64,000 nucleotides of DNA from an uncultured Lentisphaeraceae bacterium (GCA_949282555.1 CASDPK010000003.1:6865-70864), one strand, 5' to 3'; positions 1-64,000 are shown, counted from the stretch's first letter. Translations and numbers: made by a program. Notes: generated from the sequence alone by a model not told the origin.

Positions 1-2049
1 ATTCGGAATATCGGCATCGTCGCCCACATCGACGCGGGCAAGACGACGACAACCGAACGCATCCTCTTTTACGCCGGCATGACCCACCGCCTCGGCAATG
101 TGGACGAGGGGAACACGGTCACGGACTGGATGATTCAGGAACGCGAGCGCGGCATCACCATCACGTCGGCCGCGATCACCTGCGCGTGGCGCGGCACCCA
201 AATCAATCTCATCGACACTCCCGGACACGTCGACTTCACCATTGAGGTCGAGCGTGCGCTTCGTGTTTTGGACGGGGCGGTGGGGGTGTTTTGCGCGGTG
301 GGCGGGGTGCAGCCGCAGTCGGAGACGGTGTGGCGGCAGGCCAACCGTCATCACGTGGCGCGCATCGCCTTTGTGAACAAGATGGACCGCATGGGGGCGG
401 ATTTCGCCCGCGCGGTGGCCGAGATGCGCGAGAAGCTGGGCGCGAACGCGGTGGCGGCGATGTTGCCGGTGGGCGCGGCGGAGACGTATGCCGGGGAGAT
501 CGATTTGATTTCGATGCGCCAACGGCGCTATCTGGACGCGGAAGGCAAGACCTTTGAGGATGTGCCGGTGCCCGCGGAGATGGCGGCGGAGGCCCAGGCG
601 GCGCATGAGGCGCTGTTGGAGGCGTTGGCGGAGGTGGATGAGCCCTTCATGGAGGCTTATCTGGAGAATCCCGAGCAGGATGCGGCGACGGTGCGGGCGG
701 CTTTGCGGCGCGCGGTGATCGCGCAGACGTTGGTGCCGGTGCTGTGCGGTTCGTCGCTCAAGAATCGGGGTACGCAGGCGCTGCTGGATGCGGTGGTCGA
801 TTATCTCCCCTCCCCGGATGAGCGGCAGGCGCCGGTGGGCATCCATGTGCGGACCGAGGCGCCGACCGAGGTGGAGATGGCGGTGACGGCGCCGCTCTCC
901 GCGCTGGTCTTCAAAATCGCGACCGATCCTTATGTGGGGCGGCTCTTCTTCGTGCGCGTGTATGGCGGCACGTTGAAGAAGGGGCAGAACGTCTACAACC
1001 CGCGCACCCGCAAGCGTGAGCGCGTGATGAAGCTGCTGCGCGTGAAGTCCGACGAGGAAGAGGAGCTGGAGACGCTCGGCGCCGGGGACATCGGCGCGGT
1101 GGTGGGCCTGAAGGAGGCCACGACGGGCGACACGCTCTGCGCGGAGAATCAGCCGGTGGCCCTGATGGGCATCACGGCGCCTGAGCCGGTGATGTTCATG
1201 GCCATTGAGCCGAAGAGCACGGCGGAGAAGGACAAGCTGGCCGCGGCATTGGGTCAGCTGGCCGCCGAGGACCCGACGTGTCAGGTGAGAACCGACGCGG
1301 AGACGGGACAGATGATTTTGTGCGGGATGGGAGAGCTCCATTTGGAGATTCTCGTGGACCGCCTGAAACGCGAATTCAATGTGACGGCGAATACGGGCAA
1401 GCCGATGGTCTCTTATTATGAGACCGTGTCGGCGGTTGCCCGCCGGACGTATACGTTCGATCGGGAGATCGCGGGGCGGCGCCATTGCGCGACGCTCACG
1501 CTGGAGGTCTCCCCGCTCGAACGCGGCAAGGGAAGGCAGGCCGCGGTTGCCAAGTCGGTGACGAAGCGCTTGCCAAAACCTGAGTATTCTGCTATCATCA
1601 CTGACGCTTTATTGGACGCAATAGCGACCGGCGTGCTGGCACGCTTCCCGATGACCGACGTGCGAGCGGAAGTCGTCGATTGCGCCCTATTGGACGAAGA
1701 GACGGCTTCGGACGTGGCTTTCAGAAGCGCGGCCGTAATGGGATTCCGGGAGGCGGCCATGGCCGCGCAGCCCGAATTGCTGGAGCCGATCATGTCCCTC
1801 GACATCGTGACGCCGCCTGAGTACGTGGGCGACATCATGGGGGACATCAACGGCCGCCGCGGCCAGGTGCGTGACATGGAGATGAAGGGTGACCTTCAGG
1901 AAGTCCACGCGCTGGTGCCTCTGGCGGAACTGTTTGGGTATGCCACGGCGATCCGTTCGCTCTCGCGCGGACGAGCCAGCCACACGATGGAGGCCGGCGC
2001 GTTCGCGGTGGTGCCCAAAACGGTCAAGGAAGAACTACTCAACAGGTAA
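1..2049 (+). CDS. fusA: Elongation factor G, 5'-truncated at window edge
   Basis: Frame is open from nt 1. N-terminal GTPase motifs ([17 protein letters not shown]) and the rest of the translation match EF-G. Stop TAA at 2047-2049. Confidence 0.93.
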
Positions 2050-2056
2050 TGTGAGA

Positions 2057-2365
2057 ATGCAAAGTCAGCGCATACGCATTCGCTTGCAGGCGTACGACCA
2101 CAAGGTGCTGGATCAGGCCGTGGGTGCCATCCTCGACACGGCCCGCAGCACCGGCGCCCAGATCGTGGGCCCGATCCCGCTCCCGACCCGGGTTGAGCGT
2201 TTCACGGTGAACCGCTCCCCGCACGTGGACAAGAAGTCCATGGACCAGTTCGAGATGCGCACGCACAAGCGTCTGCTGGACATCGTGGGCCCGACGGCGA
2301 AGACCGTCGATGAGCTCAAGAAGTTGAACCTGCCTGCCGGCGTGGACATCACGATTCGCATCTAA
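2057..2365 (+). CDS. rpsJ: 30S ribosomal protein S10
   Basis: ATG at 2057. Translation [19 protein letters not shown]... matches S10. First gene of the S10 operon. Confidence 0.95.
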
Positions 2366-2370
2366 GGAGG

Positions 2371-3012
2371 ATGACCATGCAAGGCTTGATTGGCAAGAAA
2401 ATCGGCATGACCCAGATTTGGGACGACAACGGCGTCGCGGTTCCCGTGACGGTCGTTGAGGTCGGTCCCTGCCCTGTCGTCCAGGTCAAGACCCTCGAGA
2501 AGGATGGCTACGCGGCCGCTCAGCTCGGCTTCGAGCCCCAGAAGGCGCAGCGCCTCTCCAAGGCCGAGCGCGTCCGTTTCGAGAAGGCGGGCGTCGAGAC
2601 CCAGAAGGTCCTTTCCGAGTTCGCCCCGGACGCCGCCGATGAGGTGAAGGCCGGTGACGTTCTCACCGCTTCCGTTTTCGAAGGCGTCGCGTACGTGGAC
2701 GTGCAGGCGACCACCAAGGGCCGCGGCTTCGCGGGCGTGGTGCGCCGCTTCCGTTTCGCCGGCGGCCCCCACGGGCACGGCGGTCACTCCAAGCGCCGCC
2801 CCGGCGGCATCGCGGCCCGTGACCTCCCCGGCTGGGTGGAGAAGGGCAAGAAGATGCCTGGGCACATGGGTTGCGTTGTGCGCACCACCCAGAACATCCG
2901 CGTGGCCAAGCTCGTTGCCGAGGAGAATCTCATCCTCCTGCACGGCGCGGTTCCCGGCCCCAACGGCGGCATCGTCCGTGTGACGAAGGCTCTCAAGAAG
3001 GCTTCCAAATAA
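2371..3012 (+). CDS. rplC: 50S ribosomal protein L3
   Basis: RBS aaggagg lies upstream. Translation MTMQGLIGKKIGMTQIWDD... matches L3. Confidence 0.95.
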   Translation: MTMQGLIGKKIGMTQIWDDNGVAVPVTVVEVGPCPVVQVKTLEKDGYAAAQLGFEPQKAQRLSKAERVRFEKAGVETQKVLSEFAPDAADEVKAGDVLTASVFEGVAYVDVQATTKGRGFAGVVRRFRFAGGPHGHGGHSKRRPGGIAARDLPGWVEKGKKMPGHMGCVVRTTQNIRVAKLVAEENLILLHGAVPGPNGGIVRVTKALKKASK

Positions 3013-3677
3013 TGAGCACGATCAAAGTTTACGACAAGACCGGCGCCGCGACGGGCGAGAAGACCGTCGATGGGGCGCAGCTCGTCCTCGACCGCGGCGA
3101 ACAGGCCGTGAAGGACACCGTCGTGGCCATCCTGAACGGCTACCGTGCGGGCACGGCCAAGACCAAGAACAAGTCCGAGGTCTCGGGCACCGGCAAGAAG
3201 CCGTGGAAGCAGAAGGGCACCGGCCGCGCCTCCTTCGGCAGCAGCCGCAACCCCGTGTGGCGTGGCGGCGGCGTGGCCTTCGGCCCCGTGCCCCGCGACT
3301 ACTCCCAGAAGGTGAACAAGAAGGTTTCCGCCCTCGCGTTCGCCCGCGCGCTGAGCGACAAGATTGCCTCCGGCGAACTCTGCGTCATCGACTCCCTGAA
3401 CTACGAGGAGCCGAAGACCAAGGTGGCCGCGGCCATGTTCAAGGCCATGGGCATCGAGCGTTCCTGCCTGGTGATCGTCGATGACGACGCGCTGGCCGGC
3501 GACGCGAACGACAACTTCTTCTTGGCGGTGGGCAACCTCCCCAACGTGGGTGTGGCCGCCGCCGGTGAGACCGACGTCTACATGCTCTGCCGCTTCAAGA
3601 ACATTGTGGTCACCGCCAAGGCGTTCGAGGCCCTTGAGGCCCGTTTGGCGCGCGTGACCGGAAAGGCGGACAAGTAA
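3012..3677 (+). CDS. rplD: 50S ribosomal protein L4
   Basis: ATG at 3012 overlaps the rplC stop. Translation MSTIKVYDKTGAATGEK... matches L4. Confidence 0.93.
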   Translation: MSTIKVYDKTGAATGEKTVDGAQLVLDRGEQAVKDTVVAILNGYRAGTAKTKNKSEVSGTGKKPWKQKGTGRASFGSSRNPVWRGGGVAFGPVPRDYSQKVNKKVSALAFARALSDKIASGELCVIDSLNYEEPKTKVAAAMFKAMGIERSCLVIVDDDALAGDANDNFFLAVGNLPNVGVAAAGETDVYMLCRFKNIVVTAKAFEALEARLARVTGKADK

Positions 3678-3678
3678 C

Positions 3679-3951
3679 ATGAAGACCATTATCCGCAAGG
3701 TTTCCGTGACCGAGAAGGGCACCCTGATCGGCGCGAAGAACCAGTACATGCTTGAAGTCGCGCCCTCCGCGACCAAGCCCGAGATCCGCACGGCGGTGGA
3801 ATCCCAGTTCGGCGTGCACGTGTTGAGCGTGAACACCGCGAACTACCGCAGCCGCACCGTCCCCACCCGCACGCGCCGCACCACCCAGACCCAGGCCTGG
3901 AAGCGTGCGATCGTGACGCTGCGTGACGGTGAGCGTATCGAAATCGTCTAA
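3679..3951 (+). CDS. rplW: 50S ribosomal protein L23
   Basis: Translation [15 protein letters not shown]... matches L23. Confidence 0.93.
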
Positions 3952-3974
3952 CACTGCCAAAGGACACCCTATCT

Positions 3975-4799
3975 ATGGCACTGAAAAGCTATAAGCCCCG
4001 CAGCTGCGGCATGCGCTTTCGCGTCACCCAGGTGCGCACCCACCTCTCCAAGGAGAAGCCGGTTGCCCACCTGACGCTCGCGAAGAACGGCTGCGCCGGG
4101 CGCAACAACCAGGGCCGCATCACCGTCCGCCATCGCGGAGGTGGTGTGCGCCGTCGTTTCCGCATCGTGGATTTCCTCCGCGACAAGCATGGCATCCCCG
4201 CGAAGGTGGCCGCCCTCTGCTATGATCCCAACCGCACCGCGAACCTGGCGCTCCTGAACTACGCCGACGGCGAGAAGCGCTACATCCTGGCCCCCGAGGG
4301 CTTGAAGGTGGGTGCGACGGTCGTCTCCGGCCCCGAGGCCGAGCCGACGGTGGGCAATGCCCTTCCGCTCGGGAAGATCCCGCTGGGCATGGCGCTGCAC
4401 AACATCGAACTCGTGCCCGGCCGCGGCGCGCAGATGGCCCGCTCCGCCGGTTGCAGCTGCACGCTCATGGCCCGCGCCAACGGCATGGCCACCCTGCGCT
4501 TGCCTTCCGGCGAAATCCGCTTGGTGCCCTGCGCCTGCATGGCGACCATCGGCGTGGTGGGTGAGGGCGATTGGTCGGGCGTCAAGCTCGGCAAGGCCGG
4601 CCGTAAGCGCCACTTGGGCATCCGCCCGACCGTGCGCGGTGTGGCGATGAACCCGGTGGATCACCCGATGGGTGGTGGTGAAGGCCGCACCTCCGGTGGC
4701 AGCCACCCCCGTAGCCCTTGGGGCAAGCTCGCCAAGGGCGGCAAGACCCGCAACCGCCGCAAGAACAGCAATCGCTTCATCGTCAAGCGGAGAAAGTAA
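3975..4799 (+). CDS. rplB: 50S ribosomal protein L2
   Basis: Translation [17 protein letters not shown]... matches L2. Confidence 0.95.
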
Positions 4800-4805
4800 T
4801 CCACT

Positions 4806-5084
4806 ATGGCACGTTCGATCAAGAAAGGCCCCTACGTCGAGTCTTCCCTTCTTCGGAAGGTCGAGAAGATGAACGCTTCGGGCAAGAAGTTGCCGATCAA
4901 GACCTGGTCGCGCCGCTCGATGGTGCTTCCCGAGTTCGTCGGGCACACCTTTGCCATCCACAACGGCAAGCAGCACATGCCGGTGTTCATCACCGAGAAC
5001 ATGGTTGGGCACCGTTTGGGCGAGTTCTCCAACACCCGCACCTTCAAGGCCCACGGCGGCCTCACCGAGAAGGCTGGCCGCTAA
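4806..5084 (+). CDS. rpsS: 30S ribosomal protein S19
   Basis: Translation [19 protein letters not shown]... matches S19. Confidence 0.95.
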
Positions 5085-5090
5085 GGAGGT

Positions 5091-5429
5091 ATGACCATGG
5101 AAGTGAAAGCCATCGCCCGCAACCTCCGCATCTCTGTGCGTAAGGCCCGCCCCATCGCCCGCCGCGTGCAGGGCCTGAAGCTCGCCGACGCGCTCGCCGT
5201 GGCGGACTTCAGCCCGCTCAAGGCCGCAGGGTTCCTCGCCTCCGCGTTGCGCTCCGCCGCCGCGAACGCCCGGAACAACAACAATCTCGACCCCGAGACG
5301 CTGACGGTCAAGAAGGCCGTCTTCGACGAGGGCGCCCGCATGAAACGCTATTGGTGCGGAGCCCGCGGCAGCGCCAAGCCGATTCAGAAGAAGCTCAGCC
5401 ACCTCACCGTGGTGCTGACGAACGAGTAA
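5091..5429 (+). CDS. rplV: 50S ribosomal protein L22
   Basis: RBS ggagg lies upstream. Translation matches L22. Confidence 0.93.
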
Positions 5430-5443
5430 ACCAGGAGTCTACC

Positions 5444-6133
5444 TTGGGACAGAAAGTCAACCCTATCGGCTTCCGCATTGCCCTGAACAAGCAGTGGCAG
5501 TCGCGTTGGTTCGCCAAGAAGCAGGACTTCGGCCTGAACCTGGCCGAGGACACCAAGATCCGCGAGACCGTGCGCAAGGCGATTGAAGGCGCCGCCATCA
5601 CCAAGATCGGCATTGAGCGCTTCGCCAACCGCGTCCGCGTGGTCATCTTCTCCGCCCGCCCCGGCGTGATCGTCGGGCGCAAGGGCCAGGACGTCGAGAA
5701 GCTCAAGGCCACCTTGGCCAAGAGCACCGGCAAGGAAATCTACCTGGACATCCAGGAGGTCCGCACCCCCGACGCCGACGCCCAGCTGGTGGCCGAGAGC
5801 ATCGCCCAGCAGATTGAGCACCGCATCGCCGTGAAGCGCGCGATCAAGCGCGCCGAGAAGACGGCGATGGAGCTCGGCGTGGACGGCATCAAGATCCGTT
5901 GCTCGGGCCGTATCAACGGCGCTGAGATCTCCCGCGTGGAGTGGAGCAAGAAGGGCAAGGTGCCCTTGCATACGCTGCGCGCCAACATTGACTATGGCTT
6001 TGTGGAAGCCAACACCACCGCCGGCAAGATCGGCGTGAAGGTGTGGATCTGCAAGCGCGACGATTTCCAGCCTGCCCGCCAGACGCGCGGCGGCGACCGT
6101 GGAAGGAGGAATTCTTATGCCTCTCATGCCTAA
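5444..6133 (+). CDS. rpsC: 30S ribosomal protein S3 (TTG start inferred)
   Basis: Conserved S3 N-terminus [10 protein letters not shown] begins at TTG 5444, 6 nt after RBS caggag. The longer upstream ORF extension overlaps rplV. Confidence 0.85.
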
Positions 6134-6524
6134 ACGCGTGAAGCACCGCAAAGTCTCGAAGGGTTCCCGCAAGGGCTTCGCGACCAGCGGCGAGAAGCTC
6201 GCTTACGGCGAGTTCGGCATCAAGGCGCTCGGCCGCGGCTGGGTGACCAACACCCAGATCGAGGCCTGCCGCGTGGCGATCAACCGCCACATGAAGCGCA
6301 AAGGCAAACTTTGGGTGCGCATCTTCCCGGACAAGCCGGTGACAAAGAAACCCATCGAAGTGCGTATGGGATCGGGTAAGGGCAACCCTGAGTTTTGGGT
6401 GGCCGTTGTCCTCCCCGGCAAGGTCCTCTTTGAGGTGGGCGGCATTCCCGAGTCCTTGGCCCGTGCGTGCCTGCGCTTGGCCGACACGAAGCTCGGCATC
6501 CGCACGCAGCTCGTCAGCCGCTAA
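6117..6524 (+). CDS. rplP: 50S ribosomal protein L16
   Basis: RBS aaggagga lies upstream. Translation [12 protein letters not shown]... matches L16. Confidence 0.93.
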
Positions 6525-6538
6525 TCCGGAGAACGCCC

Positions 6539-6736
6539 ATGAAGACCGCTGAAATCAAAGAACTCGGCGCCGAGGCGCTGGCGGCCCTGATCCAGGACAA
6601 GGAATCCGAGCTGCGCACCCTCCGCCTGAAGCACAACTCCACCCAGGGCATCGAGGCCCCCGGCCGTCTCGCCAAGTTGCGCAAGGACATTGCGCAACTC
6701 AAGACCGTGGCCAACCAGAAGAAGGTGAACAAATGA
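6539..6736 (+). CDS. rpmC: 50S ribosomal protein L29
   Basis: Translation [14 protein letters not shown]...LRLKHN matches L29. Confidence 0.9.
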
Positions 6737-6996
6737 GCGAAACTACTGTCGAGCGCGGATCGCGCAAGGTGCGTAAGGGCACCGTCGTCAGCAAGTCCGG
6801 AGACAAGTCGATCATCGTGCGCGTTGAGCGCCGCATGCTCCATCCCGTCTACGGCAAGGTCGTGAGGGCTTTCAACAAGTTCCACGCCCATGACGAGGGG
6901 AACACCGCCAAGGTCGGCGACACCGTCGTCATCATGGAAACCCGCCCGCTAAGCAAGACCAAGCGCTGGCGCCTGGTCTCCGTCGAGGAGAAGTAA
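6733..6996 (+). CDS. rpsQ: 30S ribosomal protein S17
   Basis: ATGA overlap with the rpmC stop. Translation matches S17. Confidence 0.93.
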
Positions 6997-6999
6997 GCC

Positions 7000-7365
7000 A
7001 TGATCATGGAAGAAAGCAAGCTGGTGGTTGCGGACAACACCGGCGCAAAGATTGCCAAGTGCTTCCGCGTCCTCGGCCAGCGCAAGCGCACCGCCGGGGT
7101 GGGGGACATCATCCGCGTCTCCATCCAGGATGCCTCTCCCACGGGCGCCGTGAAGAAGGGCCAGGTCTGCTTCGCGCTTATCGTGCGCACCGCGCACCCG
7201 ATCGCGCGCCCGGATGGTTCTTATGTGCGGTTCGACCAGAACGCGTGCGTCATCGTCGACGCCAAGCACAACCCGATGGGTACCCGCATTTTTGGACCTG
7301 TGGCGCGTGAACTGCGCGACAAGGGCCAGATGAAGGTTGTCTCCCTCGCGCCCGAAGTGGTGTGA
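7000..7365 (+). CDS. rplN: 50S ribosomal protein L14
   Basis: Translation [17 protein letters not shown]... matches L14. Confidence 0.95.
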
Positions 7366-7483
7366 GGCGAGGTTGCCGCTTCGTGACCGCAGGTAATACG
7401 TAAGCGTAAGCCGGGAGCCCCATAAGGAAGAACGGGACGTTTGCGAACTGCGTTTGTTACAACAGCGAGTTACGGAAAAGAAC

Positions 7484-7801
7484 ATGAGTATCGCAAGGAT
7501 CAAAAAGAACGACACGGTCATCGTGATTGCCGGAGCCGACAAGGGCAAGACCGGCAAGGTCACGGCCGTGAACCCGAAGAAGGGCACCGCCCTTGTTGAG
7601 GGTCTGCGCCTGGTCAAGAAGACCATCCGCCGCACCGAGCAGACCCCCCAGGGGGGAATCGTGGACCGTGAGGCCCCCATTCAGCTCTCCAACCTGATGC
7701 CCTACGACGCCGACAAGAAGGCCGGCAGCCGCATCAGCCGCACCAAGAACGGTGAGAAGACCGTCCGCACCCTCAAGACCTCCGGCAAGGCGCTGGACTA
7801 A
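7484..7801 (+). CDS. rplX: 50S ribosomal protein L24
   Basis: ATG at 7484. Translation MSIARIKKNDTVIVIAG... (KOW domain) matches L24. Confidence 0.9.
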   Translation: MSIARIKKNDTVIVIAGADKGKTGKVTAVNPKKGTALVEGLRLVKKTIRRTEQTPQGGIVDREAPIQLSNLMPYDADKKAGSRISRTKNGEKTVRTLKTSGKALD

Positions 7802-7812
7802 GGAGCTGAGAT

Positions 7813-8343
7813 ATGGCTAACCTGAAAGAGACCTACGCCAAGGACATCGTCCCCGCGCTCAAGCAGAAGTTGGGCGTGACGAACCCGATGCTGGTGCCCC
7901 GCCTCGTCAAGATCGTGGTGAACATGGGCTTCGGCATTGTGGAAAAGGACACTCAGAAGCAGATCGTCCAGGATCTTGAGGCGATCACCGGCCAGAAGGC
8001 CGTGCTCTGCAAGGCCCACAAGAGCATCTCCAACTTCAAGCTCCGCGAGGGCATGGTGATCGGCGCCAAGGTGACGCTGCGCGGCAACCGCATGTACGAG
8101 TTCGCCGAGCGTTTCTTCAACGCCACGCTTCCCCGCATCCGCGACTTCCGCGGCGTGCCGAATCGCGGCTTTGACAAGGCGGGCAACTACACGATGGGTC
8201 TGAAGGAATACGTGACCTTCCCCGAAATCACCGCCGTGAGCTCCGCTTCGGGCCTCGACATCACGTTCGTCACCACCGCCAAGGACAAGGACAGCTCGAA
8301 GGCGCTCCTTGAGGCGCTGGGCATGCCCTTCATGGGCCGCTAA
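7813..8343 (+). CDS. rplE: 50S ribosomal protein L5
   Basis: Translation [16 protein letters not shown]... matches L5. Confidence 0.95.
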
Positions 8344-8354
8344 GGAGTAAAGAC

Positions 8355-8540
8355 ATGGCTAAGACCTCTTTGATCGTCAAGGCGGCGCGCAAGCCGAAGT
8401 TCGGCGTCCGTGCGTACACCCGTTGCTCCCGTTGCGGTCGCCCTCACAGCGTCATCCGCAAGTTCCGCCTCTGCCGTCTCTGCTTCCGTGAGATGGCGCT
8501 CAATGGCGAGATCCCCGGCATCACCAAGGCCAGCTGGTAA
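8355..8540 (+). CDS. rpsN: 30S ribosomal protein S14, Zn-ribbon type Z
   Basis: 61 aa with the CxxC...CxxC zinc ribbon ([20 protein letters not shown]). Confidence 0.92.
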
Positions 8541-8558
8541 GAGAGAGGACACACGAAA

Positions 8559-8951
8559 ATGATGACCGATCCCATTTCCGACATGCTGGTGCGCATCCGC
8601 AACGCGCAGAAGGCCCGTCACCCCGAGGTGGCGATGCCCGGTTCGCGGATCAAGGGCGAGATCGCCCGCGTGCTGAAGGAAGAAGGCTACATCGCCGATT
8701 ATTCCATGGTGGGCGACACGAAGCGTACGCTGACCATTGAGCTGAAGTACAGCGACCGCGCTGAGCCGGCCATCCGTGGCCTTGAGCGCGTCTCCCGCCC
8801 CGGTCTGCGCCGTTTCTGCGGCTACACCGACATCCCGAAGGTCCTCGGCGGCCTGGGCATCGCGGTGCTCAGCACGTCCGGCGGCATCATGAGCGGCAAG
8901 ACCGCCCGCGAGCGCAAGCTCGGCGGCGAGCTGCTCTGCACCATCTGGTAA
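8559..8951 (+). CDS. rpsH: 30S ribosomal protein S8
   Basis: Translation MMTDPISDMLVRIRNA... matches S8. Confidence 0.95.
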   Translation: MMTDPISDMLVRIRNAQKARHPEVAMPGSRIKGEIARVLKEEGYIADYSMVGDTKRTLTIELKYSDRAEPAIRGLERVSRPGLRRFCGYTDIPKVLGGLGIAVLSTSGGIMSGKTARERKLGGELLCTIW

Positions 8952-8963
8952 AGGAGCATTCAC

Positions 8964-9503
8964 ATGTCTCGTATCGGCAAGCAGCCCATCACCATCCCTG
9001 CCGGGGTGACCGTTTCGGTCGCCAACGGCAATGAGGTGACCGTCAAGGGCCCCAAGGGCGAGCTTTCGCGCGCCTTCCAGAAGGGCATCACCGTGAAGGT
9101 CGAAGGTTCCGAGGTTCTCGTGACCCGTGCCGACGACTCCCGGGCCCAGAAGAGCTTCCATGGTTTGACCCGCACGCTCGTGAAGAACATGATCGAGGGC
9201 GTCACCAAGGGCTACACCCGTGAACTCGTCATCGAGGGCACCGGCTTCAAGGCCGCCGTTCAGGGCGGCAAGGCCATCCTGACCCTCGGTTTCGCCTCTC
9301 CCAAGGAGTATCTCATTCCCGAGGGCGTCACCGTCACCGTCACGGCTGACGTGAACGTGAAGGTCGAGGGGAACGACAAGCAGCAGGTCGGTGAGGCCGC
9401 TGCCCGCATCCGCTCGTACTATCCCGCCGAGCCTTACAAGGGCAAGGGTATCCGCTACAAGGACGAGAAGATCCGCCGCAAGGAAGGCAAGACCGTGGCG
9501 TAA
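8964..9503 (+). CDS. rplF: 50S ribosomal protein L6
   Basis: RBS aaggag lies upstream. Translation MSRIGKQPITIPAGV... matches L6. Confidence 0.95.
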   Translation: MSRIGKQPITIPAGVTVSVANGNEVTVKGPKGELSRAFQKGITVKVEGSEVLVTRADDSRAQKSFHGLTRTLVKNMIEGVTKGYTRELVIEGTGFKAAVQGGKAILTLGFASPKEYLIPEGVTVTVTADVNVKVEGNDKQQVGEAAARIRSYYPAEPYKGKGIRYKDEKIRRKEGKTVA

Positions 9504-9523
9504 GCCCGGCCAGGAGAATCGTA

Positions 9524-9895
9524 ATGAGTTTGAAGAATCGCAAGGAACAGCGCGCGGCGCGCCATCTCCGGATCCGCCGCCGCATCAGCGCCGGCACCGC
9601 CGAGCGTCCGCGCATGGCCATCTTCGTCTCGAACCGCTATATGTACGTGCAGTTCATCGACGACGTGGCGATGACCACCTTGGCTTCCGCCTCCACCCTC
9701 AAGGGTGGGGTGAAGTGCAACCTCGAGGGGGCCAAGGCCCTCGGCGAGGCCGCCGCCAAGGCCGCCCAGGACAAGGGCATCAAGACCGTCGTGGTCGACC
9801 GCGCCGGCTACAAGTACCACGGCCGTGTGAAGACCATCGTGGAGTCCGCCGTTGCCGCGGGTCTCTCGATCAGCGCCAAGACGGAGGAAGCCTAA
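9524..9895 (+). CDS. rplR: 50S ribosomal protein L18
   Basis: Translation matches L18. Confidence 0.9.
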   Translation: MSLKNRKEQRAARHLRIRRRISAGTAERPRMAIFVSNRYMYVQFIDDVAMTTLASASTLKGGVKCNLEGAKALGEAAAKAAQDKGIKTVVVDRAGYKYHGRVKTIVESAVAAGLSISAKTEEA

Positions 9896-10384
9896 ATGTT
9901 GGACCGTAACAACCGTGACCGCGACGAGGCCAACGAACTCGACGAGAAGACCGTGTTCGTGAACCGTTGCGCCAAGACCGTGAAGGGCGGCCGCCGTTTC
10001 AGCTTCTCCGCCATCATCGTGGTGGGCGACAACAACGGCAAGGTGGGCCTGGGCATCGGCAAGGCCAACGAAGTGGGCGACGCCATCCGCAAGGGCGGCG
10101 ACGCGGCCCGCAAGGCCATGCGCCCGGTCTGCATGAAGGGTTCCACCATCCCGCACGAAGTGTATGGCGTGTGCGACGGCGGCAAGGTGCTTCTCAAGCC
10201 CGCGCCTGACGGCACCGGCATCATCTGCGGCGGTGCCATGCGCCCCGTGCTCGAGGCCGCCGGCATCAAGGATGTCGTCGGGAAGTCCCTCGGCTCCAAG
10301 AACCGCCTGAACGTGGTCAAGGCCACCATCGACGCGCTTCACCAGCTGCGTTCGGCCGAGACCATCGCGGCCCTCCGTGCCTAA
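9896..10384 (+). CDS. rpsE: 30S ribosomal protein S5
   Basis: S5 dsRBD-like motif ([16 protein letters not shown]) present. No rpmD (L30) follows. Confidence 0.93.
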
Positions 10385-10482
10385 TTTAGGGTAGGGGGCG
10401 GGCTCCGCGCGGTTCTGCCGTGTGGAGCCTCCAAGGGAAACTCCCCGCGGAACGCCCCCGATACCGGAAAGGATTTCGAGAA

Positions 10483-10929
10483 ATGGATCTCTCCACCCTC
10501 ACTAACACCCCTGGCGCCCGCAAGAGCCGCAAGCGCGTTGGCCGCGGCATGGGCTCGGGCATGGGCAAGACCTCGACCCGTGGCCACAAGGGCCAGGGCT
10601 CCCGCAAGGGCCACAAGCAGAAACTCGGCTTTGAAGGCGGCCAGATGCCCCTCATGCGCCGTCTGCCGAAGCGTGGCTTCAAGAACCCCAACCGCGTGCC
10701 CTTCTACGGCGTCAACGTCGGCGAGCTTGAGCGCTTTGACGACGGAACCGTTGTGGATATCGAGGTGCTCCTCGCCGCCGGGTTCGGCTATCGTGCCGCC
10801 AAGACCGCCGGGATCAAGATCCTCGGCGACGGCGAGCTCACCAAGAAGCTCACCGTGAAGGCTTCCGCCTTCTCCGCCACCGCCAAGGCCAAGATTGAGG
10901 CCAAGGGCGGCACCTGCGAGCAGATCTGA
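10483..10929 (+). CDS. rplO: 50S ribosomal protein L15
   Basis: ATG at 10483. Translation MDLSTLTNTPGARKSRKRVGRG... matches L15. Confidence 0.9.
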   Translation: MDLSTLTNTPGARKSRKRVGRGMGSGMGKTSTRGHKGQGSRKGHKQKLGFEGGQMPLMRRLPKRGFKNPNRVPFYGVNVGELERFDDGTVVDIEVLLAAGFGYRAAKTAGIKILGDGELTKKLTVKASAFSATAKAKIEAKGGTCEQI

Positions 10930-11041
10930 TGCCGCACATTCCCGGCCTCCCGGCGGTCTGCGCCGGGTGGCCGGCCCCTTTTTCTCCCGCGGGGGTGCCC
11001 CCGCACCATTATGGCTGAGCGCCCTGCCCCTGAGGATTTCC

Positions 11042-12409
11042 ATGCTCAAGACCTTCGCCAACCTTTTCAAAGTCCCGGAGCTCCGTTTCCGCATCCTCTT
11101 CACAATCGGCCTTGTGGCCATCGCCCGTTTGTTGGCGATGATCCCGACGCCCGGCGTGGACTGGGCGGCGATCATGTCGCTTCAGGAGAGTCTCGCCAAG
11201 AATGCCGCTTCCGGTGGCCTGATCGCATGGTTTGACACGTTCACCGGCGGCGCGTTGACGCAGTGCTCGGTGGGAACGCTCTCCATCTGGCCTTACATTT
11301 CCGCACAGATCATCATCCAGCTGATGGCGGCGGTGATTCCGTCGTTGGGCCGCCTTCAGCGTGAAGGGGATGCGGGCCGCAAGACGTTGAATCTTTACAT
11401 CCGCTGGCTGACGATCGGCATTTGCGTCTTCCAGGCCGCGATGCTGGCCAACACGATGCTCAACCCTGAGCGTTTGGGCGCGGGGCAGATTGAGCTCGTG
11501 GTGATGAATCCGCTCGCGTTCTACCTGATGACCGTCATTTCCATGACCGGCGCTTCGATGTTTGTGATGTGGCTTGGCGATCAGATCACCGAGCGTGGCA
11601 TTGGCAATGGCGTCTCTTTGCTCATCATGATCAACATCACCTCCCGTTTGCCCGTGGCGGTCTCGGATGCCGTTCGCCGTTATTTCGGCGTGGGCGGTGC
11701 CCAGGCGCAGGGTTCGCCTTGGGAGTTGATTCTGCTCTTGGTGTTCGGTTTCGCTGTGTTGTTGGGCACCGTGGCGCTGACGCAGGCGCTCCGCAAGATT
11801 CCGATCCATTCCACCCGTGCCATTTCCCGTGGTTCCGCTTACGGTGGGGGGACGACGTATCTCCCGCTCCGTGTGAACTACGCCGGTGTGATGCCCATCA
11901 TCTTTGCTGGCCCGATTCTCCAGTTGGTTGGTCTCTTGGGCCGTTTGGAAGGAACGAATGCCTTCACCGCCACCTTGCGCCGCGTGGGTGAGCAGATCGC
12001 TCTCCCCACCGCGGGCACGCATATCCTGCTCTACGGGGCCCTTATCCTCTTCTTCACCTTCTTCTGGGTGGCCACGCAGTTCAATGCGATGAACATCTCC
12101 GACGGCCTGAAGCGTGATGGCTCTTACATCCCCGGCATTCGCCCTGGCATGGCCACCGCGGAGTATCTTGACGGCGTGATGACGCGCGTGACCCTCATCG
12201 GCGCGGTTTCGTTGCTCGCCATTGCCATCATTCCGCTCCTCCTGACGGCGCGTCAGGTGCCCTATGAAATCGCGGGCTTCTTCGGTGGCACCAGCTTGCT
12301 CATCATCGTGGGTGTCGCGCTGGACACGCTCCGTCAGCTGGAATCGCAGCTCGTGATGCGCAACTACGACGGTTTCCTCAAGCACGGCCGTATCGCCGGC
12401 CGCCATTGA
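11042..12409 (+). CDS. secY: Preprotein translocase subunit SecY
   Basis: ATG at 11042. The product is a multi-TM protein with SecY signature sequence (MLKTFANLFKVPELRFRILFT...). Confidence 0.93.
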   Translation: MLKTFANLFKVPELRFRILFTIGLVAIARLLAMIPTPGVDWAAIMSLQESLAKNAASGGLIAWFDTFTGGALTQCSVGTLSIWPYISAQIIIQLMAAVIPSLGRLQREGDAGRKTLNLYIRWLTIGICVFQAAMLANTMLNPERLGAGQIELVVMNPLAFYLMTVISMTGASMFVMWLGDQITERGIGNGVSLLIMINITSRLPVAVSDAVRRYFGVGGAQAQGSPWELILLLVFGFAVLLGTVALTQALRKIPIHSTRAISRGSAYGGGTTYLPLRVNYAGVMPIIFAGPILQLVGLLGRLEGTNAFTATLRRVGEQIALPTAGTHILLYGALILFFTFFWVATQFNAMNISDGLKRDGSYIPGIRPGMATAEYLDGVMTRVTLIGAVSLLAIAIIPLLLTARQVPYEIAGFFGGTSLLIIVGVALDTLRQLESQLVMRNYDGFLKHGRIAGRH

Positions 12410-12428
12410 GAGCGAAAGGGGGCATTCC

Positions 12429-13079
12429 GTGAACATTGTCATCCTGTTGGGCGCGCCTGGCTCAGGCAAGGGAACGTTGGCCGCTGAGCTGGCGAAGGTG
12501 CCGGGCATCGCCCATCTTTCCACCGGAGATCTGCTCCGTGGCGCCGTGAAGGCCGGGACACCCGCCGGTGTTGAGGCCAAGGGATACATGGAGTCCGGAA
12601 ATCTTGTGCCCGATGCGCTCATCGCCCGCATGGTGGGGGATTATCTCGAGCAGAACGCCAAGCTTTCCACCGTTTTGTTGGATGGTTTCCCGCGCAATGT
12701 GCCACAGGCCGAGATTTTGGCGGAGCTCCTCCAGAAGACGGGGGTGACCCTGCGTTGTGCCCTCTTGTTGGATGTCCCCGACGATGTGGTGGTTCGCCGC
12801 ATTTCCGGCCGCCGTGTTTGCCCCAAGTGCGGGGCGGGATTCAACGTGGACACGCTCCCGCCCAAGCAGGACGGCATTTGCGATGTCTGCGGCGCGGAGT
12901 TGGTCGTTCGGAAGGACGACACCCCCGAAACCGTCCGTCACCGTTTGGAGGTTTATGCGGGGCAGACCTTCCCGCTGATCGCCTATTACAAGGAGCGCGG
13001 GATGTTGCGCGTCGTGGATGGTTCCGGCGATGCCCTCGCGCCCAAGGTTGAGGCGGCTCTCAAGGAGCTCCATGATTAA
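12429..13079 (+). CDS. adk: Adenylate kinase (GTG start)
   Basis: P-loop GAPGSGKGT present. LID domain carries Cys4 (CPKCG...CDVCG). Confidence 0.92.
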   Translation: MNIVILLGAPGSGKGTLAAELAKVPGIAHLSTGDLLRGAVKAGTPAGVEAKGYMESGNLVPDALIARMVGDYLEQNAKLSTVLLDGFPRNVPQAEILAELLQKTGVTLRCALLLDVPDDVVVRRISGRRVCPKCGAGFNVDTLPPKQDGICDVCGAELVVRKDDTPETVRHRLEVYAGQTFPLIAYYKERGMLRVVDGSGDALAPKVEAALKELHD

Positions 13080-13875
13080 CGTTCTCACAGCGGAAGAGTT
13101 GGATCGGATGCGCGAGGTCGGCCGAATGATGGCGGACCTCTTGAATGCGTGTTGCGATTACGTCCGCCCCGGCGTCACCACGGGTGAGATCGATACCTTT
13201 TTCAACAGTTACATTCGGACCCTTGGGGATGGCACGGCCAAGTCCGGCACCTTGGGTTATTGCGGTTATCCCGCATCACTTTGCATTTCCGTAAACGAAG
13301 AGGTCATCCACGGAATCCCCGGCGCGCGCGTCCTCCAGCGCGGGGACATTGTCAGCCTCGATGTTTGCGGCTCGTATCATGGTTTCTTCGGCGACAACAC
13401 CAGAACGGTTGTCGTCGGGGGGCCTGAGACACTCACCGCCGACGTCCGTCGGTTATTGCGCGTCACCCGGCAGTCGCTAGAAGCGGCCGTACTGGCTATA
13501 CGGCCCGGAGTCCACCTGTCGGATATTTCACATCTTGTGGAGAAGACGGTCGCAGAGGGCGGATGTTCGGTGGTCAGGGAGTTCACCGGTCACGGCGTGG
13601 GGCGTCACCTCCACGAAGACCCTCCGGTCCCCAATTATGGGAAGCCGGGACGGGGTCCCATTTTGCACGAGGGCATGACCTTGGCCATTGAGCCGATGGT
13701 CAACCTCGGCAAGGCGGCCGTGCGGACGCTTCCTGATGGTTGGACGGTTGTTTCGCGGGACGGACTTCCGACCGCACACTTTGAGTACACCGTGGCGGTG
13801 CTCAGGGACGGAGCGGAGATTCTGACGCCCTGGTTCGAGAAGGACCCTTGGTCCGATTCTTGGATGAGCGAATGA
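13072..13875 (+). CDS. map: Type I methionine aminopeptidase
   Basis: MINVLTAEELDRMREVGR... with metal-binding residues typical of MetAP. Start overlaps the adk stop. Confidence 0.9.
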   Translation: MINVLTAEELDRMREVGRMMADLLNACCDYVRPGVTTGEIDTFFNSYIRTLGDGTAKSGTLGYCGYPASLCISVNEEVIHGIPGARVLQRGDIVSLDVCGSYHGFFGDNTRTVVVGGPETLTADVRRLLRVTRQSLEAAVLAIRPGVHLSDISHLVEKTVAEGGCSVVREFTGHGVGRHLHEDPPVPNYGKPGRGPILHEGMTLAIEPMVNLGKAAVRTLPDGWTVVSRDGLPTAHFEYTVAVLRDGAEILTPWFEKDPWSDSWMSE

Positions 13876-13893
13876 GATTTCTGCTTTTTGTTG

Positions 13894-13923
13894 TGGACAG
13901 TGAGGTGTGAAATGCGCTATACT
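13894..13923 (+). promoter_or_regulatory. Candidate sigma70-type promoter for rpmJ-rpsM-rpsK-rpsD-rpoA-rplQ
   Basis: TGGACA at 13894-13899, an 18-nt spacer, then TATACT at 13918-13923. This lies about 30 nt upstream of the rpmJ ATG. Confidence 0.45.
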
Positions 13924-13952
13924 GAACCACTCATTCTTAGAAGGAACAGGCC

Positions 13953-14066
13953 ATGAAAGTTCGTAGTTCTGTCAAACGCATCTGTGAGCAGTGCCGCATC
14001 ATCCGGCGCAAGGGTGTCGTGCGCGTCATCTGCACGAATCCCCGCCACAAGCAGCGCCAAGGTTAA
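13953..14066 (+). CDS. rpmJ: 50S ribosomal protein L36
   Basis: 37 aa ([37 protein letters not shown]). Shorter than the 60-aa cutoff, so it is not in the ORF track. RBS aggaa lies upstream. Confidence 0.9.
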
Positions 14067-14081
14067 TCGGAGAACAAAGAC

Positions 14082-14453
14082 ATGCCGAGATTGATGGGTG
14101 TGGATGTCCCGGGTTCCAAGCGCGTCGAATACGCGCTCCGTTACATTCACGGTATCGGCCCCAAGCGGGCCATGGACATTGTGGAAGCCTGCAAGATCGA
14201 GGTCGGCAAGAAGGCTGAGGCCCTCACCCCCGACGAGATCCGCCAGATCGTCACTTACATTCAGGAGAATTACCGTGTGGAGGGTGACCTCCGCCGTGAG
14301 GTCTCCGGCAACATCCGCCGCCTGATGAGCATCGGCACCTACCGCGGATATCGCCACAAACGCGGTTTGCCCTGCCGCGGCCAGCGCACCAAGACCAACG
14401 CCCGCACCCGCAAGGGCGCCAAGAAGACGGTTTCCACCGTCCGCGAGAAGTAA
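14082..14453 (+). CDS. rpsM: 30S ribosomal protein S13
   Basis: Translation MPRLMGVDVPGSKRVEYALRYIHGIG... matches S13. Confidence 0.95.
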   Translation: MPRLMGVDVPGSKRVEYALRYIHGIGPKRAMDIVEACKIEVGKKAEALTPDEIRQIVTYIQENYRVEGDLRREVSGNIRRLMSIGTYRGYRHKRGLPCRGQRTKTNARTRKGAKKTVSTVREK

Positions 14454-14471
14454 CCCCTTCAGAGAGCGCAC

Positions 14472-14963
14472 ATGAGCGAAGAAATCAAAGATCAGGCCCC
14501 TGCCGAGGAGCAGAAGCCCGCGATGAGCGAGGCTCAGGCCATCCTCGCCGCCGACACGGCCACGGCCAACGCCGCCGCCGATGCCGAGGCCGCCAAGAAG
14601 AAATCCAAAGCCAAGGTCATGCCCGCCGGCATCGCCTTCATCCGTGCCACCTACAACAACACCTTGGTGTCCATCGCCGATGCCCGTGGCGGTGTGATCT
14701 CTTGGAGCTCTGCCGGTAAGGCTGGCTTCAAGGGTTCCCGCAAGTCCACCGCGTTTGCCGCCACGATGGTTGCCCAAGATGCCGCCCGCACCGCTTTCGC
14801 CCGTGGAATGCACGAGGTCGAAGTCCGTATGCAGGGGGCCGGGGCCGGCCGCGAGTCTGCGGTTCGTGCCATCCAGTCCGTCGGCATCCACGTCACCTGC
14901 ATCAAGGACTGCACTCCCGTTGCTCACAACGGTTGCCGTCCCCGCAAGCGTAGGAGGGTTTAA
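14472..14963 (+). CDS. rpsK: 30S ribosomal protein S11 with Ala/Glu/Lys-rich N-terminal extension
   Basis: The S11 core (GIAFIRATYNNTLVSIAD...) is preceded by a ~35-aa low-complexity extension. Confidence 0.9.
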   Translation: MSEEIKDQAPAEEQKPAMSEAQAILAADTATANAAADAEAAKKKSKAKVMPAGIAFIRATYNNTLVSIADARGGVISWSSAGKAGFKGSRKSTAFAATMVAQDAARTAFARGMHEVEVRMQGAGAGRESAVRAIQSVGIHVTCIKDCTPVAHNGCRPRKRRRV

Positions 14964-14966
14964 TCC

Positions 14967-15572
14967 ATGGCACGTTACACTGGTCCTCGTTCCAAGATCT
15001 CCCGCCGTTTCGGGGAGCCCATCTACGGGCCCGACAAGGTGCTTGATCGCCGCAATTTCGCTCCCGGTCAGCATGGGCAGAACCGTCGCCGCAAACTCTC
15101 CGAGTACGGCGTCCAGCTCCGTGAGAAGCAGAAGGCGAAGTACATCTACGGGATGCTTGAGAAGCAGTTCCGCATTTTCTTCGAGCGCGCCAAGGCCAAG
15201 CAGGGCAAGACGGGTGATATCCTTCTCCAGCTCTGCGAGACCCGCTTGGACAACATTGTCTTCCGTCTGGGCCTTGCTCCCACGCGCGCCGCTGCGCGTC
15301 AGCTGGTCTCCCACCGTCACATCACGGTCGACGGCAAGGTCTGCAACATCGCTTCCTACATTGTGAAGCCCGGGCAGACCGTTGGGGTCCGCGAGAAAGA
15401 CAAGACCATGGGCGTCATCGTCGATTCCCTCAAGAACCCCCGCACGGCTGCCGCTTCTTGGCTCCAGTGGGATGAGGGGAACATGACCGGCTCCCTCTTG
15501 AGCGTTCCTGAGCGCTCGGAGATCCCGGAGAACATCGACGTGCAGCTCATCGTCGAACTTTACTCTCGCTGA
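14967..15572 (+). CDS. rpsD: 30S ribosomal protein S4
   Basis: Translation [21 protein letters not shown]... matches S4. Confidence 0.95.
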
Positions 15573-15642
15573 TCTCACCCCGTAGCCCACCGGGCCGTGC
15601 GGGTGGTTCCCGCGCGGCCCTCGTCAGAAAGGACGGAACATC

Positions 15643-16632
15643 ATGCCGATTCGTCTGAGTCGCTTTGAAATGCCCACCCGTATCGTCCGTGACGACGCCA
15701 CGGCCACCGAGACTTACGCCCGGTACACCGCCGATCCCTTTGAGATTGGGTACGGTCGCACCATCGGCAATTCCCTCCGCCGCGTGCTGCTTTCCTCCAT
15801 CGAGGGCTTCGCCATCAAGGCCATCAAGCTCGAAGGTGCCGCGCACGAGTTTTGCTCCCTGCCCGGCGTCTCCGAGGATGTCACCGACATCGTCCTCAAT
15901 CTCAAGAAGGTTCTCCTGAAGAGTTTCACCCGCGACACTCGCTGGATTCGCCTTTCCAAGAAGGGCCCCTGCGTCGTCACCGCCGCCGATTTCGCTTTGG
16001 ACAACTCCATCGAGGTGCTCAACCCTGACCAGGTCATCGCGACGCTCGACGTCGACGGTGTCCTCAACCTTGAGGCCCAGGTTGGCGTTGGCCGCGGATT
16101 CTGCTTGGCCGAGGGGAACAAGGATCCTTCCTTCGATATCGGCGTCATCCCGATCGACTCTGCCTTCTCTCCCGTCACGCGTGTGAACTACGACGTGGTC
16201 AACACCCGCGTGGGTCAGCGTACGGACTATGAGAGGCTCGTGCTCGACATCTGGACCGATGGCCGCGTTTCCCCCGATGAGGCGCTCAAGACCAGTGCCG
16301 CGCTCCTGCGCCACCACCTTGATGCCTTCGTCGAGACCGCCGAAGACATTTTGGAGTTTGAGACGCCTTCGCAGAAGGATACCACCGAGATCGAGGATCT
16401 CCGCCGTAAGCTCAACATGGGCGTCAACGAGATCGAACTCTCCGTCCGCTCGGCCAACTGCCTCAACAGCGCCGACATCAAGACGGTGGGTGAGCTCGTG
16501 ATGAAGACCGAAGCCGATATGCTCAAGTACCGCAACTTTGGCAAGAAGTCCCTCACAGAGATCAAGGACAAGTTGCAGGAAATGGGCCTCTGCCTCGGCT
16601 ACAAGTTCGACCCCAATCTGCTTGATAAGTAA
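15643..16632 (+). CDS. rpoA: DNA-directed RNA polymerase subunit alpha
   Basis: The N-terminal domain, and the C-terminal domain with NCLNSADIKTVGELV, match the RNA polymerase alpha subunit. Confidence 0.95.
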   Translation: MPIRLSRFEMPTRIVRDDATATETYARYTADPFEIGYGRTIGNSLRRVLLSSIEGFAIKAIKLEGAAHEFCSLPGVSEDVTDIVLNLKKVLLKSFTRDTRWIRLSKKGPCVVTAADFALDNSIEVLNPDQVIATLDVDGVLNLEAQVGVGRGFCLAEGNKDPSFDIGVIPIDSAFSPVTRVNYDVVNTRVGQRTDYERLVLDIWTDGRVSPDEALKTSAALLRHHLDAFVETAEDILEFETPSQKDTTEIEDLRRKLNMGVNEIELSVRSANCLNSADIKTVGELVMKTEADMLKYRNFGKKSLTEIKDKLQEMGLCLGYKFDPNLLDK

Positions 16633-16676
16633 TCTTCGGCGCTTTGCGCCAAACAACCCTTCAAGGAACCTTTGTC

Positions 16677-17084
16677 ATGCGTCACAAACGCCTCGCCAAA
16701 AAGTTCGGCCGCAGCCCTGAGCACCGCGAACAGCTCATGCGGATGCTCTGCGCCGCGCTCATCATCAACGATCGCATCGTCACCACCCTCAAGAAGGCCA
16801 AGCAGGCCCGCAAGGATGCCGAGAAGCTCGTCACCCTCGCCCGCAAGGGCACGCTTGCGGCCCGCCGTCTCGCCGCTGCCCGTCTGCGCAGCCCCGAGGC
16901 CGTGAAGAAGCTCTTCGACACGGTGGTGAAGCAGCAGGAAGGCCGCAATGGCGGCTACACCCGCATCACCAAGACCGGCGCCCGCCGTGGCGACGCCACC
17001 GAGATGTGCGTCCTCGAGTGGGTGGTCGCTGAGACCGCTCCTGCCGCTGAGCAGCCCGCCGCTCCCGCCGAAGCCGCCAACTAA
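16677..17084 (+). CDS. rplQ: 50S ribosomal protein L17
   Basis: ATG at 16677. Translation MRHKRLAKKFGRSPEHREQLMR... matches L17, with a short Ala/Pro-rich C-terminal tail. Confidence 0.92.
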   Translation: MRHKRLAKKFGRSPEHREQLMRMLCAALIINDRIVTTLKKAKQARKDAEKLVTLARKGTLAARRLAAARLRSPEAVKKLFDTVVKQQEGRNGGYTRITKTGARRGDATEMCVLEWVVAETAPAAEQPAAPAEAAN

Positions 17085-17106
17085 GATCGGTTTCCGGAAT
17101 GTAAAA

Positions 17107-17137
17107 GCCCCGCAGGGATTCCTGCGGGGCTTTTTTT
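17107..17137 (+). terminator. Intrinsic terminator ending the alpha operon (possibly bidirectional)
   Basis: GCCCCGCAGG-gatt-CCTGCGGGGC hairpin followed by TTTTTTT. Confidence 0.85.
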
Positions 17138-17284
17138 GTCGTTGTTCCACACCCTTTCATCAATGCCGCATACGGCTTGCTTTGCCGACATTCTCTCCCA
17201 ATGTGGGGCGTATGAAGGGGGAAAAAGAGCCCCATGGCGCGCATGGGACTGAGGGGAATCCGATGGATGCCGCGCGTGGGCCGT

Positions 17285-18763
17285 TCAGCGCAGGCGCAGA
17301 CGGTAGCTGGAGACTTCGGGCGGGATATACCACAAGCCGTCAGAGCGGCGTTCCAAGGCGCCGCCATCTTCGGCTGACAGGGCGAAGGTAACGCCTTCGC
17401 CACAGGTCGTCCACGTCAAGAGGTAACCCGCCTGTTTACGATTGGCGCACACGATAACGGTCGCGCGACTCTCCAAAGGATCGGTGCCGGAGGGGAGGGC
17501 AATGTCCTCAAAATCGAGGGATTGGGCGGCGAGCGTTCCAATGTTCAACGTTCCTTGGGTGGCGTCGATGCAACTCTTCGGCGCGACGGTGAGTGTTCCT
17601 GTGATTTGACCATCACCGGCAAGTGTACAGCCTTCGGCAAGGGTCACATCGGTGGCGGTGCCATTCAGCGTCAGAGAGCCGAAGCGTGGCGAATCCTCCT
17701 CGTCATCGTCTCGGCTGACGTTGACGGTCCCAGCGAGTATCCCTGTGCAGATGACGCTCTCTCCGCCGATGGAGATTGTCCCAGAGGTGACCGTGTGTCC
17801 GTAGTGCCCTTCCGCGTCGGCGAGAATCAGCCGGCCAGAGGACCCAACCGCAATCGCATCGGGCAAGTCGTTCAACGTGTAGACCGTTTCTGTCGAGGTG
17901 CAAAAGATCTCCTTCACGGCGGCCTCCTGGGCGTCCACGGAGACGGTCGCGACATTGACATCGGGGAGCAGGGCGCGACTTTCCGCGTCATTGGTGTATC
18001 CGCTCCAATTGTCAGGATCTGTCCAAGACCCATTCCCAGCCGTTTGCCAAATCATGGTGCCAGCTGGGGCCCCAAGGCCCTCCAACACAATCGCTTGAAG
18101 GTTTCCATTGCCCTCGGAGGCGGAAAGCGTCAGGGTGGGGGCGGTCGCCTGCGTTTCAAAGACCATCAGCACCCAGGCGCCATCGTCGGCCTTTGCGGTC
18201 ACCGTTTCTCCCTCGGCTTTGGCCTGTGCGTTGAACTGCGCCAGCACTTGGGCCGACAATGTCAGCCCTTCGACGGCATAGGTCGTCGTTCCACCGCTCC
18301 AGGTGTTTCCACGGCCAGCGAGAACCGTCACACGGTAGATTTCGCCGGGATGGAGACCGTCAAACGTGATGGAGGCGTTTTCCGCTCCTTGCAGCGGAAC
18401 ACCATTCGGATTGCCGGAAATCGTGCCAATCGGAAAGCGGTCCGTCACCTCGGCAGTATAGGTTGAAGCCGTCATCGCCGCACCGGAGGCGCCGATTTCT
18501 TCGGAAAGCGCCGAGATCCCCCACGGGGAGGCTCCCCCTCCCGGCTGCTTTAGCGACGTGGCCGGGATGCTTTTGGGGACGTCGTTCTCCGTTTTCTGAT
18601 TGTAGCCTGGAATCAGATTGACCCCATCGGTGAAGACAATCTTCCCGGAACCGCCATCGTCGTTGTAGTAAAAGCCTACTTTCAACGCTTCTCCCTTTTG
18701 GGCGAAGAGGCTGTTCGCCGTCGCCCAAACCAACAGTGTTGCGATTGCGGTGAACGTCCTCAT
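17285..18763 (-). CDS. Secreted hypothetical protein (signal peptide, Gly/Thr-rich repetitive beta-type sequence)
   Basis: N-terminal signal peptide MRTFTAIATLLVWATANSLFA. Start ATG overlaps the sulfatase stop (ATGA). No recognisable catalytic motif. Confidence 0.6.
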   Translation of the reverse strand: MRTFTAIATLLVWATANSLFAQKGEALKVGFYYNDDGGSGKIVFTDGVNLIPGYNQKTENDVPKSIPATSLKQPGGGASPWGISALSEEIGASGAAMTASTYTAEVTDRFPIGTISGNPNGVPLQGAENASITFDGLHPGEIYRVTVLAGRGNTWSGGTTTYAVEGLTLSAQVLAQFNAQAKAEGETVTAKADDGAWVLMVFETQATAPTLTLSASEGNGNLQAIVLEGLGAPAGTMIWQTAGNGSWTDPDNWSGYTNDAESRALLPDVNVATVSVDAQEAAVKEIFCTSTETVYTLNDLPDAIAVGSSGRLILADAEGHYGHTVTSGTISIGGESVICTGILAGTVNVSRDDDEEDSPRFGSLTLNGTATDVTLAEGCTLAGDGQITGTLTVAPKSCIDATQGTLNIGTLAAQSLDFEDIALPSGTDPLESRATVIVCANRKQAGYLLTWTTCGEGVTFALSAEDGGALERRSDGLWYIPPEVSSYRLRLR

Positions 18764-20628
18764 TTCGTCTGCTCCGTCGCGCCTTTCAAGGTGATTCCCA
18801 CCGGAGGTCGAGAGGTTGCGTCAAAGGCGACGTCATCAGGGTAGGGAAGGATTGAGCCGTCCGAAGTGCGTATGGGCATTTGCGCCCCGCATTCGCGCAA
18901 AAGCTTCCCCATGGTCTTGCGAAGGCGATCGGTCACCTTTGGATAGACGGTGGCCAAATTGGTTTTTTCGGAGATGTCGTTGGTGAGATTGTAGAGCTCA
19001 AAGGTTTCGGCATCACCCTCGGTGTTGTGGTTGTAAATGAGCTTCCAAGGGCCTTGGCGGACAACGGTGTAGAAATTGTAATAGCGCGGCGTACGGCTTC
19101 CCTCGCCCCACTGATTGGGGTAGTGCCACAGAAGCGCCCGTTCTGCCCCCGTGGCATCCACTGTCGCCCGCTCGCCGGTCAAGACCGGCACAATGCTTTG
19201 CCCATCCAGCACCTGGCGGCGCTCTGTGTCGCCATTGCCGACAGAGGGCGTCACAGCCAACGTTGAGGCACTTGGCAAGGCAACCCCAGCCATCTCCAAG
19301 ATGGTTGGATAAAAATCGTCGATATGCACTGGCTCGTGCGACACACTGCCTGGTTTCACCCGCCCCGGCCAAACCACCATCATCGGCTCACGGATGCCCC
19401 CCTCATAGCAAGAGCCCTTCCCGGCACGCAAAGGCGCGTTGGACCACTGCATTCGAGAATTCGCCGAACCATCGTTGCCGCCGTTGTCAGCCATGAAAAT
19501 GACGATGGTGTTTTCCGCGATTCCCTGCTTCTCCAAGAAATCCCGAATCTTTCCGAGGGAATCATCCATGCCCTGAATGAGCGCGGCATAATTTCGCTCA
19601 GTGTCATTCCATGCCAAGCCATCCCCGGGATCGCTCCACTGCGGCCCACGTGTCGCATCCCATGCTTGGTCATAATTCCAAGGAGCATGGATGGCGTAGT
19701 GGGACATGTAGAGATAAAAGGGTTGTTCCGGATGGTCTGTGCGGTGCCGGGAAAGTTCCGCCAGCACTTCATCCGTCAGCGCATCCGTCAAAAAGACGTT
19801 CCGGTCATAATAGCCGTTCTCATCCAGCCCTGGCACCCCAAACTGCACCCAGCTGGTGTCACTGTTCCCGTATTTGCGGTCACCGCGGTAATTGGCCGGC
19901 CCTCCGATCTCACACCCGGCGATGTTCACGTCAAACCCGAAGTTTTTTGGATTGGCCCCTGGAGTCGTCGCGCCGGTTCCCTTGTAAGTGTTGAAGCTTC
20001 CGCTCCCCCAATGGGCCTTGCCGCAATGGATGGTGTGATAGCCCGCTTCCTGCAGGAGTTTCGGGAAGGCCAACGCATTGGTGTAAGGCACTGTCATGTT
20101 GTAGCTGACCTTTTCGCCATCGCCTGTGGGCTGATAATAGCGTCCTTCCGCATCCCGCTTCCACGGCGGCAAACACGTTCCCGTTGGTTGCGTTCCCTCC
20201 GGTTGCAATCCGTTGGCCGCCCAATAAGGGGCCTTGCATCCACCTCCCTGCGTGTTTAGACGGCTGCTGTCATTGACCCCCAGCGTCCAGTCGGTGACGC
20301 GGTGGCGGGCCATGTTCATGCCACTCATCAGTGAGCACCGCGTTGGGGAACAAATCGGGCAGGCATAAGCATCGGTGAAGAGCATCCCCTCCTTCGCCAT
20401 GGCCTCCATGTTGGGGGTCTTATAACGTGCGTTCAACCGCGTCTTCACCGGCTTGCCATCGACATACCAAAAGGGCAGCGACGTATCCTGCCATCCCATA
20501 TCATCCACTAGGAAAAGAACGATGTTCGGACGTTTTCCCGCCCCTTCATCGCCTCCCCGCATTATCCCGGGCACCGCCGTCGCCGCCAATCCGCATCCAA
20601 AGAGTTTTAGAAATTCCCGCCGCTTCAT
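18760..20628 (-). CDS. Tat-exported sulfatase (formylglycine-dependent arylsulfatase family)
   Basis: Twin-arginine signal MKRREFLKL. CxPxR maturation motif (CSPTRCSLMSG). VLFLVDDMGW N-terminal sulfatase motif. Strong RBS ggaggaagga lies upstream. Confidence 0.88.
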   Translation of the reverse strand: MKRREFLKLFGCGLAATAVPGIMRGGDEGAGKRPNIVLFLVDDMGWQDTSLPFWYVDGKPVKTRLNARYKTPNMEAMAKEGMLFTDAYACPICSPTRCSLMSGMNMARHRVTDWTLGVNDSSRLNTQGGGCKAPYWAANGLQPEGTQPTGTCLPPWKRDAEGRYYQPTGDGEKVSYNMTVPYTNALAFPKLLQEAGYHTIHCGKAHWGSGSFNTYKGTGATTPGANPKNFGFDVNIAGCEIGGPANYRGDRKYGNSDTSWVQFGVPGLDENGYYDRNVFLTDALTDEVLAELSRHRTDHPEQPFYLYMSHYAIHAPWNYDQAWDATRGPQWSDPGDGLAWNDTERNYAALIQGMDDSLGKIRDFLEKQGIAENTIVIFMADNGGNDGSANSRMQWSNAPLRAGKGSCYEGGIREPMMVVWPGRVKPGSVSHEPVHIDDFYPTILEMAGVALPSASTLAVTPSVGNGDTERRQVLDGQSIVPVLTGERATVDATGAERALLWHYPNQWGEGSRTPRYYNFYTVVRQGPWKLIYNHNTEGDAETFELYNLTNDISEKTNLATVYPKVTDRLRKTMGKLLRECGAQMPIRTSDGSILPYPDDVAFDATSRPPVGITLKGATEQTK

Positions 20629-20705
20629 TCCTTCCTCCAATCCGTTCCTGCCGTTCCTTCTTCGGAACGGAGCGTCATCCATCGTTTCACTTGCCCCATG
20701 ATAAC

Positions 20706-20738
20706 AAACAAGGGGCCCCACGGTGTGGAACCCCTTGT
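20706..20738. terminator. Hairpin between the PEP-CTERM gene and the sulfatase gene
   Basis: 9-bp stem aacaagggg/ccccttgtt with T-rich flanks on both strands. Confidence 0.5.
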
Positions 20739-20761
20739 TTTCATGGACAAATCCAGCCTCC

Positions 20762-21385
20762 TCACGCCACCTTGCGGCGAAGCGCCAGCCCAGCCACTCC
20801 CAGCGCCAGCAACGCCAACGCCGTCGGCTCGGGAACAGTAACTACGCTTCCCTTATAGGCACCCGCAGCGATGATCATATCTTCGGCAGTAATGTCTGTT
20901 TCACTGGTAATAAAATTGAGGCCATTGACTGTTGAGTCCCCTGTTTTGATTACGTTGAACCACTCTTTTCCATCGATGTAAACCGTTACGGTTACATTTT
21001 GCGAACCCTCCGTTAACTTCTCGTATGTTATTGCTACTGTATGCTTCGCTCCTGAGATTGTCGTCTCATTGGCGATGTTATCCGTGTACTGACCTTTTGT
21101 TCCTAGCGCGTAAGTACCATCTTCTGCCCCAGCCTTGACATAAAGAATGGTATTTCCGCCGGACCACTGGGCTGCCTTAAAGATTGCCGCATAGGACTCT
21201 CCCGCAGTCGAGAAGTCCAAGTTGACAATCAACGAAGTTGTTCCAATACCCGTTCCTTGCCCCTGATTTGCCCAAATCGTTTTACTTTCATCGGGGGTTT
21301 CAGGATTATACGTCCAATCATAAGTAATCGCGCTGGCCACGCCGGCCACGCAAAGGGCCGCAAGGGCCATCATCAGTTTCTTCAT
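20762..21385 (-). CDS. PEP-CTERM sorting-domain protein (secreted, unknown function)
   Basis: Signal peptide MKKLMMALAALCVAGVASA. C-terminal VPEPTALALLALGVAGLALRRKVA has the PEP motif, a TM helix and a basic tail. RBS aggag with 9-nt spacer. Confidence 0.8.
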   Translation of the reverse strand: MKKLMMALAALCVAGVASAITYDWTYNPETPDESKTIWANQGQGTGIGTTSLIVNLDFSTAGESYAAIFKAAQWSGGNTILYVKAGAEDGTYALGTKGQYTDNIANETTISGAKHTVAITYEKLTEGSQNVTVTVYIDGKEWFNVIKTGDSTVNGLNFITSETDITAEDMIIAAGAYKGSVVTVPEPTALALLALGVAGLALRRKVA

Positions 21386-21488
21386 CTCCATCATCTCCTG
21401 TTCAAGCACGTTCCGTGCGGTTGAAACTTTCAAGGCGAGGGAACGGCCCTCAAAAGAACCCAAAAGCAACGTCACAATATCATACCTG

Positions 21489-21496
21489 CCCCCCCC
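21489..21496. repeat. C8 homopolymer in the AT-rich upstream region of the PEP-CTERM gene
   Basis: The cccccccc run is adjacent to TTGAC on the gene strand. Confidence 0.9.
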
Positions 21497-21740
21497 GTCA
21501 AGTTTAATTATATCTTATTGATGTATATGTTGATATTTTAACCAAAAGATCTGCCATTGGGCTCAAGAAAAGAAAGGGGCGAGCCGAGGGACTTTGGTCA
21601 CATGTGTTGCAAAGAGCCTTCGAGCTTTGTGTGTTCGTGCACGGAGTCTCTCGGCGTGGGATACAGGGCCCTTTATGATTGGATACGGAGCCTTTCGTTT
21701 CCTTGTATGGGCTGGCTCTTTCGGAATACAGTTTTCAACA

Positions 21741-21751
21741 GGGGGGGGGGG
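21741..21751. repeat. G11 homopolymer tract
   Basis: ggggggggggg lies immediately beyond the terminator of the giant gene. Confidence 0.9.
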
Positions 21752-21756
21752 CTCCA

Positions 21757-21786
21757 TGAAAACAAAGGCGGCCCGGGGGGGCCGCC
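21757..21786 (-). terminator. Intrinsic terminator of the giant secreted-protein gene
   Basis: GGCGGCCC-gggg-GGGCCGCC hairpin followed on the minus strand by TTTGTTTT. Confidence 0.75.
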
Positions 21787-21809
21787 TTTGCGGGAATGAT
21801 GGACACCCT

Positions 21810-24800
21810 CTATTTCTTCACGCGCACCTTGAGCGGGCGGGGCGCTTCCAGAAGTGTTGCCGTAGCCTCTTTCGAAACGGGGAGCTGGATTTCCGATGTC
21901 TCGGTTTCACCAATGGCAACTGTGGCCACGACCTCATCCTCGGCAAGCAATTCCACCGTTGAGCCGGCAACGAAGGTCGCCGTTTGGGCCCCTTCCGCAC
22001 CTTGCACCTTCGCCGTGACCGTGAGGACGCCCGCCTCACGATCATAGGCCATGTCGGCAATGCCGAAGTCGTAGGTCACGGTCAGGGTTGCCGCGCTCTC
22101 CGAGACGGTTGTCGTGAGGACGCCTCCAAAGCAGAGGAGTGCCGCGTCGATTTCTGCGGTCGTCAACGGACGCTTTGCCGTGGTGCCCGAGATCTCGGCC
22201 ACGGAGGCGGCACCTGCGGTGAAGGCTGCCGCAGCGAGTTGCCGTTGGGCGGTTTCCGAAAGTCCCTCGAAGGTTGCTTGGGCTCCCTCAGCAAGGGTCA
22301 GGAATTCATAGTAGAGGCCATCGGCCTTTGCCACGAGTCGCGCCGTGGGGGCTGTGGGCGTTGCCTCGGCGGCCTCGAACGTGACCCCTTCGGGGGCAGA
22401 TGCCCAAGCCAGCAGACGCCGCGTGGAGGTGACATCTTGTGGGAGGGTCACGGCGATGGCTCCGGCTGCCGTCAATGTGCCATTGAGCGTGAGGCAGGCT
22501 TCTGCCGTGGCTTCGGAGGCGTCCAGCGAGGCCCCTTCCGCCAAGTGCAGGGCACACGCCGTTGCGGCTTCTTCCACGATGGGGCCGGTGATGGTGCCCA
22601 ATCCGGAGAGCGCGCCGTACACATTCAACGTTGTATTCGCCGCGATTGTCAGCGTCGCATCGGCGGCAATGGACACGGGGCCGCGACCAAGTGCATTGGC
22701 CGAAGCGATTGCGAGGTTGGCACGGATATCTGTGCCTCCGGTGTAATCGTTGTTCCCGGAGATCGTTAGGTTTTTGGTGGTATCCACAAGCACATGGATA
22801 TCGCCTGTGATCGTTCCTGGAATCGTCCATGGGTTATCGTTTGACCGTGTAAGGCGGAGATAAGCCTTGGAATTTCCCTCCGAAGGGGAGATGGTGCCAT
22901 TGATTCTCAGGTAAGAGCCTCCATAGGAACCTGCCAAAATCGCGGGTTTCTCGGGCGAGGTACTACGCAGACGGATAGCCGGAGCAAAGTTCCCATAATC
23001 CGGCCCTGCATAGGCTCCGTTGGTGAACCTCAACGTGGCGCCACCTTCCAAAACGAAAACGCTGTTCGGATTGGAGAGCTTCACTTGGTGGGAAGAGGCT
23101 CCGTTACCGATGTCCACAATCGCCCCATCGGCCACTTCCATGAAATAGGCCTTGTCATAGGCGATTGTGTCGCTTCCTGATTTCCAGAAGCTGACGGTGC
23201 CTTCTTCGATTCGGAAGGAGACGCCGTCAGGTTCGGCATCGGGAACGATCGACAGTGTCCCCGTCCCGGTCTTCACATAGGTTCCTGCCCCGGAAATCGT
23301 TGGAAGGGTTCCGTTCTGCGTTTGCTCCAGCGTCAATATGGCTTGCGGTTCAAGGGTGGCCGAGGTGAACGAAAGGGTGGATGTCGAAGCCACGAGTCGC
23401 CCGGCAAGCGAAAATTCGTTGACGGAGAGCTGCCCTCCGGAGAGCGTCAGTGTATGTTCTGATTCCATGACCGCAAAGCGATCGCTGTTGTACCCTTCCG
23501 ATGGGATATTGACCGTGATATCCTTTTGTGCGGTCGCGGTGAAATCCGTTGTCCCCGTAAAGCTCTGCCACTCCTCTGACATCGGCGTGACATTGTTCAT
23601 ATCCTTCCACCCGGCGGCGAACCAGTCCGTTGTCGCGTCTTGCGAAAGTTCCGTTGAAAACCGACGGCGAAGCCGATAACAACCGTCTCTCCAAACAAGT
23701 TCGTATCCGGTCTCGGTCCTTGTCCACTGAAGCGTCAAGGCATCCGTTTCGGGCGTCCACAATACAGGGAAGTCCAATGCATTCTGCCACTGTTCTGCAT
23801 CTTCGGGGAGTACGACCTTGACTGTTCCGGAGACGGGGCCAGAGAGTGTAAGTGCGCCATTCGGAGAGGCCAACAACGTACTGCCTTCCTCAAAGGTGAC
23901 ACTTCCTTCCAAGCGACCGATGCCTCCAATCGCGCCGGCCACGGAAATGGGATCGAGGGAGGAGATGGTGGCTTGAGCCGCGACTCCAAATGAAGTCTCA
24001 ACCCAAGCGTTTGGCGTCCATGCGTTGACTTCACTTGTGGCATAAGAACGCTTATCCACGGTTTTCCAGTTTACGCCATCGTCACTTACGGCCAATTCCC
24101 AAGAGGTGGGGTTACGCCCATTCTGGTCGGCCATGGCGAGGCGGTAGGCATCGAAGGTAAATGTGTTGCCTTCGCCGGCATCGAGCGTCAACGAGCAATT
24201 GTCAAAGGCCGTACGGCCTGTTACCCAATACCATTTGGTGCCCAAATCGCCGTCGATGAGATGGTCATCCTTATGGCTGCCGTTTTCTGCGGCCTGGGTT
24301 GCCGTGACGGTGGCGCCATTCCAATCCACTTCTTGCTCGGCCAACATTAGCTTCATTTCAGCCAAAGCGATGCCGTCACAATAATTTCCCGATGTCGCAC
24401 GTGTTAGCAACTGAAGACGGATGTATCGGCCTTTCGCAGTCCCCGCAGACAACATCAAGGTCGCATCCTTATTGATCGTCAGTTGGTCCGCAGAGAGCGT
24501 ACAATCCCCTGCAAGCGTGTAGTTGCCCGAAACGGTCATTGTTCCGACGCGGATATCGTTTGTGAAGGTAACCTTTTCTTGTGCAGGGTTGGCCCCGAAG
24601 GCCACGTCGTCTCCGGCTTGGAATCCTGGGAATCCATCTTCCCATGCGGTGCCGCTTCCGGGAGTTGCCCATGTGAGCGTTTGCTTTTCCGGTGCATAAC
24701 ACAAGAGGCCTGACACAACGGAGAGTGACCATGTTTCGCCTTCAGAAAGCCCCGAGGCGGCAATTGTCAGCCCCTCTGGGACGGATTCCACTCGCCCGAG

Positions 24801-26765
24801 AACCACACGACGGGTGTCAATTTCCTCTTCCGTCACGGCGATTGTCAGCGTCCGTTCGCCTTCCATTGTGAAGGTCGCGTTCGGGAGGCGGTTGGCGCCA
24901 AGGTTCAGGTTGCTTTTCAACGTCAACGCCCCGAAGTCTCTCGAAACGGTCGCTCGGGAGAGGTCAATCCCGGTTTCTCCGCCATCGATGATCAGCTCGG
25001 ATGAGCCGACGGGTGCATTTTCCGCCGAGACTTCCAAGCTCCCCTCGAAAACACCACCCTTTAACGTCAACGACGCTTTGCCCAGAACACCGCCATTAGC
25101 ACCGTAACCACCCGCGCACACACGGTTAGCATAGGTTCCGCCATTCAGCGTCACGGACGTGTCGCCGGAAACGGTGGCCGTGGAGGTGTTGGAAACGTTG
25201 CCGCCATAAATGGGCTGGGAGAAAGTTACGGTGTCGGGCGCCGAAATCGAAACGGATGTATTTCCTGTGATGGCATAAGAAGCGGTCGAGGCGTACGAAC
25301 CTCCGGCGATTTCTTTGACGAACGTTCCCTTCGCTTCGCTTGGAAGGATGACCTCCACCGCAGTGTTTCCGGTTTGCTTTGCCCCAGAGCCTGTATTGCC
25401 CATGTACGCAGACCCACCGAGAATCCGATTACCGACGCCGGCGGCAGCATTCTTGTTTGTTGACTGCAATGCTAGCACGCGCACGTGTGTGTTTCCCGTG
25501 ATGACAGGGGTCAGGTTGTGAGTGGAGAGGGTCCCGCCCACTAAACCTCCGTTAACCGTTCCCTTGACCGTCAACAAGATGTTTCCATTCACGGCACCTT
25601 CGTTGATGAGCCCACCTTTGTAGACGCCTCCAATGAGATTGTTGGCGGTTGCATTTGCGCCAAGCTCAACGGCGATATCCCCTCGCAGAGGCGTGGCATG
25701 ATTGCTGCTTGTCCAGTTGTTCTCTGAGCCTCCGACGATGACATCATGATTTCCGCCGGAGACCATCAGCCATACATCGCGTTCAAGTGGGGTGTCTTTG
25801 TTCCCGTGATTGGCATCATTGACACCGAAAATCTGATGTGCCGTGCCGTCATCGCCTGTGATTTCGGCGACATTCGTTGCTCTGCCACCAAGCGTCTGAC
25901 GGAATACGGCATCCTACTCCAAAGCCAAGTTTTCGGTGAGGGAGCGTTGCACAGCTTGCGTGGGCACCGGTTTCGTTGTCCATCCTTCGGGGACCTCGAA
26001 AGAAACGGGGACGGGCGTAAAACGGGGCGGAGCCATTTCCTCCGCGACCTCTTTGATCTCGTCCGGCGTCAATGCACGCTTCCATACGCCGAGCGCATCG
26101 ATAGCACCACTTCCATGATTTTCTCCGGCGCAATTGTTACCATAACGCGAGCGCCATTGAAATTTGGAGGCAATGACTGCACCAGAGGGCTTTACGGGGT
26201 CTCCAATGGCCTCGCCATCCACGTAAAGCGTCAAGCCGTCATTATTTTGTACCAGCGCGTAGTGGTGATAGGCGACATCGGAACCATCCTTTGACACAGA
26301 GAGGAGGCACTCATTGTTCTGCCCCGTGCAGACGGCCAGCGAACCAGGAGTCTCATCTCGACGGAAAGAAAGGCCCCCGCCTTTGGTCGGGCCAAAAGCA
26401 AAGAGGAGCCCGTTCGCGGAAGTGCCAGTCTGTGCGGTAAAGGCAATCGTGAATGCCTCGTCCTCCACGGAAAGTACGGTTTGTTGATCCCCAGTCCACG
26501 CGTTGTAGGAGGCAAGATTTAATGCCCGATGAGCACCTGAGACGGTAATAAACGAAGGATCGCCCCCGGTGTTCGTGTTCCAAGCGCCAGGATTTTCCTC
26601 TGGAAGCTCGGCGGCGATTCCCTTTTCTGGATCTTCAAAGGTGCTGTAGTAAGACAGATCTGTGAGGAGGTCTCCCGTCAACTCCGCGGAGGTGATGCCG
26701 GGAATGCCCATGGCAATCAGTATGGCCACCCACAGGTGGGGGCGAGGTAGGCTACATTTTCTCAT
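21810..26765 (-). pseudogene. ~1650-aa secreted LamG / beta-helix / F5-8 type C (discoidin) protein interrupted by a single in-frame TAG at 25914-25916
   Basis: ORF 25914..26837 has a signal peptide (MRKCSLPRPHLWVAILIAMGIPGITSA) and a ConA/LamG-like domain. ORF 21810..25766 has Gly/Asn-rich beta-helix repeats, a discoidin signature and Ig-like repeats. The two ORFs are in the same frame. They are separated only by the TAG and 49 stop-free codons whose translation continues the repeat pattern. Confidence 0.6.
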
Positions 26766-26989
26766 CAGACGATTCCTTTCCGTTGAGATGAACGTGTGGT
26801 GGAAACCCACAAACAAACGTTTCTTGGATGATATCACATTGTTTTATGTCTGTCTCGCATTCGGTGAGAAGAGAACAAAAATCCCACATGAGCCCATGCG
26901 GGGAAGGAGACATGAGGGATCGCTTAGGAGAAAAGGTTTTGGAGGATTATTGGCGCATGCTCAATGGGGTTCAAAAGGAAAGACACCTC

Positions 26990-27208
26990 TTAGTTGCGTG
27001 TGGGCGCAAGGAGGTCGTCCACCGTTCGGAAATCCGAGCAGGAGGCCCCGGGGAGGATTTTGTTGAAACGGAAACGCAAGAGCGCCAGATAGGCGAGCAG
27101 GGCCATGGAGTCCCACGTGAGCGTGTCGAGCGGCGTTTCGGGGGTGAGGGTTCCGGGCGCGGCGTTGAGAATGTCGGCCAGTTCGTCGAGAAGATCCTGT
27201 TCGTTCAT
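26990..27208 (-). CDS. Acyl carrier protein
   Basis: 72 aa with a phosphopantetheine-attachment-like DSMAL motif. RBS ggag lies upstream. Confidence 0.7.
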   Translation of the reverse strand: MNEQDLLDELADILNAAPGTLTPETPLDTLTWDSMALLAYLALLRFRFNKILPGASCSDFRTVDDLLAPTRN

Positions 27209-27211
27209 GGG

Positions 27212-28177
27212 TCACTCCGGGAGGATAAGGGGAGGGAGACAGACGTCGAAATCCAACACCGTCCGGGCGGTCAACCACGTGAGCCCCACACCGAAGGCCG
27301 AGAGAAGGGCATCTTGGCGGCCATGGACGCCTTCGGCCACGAGGTCGCACAGAAGCAATGGCAGGCTGGCGCAAGAGGTATTCCCCCTTCGGGCAATACG
27401 GCAGGGCGTCCGCTCAGACGGGAAGCGGCACATCCGGGCGATTTGGCGCACAATGAAGGCGTTGGCCTGATGCAACAACAGCAGATCGGGTGCGCCTGAA
27501 GTCGCCTCCAGTACGCGGAGTATCTGCTCGGGGACGCGCGTGACCGTGAAGTTGAAGACATCGGTCCCCGCCATGTGGAAATGGCCGCCGTGCGGGAGGG
27601 TGATGGCCTCGGAGGCCTCGCAAGCCGAGGCAATGGCCCACGATGCCTCGCCCTTCCCAAGCACCGCCGCAAAACCCGCATCGCCAAACAGCATCGCGGA
27701 AGTATGATCGTTCGGATCCACCAGCCGTGAAAGCGTGTCGCCGCCAAGGAGCAGGACATTGCGGACCTCGGGGGATTGCAGAAAGTGCGCAGCCGTCAGA
27801 ATGCCGGCAAGGAACCCCGCGCATCCTTGATTGAGGTCCAACGCAAACACGTGGCTCCCGAGTCCAAGGCGTCCTTGCAAGAGGGAGGCGGTGGCAGGGG
27901 CGACGGCATCGGGCGTTTGCGTGACGAAGAGCAGAACGTCGATGGCGTCCGCTTCCAGACGGCCTGTGTCAAGGAGCTGGCGGGCCGCCGCTTCGGCGAG
28001 GTCGGAAGCGCGTTGGCTTGGGTTCGCCGCGTGGAAACACTCCACGCCAACGACCTGCCGGAACCGGGCCACCGTTTCGGCTCCAAAACGGTCTGCGAAG
28101 GCTTCCACCTTCACCACGCGCCCCGGCAACGCACAGGCAAGCGCCTTCAAGCGAACGTTTCCGAAGGTTTCAAGCAC
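27212..28177 (-). CDS. 3-oxoacyl-ACP synthase III (FabH-like KAS III), GTG start
   Basis: Active-site Cys (NQGCAGF), HQAN His and a GFGVGLTW Asn region. RBS GGAGG lies 6 nt before GTG 28177. Confidence 0.75.
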   Translation of the reverse strand: MLETFGNVRLKALACALPGRVVKVEAFADRFGAETVARFRQVVGVECFHAANPSQRASDLAEAAARQLLDTGRLEADAIDVLLFVTQTPDAVAPATASLLQGRLGLGSHVFALDLNQGCAGFLAGILTAAHFLQSPEVRNVLLLGGDTLSRLVDPNDHTSAMLFGDAGFAAVLGKGEASWAIASACEASEAITLPHGGHFHMAGTDVFNFTVTRVPEQILRVLEATSGAPDLLLLHQANAFIVRQIARMCRFPSERTPCRIARRGNTSCASLPLLLCDLVAEGVHGRQDALLSAFGVGLTWLTARTVLDFDVCLPPLILPE

Positions 28178-28397
28178 GGTGAGCCTCCACGGCGGACAAC
28201 ATATCCCCCACGGTACGCATGGAGACCATTTCGGCAGAGGTGAACGCCACTCCGAGTCGCCGCTCCACCGCCAGCAACAAGGCCAAATGCGCCACGGAGT
28301 CCCACCCCGGCAGTGCGGCAAAGGCCGTGTCGGCATGGAAGGGCGGCATGGGCTGCCCGAGCGTTTCGGAAAAGAGATCCCGCAAGGTTTCCAACAT
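28170..28397 (-). CDS. Acyl carrier protein (second copy)
   Basis: 75 aa with GWDSVAHL phosphopantetheine site. RBS aggag lies upstream of ATG 28397. Confidence 0.7.
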   Translation of the reverse strand: MLETLRDLFSETLGQPMPPFHADTAFAALPGWDSVAHLALLLAVERRLGVAFTSAEMVSMRTVGDMLSAVEAHRA

Positions 28398-28405
28398 GGC
28401 GACTC

Positions 28406-29893
28406 CTAGGGCTTCGACGGTTCGCGCAACGGCACACCGTGGGTGGCGTAGACGTCCCGGCAACGCGCGTTGCGGTCGGTGGGGAGATACGCCCCGCAAA
28501 GGTTGGGCTCTTGCGCCTTGAGATGGTTGAGGATAAGCGCTTCCACGCCGCGATTCAAGGCCCGGCAACTGATGACCCACGTTTCGATGAAGGCGCCGTC
28601 GAGCACCACCGCACTCACGATCCCGAGGTCCCCGAAGCGATCCCTCAGACGGTACACCCAGCCTCGCTTCCCGGCCAATTCGGCCTCCGTGTGCCGTGTG
28701 CCGCGCATGTTGAACTGGTTGCACCGTTGCGTGAGTTGGGCGGCGCGGGCCGCATTGGCAGGGCCGAGCGGCTCCGGAAGCAACTCCTGATCCAATGAGG
28801 CCAAATAATCCTCACGGGAGGGGGCGGATTGCTCGGCACGCTCGCGGGCATGATCCGCACGCAAAGAGTGGGCGCGTAAGGCGTCGTCCGCCGTGATCTG
28901 TGCGGTCTCAAAGAGATTGAGCCGAGCCAGAAACTCGGGCCACAAGGCCGGATCGGCGGGGAGCTCGGGCACGGCGACCTCGGGAAGGGCGGCACGCACT
29001 TCGGCCCGTTGCTCGGGGCGGTCGTCCACGAAGACAAGGGCGTCCGTCCCCACGTGCAGGTGCGCGGCGATGCGGCGGAGCATGGCGGATTTCGGCCCCC
29101 AATCGGCCTCGAACGCAAGAAAATCCTCGGGAACCATCTCCATCGCCGGATGGCGGAAGGCGGCGTGTGCCGGCTCCCAGTCGTTGCGTGAGGCCACGGC
29201 CAAGAGGATGCCTCTGGCGGCCAAGGCGCGGAGCCACGCGCGATAGGCTTGGCGGCCGGGGGCTTCGGGGGCGATGCCGTCGGGGCCGACCTCGCTGACG
29301 ATGCCATCCCACAGGGTGCCATCCAAATCGGTGACGAGGACTTTGCGCAGACGCCCGAAGGCCGCGCAAAGCGTATCGGCTGTGCGGCGGGCGACTTCCG
29401 GAAGCGCGGCGGGGGCCAATGCGCAGGCGGCGACTTCCCACAAGCGCGGATCGAAGGTTGCCCCACGGCCAAGAAGGCTCTGCACGAGGTCGAGATCCAC
29501 GAGCGAGAGGTTCGCGTGCGTTCGCGCCAACGACTGGAGACGTGTGTTCCAATCGAGAATCCGTGCCCGGAGGGAGGGCGTATAGGTGAGCGCGAGACTG
29601 CCGCAGGTGCCGTCGTCGCGCGTGACCATGTCATAGACGAGAAAGCGGTAAGGCAAGGCCAAGATGGGCTCAAGCTCCGGGAACCGTTCAGCCTCGGCAC
29701 AACACCACACCACCACGGCGTCGGGACGGAACGTTTCCAGTTCGTCTTGCACGGCCAGCGGCGACGTGAAGGCCCAGCACCGGATGTCGGGGCGATACCC
29801 ACGGGTTTGGAGCTCGCCCTCAAGCGCCCGTGCGAGCGGTTGCGGCGCACTGTCGGCAAAGAACGCCACGCGCAGTGTGGGCGATTCCGTCAT
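28406..29893 (-). CDS. FkbH-like HAD-superfamily IIIC phosphatase-domain protein with C-terminal GNAT-like acyltransferase region
   Basis: HAD motif I VLVTDLDGTLWDG. Architecture matches the FkbH-like family (N-terminal SGNH-like part, HAD core, C-terminal acyltransferase-like part). Confidence 0.7.
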   Translation of the reverse strand: MTESPTLRVAFFADSAPQPLARALEGELQTRGYRPDIRCWAFTSPLAVQDELETFRPDAVVVWCCAEAERFPELEPILALPYRFLVYDMVTRDDGTCGSLALTYTPSLRARILDWNTRLQSLARTHANLSLVDLDLVQSLLGRGATFDPRLWEVAACALAPAALPEVARRTADTLCAAFGRLRKVLVTDLDGTLWDGIVSEVGPDGIAPEAPGRQAYRAWLRALAARGILLAVASRNDWEPAHAAFRHPAMEMVPEDFLAFEADWGPKSAMLRRIAAHLHVGTDALVFVDDRPEQRAEVRAALPEVAVPELPADPALWPEFLARLNLFETAQITADDALRAHSLRADHARERAEQSAPSREDYLASLDQELLPEPLGPANAARAAQLTQRCNQFNMRGTRHTEAELAGKRGWVYRLRDRFGDLGIVSAVVLDGAFIETWVISCRALNRGVEALILNHLKAQEPNLCGAYLPTDRNARCRDVYATHGVPLREPSKP

Positions 29894-31035
29894 GGGCGCG
29901 ACTCCGAGAGGGCAAAGGTGTAGCAGGCCCGGAACTCGGCGGCGACCGCCGAGAAGGTGCGGTCGCGCTCCAGCGCCTCAAGGGCGGCAAGCGCATGGTC
30001 GGCGCAGAGCAAGGGGGTCAAAAGGTGACGGCGAACCGCGGCGGTGATCGCCTGCGCATTGGGAGGCACAAGGCAGGCGTTCGCGTCGTTCAGCAACGTT
30101 TCGTAGGCCGGGCAACGGATCACCAAAAGGGGGCGGCAGGCGGCGATGACGTCGAGCAGTCGCGCGGGCGGCAGGATGCCGTGCGCGAGGGGGAGAAAGA
30201 CGAGGTCGGCATCGGCCACGCAGGCGCCAAGCTCTTCCGCATCGCACGGTTCGGGCCGAATCTCCACCGCCGAAGCGTCGGGGAGGTGGCGGGCCAGCGC
30301 CGCACGGATGCGCTCCCCGGCGGCGGGCGCCCCACACGCGATGCGGACACGGAAGTTGGCGTGGGTGAGGAGATCGGGGAGCGCGTCGCACAACGCGGCG
30401 AGCCCCTCCACCCCGGTCTCCGACATGAACGCCGTAAGCCGGAAGGGCTGGGCGGCGCCGTGCAAACGGGGCGGCGGTGGCGGCCGGCGGACAATGGCCG
30501 GATCGGGCAGGGCCGGCACGGTGGCGATGCGCCCATAGAGGCCCGTCTCGCGGAGGCGGGCGAAGGGGTAGGGCACATCGGAGAGCACAAGGCTCACCGC
30601 GCGCAGAAAACGTTTGGGGCGGCGGCGGAGCCACCGCACAAGGTCGTGCCCGGAGGCGGTGTGCCATTCAAAGATGAAGCGCGCACCGAACACCCACGCC
30701 ACCAATCCTCCGACCCGGACGGAACGGTCGGCGCAGTGCACGGCGTCATATCGGCGGTGGATGAAGAGCCGCAATGCCGCCAACGTCAGCGCCAGCGTGG
30801 CCCACCGGCGGCGAAGGCCGGAGCCGTAAGGCGGAAGCGTTCGCGCGAAGGGAACGCGGGCCGTGTGGTAAAGGTGGCGCACTAGGCCCTGAGGCCACGG
30901 ATCGCCCCCCGGGAAGGTGAGCAGGTCGGCCTCAAGGCCCGCGGCCCGGATCAAGGAGAGCATTTGGACGGCCGCCCGTCCGTGCGGGGAACCCGCACGG
31001 TAGACCTGGGCGTAAAGATAGAGCACTCTCCCCAT
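29890..31035 (-). CDS. GT4-family (GT-B fold) glycosyltransferase
   Basis: C-terminal EX7E-like region, otherwise an Ala/Arg-rich GT-B protein. Stop overlaps the FkbH-like start. Confidence 0.6.
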   Translation of the reverse strand: MGRVLYLYAQVYRAGSPHGRAAVQMLSLIRAAGLEADLLTFPGGDPWPQGLVRHLYHTARVPFARTLPPYGSGLRRRWATLALTLAALRLFIHRRYDAVHCADRSVRVGGLVAWVFGARFIFEWHTASGHDLVRWLRRRPKRFLRAVSLVLSDVPYPFARLRETGLYGRIATVPALPDPAIVRRPPPPPRLHGAAQPFRLTAFMSETGVEGLAALCDALPDLLTHANFRVRIACGAPAAGERIRAALARHLPDASAVEIRPEPCDAEELGACVADADLVFLPLAHGILPPARLLDVIAACRPLLVIRCPAYETLLNDANACLVPPNAQAITAAVRRHLLTPLLCADHALAALEALERDRTFSAVAAEFRACYTFALSESRP

Positions 31036-31047
31036 CGCGTGGGCCCC

Positions 31048-31947
31048 TTATTGGAGGCGCAGTTGGGCGCCTTGGCGTTGCACGTGCATTTTGCGCACCA
31101 CCCAGGAGAGGTCGAGGCCGGAGACGAAGGCATTGGCCTGCTTCCCAAAGGCGTCGTCGTCATCGATCACCACCGCCACAATCGTGGGGCCCGCGCCGGA
31201 GATGTAAACGGACACGGCGTCGGTCTGCTCCACCGCGAACCGCATCACATCGGCACCCTGCGGAATGAGCTGGAGACGGTATTCCTGGTGGATACGATCC
31301 TTGCAACCGGCGCGGATGAGGCGAGGGTCGGCGCGCTCCAACCCTTCCAGCAGGATGGGGACGCGCGACAGATTGTAAATGCAGTCGGTCAGCGAATAGG
31401 TCTTCGGGAGCGCGGCGCGCGCGGCCTCGGTGGGCACGCGCACCTCGGGCATGAGCGCATAGAAGCTGATGCGGTCGCTGATCGGGTAGCGGTGCCAGTA
31501 GACCAAGCCGTCTTCCACGATGGCGGCCACGAATCCGCCGAGAATGGCCGGAGCGACGTTGTCGGGGTGCCCTTCGATGAGGGTGGCGGTGCGGAGGATT
31601 TGCTCGGTGTCCATCGAGAGATTGCCCAACGCATTGGCCGCCATCACCCCTGCCACAATGCAAGTGGAGCTGGATCCCAGGCCGGAGCAGACGGGCAGAT
31701 CGGTGTCGAAACCGATGCACAGGTTCGGGGCCAAGCGCCCGTGTTGGGCGAGCACCTGGGTGAGCGTGGTGTACAACAGGTTGTTTTCCGGGGCGGAGAA
31801 CTCCGGAAGGCAACCCTCAATCCGCAGACGCTCGGGGCAATCCGTGTCGAACGTGAAACGGTTGTACATATCGAACGCCAACCCCATGACGTCAAAGCCC
31901 GGGCCGACATTGGCGCTCGTCGCGGGCACCGAAATCTTGAACCTCAT
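31048..31947 (-). CDS. thrB: Homoserine kinase
   Basis: GHMP kinase motifs (PATSANVGPGFD, PxGSGLGSSS). RBS gagagga lies upstream. Confidence 0.88.
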   Translation of the reverse strand: MRFKISVPATSANVGPGFDVMGLAFDMYNRFTFDTDCPERLRIEGCLPEFSAPENNLLYTTLTQVLAQHGRLAPNLCIGFDTDLPVCSGLGSSSTCIVAGVMAANALGNLSMDTEQILRTATLIEGHPDNVAPAILGGFVAAIVEDGLVYWHRYPISDRISFYALMPEVRVPTEAARAALPKTYSLTDCIYNLSRVPILLEGLERADPRLIRAGCKDRIHQEYRLQLIPQGADVMRFAVEQTDAVSVYISGAGPTIVAVVIDDDDAFGKQANAFVSGLDLSWVVRKMHVQRQGAQLRLQ

Positions 31948-32075
31948 AACAATCCTCTCTTCGGCGATTATAGCACAAGCCAATGGCGCGCTTGTGCGGC
32001 TATTCCAGAATGGCCGACCAAATGACAAGGGGCGGCGCGGAGGTCGCGTCGCCCCTCTTTGATTCTGTTCAGACC

Positions 32076-32651
32076 TCAGCCGTTTTGGTGACGCTTGGCG
32101 GCGGCGAGGTTCTTCTCGTATTCGGACTTACAGCTGACGCAACGGATGGCGAAGGGCGCCGCCCGCAGACGATCGCGCGGGATGAGGCATCCGCACACCT
32201 GGCAGATGCCGTAAGTCTTGTTGTCGATGGCACGCAGGGCATCATCGATGGCGTGGAGGCGGGTGTGCTGTTCATCGGCACGGCTGAGATCCGCCGAGCG
32301 CGCGAAGGCGTTGGAACCATCCTCTTCCACGTTCTCCTCGTCCGCGCGGCGGAGCGCATCGGCGCGCGTGGCGCGGAGCTGGCGCAGGATGGCTTCCCGG
32401 TCGGCGAGGAGGCGTTTGCGGAAGTCCGCGAGGTCGGCGTCGCTGAAATGTTGCTCGCCATTTTTGGCGAAGCGGGGGCGCGGGCCGGAACTCTTTTTCC
32501 CAGAGGGACGCACCAAGTCGTACTTGGGGCGGATTGGCAAGGCAGATTCACCGGAAGCGGGAGTGCCTTTTTGCGGGGCAATTTCTTTGACCACCGGCGT
32601 TTGGGTGGCTTCTTGGGGGGCAACTTTCCCCAAGGGAGTTTTTTCAGTTAT
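32076..32651 (-). CDS. DksA/TraR-family C4 zinc-finger segment, in the -1 frame relative to the upstream KA-rich ORF
   Basis: C-terminal CQVCGCLIPRDRLRAAPFAIRCVSC, preceded by a coiled-coil (FRKRLLADREAILRQLR). No ATG or Shine-Dalgarno-supported start lies downstream of the A10 run. Confidence 0.55.
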   Translation of the reverse strand: MTEKTPLGKVAPQEATQTPVVKEIAPQKGTPASGESALPIRPKYDLVRPSGKKSSGPRPRFAKNGEQHFSDADLADFRKRLLADREAILRQLRATRADALRRADEENVEEDGSNAFARSADLSRADEQHTRLHAIDDALRAIDNKTYGICQVCGCLIPRDRLRAAPFAIRCVSCKSEYEKNLAAAKRHQNG

Positions 32652-33175
32652 TTTTTTTTTGAGGGCGTCTTTGCCTTGGGGGCCGCAGGCTTCTTTGCGG
32701 GGGCCTTTTTGGCGACGGCGGCTTTGACGGCCTTGGCAGGGGCCTTCTTCACAGGCGTGACCTTGGCCACGGCCTTTGCGGGCGCCTTCTTCGCTGCGGG
32801 GGCTTTGGCGACGGCGGCTTTGACGGCCTTGGCAGGGGCCTTCTTCACAGGCGTGGCCTTGGCCACGACCTTTGCGGGCGCCTTCTTCGCTGCGGGGGCT
32901 TTGGCGACCTTTGCAGGCGTCGTCTTCGCGGGCGTCTTCTTGGCGACGGCGGCCTTGACGGCCTTGACCGGAGTCTTCTTCGCAGGCGTGGCCTTGGCGG
33001 TAGCCTTGGTCGGAGCCTTCTTGGCGACAGCGGCCTTGACGGCCTTGGTGGGCGTCTTCTTCGCGGGGGTGACCTTGGTTACGGTCTTTGCGGGGGCCTT
33101 TTTGGCAGGCGTAGCCTTGGCCTTTTTCTTTGGGGCCGGTTGCTTTGCGGCCGGGGATTTTTTGGGAGTTGCCAT
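32648..33175 (-). CDS. Histone H1-like Lys/Ala-rich repeat protein (AlgP/Hc1-like), ending in an A10 tract plus TAA
   Basis: MATPKKSPAAKQPAPKKKAKATPAKKAPAK... with tandem AKKAPAK / KAVKAAVAKK repeats. The 3' end is TCA AAA AAA AAA TAA. Confidence 0.65.
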   Translation of the reverse strand: MATPKKSPAAKQPAPKKKAKATPAKKAPAKTVTKVTPAKKTPTKAVKAAVAKKAPTKATAKATPAKKTPVKAVKAAVAKKTPAKTTPAKVAKAPAAKKAPAKVVAKATPVKKAPAKAVKAAVAKAPAAKKAPAKAVAKVTPVKKAPAKAVKAAVAKKAPAKKPAAPKAKTPSKKK

Positions 33176-33562
33176 AACTGATTCCATCTCCTTGAAACTG
33201 CCAGAATACAGGGACGGAAGTGCCATCACGGCACGTATCCAAACCCTTGAGATGTCGGGTAATCTACCAAAAAGGCGCCTCAGAGGCAAGCACGCAAGTG
33301 CTCGGCCGTGATATGTCATAGTCCTGTGCACCGAAGCAAAAGAGGATGTGCATCCTATGCGTCAAATGAACGTGCGCCAAAGGATGACACATCACCCCTC
33401 CACTTCTTCCCCTTTCGGTGCACTTTCTATTTGACACATTACGATTGTAAGGGGGTGCGGACAAGAGAATGCAGGGAAAGAAGGAAGGGGGAAAGGATGA
33501 TGGCGACGTGCGGTTTTGGGCTATCATACAGGCATGGTAAGAGTGGCACGAGGGAGGACACG

Positions 33563-34819
33563 ATGAACAGACGTTCGTTTTTCAAGTTGGGCATGGCCTT
33601 CGCGGCAACGGCGGGTGTAGCGCGAGGCATTGATTTGCCGGGAGCGGGGCCGAAGGCGCCAAAACCGATGAATAACCCCATTTGGCTGATGACATCGGCC
33701 TTCGCGGGGGACAGGACGTTGGACGCGGTGTTGGCGCGGGCGAAGAGCGTGGGGGCGCAGGGGCTGGAGTTGTGCGTCTTCCGGCGCGACACGGATCGTG
33801 CGGACCACATCGCAACGCACTTGGATTATGAGACCTTCGATTTGGAGGCGGCCAAGCGGGTGGTTGCGAAGTGCAACGCCGCAGGGCTACGCATTTCCGT
33901 TGGGGCCTATGACAATCTCATTGGGGCCAAGACACCGGCGCTTCAGACCGTCAACCAGAACCATTTGCTGAAGTTGATCCGCATCGCGGCGTTGCTGGGA
34001 GGCGATGCGAACGATGTGGTATGCGGCACGTTCGTGGGTTACGACCGCACACTGGGGCTGCAGGATCGGGGCTTCGAGAAGAATCTGCGGAAGTTCAAGC
34101 GCGTCTTCCAACCCATCCTGAATTATGCCAAGAGCGTGGGGGTGACGGTGTGCGTGGAGAACTGCCCGATGGAGGGGTGGCAACCGGCAACGGCGCCGGA
34201 CGCTTACAATAATCTGCCGGGTTGCTTGGCGGCGCGCAAACTGATGTACGCGATTTTGGATGATGCCTCGGCCTTGCAGGAAACGTATGACCCATCGCAC
34301 GACATTTGGCAACACATCGACCCGTGCGACGTGCTTGAGGCGATGGACTTCAAGCGCCTGCGTCGCGTCCATATCAAGGGCACGCGCAACTTCCCGAAGA
34401 GCGCGGACGCCATCCACTGGGGGCGCCTCTATCCGGAGCAGGTGGTCGACCCCGCGCTCGCCGCGAAGGCTGGGGTGCCGATTGCCGAGAACGAGTGGGC
34501 GCGCATGAACTACGAACCACGCTTGCCGGGTTTCGGCGGCAGTGATTCCTGCGATTGGACAAGGTTCCTGCAAACGCTGATGGTCAAGGGCTTCAAGTAT
34601 CCCTTCGTCATCGAGAACGAGGCGTGCAACTCGTCCCACACAGGCAACTTGGGCGCAACGCTGCAGGGCTTCCGCGCGACGATTCTCAACACGGCGCCGG
34701 TGGTGTGGCCGTTGGGTGCGAATGGCTACGCTTTTGACGCATCGGCGCTCAAGCCAATGGTCGCGGCGGACAGGGAGCTACCCGTGGTCACGATGAAGAT
34801 GCTCGGCGTAGAGGCGTAA
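33563..34819 (+). CDS. Tat-exported sugar phosphate isomerase/epimerase (xylose-isomerase-like TIM barrel)
   Basis: Twin-arginine signal MNRRSFFKLGMAFAATAGVA. TIM-barrel metal-binding pattern. RBS agggagga lies upstream. Confidence 0.7.
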   Translation: MNRRSFFKLGMAFAATAGVARGIDLPGAGPKAPKPMNNPIWLMTSAFAGDRTLDAVLARAKSVGAQGLELCVFRRDTDRADHIATHLDYETFDLEAAKRVVAKCNAAGLRISVGAYDNLIGAKTPALQTVNQNHLLKLIRIAALLGGDANDVVCGTFVGYDRTLGLQDRGFEKNLRKFKRVFQPILNYAKSVGVTVCVENCPMEGWQPATAPDAYNNLPGCLAARKLMYAILDDASALQETYDPSHDIWQHIDPCDVLEAMDFKRLRRVHIKGTRNFPKSADAIHWGRLYPEQVVDPALAAKAGVPIAENEWARMNYEPRLPGFGGSDSCDWTRFLQTLMVKGFKYPFVIENEACNSSHTGNLGATLQGFRATILNTAPVVWPLGANGYAFDASALKPMVAADRELPVVTMKMLGVEA

Positions 34820-35005
34820 AGAGAGGCGTGGAGGCGTGGTTTCCTCACGGGGACTTTGTGGTCTGCGGCCGGCGGGGGGGGCTTTCGGGCACCCGCCTCA
34901 CACGCCGGCGAACCCACCCTTCCAACGCCCAGACCTCCACACTCCCAAACCTTCACGCTTCCAAATTTCCTTTTCACATCACACGAAAGGTAAGGTGCAG
35001 AACCC

Positions 35006-35980
35006 ATGAAGATGTCCAGACGAGAGTTCCTCGGCGCGTTGGCGCTGACGGCAGTGGCGGGCTGTTGCCCTGGTTGCGACAAAGGCAAAGAGGTGGGGCA
35101 ACTGGGTCTCCAGCTCTATTCGCTGAGAACCTATATTGGCGGCGACGCAGGGCGTGGCCTCAAGGGCGTTGGCCTCGCGCAGTGCCTCAAAGACGTCGCG
35201 GCGCTCGGCTTCAAAGGCGTGGAGTTCGCCGGCTACTATGGCAACAACCCGCAAACGCTCAAGGCGATGCTCGCCGACGCGGGGCTGCAGGTCTGCGGCA
35301 CGCACGTCTCGAACAACCAATACGGCTTCAACACCAAAGACTTCTCCTACAACCCGGAGGTGCTGAAGCGAACGGCCGACTTTGAGCTGGCCTACGGCAA
35401 CACGCTCCTGATTTGCCCCGGCGGCGGCAACATCCCGCCCGGTTGCAGCTGGTCCACCGGCCAAGGCGGCGTGCCCTGCAAGCCCTCGCAGGCCATCGAC
35501 GACTTCACGAAGCGGCTGGTCGAGCTCTACAACAAGGCCGCCGCCGACGCCACGAAACTCGGCGTCAAGATTGGCCTGCACAACCACACGTGGGAGCACG
35601 GCATCCTCATGCAGAGCGGTTGCTCCTTCTGGGATTACTTCTTCTCGAATACCGACCCCGCCGTCTGCATGGAGCAGGATGTCGGCTGGACGACCTGCGC
35701 GGGCGTGGACCCGAAGGTTCAGTATAAGAAGTATCCGCATCGCTCCCCGACCCTCCACGCCAAGGAAAACGGCATGGGCAAGGGCGTGAAGACCTTCGAC
35801 GCCATTCTCGGGCAACCGGGGCAACCAGGCGCCACACCGGTGGATTGGGATGGCCTCTTCGCCGTGACGGATGCCGATGGCGTGGCGTGGTATGTGGTTG
35901 AGTGCGAGCGCCACTTCGACGACATCAACGGTGCCGTGAAGCCCTCCATTGAGTTCCTGAAGTCCAAGGGGCGCGTCTGA
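35006..35980 (+). CDS. Tat-exported sugar phosphate isomerase/epimerase (xylose-isomerase-like TIM barrel), paralog
   Basis: Signal MKMSRREFLGALALTAVAGCC, followed by a TIM-barrel region (...GLHNHTWEHG...). Confidence 0.7.
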   Translation: MKMSRREFLGALALTAVAGCCPGCDKGKEVGQLGLQLYSLRTYIGGDAGRGLKGVGLAQCLKDVAALGFKGVEFAGYYGNNPQTLKAMLADAGLQVCGTHVSNNQYGFNTKDFSYNPEVLKRTADFELAYGNTLLICPGGGNIPPGCSWSTGQGGVPCKPSQAIDDFTKRLVELYNKAAADATKLGVKIGLHNHTWEHGILMQSGCSFWDYFFSNTDPAVCMEQDVGWTTCAGVDPKVQYKKYPHRSPTLHAKENGMGKGVKTFDAILGQPGQPGATPVDWDGLFAVTDADGVAWYVVECERHFDDINGAVKPSIEFLKSKGRV

Positions 35981-36027
35981 GCCGCGCGCCCTCTCTTGTG
36001 TGGTGAATGGCGAAGAAAGGAAATGGT

Positions 36028-37587
36028 ATGAAACTGAATCGCAGAGGATTTCTGATTGGCAGTGCCGGCGTGGCCGCCGTGACGTCGCTCGCGGGGTGTG
36101 TCACGCGCAAGGTGTGTGGGCCGCGCGCGCTGGCCCCCGGCGAAAAGGCCAACGTGGCCATCATTGGCATGGGCATTCAAGGGCGCACGGCACTCCTGCC
36201 GCAATTCTTGGCGCAGTATGACCGCGGCGCCAAAGTGGTCGCGTGCTGCGATTGCGACAAGACCCGCCGCGAGGATGGCGCCAAGCGGGTGGATGCCTTC
36301 TACGCCAAGAAAGGCATCGCGAGCGCTTGCAAGGCCGTGGCCGACTTCCGCGACATTCTCAAGGATCCAATGATCGACATGGTTTGCATCGCCACGCCGG
36401 ACCACTGGCACGCCTACATGTCCGTGGAGGCCATGAAGGCCGGCAAGGACGTCTATTGCGAGAAGCCGCTGACCTTCACGATTGACGAGGCACGCAAGGT
36501 CATCGCCGCACAAGAGAAGTATGGCCGCATCTTCCAAACCGGCTCGATGCAGCGCTCGTGGCCCGTCTTCCGCACGGCGGTCATGCTCGTGCGCAACGGC
36601 ATCATCGGTGACCTCCGCTACGTGGACGCCAACTATGGCAACAACGGCCAGAAGTTGGGCGGTCCCTCGCACCCCATGCGCTTTTTCGACGACCCGGCCA
36701 ACGCCGCCAAGGAAAGCGAAGGCTACGCGCAGCTCGGCCAGGCCGGCTGGGACATGTGGCTTGGCCCCGCCAAGTGGCGGCCCTATTCCAACCAGCTTGC
36801 ACCCGTGGGCGTGAACACCTTCTACCCGATGTTTTGGCGCTTCGACGATGACCTCGCCCTCGGCTACAACGGCGACTGGGGCGCCCACCACCTCGATATC
36901 GCCCAGTGGGGCATGGACATGGACAAGAGTGGCCCCTACAAAATCATCCGCTCCAACGAGCCCCACTCCACCAACCTCTACCACGGCGGCCGCCGACAGT
37001 TCGGCATGAAGATGCTCTTCAAGAAGCCCGACGGCTCCGACATTGAGCTCTACCACGGCCCCTTTGGCACCTGGGGCACCGTCTTCTATGGCACCAAGGG
37101 CATCGTGGCCGTCAATCGCGGCAAAATTGCCGTCTGGGAAGGCTCAACCACCACCCCCACCGCCGAGCTCCGCGCCGCGCTCTCCGACATGCGCCCCATC
37201 GACGGCCTTGCCGTCGTTGCCGCCTTCGTCGGCAAAGACTACGGCACCGACTCCACCGACAAGAAGGACGCCAACCTAGACGCCACCCTAAACACGCTCA
37301 TCGCGAAGTACGACCTCGACCATGCCAAGGTGCAACTCTACAAGAGTCCCAACCAAGTGCAAAACTTCGTTGAGTGCTACTTCACCCGCCGTCCCACCAT
37401 CTCCCCCGCCGAAGTCGGCGGCCGGGGCGCCATCCTCTGCGGCCTCTGCAACATAAGCTATGTCTACGACACCGGCTTTGCCTGGGATCCGGTCAAGATG
37501 GACTTCCCCGAAGGTTGCGCCTGCCGCAAGATGGGCCTCTCCCTCAAGCGCGAAACCTACCGCAACGGCTGGGACATCATCGTCTAA
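36028..37587 (+). CDS. Tat-exported Gfo/Idh/MocA-family oxidoreductase
   Basis: MKLNRRGFLIGSAGVAAV Tat signal. Rossmann GxGxxG (IIGMGIQG). EKP motif. An alternative ATG lies at 36007. Confidence 0.8.
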   Translation: MKLNRRGFLIGSAGVAAVTSLAGCVTRKVCGPRALAPGEKANVAIIGMGIQGRTALLPQFLAQYDRGAKVVACCDCDKTRREDGAKRVDAFYAKKGIASACKAVADFRDILKDPMIDMVCIATPDHWHAYMSVEAMKAGKDVYCEKPLTFTIDEARKVIAAQEKYGRIFQTGSMQRSWPVFRTAVMLVRNGIIGDLRYVDANYGNNGQKLGGPSHPMRFFDDPANAAKESEGYAQLGQAGWDMWLGPAKWRPYSNQLAPVGVNTFYPMFWRFDDDLALGYNGDWGAHHLDIAQWGMDMDKSGPYKIIRSNEPHSTNLYHGGRRQFGMKMLFKKPDGSDIELYHGPFGTWGTVFYGTKGIVAVNRGKIAVWEGSTTTPTAELRAALSDMRPIDGLAVVAAFVGKDYGTDSTDKKDANLDATLNTLIAKYDLDHAKVQLYKSPNQVQNFVECYFTRRPTISPAEVGGRGAILCGLCNISYVYDTGFAWDPVKMDFPEGCACRKMGLSLKRETYRNGWDIIV

Positions 37588-37604
37588 GCGTGAGTGACAC
37601 AGGA

Positions 37605-37645
37605 ACACCGCGAAGCCTCGCCCCAGAGGCTTCGCGGTGTTTTTA
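37605..37645 (+). terminator. Intrinsic terminator after the oxidoreductase gene
   Basis: Perfect 14-bp stem acaccgcgaagcct/aggcttcgcggtgt followed by TTTT. Confidence 0.85.
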
Positions 37646-37957
37646 TGTCATCCGCCCTCCGAGCCTACGTGCCGCCGAAGACACCCCTCCCGCACAGCGC
37701 CAAACATAACAGAAAAGGTTCCCCGCGAGGCGTACCCGGAAGAGGATGCCTTTTGCATAATATGACGCAACAGGCCGTCAGAGGGGGAGAAGGCCGAAGT
37801 AACGGGAGGGGCTTCCCTTCCGCCGATACGGAGCCTTTCGAGGCGACGTACGGGCGAGGGTGCCTTTTGGGGTACGTCTCCCTTTGGGACGCGCACTCGC
37901 TTATCGCGTATGTTCGCAATTTACGCTTGCCGTCCCAGTGGGGCGTTTCTTTCGGCT

Positions 37958-39844
37958 TTAGGGGTTCGGCTCCGCGGTCACGGAAATGAAACCTTCCTTC
38001 GCGGGTGCGTTGAGGCGCAGAGCCATGCGGCGGGGCGTTTTGGCCTGCCACTTGGCCCCCATGGGTGAACCCTTGACCACGGTCTCAACAAGGCTCCAAG
38101 GCGCGGAGGCTCGGACGCGGAACGTGATGCTTTTCCCCTCAAAGGCAAAGCGCAGATGGTCGGCGTCGATGCGTTCACAGGTGCCCCAAGTGGTGAGGGC
38201 CGTCTCAAAGGGTTTGGGTTCGGCGAAGGCGAAGGTGTCGGTGAGGGTGAGGCGGGCGGAGTCCTTCACAGGCTCCCAGAGAAACTCGCGTGTGAGGCGC
38301 GTGAGACCGGCGGAAGGGTAGGCGGGGGCAAGATCGAGGGTGAGGCGGTCCCGAGCGGGGGAGAAGTCGGCCGTCAGAACCTTGGCGGCGGCTTTGCGGC
38401 CGGCGGCTTGCAGTGTGTCGGCGGGGCGGGGGACGGGATGGCCGTAGGAATTCAGGAGCTCCCCTTCGTAACGGCGGGCCGAGAAGGTTCTGGAGGTGTA
38501 TTCTTCGCCGCCGAGATCGGTGACAACGGGGATGCCGTCTTGGGTCAGCATGAGGGTGCCGCAGTCATTGTGGTTGTGGGGGACGCCATTGTCGCCGCCC
38601 ATGGCCATGAGGCAACGGCGAGGCGTGCGGGCGATGAGAATCTGCGCATCGGGGAACCACGTTCTGGGAGGAAGCGCCATGGGGGGCGTTTGGGTGGCGG
38701 AAGCCGGCAGGGTGGCGGGGTCGAAAACGAAGGATTCCGGGAAATCCAGCCTGCCGGAGATCTCCGGGTGTTTACGTGCGGGCAGACCGAGGCGGGCGCC
38801 AAGCCAACTCTCCAAAAAGATGCTTGCGGAAGCATCCATATTCGCATCCGCCACGACGGGGAAAAGGTTTCCGCACAGACGGGAGGAGGGGGTGGCTTGG
38901 GCAGGTCGGCGGACTTCGGGCCAAAGGAGCCAATCCTCCCGCCCATGGGTGGCCCGGCGGACGGTTTCGCAGAGAAGGGCAAAGTGCCCAAAGCCGTAAG
39001 ACCAATAGCCCACGCCTTCCCCCGTCCATCCATCGGCAAAAAAGCCTTGGAGGAATCGGCGCACGAGAACGCTGGCCGAGCCGACGACGAGCGCGCGCTC
39101 ATCGGAGGTCAGACCGGGCAAGGCGAGCGCGGCGCCAACGACACCGGCGTGACAGACGGGATTCCAGTTCGCGTCCGAGAGCGCCCACCAATTGTTGTAA
39201 TCGCCGGTGCGCGCCATCGTCAGGTAAGGATCGATGACGCGGGCACGGACGGTGGCAATGCCCTTTTCGCGTGTTTCGGGGGGGAGCGCATCGCCGAAGC
39301 TGGCCAGCAATTCGGCCACGCGCCACCCGTAGACGGATGAGGCAAGGTCAATCGTGATTCGGCGCCCCTCAACGTTGTGAAGCCCAATGTCATGCGCGGA
39401 GAGCACCCAGGTGGGATCGGCACAAAGGGCCTGGAGCGTTTCTGAAATCGCGGACAGGAAGCGTCCCTTTCCCTCAAGCAGTTCGGCCTGCGCCAAGGTG
39501 TCGAGACGGCGCCAACGGGCATTGTTCGCATTTTGGAAGCGGGAGCGATCGCCGTTGCGCGTGAAATCATAAAAACGTTCAAGCGGAAAGGGGGCCATGG
39601 GCTCGCGGAGGAGACGTTCGGCTCGGCGGGTGATTTTCCCAATGTCAATTTCCCGCGCCTTCGCCAATTTGGCCCAGGCCGCACGATCGGCATAGGGCGG
39701 AAGCAGACGTGCGCCGTCCTTGGGAAGTCGCGAGGCCATCGCGGCCGCGGCCGGGGCGACCTTGGGGAATTCGCCTGGGGTTCGGGCGGGCAGGGATGAG
39801 AATGCAAGTGTCGCGAGCAACACGGGAAGAAGCAAGGGACGCAT
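37958..39844 (-). CDS. Secreted heparinase II/III-like polysaccharide lyase
   Basis: Signal peptide MRPLLLPVLLATLAFSSLPA. Heparinase II/III signature (HNHNDCG). Alpha/alpha-toroid N-terminal part. RBS aaagga lies upstream. Confidence 0.75.
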   Translation of the reverse strand: MRPLLLPVLLATLAFSSLPARTPGEFPKVAPAAAAMASRLPKDGARLLPPYADRAAWAKLAKAREIDIGKITRRAERLLREPMAPFPLERFYDFTRNGDRSRFQNANNARWRRLDTLAQAELLEGKGRFLSAISETLQALCADPTWVLSAHDIGLHNVEGRRITIDLASSVYGWRVAELLASFGDALPPETREKGIATVRARVIDPYLTMARTGDYNNWWALSDANWNPVCHAGVVGAALALPGLTSDERALVVGSASVLVRRFLQGFFADGWTGEGVGYWSYGFGHFALLCETVRRATHGREDWLLWPEVRRPAQATPSSRLCGNLFPVVADANMDASASIFLESWLGARLGLPARKHPEISGRLDFPESFVFDPATLPASATQTPPMALPPRTWFPDAQILIARTPRRCLMAMGGDNGVPHNHNDCGTLMLTQDGIPVVTDLGGEEYTSRTFSARRYEGELLNSYGHPVPRPADTLQAAGRKAAAKVLTADFSPARDRLTLDLAPAYPSAGLTRLTREFLWEPVKDSARLTLTDTFAFAEPKPFETALTTWGTCERIDADHLRFAFEGKSITFRVRASAPWSLVETVVKGSPMGAKWQAKTPRRMALRLNAPAKEGFISVTAEPNP

Positions 39845-39909
39845 GACCAAATTCCTTTCTTCTTTCAGTAAAACACGCTGAAAGAGAATGCACAAGGCGA
39901 AAGTCGACT

Positions 39910-39948
39910 TTGCGTTTGGGTGCGACTTTCAGGCGCACCCAAACGCAA
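39910..39948. promoter_or_regulatory. Perfect 15-bp inverted repeat upstream of the heparinase-like gene
   Basis: TTGCGTTTGGGTGCG-actttcagg-CGCACCCAAACGCAA, about 65 nt upstream of ATG 39844. Confidence 0.5.
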
Positions 39949-39952
39949 CAAC

Positions 39953-39982
39953 AAAAAAGGCCCCGCCACAATGGGCGGGGCC
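39953..39982 (-). terminator. Intrinsic terminator of glgP
   Basis: GGCCCCGCC-acaatg-GGCGGGGCC with a T-run on the minus strand. Confidence 0.8.
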
Positions 39983-40009
39983 TGAAACATTCGCATGCAC
40001 CGATGCGCG

Positions 40010-42502
40010 TTATTTGACGTGGAAGGGCTCCAAGTGCCAAATGTCGCGGGCGTATTCGGTGATGGTGCGGTCGCTGGAGAACTTGCCGGCGGAGGCAACG
40101 TTCATGAGCGAGGCCTTGTTCCATGCGGCCGTGTTCCGATAGAGGGCCTCGGCGCGGTCCTGGGCGCGGATGTAGTCGGGCAGGTCCTTGAGGAGCATGT
40201 AGTAATCGTTGTAGTCGAGGAGGTTCTTGAGCAAGGGCTCGAAGACGCCGGGAGCCATCAGGGAGAAGACATTGCGGCGGATCATGTCGAGCGCACGCTT
40301 GATCTCGGGGTCCTTTTCGTAGATGGCCTTGGAGTTGTAGGTCGGGCGGAGCTTCTCCACTTCCTCGGTCCGCAGGCCGAAGATGAAGATGTTGTCTTCG
40401 CCCACTTCCTCGGCGATCTCAACGTTGGCGCCATCGAGCGTGCCCAAGGTGAGGGCGCCATTGAGCATGAGCTTCATGTTACCGGTGCCGGAGGCCTCGG
40501 TGCCGGCGAGCGAGATCTGCTCGGAGACGTTGGCGGCCGGGATGATCTTCTCGGCGAGGGAGACGCGGTAATCGGGCAGGAATGCCACGGCGATGCGGCC
40601 CTTGACGAGGGGATGATTGTTGACCACGGAGGCGACGCCATGGATGAGGCGGATGATCAGCTTCGCGATCCAGTAACCGGGCGCGGCCTTGGCGCCGAAG
40701 ACGAAGACGCGAGGATACGTCTCCATGTCGGGCTTTTCGATGAGGCGGTTGAAGAGCACGATGATGTAGAGCACGAGCAGGAGCTGGCGCTTATATTCGT
40801 GCAGACGCTTCACCTGAACGTCGAAGATGGCGTCAGGGCTCACCTGGAAACCGAGCGTGTTGAAGATTGTGTTGGCAAGGATTTGCTTGTTGGCGCGCTT
40901 GATCTCGGCGAAGCGCTCAAGGAAGGCCGCATCGTTCGCGAACTTCTTGAGGCCGGAAAGCTGCGAAAGATCGGTGATCCAGCCGTCGCCGATGGATTCG
41001 GTGATCAGCCCGGCGAGGCGGGGGTTGGCCTTGAGCAACCAACGCCGCTGGGTGATACCGTTGGTCTTGTTGGAGAAGTGGGTGGGCATCACGTCGTAGA
41101 AATCCTTGAAGATGGTCTTCTTGAGGATTTCCGTGTGAAGCGCCGCCACGCCATTCACCGCACTGGAACCCACGAGGCAGAGGTTGGCCATGCGCACGAA
41201 CTTGTCGCCGCTTTCGTCGATGAGGCTCATGCGGCTGAGGCGCGCGAGGTCGCCGGGATAGAGGTTGGCAATCTCCTGGAGGAAACGCGCGTTGATCTCG
41301 TAGATGATTTGGAGATGGCGGGGGAGGACACGCCCCATCAAGGGAACGGCCCAACGCTCGAGGGCTTCGGGCAGGACGGTGTGGTTGGTGTAGCCCACGC
41401 AAGCGCGGACATACGTCCACGCCTCATCCCATGCGATGCCTTCCACGTCCACGAGAATGCGCATCAATTCGGGGATGACGAGGGTGGGGTGGGTGTCGTT
41501 CAACTGGATGAAGACATACTTCGGCAGATGGCGCCACTCGTGCCCTTCTTCCTTGAACCGGCGGAGAATGTCATGGACGCTTGCCGCCACGAAGAGGTAC
41601 TGCTGGCGGAGGCGGAGCTCCTTGCCCTGCGTGGTGGAATCGTTGGGGTAGAGCACCTTGGTGAGGTTCTCGGCAAGCACCTTGCTCTCGACGGCTTCCA
41701 CGTAGTCGCCACGGTTGAACTCATCGAGCGAGAACTCGTTGGTGGCTTTGGCGCTCCACAGGCGAAGCGTCCCAACGGTGGAACCCTTGTACCCGACGAT
41801 GGGAAGATCGTACGGCACGGCCTGCACCTGCTGGGCAGGAACCCAGACCCACTCATCGCGCCCGGTGCGCCCGGTGTAGTGCTCGACATGACCGCCAAAG
41901 CCAACGAGGCAGGAATATTCGGGGCGCTGGATTTCCCAAGGATAACCGTATTTGAGCCAGTTGTCGGGCTCCTCGCGCTGTTCGCCCTGCTGGATGCGCT
42001 GGCGGAAGATGCCGTAATCGTAGCGCAGGCCATAACCGGTGGCGGGGAGGTTCAGCGTGGCCAACGAGTCGAGGAAACACGCCGCCAAACGGCCGAGGCC
42101 GCCATTGCCGAGACCGGCATCCATCTCGTAGTCGCGCAGACGGTTCCAATCGAGGCCGAGCGAGTCCATCGCCTCGCGGCATTGCTGCTCCAAGCCCAAG
42201 TTGATGACGTTGTTGCCAAGCAGACGCCCGATGAGGAACTCGAGCGAAAGATAATAGACGCGGCGCACCTTCGCGGCACGGTAGGCATCTTGCGTGGCCA
42301 TCCAGCGGTCCACGATGCGGTCACGCACGGCATAGGCCAACGCCTTGTAGCAGTCGCGCTCCGTGGCGCGGTCGCCGCTTTTGGCCAAGGAAAAGCGCAT
42401 GTTCCAGAGAAAATCCTGCGCCAATCCTTCGGAGGTCAGCTCCGCAGAGGGGTGATTGCCGGGCAACACAACGGTGCCGTTTTTCTTCTTGGGGGTACTC
42501 AT
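40010..42502 (-). CDS. glgP: Glycogen/alpha-glucan phosphorylase
   Basis: 830 aa, GT35 family. PLP-lysine region EASGTGNMKLMLNGALTLGTLDGANVEI. Confidence 0.93.
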   Translation of the reverse strand: MSTPKKKNGTVVLPGNHPSAELTSEGLAQDFLWNMRFSLAKSGDRATERDCYKALAYAVRDRIVDRWMATQDAYRAAKVRRVYYLSLEFLIGRLLGNNVINLGLEQQCREAMDSLGLDWNRLRDYEMDAGLGNGGLGRLAACFLDSLATLNLPATGYGLRYDYGIFRQRIQQGEQREEPDNWLKYGYPWEIQRPEYSCLVGFGGHVEHYTGRTGRDEWVWVPAQQVQAVPYDLPIVGYKGSTVGTLRLWSAKATNEFSLDEFNRGDYVEAVESKVLAENLTKVLYPNDSTTQGKELRLRQQYLFVAASVHDILRRFKEEGHEWRHLPKYVFIQLNDTHPTLVIPELMRILVDVEGIAWDEAWTYVRACVGYTNHTVLPEALERWAVPLMGRVLPRHLQIIYEINARFLQEIANLYPGDLARLSRMSLIDESGDKFVRMANLCLVGSSAVNGVAALHTEILKKTIFKDFYDVMPTHFSNKTNGITQRRWLLKANPRLAGLITESIGDGWITDLSQLSGLKKFANDAAFLERFAEIKRANKQILANTIFNTLGFQVSPDAIFDVQVKRLHEYKRQLLLVLYIIVLFNRLIEKPDMETYPRVFVFGAKAAPGYWIAKLIIRLIHGVASVVNNHPLVKGRIAVAFLPDYRVSLAEKIIPAANVSEQISLAGTEASGTGNMKLMLNGALTLGTLDGANVEIAEEVGEDNIFIFGLRTEEVEKLRPTYNSKAIYEKDPEIKRALDMIRRNVFSLMAPGVFEPLLKNLLDYNDYYMLLKDLPDYIRAQDRAEALYRNTAAWNKASLMNVASAGKFSSDRTITEYARDIWHLEPFHVK

Positions 42503-42521
42503 CTCTCTCTCCTGGTGTCAC

Positions 42522-42842
42522 TCAGTCCTTAAGTTTGTTCCGGGCTTCGTTCACGCGAAGCTCACGGCCCATGACCTTTTTCCCGTGCAACGCACGGATG
42601 GCGGCCTCGGCCTCCGGGCGGCGGATCATCGTCACGAACCCGAACCCTTTGCTCCGGTGGCTGTGACGATTTTCGACGACGCGGGCACTCCGAACGGTGC
42701 CGTATTTGGCGAAAGCCTTGCGGAGTTGGTCGTCTGTCATGTCGTAACTCAGGTTCCCGACATAGATTTCAATGAGCTCCTGCGGTCCTTTCGGGGCACC
42801 GCCGCGGCCGAACAACCGGCCGATGAACGAAAACAGGCTCAT
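42522..42842 (-). CDS. RRM-type RNA-binding protein
   Basis: RNP2 (IYVGNL) and RNP1 (KGFGFVTM) motifs. Confidence 0.8.
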   Translation of the reverse strand: MSLFSFIGRLFGRGGAPKGPQELIEIYVGNLSYDMTDDQLRKAFAKYGTVRSARVVENRHSHRSKGFGFVTMIRRPEAEAAIRALHGKKVMGRELRVNEARNKLKD

Positions 42843-42953
42843 GTTCTTTGGTCTCTTTTCTCTTTGGTTCCATTCCGGGGCACCTCAAAAGGGAGCAGGT
42901 CCCCCGCGTGACGTTCGGGCCGCGTTATTGGAGGTCCACGCGGCCCAGGGCCC

Positions 42954-45098
<2,145 letters not shown>

Positions 45099-45242
45099 GC
45101 CTCAGAAACTCCTGATTGCGCCAACATACACCAGCAATGCTCGGCAATGCTTACGGTATATAATTCTACCAAAAACACATCCGCCGGTCTCACAAAAAAT
45201 TGGATATCCGAATTTCTGAATTGCGAGGGCGATAAAAAAGGC

Positions 45243-45271
45243 TTGCATGGCGTCTTTGGGTTTGGCATAAT
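45243..45271 (+). promoter_or_regulatory. Candidate promoter for tRNA-Gln
   Basis: TTGCAT, a 17-nt spacer, then CATAAT. The predicted start is about 13 nt before the tRNA 5' end. Confidence 0.5.
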
Positions 45272-45291
45272 ATGCCGCGTTTTACATCCGT

Positions 45292-45365
45292 TGCCTCGTG
45301 GTGTAATGGTAGCACAACTGACTCTGGATCAGTTTGTCAAGGTTCGAATCCTTGCGAGGCAACCA
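45292..45365 (+). tRNA. tRNA-Gln (anticodon CTG)
   Basis: Manual fold. Acceptor TGCCTCG/CGAGGCA. D-arm GTGT-AATGGTA-GCAC. Anticodon stem ACTGA/TCAGT with loop CTCTGGA. T-arm CAAGG-TTCGAAT-CCTTG. 3' ACCA. Confidence 0.8.
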
Positions 45366-45371
45366 ATTTTG

Positions 45372-45401
45372 AGACTGTAGGGCGTGCTCTACAGTCTTTT
45401 T
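45372..45401 (+). terminator. Intrinsic terminator after the tRNA
   Basis: AGACTGTAG-ggcgtgct-CTACAGTCT followed by TTTT. Confidence 0.75.
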
Positions 45402-45424
45402 AGTTTGTCAGCAAGGAGATTGCC

Positions 45425-45907
45425 ATGGTCGAGAGCCTTTTGGAAATCCTTCGGAGCAATGCCAAGGAGTCGCCGGAAAACATGGCCCGGATGCTTGGTG
45501 TGCAGCCCGGGGAAGTGGAGGAAGCCATTGCGCGGTTGGAACGCGAGGGCGTGATCCGTGGTTGGCAGGCGATCATCAACGACGATTTGGTGCCCAAAGA
45601 ACACGTGACCGCCGTGATCGAGGTGCGCGTGACCCCGGAGCGGGAGGGCGGATTCAACCGGGTGGCCGAGCGTGTGAGCCGGTTCGACGAGGTGGAGGCC
45701 GCCTATCTCATGAGCGGGGCCTACGATCTCTTGCTTTTCGTGAGCGGGGAGAATCTGCTGTCGGTGGCCCGGTTCGTGAGCGAGAAATTGTCCACCATCC
45801 ATGGCGTTCTTTCCACGGCCACGCACTTCAAGCTGAAGACTTACAAGCAGAGCGGGGTGTTGATGGCCAAGCCCGGCGAGGATGGGCGTCTGGTGGTGAG
45901 CCCATGA
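45425..45907 (+). CDS. lrp: Lrp/AsnC-family transcriptional regulator
   Basis: N-terminal HTH and C-terminal RAM domain. RBS aaggag lies upstream. Confidence 0.85.
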   Translation: MVESLLEILRSNAKESPENMARMLGVQPGEVEEAIARLEREGVIRGWQAIINDDLVPKEHVTAVIEVRVTPEREGGFNRVAERVSRFDEVEAAYLMSGAYDLLLFVSGENLLSVARFVSEKLSTIHGVLSTATHFKLKTYKQSGVLMAKPGEDGRLVVSP

Positions 45908-47076
45908 ACACCGATCCGAAGAAACGGTTGGCCCGGCATATCGTAGGATTGCCGAAAAGTGGCATTCGTGAGTTTTTTGACATCGTGAGCACGCGCCAAG
46001 GCGTGATTTCGCTTGCCATCGGCGAGCCGGATTTTGACACGCCGTGGCATATTCGCGAGGCTGCGATGTTCTCCCTGGAGCAAGGGGCCACGCACTACAC
46101 GGGCAATGCCGGATTGATGGCGTTGCGTCGGGCCATTGCCGATTATGTGCAAGCGAACTTCGGCGGAACGTATGATCCGGCGCACGAAGTCCTTGTCACG
46201 GTCGGGGCATCCGAGGGGCTTGATGTCGCTTTGCGCGCGATCCTCAATCCCGGGGACGAGGTGCTTTATCATGAGCCGTGCTTCGTGAGCTACGGGCCGG
46301 AAATCGCCATGGCGCACGGCGTCCCGGTTCCTGTGGAGACGCGGGCGGAGGACAATTTCCGCCTTTCGGTGGAGGCGCTGGAGGCGAAGGTGACCCCGCG
46401 CACCAAGGCGCTCGTCGTCAACTTCCCCAACAATCCGACGGGTGCCGTGTTGGAACGCGAGGATGTGGAGGCCATCGCCGAATTCGCGTTGCGTCACGAT
46501 TTGTTGGTGATTGCCGATGAGATTTACGCGGAGCTTACCTGGGGCGGACGGCGGCATGTGTCGTTTGCCTCGATTCCCGCGTTGCACGATCGGTTGATCC
46601 TTCACCACGGCTACTCCAAGGCTTGGGCAATGACCGGATTCCGCATGGGCTACGTTTGTGCCCCGGCGTGGATGATGGACACCATTCTCAAGATTCACCA
46701 GTATGCCATCATGTGCGCGAGCACGGCTTCGCAGTATGCGGCGCTTGAGGCGATGCGTCAGCCGGCCGAAGACATGGCCCCGATGCTTCGGGCCTACGAG
46801 CAACGCCGCAATTTCTTGCGCGCGGCTTTCGCCGAAGCAGGCATCCCGATGCACAATCCCGCGGGAGCCTTCTATGCCTTCCCGAACATTTCCCGGTTCG
46901 GCCTCTCTTCCCGGGAGTTCGCCGTGCGGTTGCTGGACGCGGAAAACGTTGCCGTCGTTCCGGGGACGGCGTTCGGCGCCTGCGGAGAGGGATTTGTGCG
47001 CTGTTCCTATGCCACAGGGATGGAGCAGCTCAAGGAAGCCGCCAAGCGTATCGCCCGCTTCGTCGGGACCCTGTGA
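45904..47076 (+). CDS. PLP-dependent class I aminotransferase
   Basis: PLP-lysine region (HGYSKAWAMTGFRMGY) and NPTG motif. ATG overlaps the lrp stop. Confidence 0.88.
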   Translation: MNTDPKKRLARHIVGLPKSGIREFFDIVSTRQGVISLAIGEPDFDTPWHIREAAMFSLEQGATHYTGNAGLMALRRAIADYVQANFGGTYDPAHEVLVTVGASEGLDVALRAILNPGDEVLYHEPCFVSYGPEIAMAHGVPVPVETRAEDNFRLSVEALEAKVTPRTKALVVNFPNNPTGAVLEREDVEAIAEFALRHDLLVIADEIYAELTWGGRRHVSFASIPALHDRLILHHGYSKAWAMTGFRMGYVCAPAWMMDTILKIHQYAIMCASTASQYAALEAMRQPAEDMAPMLRAYEQRRNFLRAAFAEAGIPMHNPAGAFYAFPNISRFGLSSREFAVRLLDAENVAVVPGTAFGACGEGFVRCSYATGMEQLKEAAKRIARFVGTL

Positions 47077-47108
47077 ACGTTGCCATAGCGCCAAGGAGTT
47101 TCGCCATC

Positions 47109-47999
47109 ATGCAGCAGAACGCCACCGCCAGACCCAAGATCGCCGTCGTCACCCGCGATGAGGAGGGGCTCTCGCTTCAGGATTTCCTCGCCGGCCGTCT
47201 TGGGGTCACCAAGCGTGCCGCCAAAGCGATGATCGATGCCCGCGTGGTGTGGGTGAACCGAAAGCTTGTGTGGATGGCGCGTCATCCTGTGAACCCCGGC
47301 GACAAGGTCGCCTTTGTCGTGACGCGCAACACGGGGGCGAAGCAGGATAAGTCCACCGAGGCAAGGCCGCACATCCGCGTGCTGTGGCAGGATGACGACT
47401 ATCTTGCGGCGGACAAGCCCGCGGGCATCCTCACGCAGGGGCGTGATTCCGCCGAGGAGCTTTTGCGCACGCAGGAGGGAATCCCCGCCCTTCAAGCGGT
47501 TCACCGACTTGACCGGGAAACGTCTGGGGTGCTTTTCTTTGCGAAACACGCCGAGGCGCTTGAAGCCGCGATTGCGATGTTTAAGACGCATCGTGTGACG
47601 AAGATCTACGCCGCGATTGCCGCCGGCGGTGTGGAGCGGCAGGCTTCCACGCTCAGCGAAGCCCTCGATGGGGAGCGTGCCGTCACGCACCTTAAACGGC
47701 TCCAATCCAATGCGGACGCGTCGTTCCTTTCCCTGCGCATTGAAACCGGGCGAACGCATCAGATCCGCCGTCACCTTGCGGGCATTCGGCATCCGATCGT
47801 GGGCGACCGACAGTATGGCGTCAAGCACTCGGACGACCCGCGCGTGCTTTCCGTGACCCGGCAGATGCTGCACGCTTCGGAACTTGAGCTCCCACATCCC
47901 ATGCTGTTGGGGCAGCACATCAAGGCTCATGCCCCGTTGCCTGCCGATTTCCGTGCGGCGCTCAAGTTGTTTGGCCTTGGGAAAAAGGGCGGCCGCTAA
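47109..47999 (+). CDS. RluA-family pseudouridine synthase with N-terminal S4 domain
   Basis: Catalytic HRLDRETSGVL motif. RBS aaggag lies upstream. An alternative GTG start lies at 47073. Confidence 0.85.
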   Translation: MQQNATARPKIAVVTRDEEGLSLQDFLAGRLGVTKRAAKAMIDARVVWVNRKLVWMARHPVNPGDKVAFVVTRNTGAKQDKSTEARPHIRVLWQDDDYLAADKPAGILTQGRDSAEELLRTQEGIPALQAVHRLDRETSGVLFFAKHAEALEAAIAMFKTHRVTKIYAAIAAGGVERQASTLSEALDGERAVTHLKRLQSNADASFLSLRIETGRTHQIRRHLAGIRHPIVGDRQYGVKHSDDPRVLSVTRQMLHASELELPHPMLLGQHIKAHAPLPADFRAALKLFGLGKKGGR

Positions 48000-48022
48000 G
48001 GGCCTCCACGGAGCTCCGGGCG

Positions 48023-48769
48023 TCACCGCATCGGCCGGGCCAAAGCGAGCACGTAGACCTTCGCGGCGCCGGCCTGTCGGAGCAGCCGCGCGCAAGCCTC
48101 GCAGGTGGCCCCGGTCGTCATCACGTCATCCACCAACAGAATCGTCTTTCCCTGGAGATGTCGGGGATGGGCGGTGCGATATGCGGCGGCGGCGTTGCGA
48201 AGGCGCCCTTCCCGCCGGAGCCGCGTTTGGGAAAGAACGTCTGTCCTGACGCGGCGCAACAGATGGGTTTTCAGCGGGATTCCTAATTGTCGGGCCACGC
48301 CCCGCGCCAAGAGTTCTGCCTGATTGTATCCCCTCGTCCGGAGTTTGGCCGCCTGCATGGGCACGGGGACAACGGCATCAAAGCGAAGCCCCAGCGGGGA
48401 AAGCCGGGCAAGATAGGTCGCGACAAGAAACCGCGTCAGATCATCCAAAAGCCAGAGGCCGTGGCGATATTTGAATGTTTGGATAAGATCCCGGATGGCG
48501 CCATCATAACGCGCGGCGATGAATGCCCGCTCGAAGGCCGGCCGGTGGCGCAGGCAGTCAGAACAGATGAAGTCGGGGCCCTCCGGCAACGCAGACTCGG
48601 CCCCGCAGAGCGTACACGACGGATTGCGGTGGAAGGAGATGCGCTCCAAGCACTCCGCACAGATATGCCCCTCCTCTCCCGCGGGGCGCCCGCAGAAGAA
48701 GCAATCCCGGGGGTACAGCAGATCCAACAGCCAACCAAACAGCCGCCTCACAGCGCAATTCCGAAGCAC
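48023..48769 (-). CDS. comF: ComF-family phosphoribosyltransferase-domain protein (GTG start)
   Basis: N-terminal double CxxC zinc-finger region. C-terminal PRTase motif (LLVDDVMTTGAT). Confidence 0.75.
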   Translation of the reverse strand: MLRNCAVRRLFGWLLDLLYPRDCFFCGRPAGEEGHICAECLERISFHRNPSCTLCGAESALPEGPDFICSDCLRHRPAFERAFIAARYDGAIRDLIQTFKYRHGLWLLDDLTRFLVATYLARLSPLGLRFDAVVPVPMQAAKLRTRGYNQAELLARGVARQLGIPLKTHLLRRVRTDVLSQTRLRREGRLRNAAAAYRTAHPRHLQGKTILLVDDVMTTGATCEACARLLRQAGAAKVYVLALARPMR

Positions 48770-49320
48770 CGCAGGCCAACCCCCAGCACCCCGCCCAGCA
48801 GAATCAACGAGATGGCGCCGAGGCGGATGAATTGCGTCAGGAGGAGGAGCGCCGCCGCCAATCCAGCGGAATACCAGCGGAATCCGCTCCCTTCAGGGCA
48901 AAGGGTGTGAAGCAGGAGCGTGAACGCCGCCGCGCCGATCAATCCAACGACCACAGGCTTTGCGCCTTCCAAGGCCGCACGAACCGACCAGTGCCGCATG
49001 GCGTAATGAAACACCCCCGCTATCAACAAGATAATCACAAGGGAGGGGACGATGACCCCGCCCGTGGAGCATAAACTCCCCAAAAGGCCGCTCCCTCCGG
49101 CTTCCTGCGCGGCATGGACGCCCGCGAACGTTGAAATGTTGATGGCAAACGGCCCCGGGGTGCTTTCGGCGATGCCCACGAATTCGGTGAACTGCTCCGC
49201 CGTCATCCACCCGTGCCGCTCAATGACCTCGTGCTGGATGAGCGGAATCATGGCGTATCCGCCACCAATGGTGAAAAGCCCAACCTTGAAAAACGTCCAA
49301 AAGAGCGTGAGATAAATCAT
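48748..49320 (-). CDS. Chromate transporter family protein (second half-size ChrA)
   Basis: MIYLTLFWTFFKVGLFTIGGGYAMIPL... matches the ChrA signature. Overlaps the upstream half-gene by ATGA. Confidence 0.8.
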   Translation of the reverse strand: MIYLTLFWTFFKVGLFTIGGGYAMIPLIQHEVIERHGWMTAEQFTEFVGIAESTPGPFAINISTFAGVHAAQEAGGSGLLGSLCSTGGVIVPSLVIILLIAGVFHYAMRHWSVRAALEGAKPVVVGLIGAAAFTLLLHTLCPEGSGFRWYSAGLAAALLLLTQFIRLGAISLILLGGVLGVGLRCFGIAL

Positions 49321-49940
49321 GACTGGGCCTTGTCCCGGAGTCGTGGAAGCACGCCGTGCCACAACACGCCGAACAACAATCCACCCAAAACGATCCAAAT
49401 GGCGCTGACGGGCGTGAAGGCCACCAATCCGAAGGCCAACGCCCCGGTGAGGAGATTGACGGCGGTTCGCCGCACGCCATGCCCCATCCGCACGAACGCC
49501 CGGGCGATGAGCACAACGGCCGCCACGCGGATGCCCGCGAGGGCGGAGGCCACCCACACGTTCTCACGGAGGGCCAGATAACAGGAACTGATGAGCACAA
49601 TCACCAGCCACGCGGGAAAAACCAGCGCCACCGTCGCCACAAGTCCGCCAAGGACGCCCGCGATGCGGTATCCCACGAATGTGGCCGTATTCACCGCAAT
49701 CGGGCCGGGCGTGCTTTCCCCCACGGTAATGATGTGCAGCAGTTCCTCCGAAGTCAGCCAATGCCGACGCTGAACCAGCTCTTCCTCTAGGAGCGCCACG
49801 ATGGCGTAGCCTCCGCCGAACGTGATCCCGCCAAACTTCCCGAACGTCAGCGTCAGGGCCAACAATCGCTCACCCAAAGAGGTCACCGGCTCAGAGGGCG
49901 TCCCGCCCTCCGCCGGTGATGCTTCCTTTTGCGGGTCCAT
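49317..49940 (-). CDS. Chromate transporter family protein (first half-size ChrA)
   Basis: FGKFGGITFGGGYAIVALLEEE... matches the ChrA signature. An alternative ATG lies at 49961. Confidence 0.78.
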   Translation of the reverse strand: MDPQKEASPAEGGTPSEPVTSLGERLLALTLTFGKFGGITFGGGYAIVALLEEELVQRRHWLTSEELLHIITVGESTPGPIAVNTATFVGYRIAGVLGGLVATVALVFPAWLVIVLISSCYLALRENVWVASALAGIRVAAVVLIARAFVRMGHGVRRTAVNLLTGALAFGLVAFTPVSAIWIVLGGLLFGVLWHGVLPRLRDKAQS

Positions 49941-49957
49941 CTGCATCCGCAAGCGAC

Positions 49958-51247
49958 TCAAAGCCCAGCTTCAAGCCGTTGCTTCACGGTGGCAAGATCG
50001 GTTTCGGCCGGCGCGGCCCCCGAGCGCACGGCGGCCTCGGCCACCGCGTAGGAGACGACGGCGTACAGACGGCGGTCAAACGCCTTGGGAATGATGTACT
50101 GCGGGCCAAACGTCAGGTTCTCTTCGGGATACAACGCCTGCACATCGGCGGGGACGGGCTCACGCGCCAGCAAGGCCAACGCATTGGAAGCCGCCACCTT
50201 CATCTCGGTGTTGATCGTGCGGGCGCGCACATCCAACGCCCCGCGGAAGAGGAAGGGGAAGCCGAGCACATTGTTGATTTGGTTCGGATGATCCGAACGC
50301 CCCGTGGCCATGACGTAGGGCCGCCCGGCCAACGCCTCCGCGACGACGGCGGGCTCAATCTCCGGGTCGGGGTTGGCCATCGCGAAGATGGCGGGGAAAT
50401 CGGCCATCGCCTTGACGTCTTCGCCGGTGAGCACGCCTGCGGCCGAAACGCCAATGAACACGTGCGCCCCCACAAGGGCCTCCTTCAACGTGCGGCACTC
50501 CGTCGCGACGGCATGGCGGCGCTTGTGCTCCGTGAGATCGGTGCGGTCGGCATGGATCACACCCTTGGAGTCGCACATCATGAGGTCACGCACGCCGGCC
50601 GCCTTGCACATGTCGGCAATGCGGATTCCGGCCGCGCCTGCGCCGTTGATCACCACACGCACGTCGGCCAACGCACGGCCGGTGAGGTGGGCGTAGTTGA
50701 TCAGCCCCGCCACGGTGATGACGGCGGTTCCCCACTGGTCATCGTGGAAAACCGGAATGTCCAACTCCTCGTCCAGCACGCGCTCAATCTCAAAGCACGC
50801 CGGGGCGGCGATATCTTCGAGGTTGATGCCGCCATACATCGGCGCGATGGCGCGCACGGCCTCAATCACACGCTGCGGATCGGTTTTGCCCGTATCCTTG
50901 CCGTCCTTCCGGCAGTGCGCCAACGGCACCGGCCAAGCATCCACCCCGGCAAAGCTCTTGAAGAGCGCCGCTTTCCCTTCCATCACGGGGATGGAAGCCG
51001 CGGCCCCCAAATCCCCCAAACCCAAAATCGCCGTGCCATCGGAGACAACGGCCACCAGATTGCGCTTGCTGGTCAGGTCAAAGACGGTTTCAGGCTTCGT
51101 GGCAATTTCCTTTACGGCCTGCGCCACGCCCGGCGTATAGGCCAAGCAAAGATCCTTCTGCGTCGCAAGCGGCTTGGACAATGCCACACGCACCTTGCCC
51201 CCGTCATGAAACGCAAACACCTCTTCCTTCGTGATCTGAACGGCCAT
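49958..51247 (-). CDS. NAD(P)-dependent malic enzyme
   Basis: MAVQITKEEVFAFHDGGK... with malic-enzyme NAD-binding motifs. RBS gaggaaagga lies upstream of ATG 51247. Confidence 0.9.
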   Translation of the reverse strand: MAVQITKEEVFAFHDGGKVRVALSKPLATQKDLCLAYTPGVAQAVKEIATKPETVFDLTSKRNLVAVVSDGTAILGLGDLGAAASIPVMEGKAALFKSFAGVDAWPVPLAHCRKDGKDTGKTDPQRVIEAVRAIAPMYGGINLEDIAAPACFEIERVLDEELDIPVFHDDQWGTAVITVAGLINYAHLTGRALADVRVVINGAGAAGIRIADMCKAAGVRDLMMCDSKGVIHADRTDLTEHKRRHAVATECRTLKEALVGAHVFIGVSAAGVLTGEDVKAMADFPAIFAMANPDPEIEPAVVAEALAGRPYVMATGRSDHPNQINNVLGFPFLFRGALDVRARTINTEMKVAASNALALLAREPVPADVQALYPEENLTFGPQYIIPKAFDRRLYAVVSYAVAEAAVRSGAAPAETDLATVKQRLEAGL

Positions 51248-51304
51248 GGCCAAAATCCTTTCCTCTAGGCGGAACTTGAAGCAAAACAAGTCCGCACAGT
51301 ATAG

Positions 51305-51437
51305 CATATTGAGGGGATGGTAACCTTGGTCGTTTTGGGGCGAAAGGTTGGGTGAATCGTTCACAACGGTGTTGCGCACTTCTAGAGCCGAAGCGAAGGA
51401 AGAGAAAAGATGGACGGGCTTTGGGCAAAGCAACGCG
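51305..51437. repeat. Direct repeat copy 1 (~133 bp), 5' of the malic enzyme gene
   Basis: Near-identical (2 substitutions, 1 indel) to 52163..52296. Contains the palindrome GTGAATCGTTCAC. Confidence 0.9.
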
Positions 51438-51441
51438 TTGT

Positions 51442-52095
51442 TCACTTAAACCATCGACAAAGGGTGTGACACGTGCGATAACGGGGATCAACCGCGGGGG
51501 CATTGTGTTTGACACGTATCTCAAATTCCGCTCGCTTGATGATTGCCACATCTTCCTTCGTTATGGAGTGAAAGAAAACAAACATCACATTTGCATGCCC
51601 ATCATAGAGCGCGGAGCGTATCAGGCAGAGATCCCATCGATTGCTAGGTTGCCATGTGCAATAGGAGGCAAACTCACCTTTGTAATTCTTCAAGTATGAG
51701 AGCAAATCGTATTCGCGTCGGATATGAAATAACTTATTGTCTACACAAACTCTGCGATCCGTGAGAAGATAGGTCGTGTTCCTCAGGTTGAGAAAGTTGA
51801 AAAAGGAACATATAAGGCAAAAGCCTCCCAATCCTGTCACAAGGATTGCCATAGAGCGAATTTGGATGGCGAACGTCAATTCAAAACAGGCGACCCAAAT
51901 CAGCGCGAGGCCAATGGTCGGGAAAAGCAACATACTCCATCGCAGATACACCTTATGGGGGCGCCCCTGCCAATACACGACCTCGTCCGAGGCGATTGCG
52001 ACCTCCTTCCAAGGCTCTCCGCGAGATGTCCGTATGAAATGCTTAAATAGCTTTAACCGGGGAGACCAAGACCATTCGCATCGATGCAGCGTCAT
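51442..52095 (-). CDS. Bacterial PH-domain (bPH_2/YdbS-like) membrane protein
   Basis: Two TM helices followed by a PH-like domain with YLLTDRRV. The gene is low-GC. Confidence 0.6.
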   Translation of the reverse strand: MTLHRCEWSWSPRLKLFKHFIRTSRGEPWKEVAIASDEVVYWQGRPHKVYLRWSMLLFPTIGLALIWVACFELTFAIQIRSMAILVTGLGGFCLICSFFNFLNLRNTTYLLTDRRVCVDNKLFHIRREYDLLSYLKNYKGEFASYCTWQPSNRWDLCLIRSALYDGHANVMFVFFHSITKEDVAIIKRAEFEIRVKHNAPAVDPRYRTCHTLCRWFK

Positions 52096-52162
52096 AACAC
52101 CTCCTATCTAGTACAACCTCTTTCCATCGTGATACGAAGCAAAACAATTTCATACGATATCA

Positions 52163-52296
52163 CATATTGAGGGGATGGTAACTTTGGTCGTTTTTGGGGC
52201 GAAAGGTTGGGTGAATCGTTCACAACGGTGTTGCGCACTTCTAGAGCCGAAGCGAAGGAAGAGAAAAGATGGACGGGCTTTGGGCAAAGTAACGCG
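52163..52296. repeat. Direct repeat copy 2 (~134 bp), 5' of the bPH_2 gene
   Basis: See copy 1. Confidence 0.9.
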
Positions 52297-52306
52297 GGAC
52301 GGCTCT

Positions 52307-53482
52307 CTACAACTTTGGCCTTGTCGCGAAATCGCTGTAGGGTTCATAGTCGTTAACCGTAAAAGCGATGCTATAGCATTTGCGCCCTAGGTCATCTATT
52401 GTGTGTTCATTGGTGATTTTGACGGAGTCAATGCCGTAAATGTTAAGGTCCTCCATCGTAACGAGGGTGCCTTCGGCTTTACGAAGTACTTGACGCAAAA
52501 GCCATTTCCCAAGTGCGGCATTGGGGGCGCTCATTAGTGCCTTGGAGCCCTCTTGGCAAACTTTTGCTGTAAGGACTTCGCCGTGAGGAAGGCGAAGAGC
52601 GAAGTGTTCATCGCGTGGCGGAAAGAAGCCTGGGTGGAGTGTATGGATTCGTTTGGGAATGGGAATATAAACCTCGTTAAAGTCACGCGGGCGTCCCTCT
52701 GCGTTCCATTGGTTAAGCCCACTTCGTTCCGGAACACTAGGTAACTTTCCGCGTGTGCTATAAAGTGGGAGAATGACATAGTCTTTGGGAAGAGTTTTTA
52801 TAGGGAGATAAGGCGATGATTTTTCCCCTCTGAGAACAGCAAGCAACAGTCGTAACGGGTCTTCAAGGATGTTTACCGGAATTGGGACTGTTCCAACTGT
52901 TGGGACGTGGAACCGTTTTAAGAGAACGCTCTTACTTCGATTGAAGTTGTACTCATTTTTACCGTCATCAAAAGTAATCCCCGCAGTATTCGTCTTTGTG
53001 ATACAAAGTGCGTTGAGGTCTATTGGTTCATAAGGAACATTAAAAAGAAGTAAACCTCCTTCGGTGCGCCCAACGATATGATAAATACTTTGAGTGGTTT
53101 TATAAATGTTGTCTGCGGCTTGAATGCGCGTATTGCGAAAGGAACCAAGTTTTCGGGCGAGATCAAGACCGTCGAGTGGGTCAAGTTCAGCCTTGAGCTT
53201 ATTGAATTCTGCCACCTTTTCAAAAGAGGGGGCCGCCTTGAGAAGAAAGGTTTTGATGCCAACGCCTAGTGAGCCGATCCTTGCGTCATAGGCTGTACAT
53301 GATCGGGCATCGTTGATGGCTTGGAAGAATGTACAGAAGAGATTTTCCGTGAGGCGATAGTCAAGGAAGGGCTGTGAACTTTCCGAAAAGAGTTTAGAAA
53401 GGCTGGCCAGTGCACGAAGTGCATCGAAATAGGGTGCATTCGTTTGCCAAGTGGAAAGAAACTCCTGTGCGGATGGTTTCAC
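52307..53482 (-). CDS. Putative type II restriction endonuclease (cognate of the adjacent m5C MTase)
   Basis: 391-aa low-GC ORF. GTG start overlaps the MTase stop (GTGA). No recognisable family motif. The call rests on position only. Confidence 0.4.
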   Translation of the reverse strand: MKPSAQEFLSTWQTNAPYFDALRALASLSKLFSESSQPFLDYRLTENLFCTFFQAINDARSCTAYDARIGSLGVGIKTFLLKAAPSFEKVAEFNKLKAELDPLDGLDLARKLGSFRNTRIQAADNIYKTTQSIYHIVGRTEGGLLLFNVPYEPIDLNALCITKTNTAGITFDDGKNEYNFNRSKSVLLKRFHVPTVGTVPIPVNILEDPLRLLLAVLRGEKSSPYLPIKTLPKDYVILPLYSTRGKLPSVPERSGLNQWNAEGRPRDFNEVYIPIPKRIHTLHPGFFPPRDEHFALRLPHGEVLTAKVCQEGSKALMSAPNAALGKWLLRQVLRKAEGTLVTMEDLNIYGIDSVKITNEHTIDDLGRKCYSIAFTVNDYEPYSDFATRPKL

Positions 53483-54702
53483 GATAGCTCCATCACTTTA
53501 AGCATTTCGGCACAGACTGCCTGAACGAGAGGAACAACCACGGAGTTCCCTGCTTGTTTGTATTTGGCGGATAGGGGAATAGTTTCTGGGAAGTCATAGT
53601 TCTTGGGAAAGCCTTGGAAGTTAAGGCATTCTTTAGGGGAAAGCTTGCGGATAAGGTTGTTCCGAATAATCAGCGGGACATTGTGCCCCCCGGTTCCCAT
53701 ATTTGCCGTAAGCGTTGGACAAACGTGGCTTTGATTTTTACGAACATACTGTCGTCGCCACTGATAAATGCTATTAGGATCGATTATCTCTTTCCGAAGT
53801 TCCTCGAAGTGTGACATCGCTTCCGTGTAAACAAGCCGCGGATCTTTAAGTTGGGCATCGATACAGTCATGAATGGTTCGTGTAAGTAGTTGTTTTTTAG
53901 GGAATTGAAACGTATTACAACGTGGAACTCGCATTGGATCAAAGCAGATGATAAAGAGCCGTTCACGGTTCTGGGGAACGTTCGCATACACCATTGCATT
54001 CATCACCTTGTGAAAGACGCAATAGCCCAGTTGGCGGAGTGTTCGGTGAATAACTTCGAACGTTTTACCTCTATTGTGGGAGGTAAGGTTCTTCACATTC
54101 TCCAAGAAGACAGCCTTTGGATGTTTGGTCTTGAGAATCTCAGCGATGTCATAAAACAGTGTCCCTCGCGTGTCATCAAACCCTTTTTGATAACCGGCAA
54201 TAGAAAAGGGTTGGCATGGAAATCCCCCGAAAAGGCAATCGAATCCTTCGGGGATTGCCGCCTTGGTCTCCGCGTGGGTAATATCACCATATGGTACCTC
54301 ACCGAAGTTATGGCAATAGGTCTTTTGTGCATTGATGTCAAACTCGGAGGAAAAAACACACCGCCCACCGAGTGCTTGTGCCGCCAAGCGAAAACCTCCG
54401 ATTCCCGCGAAAAGATCAACGAACATGAATCGATTTTCCGTCGGACGAAATGGCGCATCCTGCCGTTCAAAGAGACCTTCTTGGACGTTTATCTGATGTA
54501 ACGACTGAAAGTGTTTTTGGGGCAACTTTTCAATAGGTATATTTGAGGCTGTCGCTTTCTTTTCCAATGTGTTGGATTTTGAATCGGAAATCAAACAGCT
54601 ACGCAGTAATTTCAAGTCCCCATGCTCATTCTGTTGGGTAGAAACCGAATGCGTGTTTTTTTTGCCTTTTACGTGTGGCCTTTGACCTCCCGAAGAAGAC
54701 AT
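53479..54702 (-). CDS. DNA (cytosine-5)-methyltransferase
   Basis: Motif I FAGIGGF, motif IV GFPCQPFS, motif VI ENV and motif VIII QNRERLF. 92-aa N-terminal extension containing an A8 run. Confidence 0.88.
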   Translation of the reverse strand: MSSSGGQRPHVKGKKNTHSVSTQQNEHGDLKLLRSCLISDSKSNTLEKKATASNIPIEKLPQKHFQSLHQINVQEGLFERQDAPFRPTENRFMFVDLFAGIGGFRLAAQALGGRCVFSSEFDINAQKTYCHNFGEVPYGDITHAETKAAIPEGFDCLFGGFPCQPFSIAGYQKGFDDTRGTLFYDIAEILKTKHPKAVFLENVKNLTSHNRGKTFEVIHRTLRQLGYCVFHKVMNAMVYANVPQNRERLFIICFDPMRVPRCNTFQFPKKQLLTRTIHDCIDAQLKDPRLVYTEAMSHFEELRKEIIDPNSIYQWRRQYVRKNQSHVCPTLTANMGTGGHNVPLIIRNNLIRKLSPKECLNFQGFPKNYDFPETIPLSAKYKQAGNSVVVPLVQAVCAEMLKVMELS

Positions 54703-54734
54703 AAAGGAGCCCTCCTAAGTCATACCAGACGAGG

Positions 54735-54826
54735 CCTTAGGACGAGCCCATGACGATATAACAAAGGAGGGCATAGGCGCACCTATGCCACACCAATGCT
54801 TGCCCGTCATACAGAGTGTCCTAAGT
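54735..54826. repeat. Nested imperfect palindrome at the high-GC boundary of the R-M island
   Basis: ccttaggac...atgacg...GGCATAGG-cgca-CCTATGCC...cgtcat...gtcctaag. Confidence 0.6.
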
Positions 54827-55030
54827 TCCGTCTGAGCAAAACATTCGTGCGTTAGCACAAAACAATCTTGTGGTTTTCTCTCCACAAGTGAGGCAAAGCA
54901 TATCATAGTGATGACTCCGAAGGCAAAAGGCTTATTTGACGACTTGGGAGCCCCTTTTGTACAATAAGCGCGGAAGGGCGACGAGTAAGGTGCTTTGTCG
55001 TTCCTTGCGCCAGTGCCGTTTTGGAGTGTT

Positions 55031-55864
55031 ATGAAAAGCGTCGTCAATCAATTGTGCCAGCTTCAGGATCTCATCCTTGTGCGGGATGAGCATCGTGCCA
55101 CGGGCGATGGGGCCCATTTGGCCCGCCTGAACGAAGCCATCGAAACGATGGTCCAAGCCCTTCCGCAGGATGTCGGCAGTTTCTTCCATCGGCTCGCCAA
55201 CCGCGACCATGTGATCACCTCGCCGGTGCACAATGGGTGCTGTGCCGTGTGCGGGATGCGCCTGCCCGTGAGCCAGATTCAGGCCGTGCGCCAGTGCAAG
55301 ACCATTCAGTATTGCCCCGGGTGTTCGCGGATCCTTTTCGAGGATTTGGACGCGCCGCAATGGGTGGGGGCCGCGCCGAATCGCACCGAACCGCGAAAGA
55401 ACGGGATTTCCCGTTTCTCGGCGGAGGCGCTGATGGTGCCCGACCTCGTTGCGGGGTCGGCCTCCGACGCAATCGAAATCTTGGCGGGGAAGATGGAGGC
55501 GGAGGGCTTCGTCTCCCATGCCGACAAGCTCATCACTTCGGCGATGGAGCGGGAGTCGATGCTCAGCACGGCGATGGAAAATGGGTTGGCGTTCCCGCAC
55601 GTGCGCGGCGTGGAGGGCGGTTCGCTGACGCTGGCTTGCGGCGTGAGCAAGGAGCCGTTCGCGTGGGATTCTGCGGGCACGCAGACCAACATCGTCTTTT
55701 TGATCACCATTCCCTCGGCGGTGAGTGCCTTCTATATGCGCCTGATCGCGGGATTGACGGAAGCGTTCCTCAAAGAGCCCAATCGGCGTGCGCTGTTGGA
55801 GGCGGAGACGCCTTCGGCGCTGTGGAAGGCGCTTACGCGCGCGACGCGCTACACCGTGAAGTAA
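55031..55864 (+). CDS. Fusion protein: coiled-coil/C4 zinc-ribbon N-terminal domain plus PTS EIIA(Ntr)/PtsN-like C-terminal domain
   Basis: CAVCGMRLP...CPGCSRILF zinc ribbon. The C-terminal region has an EIIA-2 fold with GLAFPHVRG (phospho-His site). Confidence 0.65.
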   Translation: MKSVVNQLCQLQDLILVRDEHRATGDGAHLARLNEAIETMVQALPQDVGSFFHRLANRDHVITSPVHNGCCAVCGMRLPVSQIQAVRQCKTIQYCPGCSRILFEDLDAPQWVGAAPNRTEPRKNGISRFSAEALMVPDLVAGSASDAIEILAGKMEAEGFVSHADKLITSAMERESMLSTAMENGLAFPHVRGVEGGSLTLACGVSKEPFAWDSAGTQTNIVFLITIPSAVSAFYMRLIAGLTEAFLKEPNRRALLEAETPSALWKALTRATRYTVK

Positions 55865-55919
55865 GCTTTATCCGCTGAGGGCGCGTCCACGCTTGCAGAG
55901 GGGCGCGGATGCGGAATCT

Positions 55920-57164
55920 TCAGCAATCAAACTCCGGAGGACAAGGGATGTCTTCCGGGGTTTCTGTTTTCTGGGAGGGAGTGGCAGACGCTTCGGTTGG
56001 CGTGGTGGGCGTCATTCGTTGCCGCAGTTTGTCGAGGGTGTGACAGAGGCGCTCCAGCCGTTCGCGGGGATGGGCATTGCCTTCGGCGTGGGCAAAGAGA
56101 TCGTCGGGATCGAGCGGGGAAGGCGTGTCGGTGAGGTTTTCCGCGCCGAATCCGATGAGGCGGACCGGCGTCTCCGTTTCCAAATGCCGCTCCAGCAGGG
56201 CCCACGCGAGATCGCGCAAGGCAAAGTCGTCACAGACCGGCACGGGGAAGGGGGCCTGACGGGTGACCGTGCGGAAGCCGGCGTAACGGATCTTGATCCG
56301 CCCGGTTTTGGCCCAAAGCCCATGCCGGCGAAGACGGCGGCCGACATCTTCCGCCAAGGCGCGCAGGTCGCGGCGGAGCGCCTCACGATCGAGCGTGTCT
56401 TCGGGGTAGGTGTGTTCCCGGGAAAAACTTTTGTCTTCGTGTTCGGGTTCGACCGGGCGGGTGTCGCGTCCGAAGGCGATTGCCATCAGATGTTCGCTTT
56501 GGGCGGGCGTGACCAGGGCCCGGAGGCGTGTGGGGTCTGCGCATTGGAGGTCGCGCACCGTTTGGAATCCTGCGCGGCCGAGGGTTTCGGCCAGCCGGGG
56601 CCCCACGCCCCAAAGGGCACGGACGCTCTTCCCCCCGAGCCAGGCAAGGAGGGCTTGCGGGGCCTTGGGCACCACAAACAGACCGTTGGGCTTCCGCTCC
56701 TCGCTGGCGAGTTTGGCCAAAAACTTGTTGGGGGCCACGCCAACGCTGCACGTGAGGCCCAGGGTGTCAAGAATCCGCTGCTTGAGGTGCTGGGCGATCG
56801 TTTCCGGAGGGCCGAAGAGACGTTGCGCGCCCGAGACGTCGAGGAAGGCTTCATCCACGCTCAGCCCCTCGACCCATGGGGTCACGTCTCCGAAGATGCG
56901 AAAGATGGCGGCGCTCGCCTCTTGATAGCGCTTCATCCGCGGGCGCACGAAAATCCCTTGGGGGCAGAGTTCGTAGGCCTGACGCGAGGGCATGGCCGAG
57001 CGCACGCCGAAGCGTCGGGCCTCGTAGGAACAGGTGGAAACGACGCCCCGGGCATCCGGCGGCGCCCCGACAATGACGGGCTTCCCGCGCCATTCCGGGT
57101 GGTCGTGCTGCTCCACCGAGGCGTAGAAGGCGTCCATGTCCACATGCAGAATGGCCCGTTCCAT
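55920..57164 (-). CDS. dinB: DNA polymerase IV (Y-family)
   Basis: MERAILHVDMDAFYASVE...SYEARRFGV. The little-finger domain is present. Pro/Thr-rich C-terminal tail. Confidence 0.9.
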   Translation of the reverse strand: MERAILHVDMDAFYASVEQHDHPEWRGKPVIVGAPPDARGVVSTCSYEARRFGVRSAMPSRQAYELCPQGIFVRPRMKRYQEASAAIFRIFGDVTPWVEGLSVDEAFLDVSGAQRLFGPPETIAQHLKQRILDTLGLTCSVGVAPNKFLAKLASEERKPNGLFVVPKAPQALLAWLGGKSVRALWGVGPRLAETLGRAGFQTVRDLQCADPTRLRALVTPAQSEHLMAIAFGRDTRPVEPEHEDKSFSREHTYPEDTLDREALRRDLRALAEDVGRRLRRHGLWAKTGRIKIRYAGFRTVTRQAPFPVPVCDDFALRDLAWALLERHLETETPVRLIGFGAENLTDTPSPLDPDDLFAHAEGNAHPRERLERLCHTLDKLRQRMTPTTPTEASATPSQKTETPEDIPCPPEFDC

Positions 57165-57205
57165 GGGGCCATTATAGCACGCGGCGGGCGCCGCGCCGCG
57201 TGTGT

Positions 57206-57769
57206 TTAGGGGAGATGGCGAAGGATGCGGGCCGGATTGCCCGCGGCGACGACGTTGGGCGGGAGGTCGCGCGTCACCACGCTGCCGGCCCCAACGACGG
57301 TGTTGGCGCCGATGGTGACGCCGGGGAGCACGGTGACGTTGCCCCCGAGCCAGACGTTGTCTTCCAGCACGATGGGGGCCGCACGTTCGCGATCCGTCAG
57401 CCGTTCGGCAGGGTCGATGGGGTGGATGGCCGTGTAAAACGAACAATTGGGGCCACAGAGGACGTGTTCGCCCAAGGTGATGGGCGCGCAGTCCAGGAAG
57501 GTGCAGCCGTAGTTGAGAAAGGTGCGTGCGCCAAGGCTGATGTTCCGCCCGTAATCGCATCGGAAGGGCTGTTCAACGCAAACGTTTTCGCCCATGGCCC
57601 CCAAGAGGGTGCGCAACAAAGCCCTACGGCCGGCGGTGTCGTCCGGTGGGAGGGCGTTGTATTGGGCACAGAGGCATTGGGCCTTGAGACGCTCGGGGGC
57701 AAGGCGTTCGGGGGCGTACCACGCGCCTGTGATCATCTTTTGGTATTCCACTTCGTCCATGGGGGCCAT
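57206..57769 (-). CDS. Hexapeptide-repeat O-acetyltransferase (maltose/galactoside acetyltransferase-like)
   Basis: The N-terminal Mac motif and left-handed beta-helix hexapeptide repeats match the family. Start is uncertain (57769, 57760 or TTG 57805). Confidence 0.75.
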   Translation of the reverse strand: MAPMDEVEYQKMITGAWYAPERLAPERLKAQCLCAQYNALPPDDTAGRRALLRTLLGAMGENVCVEQPFRCDYGRNISLGARTFLNYGCTFLDCAPITLGEHVLCGPNCSFYTAIHPIDPAERLTDRERAAPIVLEDNVWLGGNVTVLPGVTIGANTVVGAGSVVTRDLPPNVVAAGNPARILRHLP

Positions 57770-58069
57770 TATAGGTGGATTCTCGTGGGGCGGCAAGTTG
57801 GCCAAAGGGCGCCGTGGCGATTGGGAAGGCGCACGAGGGCCGTTGAGGAGATACGGAGCCTTTCAAGGGAAGACATAGTGCATCTCCACCAAAGATACGG
57901 AGCCTTCCGCATGGAGGCGCAGGGAAGGCTACGCCCACGGAGGCAAGGAAAACACACAATCCATTCCCTCTTTGCCGTATTGAACGGTATACACTCTGTT
58001 GTGCGGATGGGGATAGGTGTGTGGTACACTTGAATCGTCGTTCGTTCGGTGAAATGGAAGGAGTGCCAA

Positions 58070-58342
58070 ATGTTTCCAAAATTGTTGTTTTTCGTTTGGC
58101 GAATGGTGATGGACTTCTTTTTTGGGGTAGGCCTTTTTGTCTTTCTCTCGCTCTTGGGGGTTCCGCTGTTCTCGCAGGAGACGATTCTTGTCAATGACTC
58201 ATTCCTGTATGTCCTATTCGAGGCAGGGGGATACGCGGCCTTCTATCTGCTATTTGGGACATGTTGCGGTATTTTCGTTTGTTGCTTGGACTGTTATATC
58301 CTAATTTCCAAGAAAGTCATCGAAGGGGAGTGCGGAAAATGA
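58070..58342 (+). CDS. Small hypothetical membrane protein (2 TM, Cys-rich tail)
   Basis: RBS ggaaggag lies 6 nt upstream. The gene is low-GC. Confidence 0.5.
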   Translation: MFPKLLFFVWRMVMDFFFGVGLFVFLSLLGVPLFSQETILVNDSFLYVLFEAGGYAAFYLLFGTCCGIFVCCLDCYILISKKVIEGECGK

Positions 58343-58692
58343 AGGCATGTTTCTTTCTTCTCGGTGTATTCTTTGGTTTTGGCGTGTCGATGTTGTTTTT
58401 GTCATATCAGTCTTCCCGTTTGCCAACCGATCGTGAGAACCTTGCCACAGCCATTCTTTTGAGAAAAGACATTGCCCATATCGAGGCAGCGCATTCCCAA
58501 AAGAATGCACGCGACTATGCCCAGTGGACGTCCGTTTATTTTTCCGGTCGGACGGCATGGGGAGAGGTTTTGCCGCCGGTCATTCAAGACGCTACCTTTA
58601 CCTTACGTGTTCGGAAGCAATTGTATGAAAACGTTTCGCTTATTCTTGAAGGGACTGGCAAACTTCCTCCGAAGGATAAAGTAAGCCCGTAA
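58339..58692 (+). CDS. Small hypothetical N-terminally anchored membrane protein
   Basis: ATGA overlap with the previous ORF. RBS gaaggggag lies upstream. The gene is low-GC. Confidence 0.5.
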   Translation: MKACFFLLGVFFGFGVSMLFLSYQSSRLPTDRENLATAILLRKDIAHIEAAHSQKNARDYAQWTSVYFSGRTAWGEVLPPVIQDATFTLRVRKQLYENVSLILEGTGKLPPKDKVSP

Positions 58693-58870
58693 GGTGTGAA
58701 CGATTCTCCTCACGGTTGATTCGCCTCGGGGGCTCCATGGGGGCACGAGGGACTTGAGGTTTCTTTTGAGATGCCGACCTCGAACCGTGGAACGGTGAAC
58801 CACTGTTTTGATGCGTTTGCCACGGAAGCCTTCGGTTGCTTCGTTGGTCGGGAGGGAGGGGTGTGCTATA

Positions 58871-60172
58871 ATGGCGCCCATGCAATCCATTCATTTGATC
58901 GGCATTGGCGGGGTAGGGATGAGTGCCCTGGCGCAGGCGTTTTTGGACAGAGGCTGGCGTGTGAGCGGCTCGGATCGTCTGCTGGGGATGGGACAATCCA
59001 CCCCTGTCTTGGACGTGTTGCGCCGCGAGGGTGTGCGCCTGTTCCCGCAGGATGGGTCGGGCGTGGCGGAAACCTTGGATGGCGTGGTCTATTCCACGGC
59101 CATTGAGGCGGACAATCCGGACTTGCTGGCGGCGCAGGCGCGTGGTCTGCGGACGCTTCATCGCAGTGCCGCGCTTGCGTCGTTGGCGGAAGGGCATGAG
59201 CTGATTGCCGTGACGGGGACGTGCGGGAAATCGTCCGTGACGGCGCTTTTGGGGCACCTTTTGGCGGCGTGCGGACGCGATCCCTTCGTCGTGAACGGTG
59301 CGGAGGTCGTGGGGTGGGACGTCGGCGGCACGCGCGTGGGGTCTGTCCGCGCCTCCGCGCACGCACGGGGGCTCATGGTGGCGGAGGCCGATGAGTCGGA
59401 CAAATCGTTGATGGCCCTTTCGCCCACGCATGTGATTGTGACCAACGCTTCCAGTGACCACTTCCCGAAAGAGGAGGCGGAGCGGTTGTTTGGCGCGTTC
59501 AAGGCCAAGGCGCGCGGCATTGTGATTGACACTTCGGGGATGCCGCCCGAACCTTCGCCCGCCGGGGAGGGTTGGGAGGCGCGCTTCCGCTGGGAGGGGC
59601 GCGATTGGCGGTTGCCGATGCCGGGCGCGCACAATGTGGCGAATGCCAAGGCCGCGCTGGCCATGGCGTTGCGTTTGGGGTGCGACCCCGAGGCGTTGGC
59701 CGAGGCGTTGGAATCTTTCGGCGGGGTTCGCCGCCGCTTGGAGCGCACGGGGTGTTGCCGGGGGGCGACGGTGGTGGATGACTACGCGCACAATGTGGAG
59801 AAGCTCGCGGCGGCATGGACGACGCTCTCAAAGGCTTTCCCGCAGGGGGTCTTTGGCGTTTGGCGGCCCCATGGGTTTGCGCCTTTGCGCAAGATGATGG
59901 AGGGGCTCGCGGCCATGTTCAATGCCACCGTCCGCCCCTGCGATCGCCTGTTGCTCCTTCCGGTCTATGATGCCGGAGGCACGGCGGATCGTTCCGTGAA
60001 TTCGGGGGATCTGCTGGCGCGTCTCGTTTGCCCGGCGGAGGCTGTGGCTTCCTGGGCGGAGGCGGAGGATCGGTTGCGGTCGTTGGCTCGCCCCGGCTCT
60101 GCCGTGGTGCTTTTTGGCGCACGCGACCCGGAGCTCAGCGTGGTGGCCCATCGGCTTGGGCAGGAGGGTTGA
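58871..60172 (+). CDS. Mur ligase family protein (MurC/Mpl-like)
   Basis: N-terminal IHLIGIGGVGMS Rossmann domain. Central P-loop reads GTCGKSS. EADESD is present. Confidence 0.65.
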   Translation: MAPMQSIHLIGIGGVGMSALAQAFLDRGWRVSGSDRLLGMGQSTPVLDVLRREGVRLFPQDGSGVAETLDGVVYSTAIEADNPDLLAAQARGLRTLHRSAALASLAEGHELIAVTGTCGKSSVTALLGHLLAACGRDPFVVNGAEVVGWDVGGTRVGSVRASAHARGLMVAEADESDKSLMALSPTHVIVTNASSDHFPKEEAERLFGAFKAKARGIVIDTSGMPPEPSPAGEGWEARFRWEGRDWRLPMPGAHNVANAKAALAMALRLGCDPEALAEALESFGGVRRRLERTGCCRGATVVDDYAHNVEKLAAAWTTLSKAFPQGVFGVWRPHGFAPLRKMMEGLAAMFNATVRPCDRLLLLPVYDAGGTADRSVNSGDLLARLVCPAEAVASWAEAEDRLRSLARPGSAVVLFGARDPELSVVAHRLGQEG

Positions 60173-60176
60173 GGCC

Positions 60177-61265
60177 ATGCACGGGGATTCCTTTTTTCAC
60201 GCTTGGCTGCATATGGCGCTTGATATCGCGCTGGATATGGCGCCGTGGTTGCTTTTGGGGTTTGTCCTTGCCTTTTTCTGCTCCTACTTCCTCTCCGAAC
60301 GCTGGATGCGCCGCCATCTTGGCGGGCCGGGGTGGTTGCCCATCGCCAAGGCGTCCCTCTTCGGCTTGCCGCTGCCCATCTGCTCGTGCGGCGTGCTGTT
60401 GGTGGCGTTGGCGTTGCGCCGGAGCGGCGCCCGCAAGGCTCCGGTTTGCGCTTTCTTGGCCTCCACGCCGCAATCCGGGACGGATGCGTTGCTGGTGAGT
60501 TTCCCGTTGCTTGGGCCGGTGCTGACGTTGTTGCGCTTTTTGGGTGCCGTTTTGTCGGGATTCGTTGCGGGGGCTTTGGTGCGCCGTTTCGGCGTGGCGC
60601 AACCGCCGCCGCATGAGACGGAGGATCTTGCCCCCGATTGCGCGGCGCTTTGCGCCTGCCATCACCATGACCATGCGCACCCGCACCACCATGGGGAAGC
60701 GCATCACCATGAGTTCTCGGATCGGCGCGGCCGTCTGCGGGATGCGGCGACGTATGCCTTCGTGCATCTTCCCGGCGAGCTTGCCCCATTGCTGGCGCTG
60801 GGGGTGCTGATCGCCGCAGCCCTTGCCGCGGGGCTTCCGGAGGGCTTGTTGCGGGGGCTTCCGTTGGCGGCGGCTTATGTGTTGGCCGTGCTCGTGGGGA
60901 TTCCCACGTACGCTTGCTCTTTGGCCATTGTGCCTGTGGCGGCCGGATTGATGGCCCAGGGCCTCACGCCCGGCACGGCCTTCGTTTTCATGGCGTGCGC
61001 CCCGACAACGCATGTCGCCGCCTTGTTGGTGCTCGGCCGTGAACTGGGATGGCGGACGGTGCTTTGGTTTGTCGTCGGCGTTGTCGCGGTGGCGGTTGGG
61101 ATGGGGCTGCTCATTGACTTTCCGCTTGCGCGCTGGGTCGTTGTGCCGCCGTTCACCCACGGCGATGCCGCCCACGAACATTTGGCCGGAGCGTTCTTCT
61201 TGTTGCCGTTGCTGATCTTGTTTGCCAACGGCCTCCGTGTGCGGTTTGCCCGTCGCCCCGCATAA
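60177..61265 (+). CDS. DUF318/COG0701 permease with CSC motif and His-rich loop (ArsP-like)
   Basis: LPICSCGVL in TM region. Cytoplasmic loop CACHHHDHAHPHHHGEAHHH. RBS aggaggg lies upstream. Confidence 0.65.
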   Translation: MHGDSFFHAWLHMALDIALDMAPWLLLGFVLAFFCSYFLSERWMRRHLGGPGWLPIAKASLFGLPLPICSCGVLLVALALRRSGARKAPVCAFLASTPQSGTDALLVSFPLLGPVLTLLRFLGAVLSGFVAGALVRRFGVAQPPPHETEDLAPDCAALCACHHHDHAHPHHHGEAHHHEFSDRRGRLRDAATYAFVHLPGELAPLLALGVLIAAALAAGLPEGLLRGLPLAAAYVLAVLVGIPTYACSLAIVPVAAGLMAQGLTPGTAFVFMACAPTTHVAALLVLGRELGWRTVLWFVVGVVAVAVGMGLLIDFPLARWVVVPPFTHGDAAHEHLAGAFFLLPLLILFANGLRVRFARRPA

Positions 61266-61387
61266 CGGCGGGCGTGGGGCGGTGATTCGGCTTTGCGCTT
61301 GGGGAGATGCCCACGCGCGGGGCGTTGTCTGTGCCGACGGCGTGGGGCTTCGGTGCCGAGAACGCCTGTTTTTGGTATCCTTGCGCC

Positions 61388-64000
61388 ATGCGACAGTGGC
61401 GAAATGCGTTTTTTGACCGGACCGATTGGCTGGCCTTTTGGGGCAGTGCGGGGGTGGCATTTGCGGTTTACGTGTTGTCGCTGGGGCCTTCGGTGGGGCT
61501 GGAGGATGCCGGGGAATTGGCGACGGCGGCCGATGCGCTGGGCGTTCCCCATCCGCCGGGCTACCCGCTGTGGACGATGCTTTCGTGGGTTTTTTGCCGG
61601 CTGTTCGGGTGGGTGACATGGCAGGGCTTTGCGAATCCGGCTTGGGCGGTGGCGCTCTGTTCCGCGGTCACGGGGGCTTTGGCCGCGGGGGTGACGGCAA
61701 TGCTCATTGCGCGCTCGGGCCGGGATTTGTTGCGTGAGGCGACGGGCGTTTCCGAGGCGCGGGCGCGGCAGATGGGTTGGTTGAGCGGGGTGGCCGGGAG
61801 CTTGGCGTTTGCCTTCTCGCCGGTGATGTGGTCGCAGGCGGTGATCGTGGAGGTGTATGCGCTGGGCGCACTCTTCTTGGCGCTGACGATGCTGTTGATT
61901 TATCGTTGGTTGCGCCGTCCGCAAGGGAAGATTTTGGTGTGGTTGGGATTGGTGTTCGGTCTGGGGCTCACGAACTACCAGGTGCTGTTGTTGGCCGCCG
62001 TGCCGATGGCGTTGTTGGTTTTTTGGCGGCGGCGCAGGTTGGCGCTGTCGTTTCTTGCTTTGGCGGTGCCGTTGGGATTGACGGCGTATGCGCTGATGTT
62101 GGGGGCGTTGCCTTCGGCGGATGCGTTTTCGACGCCCGGGGCCCCCGTGATTTTGCGTCCGGCGCGCGCCGTGGTTGAGCTTACGCCTTTGGCGATTGCT
62201 CCGTGGTGGGTGTATGTCGCCGTGGGGGGCGAGTTGGCGTTGTTGGCGGGGTTGGCCTTGTTCCGACGGAGTGCGCGGTTCGTTTGGCCTGTGGTGGGGG
62301 TGTTGGCCGTGACGGTTTTGCTGTCGGGCGCGTGGTTCGCGCCGGATGCGCCGCCATCGGGTTTCCCCGGCACGCTTTACGATTTCCGCGCCGCATGGCT
62401 GGTTCATTTGGTCGCGCTGGGGGGGCTCTGGGCGATCTGTTGGCGGTTTCGGCGGTCGCGGCGATTTGCGCTGGTTGTCACGGCGGGGCAGTTGGCGGTG
62501 CTGTGTTTGCTCCGGCAGGGGTTGATGTTGGGGCTTACGGACCCTAATCTGTGGTGGTTTTGGTGGCCGATCGTTTGGAATTTGGTGGTGTTGGCGCTGG
62601 CGTGGAGGCTTTTGCCGCGAGGGCGGCAGGTGGCGTTGACGGCGCTGGCCGCGGAGTTGGGGGTGTCCGTCTATGCGTATATGCCGGTGGCCTCCGAGGG
62701 CAATCCGCCGATGAACTGGGGATATGCGCGGACGTGGGAAGGCTTCAAGAACGCAATCTCGCGCGGGCAATATGAGGCCATCGCCCCTTCTTCTTTCTTT
62801 TCGGGACGCTACCTTTCGCAGATCATGGATTATTTGGCGGATCTGCGGATGCAATTCTCGTTGCCCGTGGTGTTGTTGGCCGTGGCGGGAACGGGGGCGC
62901 TTGTTTGGCGTGCGGTGCGTCGGCGGCTGTGGCAGGGGCTGATGTGGCTGGGGTGCACGCTTCTTTTCTTCGGGGTGATGTCGGCGTTGTTGGTGGCGTT
63001 GGCGAATCCCACGGGGGATCTTCAGGACGGGTTCATCCAAAAGGTCAAGTTCATTTCCTCGCACGGTGTGTTCGCCTTGTGGATCGGCTATGGGCTTGCG
63101 GTGTTGCTGACGCTTTGCCGCCGCGTGCCGTGGCCGCGTGCGGGCTGGGCCTTGGGGCTCGCGGCAATGGTCGTGGTCTCTCTTGCGCCGGTGGCGCAGA
63201 ATTTCCTCGATCGTGAGCTTGTTCGGGCCATGGGGGCGGCTGAGCAGACGGGGCACGACTTTGGTTGGCAATTCGGTGCTTACATGCTTGGCGGGGCGCC
63301 GACGCTTCGGGCAGAGCTGTCGCCGAAGGAAGAGCCGTTGCCGGATCCGTTTTGGCCGCCACCGATGGAGCGGGATGCGGTGTTCTTTGGCGGAACGGAC
63401 CCCGGGCGCTTTGTGCCGACGTATATGGTCTTTGCCGCGGGGTTCCGCCCGGATGTTTTGGTTTTCACGCAGAACGCGCTCGCCGACCCCACCTACACGA
63501 ATGTGCAGCGTGACCTTTATGGCGACCGCCTATGGGTGCCTTCCGCGGACAATGTCCACGATGCCTTCACGGACTATGTGGATGCGGTGCAGGCCGGGCG
63601 GCGAAAGACGAAGGGAACGATTGTGGAGGTGAACGGCCGGATGCAGATCACCGGCGCCGCCGCCGTCATGGATATCAATGCGGACCTTTCGCGTTTGCTG
63701 TTTGAGCGCAATCCGGACCGTGCGTTTTACTTGGAGGAGAGCTATCCCGTGCCGTGGATGGATGGCGTGCTGGAGCCTGCGGGATTGGCCATGCGGCTTT
63801 CGCGCGGCGGGCGTGACCTTGAGGAGCTGGCCCCGCGTGACGATGATTTTTGGGATTGGATGACGCGCCGTCTCGCCATGCGGTGGGCGTATCGTCGTGA
63901 TTTTGCCGCCCAGAAGAGCTTTTCCAAACTGCGTTCCGCGATGGCGGGTGTGTATGCTCGGAACAATCTCCGGGAAGCCGCGGAGACGGCCTATCTGGAG
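61388..64000 (+). CDS. DUF2723-like large polytopic membrane protein (TMEM260/O-mannosyltransferase-like), 3'-truncated at window end
   Basis: Manual translation gives a stop-free frame from ATG 61388 to the window end (>870 codons). The N-terminal signature DAGELATAADALGVPHPPGYPLWTMLSW is followed by many TM helices. Confidence 0.7.
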   Translation, partial: MRQWRNAFFDRTDWLAFWGSAGVAFAVYVLSLGPSVGLEDAGELATAADALGVPHPPGYPLWTMLSWVFCRLFGWVTWQGFANPAWAVALCSAVTGALAAGVTAMLIARSGRDLLREATGVSEARARQMGWLSGVAGSLAFAFSPVMWSQAVIVEVYALGALFLALTMLLIYRWLRRPQGKILVWLGLVFGLGLTNYQVLLLAAVPMALLVFWRRRRLALSFLALAVPLGLTAYALMLGALPSADAFSTPGAPVILRPARAVVELTPLAIAPWWVYVAVGGELALLAGLALFRRSARFVWPVVGVLAVTVLLSGAWFAPDAPPSGFPGTLYDFRAAWLVHLVALGGLWAICWRFRRSRRFALVVTAGQLAVLCLLRQGLMLGLTDPNLWWFWWPIVWNLVVLALAWRLLPRGRQVALTALAAELGVSVYAYMPVASEGNPPMNWGYARTWEGFKNAISRGQYEAIAPSSFFSGRYLSQIMDYLADLRMQFSLPVVLLAVAGTGALVWRAVRRRLWQGLMWLGCTLLFFGVMSALLVALANPTGDLQDGFIQKVKFISSHGVFALWIGYGLAVLLTLCRRVPWPRAGWALGLAAMVVVSLAPVAQNFLDRELVRAMGAAEQTGHDFGWQFGAYMLGGAPTLRAELSPKEEPLPDPFWPPPMERDAVFFGGTDPGRFVPTYMVFAAGFRPDVLVFTQNALADPTYTNVQRDLYGDRLWVPSADNVHDAFTDYVDAVQAGRRKTKGTIVEVNGRMQITGAAAVMDINADLSRLLFERNPDRAFYLEESYPVPWMDGVLEPAGLAMRLSRGGRDLEELAPRDDDFWDWMTRRLAMRWAYRRDFAAQKSFSKLRSAMAGVYARNNLREAAETAYLE

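Follow-up and report, generated by a model that had tools for sequence, protein, structure and literature searches.

A putative Type II restriction-modification cassette in a low-GC segment of a multi-allelic locus of an uncultured gut bacterium

Introduction

Within a 64-kb stretch of DNA from an uncultured gut bacterium, analysed here at its full length and referred to as the window, the GC content measured in 400-nt windows falls to 0.44-0.51 at approximately 51200-55000, compared to 0.62-0.67 on both flanks, which makes this the stretch with the least GC in the window. The low-GC segment is about 3.6 kb long and holds a C5-cytosine methyltransferase gene (407 aa) and a 391-aa open reading frame (ORF). 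The locus raises three questions: whether the two genes form a restriction-modification (R-M) pair acquired as a unit, what kind of nuclease the 391-aa protein would be, and whether a run of eight adenines near the 5ʹ end of the methyltransferase gene acts as a switch. The R-M cassette found here belongs to a large family already catalogued and is an ordinary one, with a few details of interest that are set out below.

Results

The locus lies between a malic-enzyme gene and an EIIA-like/zinc-ribbon gene, and in other, conspecific strains a GDSL-lipase cassette occupies this position. In blastn comparisons of the window with the alleles L003, L006, L007, and L009, the common flanks stopped at 51352 and resumed at 54926 with sharp breakpoints, and the low-GC segment replacing the lipase cassette spans 51353..54925 (no strand). 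Its mean GC content is 0.472, while that of the remainder of the 64-kb window is 0.617; the drop described in the initial annotation is thus real, although the figures given there, 40-45% against 65%, were slightly overstated (47% against 62%). Only some strains of the host carry the R-M cassette, and six allele types were found at the locus among contigs encoding an identical EIIA protein. A related genome carries another copy of the cassette (L002), 81% identical over the whole shared cassette, at another locus, and this copy ends at the same nucleotide (±3) despite the other context. As the R-M cassette itself showed neither a mobility gene nor a target-site duplication or terminal inverted repeats, we infer the route of its movement: it is swapped between strains as a discrete allele, presumably through homologous recombination in the conserved flanks. 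The cassette proper would comprise, on the minus strand at about 52297-54925, a structured leader followed by the methyltransferase gene (M) and the endonuclease gene (R). Taken as a whole, the low-GC segment is best explained as a horizontally acquired Type II R-M cassette in a multi-allelic 'cargo' locus of an uncultured gut Kiritimatiellia ('Candidatus Spyradenecus'-like), a reading to which we assign a probability of roughly 80%.

The first 650 bp of the segment are filled by a 217-aa ORF (51442..52095, minus strand) that had been overlooked before and that lies between 161-bp direct repeats. It encodes two predicted transmembrane segments and showed a weak PuhB/bPH-like match (NCBIfam PuhB, 3e-5), with no match in Pfam or PADLOC. 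Repeat copy 1 (160 bp, 51278..51437, no strand) is directly upstream of the malic-enzyme gene, and its first 75 bp are native and shared with the lipase alleles; copy 2 (161 bp, 52136..52296, no strand) separates the 217-aa ORF from the 3ʹ end of R. Both copies were delimited by a repeat search and blastn against all loci, and copy 1 also by junction sequences; they are 93% identical overall and 99% identical over the inner 105 nt. The ORF is present in L007 and L012, which are without the R-M genes, and frameshifted in L008, whereas the R-M allele L009 lacks it and has one repeat copy; L006 is also single-copy for the repeat. The 217-aa ORF is an independent module outside the R-M pair, and the repeats on either side may have mediated its gain or loss.

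The gene M (53479..54702, minus strand) encodes a C5-cytosine DNA methyltransferase of 407 aa. Its translation matched PF00145 (E 2e-87) over the catalytic core at residues 92-401, TIGR00675 (E 1e-87), and the PADLOC model MTase_II (E 4e-113), and aligned end to end with M.HhaI (E 6.8e-65). The motifs FAGIGG, PCQ, ENV, QNRER, and GNSV are all legible in it, bearing out the initial description of a Dcm-type enzyme with canonical motifs. From sequence, M would be the methyltransferase that protects the host DNA. The described 92-aa N-terminal extension was likewise seen in the translation (residues 1-91; 54430..54702, minus strand). Since its frame is conserved with L002, which has no Met at position 93, the extension is coding; it is quick to diverge, however, and its length varies across the family. 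The first 45 residues are about 38% identical to L002, as read off the alignment, the M proteins that accompany R homologues vary in length between 354 and 453 aa, and in other family members the extension is missing or unrelated. A homologue search with the extension found none, and it had no Pfam match, including no helix-turn-helix (HTH) or ribbon-helix-helix (RHH) match at E up to 10.

The gene R (52307..53482, minus strand; 391 aa) starts with a GTG that overlaps the stop codon of M as GTGA, as had been reported, and a GGAG precedes the GTG by 5 nt. The statement that the ORF had no recognisable family signature did not hold: R matched the PADLOC REase_II model PDLC03479 (E 3e-104) and the Pfam model PF20731 (E 1e-11). 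More than 4,300 homologues were found, forming 543 clusters at 50% identity that are nearly all of one architecture. A C5 methyltransferase gene adjoins the R homologue in every context examined (L002, L030-L035, L036, and L037), often together with a Vsr or C-protein gene. This retained linkage, together with the matches of both proteins to Type II R-M models, supports the Type II pair proposed initially; judged from their sequences, the two genes have the makeup expected of such a system, namely an adjacent methyltransferase with complete motifs and a separate predicted endonuclease.

The tract of eight adenines, T8 on the plus strand, was found as annotated in the M extension (54656..54663, minus strand), where it covers codons 13-16 (GGC AAA AAA AAC). 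In the allele comparison, the tract was A8 in the window and in 12 other distinct samples (three Logan and nine ENA assemblies), A7 in L038, and A9 in L039, the last two being lightly curated Logan assemblies. A7 and A9 lie on different haplotypes and had independent origins, and the change in the tract was the sole coding indel across 5.3 kb in L038 and 2.7 kb in L039. In both, the reading frame of M is truncated and R is intact; in A7, a TGA overlapping an in-frame TTG at codon 30 closes the shifted frame. Short homopolymer indels were also found elsewhere in these contigs. In a further scaffold (L052), M has a 123-bp deletion and R is again intact; should this deletion prove real, R may have little activity or no expression.

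An A/T run of at least 8 occurred in 46% of first-order Markov simulations of the island's size and composition, so the tract is no longer than expected by chance, and in L002, the closest orthologue (78% identical), it is interrupted (AAAAAGAAA). The phase variation proposed in the initial annotation was borne out in part: there are A7 and A9 alleles beside A8 that shift the frame, while the tract itself is not statistically unusual. Judged from these alleles, the A8 tract is a real slippage hotspot, though no more than a putative programmed switch. Because both frameshift alleles retain an intact R, simply switching the methylase off would be self-destructive, and two outcomes may be considered: an N-terminally truncated, active M could be made by re-initiation, which the overlap of TGA with TTG30 in A7 would favor, or the lost translation of M could also silence a coupled R.

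The account of the A7 and A9 alleles that fares best, at a little short of an even chance, is that they are ordinary slippage or assembly errors in a dispensable, disordered tail, with active M made from an internal start and the tract being a by-product of Lys/Asn codons (KGKKN) with no regulatory role. The divergence of the extension from L002 and its absence or lack of relatedness in other members agree with this, as do the KGKKK that L002 encodes with AAAAAGAAA, the TGA-TTG30 overlap, the high chance expectation for such a run, and the Logan origin of both variants. However, among 14 samples this one site changed twice, independently and in opposite directions, and those contigs have no further coding indel, which argues against it; the other Logan assemblies of the same run series read A8, and neither TTG30 nor TTG46 is preceded at a usable distance by a Shine-Dalgarno-like sequence.

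Possible but doubtful is a true contingency switch, in which A7 and A9 would reversibly turn off the M-R operon, with R silenced through GTGA-coupled translation, giving restricting and non-restricting subpopulations. The position of the tract in the 5ʹ coding region shortly after a good Shine-Dalgarno sequence is consistent with this, and so are the independence of the two alleles and the intact R in each, which would be expected if OFF were reversible and non-lethal; homopolymer switches in methyltransferase genes are also established in Helicobacter pylori (PMC3936762). Set against these points, eight adenines are near the lower limit for phase variation and not above chance, A8 was found in 12 of the 14 samples, the tract is broken up in L002, the whole extension is absent from other M partners, and the same contigs carry other short homopolymer indels. 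Further, the GGAG that R has 5 nt before its own GTG means that M-R coupling need not be strict, and a cell that loses M but still contains R protein would normally die.

Upstream of M lies a structured 5ʹ leader (54703..54925, minus strand) that is part of the cassette. It contains three terminator-like hairpins and an imperfect hairpin of about 125 nt (54719-54842), and the nested imperfect palindrome noted initially at the high-GC end (54.7-54.9 kb) corresponds to several nested inverted repeats with a strong predicted fold. The minimum free energy of the 228-nt leader was -89.7 kcal/mol (z = -5.5) in the sense direction, compared to -73.1 kcal/mol for the antisense, and the L002 leader folds alike (-92.5 kcal/mol, z -5.9). 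The leader is 93% identical to that of L002, against 81% over the whole shared cassette, and had no match in Rfam. In the predicted fold, the Shine-Dalgarno sequence AGGAGGG (54710-54716) is inside a long-range helix, indicating that this conserved, strongly folding leader sequesters the predicted ribosome-binding site of M.

It is unlikely that the extension is instead an autoregulatory DNA-binding region, as in M.SsoII, M.EcoRII, and M.MspI, with the inverted repeats of the leader as operators, such that slippage would remove autoregulation and not methylation. C5 methyltransferases that regulate themselves in this way are established, with an N-terminal regulatory region binding to palindromes ahead of the enzyme's own gene (PMC3978073). 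In favor of this reading, the extension is coding, and the leader is both better conserved than the coding part and abundant in perfect inverted repeats of 7-8 bp, candidate operators being TCCTAAG-N16-CTTAGGA across the Shine-Dalgarno sequence and GGCATAGG-N4-CCTATGCC. Against this, the rapid divergence of the extension contrasts with the conserved leader, neither the domain search for HTH or RHH nor the homologue search gave a match, and the extra stability of the sense strand points to an element acting at the RNA level rather than the DNA level.

The two domains of R differ in how readily they were assigned. The C-terminal RE_NgoFVII_C B3-like domain (52412..52738, minus strand) is the part matched by PF20731, and in Foldseek it superposed on the DNA-bound B3 domain of R.NgoAVII (4rd5) with a probability of 1.0, a TM of 0.66, and an rmsd of 3.3 Å. 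Sequence and fold match together suggest that this pseudobarrel reads the recognition sequence. The N-terminal domain (residues 1-222; 52817..53482, minus strand), the presumed nuclease, matched on its own the 237-aa PADLOC REase_II profile PDLC03446 (E 7.5e-24). It had no Pfam match in 46 diverse members and no significant neighbor in the PDB by Foldseek, although AF2 modeled it with a pLDDT of 93 (86 for full-length R). The suggestion of a novel nuclease accordingly survives only for this domain, as the protein belongs to a large named family and its C-terminal domain is known.

DNA cutting would be performed by this N-terminal domain of about 220 residues, in which E46, D66, K77, K89, E92, H135, R139, and K184 are invariant. 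Its predicted core has the order alpha-beta-beta-beta-alpha-beta, with E46 on the first helix, D66 at the start of the first strand, and K77 on the next strand (G75-I-K77), followed by a strand, a helix, and a strand. The best weak Foldseek neighbors were the PD-(D/E)XK enzymes NaeI, HinP1I, Hjc, DpnI, SwaI, and HincII, all non-significant (E 0.2-0.8), and the weak fold matches behind the catalytic assignment all had E of at least 0.07. The model points weakly to a PD-(D/E)XK-like fold, and the cutting site is probably a divergent one of this type formed by E46, D66, and K77, with Gly75 at the middle acidic position. It would not be the PLD/HxK site of the enzymes that give the family its name. 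That R is a PLD-type (BfiI/NgoFVII-like, metal-independent) nuclease is highly improbable: NCBI names homologues 'NgoFVII family restriction endonuclease' and 'restriction endonuclease PLD domain-containing protein', the order of an N-terminal nuclease and a C-terminal B3 domain is that of BfiI and NgoAVII (PMC4267654), and the full-length Foldseek alignment to 4rct covers 320 columns, but the HxK motif is absent from all 391 residues, neither R nor its homologues had a PLD-domain Pfam match at E up to 10, no PLD structure was among the top 50 neighbors of the N-domain model, and PADLOC PDLC03530 covers just the C-terminal 100 residues.

Discussion

Compared with known systems, M is closest to the C5 methyltransferases of the M.HhaI type, with which it shares all ten motifs and is collinear, including the target-recognition region, and from which it differs by its N-terminal extension. 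The target-recognition region itself aligns only weakly, so GCGC specificity cannot be assumed for M. In the SsoII/EcoRII-type autoregulatory methyltransferases, an HTH region precedes motif I; M has a 91-residue extension in this place, in which no HTH or RHH model matched. The phase-variable methyltransferase genes of H. pylori and others (PMC3936762) likewise carry a homopolymer within the gene, close to its 5ʹ end, with frame-shifting length differences among natural isolates. The tract in M is such an intragenic simple-sequence tract, with natural length differences, seen in assemblies, that shift the frame, but it is short (8 nt), does not exceed the length expected from composition, and has not been kept in the orthologue; moreover, its operon is a classical Type II one of two genes, in which a methylase-OFF state should be fatal.

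The locus resembles those at which R-M genes were described to move by allelic substitution and by 'insertion with long target duplication' (Furuta et al. 2010, PMC2853133). As there, the R-M genes stand in place of unrelated genes that conspecific genomes have at this locus, the breakpoints being sharp and mobility genes absent, and the long target duplication has its counterpart in the directly duplicated 161 bp ahead of the malic-enzyme gene, a repeat longer than 30 bp that is single in L009 and L006. The difference is that the repeats flank R and M in the published insertions, whereas here they bracket the 217-aa ORF only, with R and M outside.

NgoFVII, like R, is partnered with a C5 methyltransferase. 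In BfiI, NgoFVII, AspCNI, and R.NgoAVII, an N-terminal nuclease is followed by a C-terminal B3-like pseudobarrel, in the same order as in R, and the C-terminal domain of R both matches the Pfam model built on NgoFVII and superposes on the NgoAVII B3-DNA complex. The N-terminus of the BfiI/NgoFVII group is, however, a PLD domain with HxK(x)4D, whereas the N-domain of R has neither that motif nor a PLD match or fold neighbor; NgoAVII, in addition, has an N-protein ATPase partner, which was not found in the contexts of R genes.

The Type IIE enzymes EcoRII and UbaLAI combine a B3-like effector domain with a PD-(D/E)XK catalytic domain (PMC5766183). They have B3 at the N-terminus, opposite to the order in R, and the catalytic domain of R resembles neither EcoRII-C nor MvaI, be it detectably in sequence or significantly in fold. 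As in R, where the cutter is probably of the PD-(D/E)XK type, a B3-like sequence-reading domain is joined to the catalytic domain; a C5 methyltransferase is the partner in both cases, and Vsr is frequent in the loci homologous to that of R. By analogy, this likeness suggests that a tether-and-cut, two-site mechanism is possible for R.

A low-GC segment encoding a methyltransferase and a presumed endonuclease

In 400-nt windows, the GC content was 0.44–0.51 at about 51200-55000, the lowest anywhere in the 64-kb window, with flanks of 0.62–0.67 on either side. The segment that is replaced in other alleles of this locus (51353-54925) contained 47.2% GC, compared with 61.7% for the remainder of the window, which bears out the sharp GC drop described in the initial annotation. 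All three ORFs of the segment are located on the minus strand, namely a 217-aa ORF (51442-52095), the 391-aa ORF of the presumed restriction endonuclease (R; 52307-53482), and the 407-aa ORF of the methyltransferase (M; 53479-54702). As previously described, M and R overlap at GTGA, and a T8 run is present at 54656-54663, with the sense-strand codons GGC AAA AAA AAC. The Shine-Dalgarno sequence AGGAGG precedes the ATG of M at 54702.

The 407-aa protein matched PF00145 (E 2e-87, residues 92-401), TIGR00675 (E 1e-87), and PADLOC MTase_II (E 4e-113), and M.HhaI was collinear with it (E 6.8e-65). On sequence grounds it is a complete C5-cytosine methyltransferase, as had been claimed. GCGC specificity could not be supported from the M.HhaI match, as few C5 methyltransferases are in the PDB and the target-recognition region aligned poorly. 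When palindrome and k-mer depletion was used to guess the recognition site, many palindromes were depleted; GCWGC, which has no site in the cassette (leader, M, and R), and GGWCC showed observed/expected ratios of 0.56 and 0.55, respectively, neither being significant after multiple testing. In one scaffold (L052, 2845/2846), a 123-bp deletion in M corresponding to window 54033-54155 removed the ENV motif region and created a TAA stop, with R intact. The deletion may have arisen in assembly; a genuine one would give an allele with a dead methylase and an intact endonuclease, in which case R may be weakly expressed.

The N-terminal extension of M is regarded as coding, since its frame is kept without stop codons in a related genome carrying an orthologous cassette (L002), the Shine-Dalgarno sequence and ATG are conserved there, and the L002 methyltransferase has no Met at position 93. 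The extension is poorly conserved, and is absent or unrelated in the other methyltransferase partners of the family (354-453 aa).

Natural length variants of the A-tract

The A8 tract occupies codons 13-16 of M. By composition alone it is unremarkable, since 46% of Markov-simulated islands contained A/T runs of 8 or more; in the L002 orthologue, the same Lys-rich patch is encoded by AAAAAGAAA. Among the proteins clustered with M at 90% identity were members of 378 and 362 aa, whose contigs carried an A7 (L038, SRR31240083) and an A9 tract (L039, ERR10610642), respectively, in otherwise identical surrounding sequence. The tract indel was the sole coding-sequence indel in each contig, over 5.3 kb for A7 and 2.7 kb for A9. 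The A8 form was found in the window and in 12 other distinct samples, two of which belong to the run series of the A9 sample. Both variants were observed at the level of Logan assemblies, and a scan of JGI metagenomes for a variable-length tract gave 0 matches. The two alleles, with the tract indel as their only coding indel, argue at the level of these assemblies for real slippage at the A-tract, a hotspot where frameshift alleles arise in nature.

The shifted reading frame of the A7 allele ends at a TGA overlapping an in-frame TTG at codon 30, and the shifted-frame stop of the A9 allele lies four codons before that of A7. As R is intact in both alleles, with its invariant residues unchanged, two readings arise: cells with these alleles may still produce an N-terminally truncated M, or R, being coupled to M, may fall silent once M is no longer translated. 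The earlier proposal of phase variation is partly supported by the natural A7/A8/A9 alleles; the tract is no longer than composition predicts, and we consider a programmed ON/OFF switch by tract slippage possible and somewhat unlikely. With this natural series, it can be tested directly whether a short homopolymer is able to tune a two-gene Type II system and leave the host alive.

Several other homopolymers were observed in the window. A G8 run (21489-21496, sense strand) closely follows a TTGACG hexamer in the region upstream of the gene (20762-21475, minus strand) for a PEP-CTERM protein, and about 250 nt further upstream a C11 run (21741-21751) follows a terminator-like hairpin; both are more classical candidates than the A8 tract for promoter-spacer phase variation. 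Near the 5ʹ end of a TMEM260-like gene, G4/G5 and T5/T6 polymorphisms among same-species contigs (61276 and 61369) go with alternative called gene lengths of 1112 and 1139 aa. T10 (32651-32660) and G8 (34874-34881) runs are also present.

A structured leader upstream of M

The 228-nt leader, from the cassette edge to the M start, was predicted to fold at -89.7 kcal/mol (z -5.5) in the sense orientation and at -73.1 kcal/mol in the antisense. Its fold comprises two short hairpins and an imperfect hairpin of ~125 nt capped by GGCATAGG/CCTATGCC; the nested imperfect palindrome noticed earlier at the high-GC side of the island is confirmed. U-rich runs come after three leader hairpins, and the closing helix is predicted to pair the Shine-Dalgarno sequence. 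The L002 leader showed the same fold architecture (-92.5 kcal/mol, z -5.9). The two leaders are 93% identical (81% for the shared cassette as a whole) and include a perfectly conserved stretch of ~64 nt. There were 0 compensatory pairs, although covariation is not assessable with two diverged copies only, and Rfam gave no credible match to the leader. A small ORF in the leader was rejected, as its frame is broken by a 1-nt indel relative to L002.

C5 methyltransferases whose regulatory N-termini bind palindromic sites in front of their own genes are established (PMC3978073), and by analogy the leader repeats could be operators for an SsoII-like N-terminus of M. However, the M extension showed no DNA-binding motif: Pfam at E up to 10 gave no match to it, and a search with the extension alone gave no homologues. 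The leader may limit or insulate the translation and transcription of the operon.

A multi-allelic locus with exchangeable modules

The window was compared with contigs of other samples in which the encoded EIIA-like protein is identical. Between the malic-enzyme gene and the EIIA-like gene, at least six arrangements were found: a lipase with a 382-aa ORF (L003, L011), the lipase alone (L006), the 217-aa ORF with the lipase (L007, L012), the 217-aa ORF with R and M as in the window (L004, L005, L010), the window type with a frameshifted 217-aa ORF (L008), and R and M without the 217-aa ORF (L009). Relative to the lipase alleles, the common flanks stop at window 51352 and restart at 54926 with sharp junctions. 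The alternative cargo (L003 5804-7895; L006; L007) consists of a GDSL lipase, joined in some alleles by the 382-aa ORF, which had no Pfam or PADLOC match; the lipase alleles have a GC content of 0.51-0.54, likewise under that of the genome.

The 217-aa ORF has two TM segments and a weak PuhB/bPH-like match, no Pfam match at E up to 10, and is found with either R-M or lipase cargo. Direct repeats of 161 bp lie on either side of it (51278-51437 and 52136-52296), and only a single repeat copy is present in L009 and L006, both without this ORF. These features suggest that it is a separate module, which appears to be gained or lost independently by recombination between the long direct repeats.

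In L002, the leader-M-R unit is 81% identical to that of the window and occupies a different chromosomal position, and its upstream end falls within 3 nt of that of the window cassette. A copy at another locus with a matching upstream end suggests that the unit moves as a block. A second R-M system, consisting of a 510-aa C5 methyltransferase and a split HinfI-like endonuclease, adjoins the L002 cassette (L002 2950-5330), and DNA 85% identical to window 16950-17139 neighbours it (L002 5464-5647). A relative of the host is 'Candidatus Spyradenecus', a lineage of gut Kiritimatiellia MAGs. The segment illustrates clearly how a strain-specific defence cassette can occupy a multi-allelic cargo locus in an uncultured gut lineage.

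Two further apparent structural variants were observed. One scaffold (L001 1-6723; ENA ERZ16268265 scaffold_9904) is 99.9% identical to window 53672..52012, a stretch that takes in R, the second repeat copy, and 84 nt at the start of the 217-aa ORF; past it, the scaffold changes abruptly to phage tail genes (tail tube, sheath-like, TAC). Either the assembly is chimeric, or the 217-aa ORF of that strain contains the junction of a prophage or of a rearrangement. A second low-GC indel (57928-58853, GC 0.46-0.51), missing from the same-species contigs L009 and L012, holds two small ORFs of 90 and 117 aa without Pfam matches and might represent a small mobile module of two genes.

The endonuclease family and its N-terminal domain

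The C-terminal part of R matched the B3-like Pfam model PF20731 (RE_NgoFVII_C, E 1e-11) and, in an AlphaFold model (pLDDT 86), superposed on the DNA-bound B3 domain of R.NgoAVII (Foldseek probability 1.0, TM 0.66, rmsd 3.3 A). The whole of R matched a PADLOC profile for Type II REases (E 3e-104), which refutes the view that the 391-aa ORF has no recognisable family signature. More than 4,300 homologues with identities of 53-85% were found, some named 'NgoFVII family restriction endonuclease' by NCBI. A C5 methyltransferase gene adjoined the homologue in every context opened, either as M then R overlapping or divergently with a small HTH controller, and a Vsr mismatch endonuclease was often present. 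With the B3 fold match, the endonuclease profile, the many homologues, and the constant methyltransferase neighbour, the R-M reading is well supported, and the pair had been called correctly. Searches of PDB chains with R, as a single sequence or a 38-sequence profile, gave no match. The '75-aa R fragments' in a protein cluster, suggestive of R decay, were a gene-calling artefact, as the DNA shows intact R.

In characterized enzymes of the NgoFVII type (NgoFVII, AspCNI, BfiI, and NgoAVII), DNA is cleaved by a phospholipase-D (PLD) domain that is located at the N-terminus and carries HxK (PMC4081073, PMC4267654). No H-x-K motif occurs in the whole R protein. Pfam models gave no match to R residues 1-235 at E up to 10 or to the N-terminal domains of 46 diverse family members, nor did NCBIfam match nine family representatives, and the PADLOC Type II REase model PDLC03530 matches R in the C-terminal 100 residues only. 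The family name 'NgoFVII' is misleading for R. Homologues on a Caldicellulosiruptor plasmid (pCALKR01, L036), a Priestia plasmid (L037), and Pasteurella and Oenococcus phages (H9-H11) are labelled 'restriction endonuclease PLD domain-containing protein'; in the two plasmid copies, the B3-like domain was the sole Pfam match, and the label is probably a propagated misnomer.

Residues 1-222 of R, modelled separately (pLDDT 93), had no significant PDB neighbour. The best weak fold matches were NaeI, HinP1I, Hjc, DpnI, SwaI, and HincII, all PD-(D/E)XK enzymes, and no PLD structure was among the neighbours. Across members 29-54% identical, E46, D66, K77, T78, K89, E92, N117, R119, H135, R139, and K184 are invariant. 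E46 is predicted on a helix, D66 at a strand start, and K77 on the next strand; this layout has the geometry of E...D...xK sites, but with Gly75 at the middle acidic position. From the lack of HxK and PLD matches, the weak PD-(D/E)XK neighbours, and the invariant residues with their modelled geometry, we infer that R would be a nuclease of a divergent PD-(D/E)XK-like type joined to a B3 reader. A profile of the N-terminal domain retrieved 543 clusters at 50% identity, nearly all of 360-415 aa with the same architecture. Short representatives resembling a stand-alone N-terminal domain were mostly like truncated gene calls, and a 237-aa PADLOC profile is the only hint of a free-standing enzyme. 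The earlier suggestion of a novel nuclease holds for the uncharacterised N-terminal domain alone. This large family is named after PLD enzymes and has a nuclease domain that is not PLD-like; as its catalytic domain is not covered by Pfam or by any solved structure, this domain is a reasonable structural and biochemical target.

Comparison with known systems

The cassette is a real, fairly ordinary Type II R-M system of a large catalogued family at a strain-variable locus. A broader reading would combine these features: A-tract slippage toggles a Type II R-M operon in a commensal gut Kiritimatiellia, made safe by translational coupling of R to M and by the Shine-Dalgarno-sequestering leader, and the structurally uncharacterised nuclease domain of R, neither PLD nor a recognisable PD-(D/E)XK subfamily, is fused to a B3 reader. 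We give this combination a probability of roughly 0.2; if it is true, thousands of database entries under the names 'NgoFVII family' or 'PLD domain-containing' carry the wrong label.

Current understanding is not overturned, as R-M mobility, B3-domain endonucleases, and homopolymer slippage in methyltransferase genes are already known. 'Long target duplication' and 'allelic substitution' classes have been described for R-M genes (PMC2853133), and the window locus resembles both, although its R and M genes lie outside the repeats. The domain order of R is like that of BfiI, whereas its likely chemistry would be closer to that of the B3-containing Type IIE enzymes EcoRII and UbaLAI, which carry B3 at the N-terminus (PMC5766183) and not, as R does, at the C-terminus.
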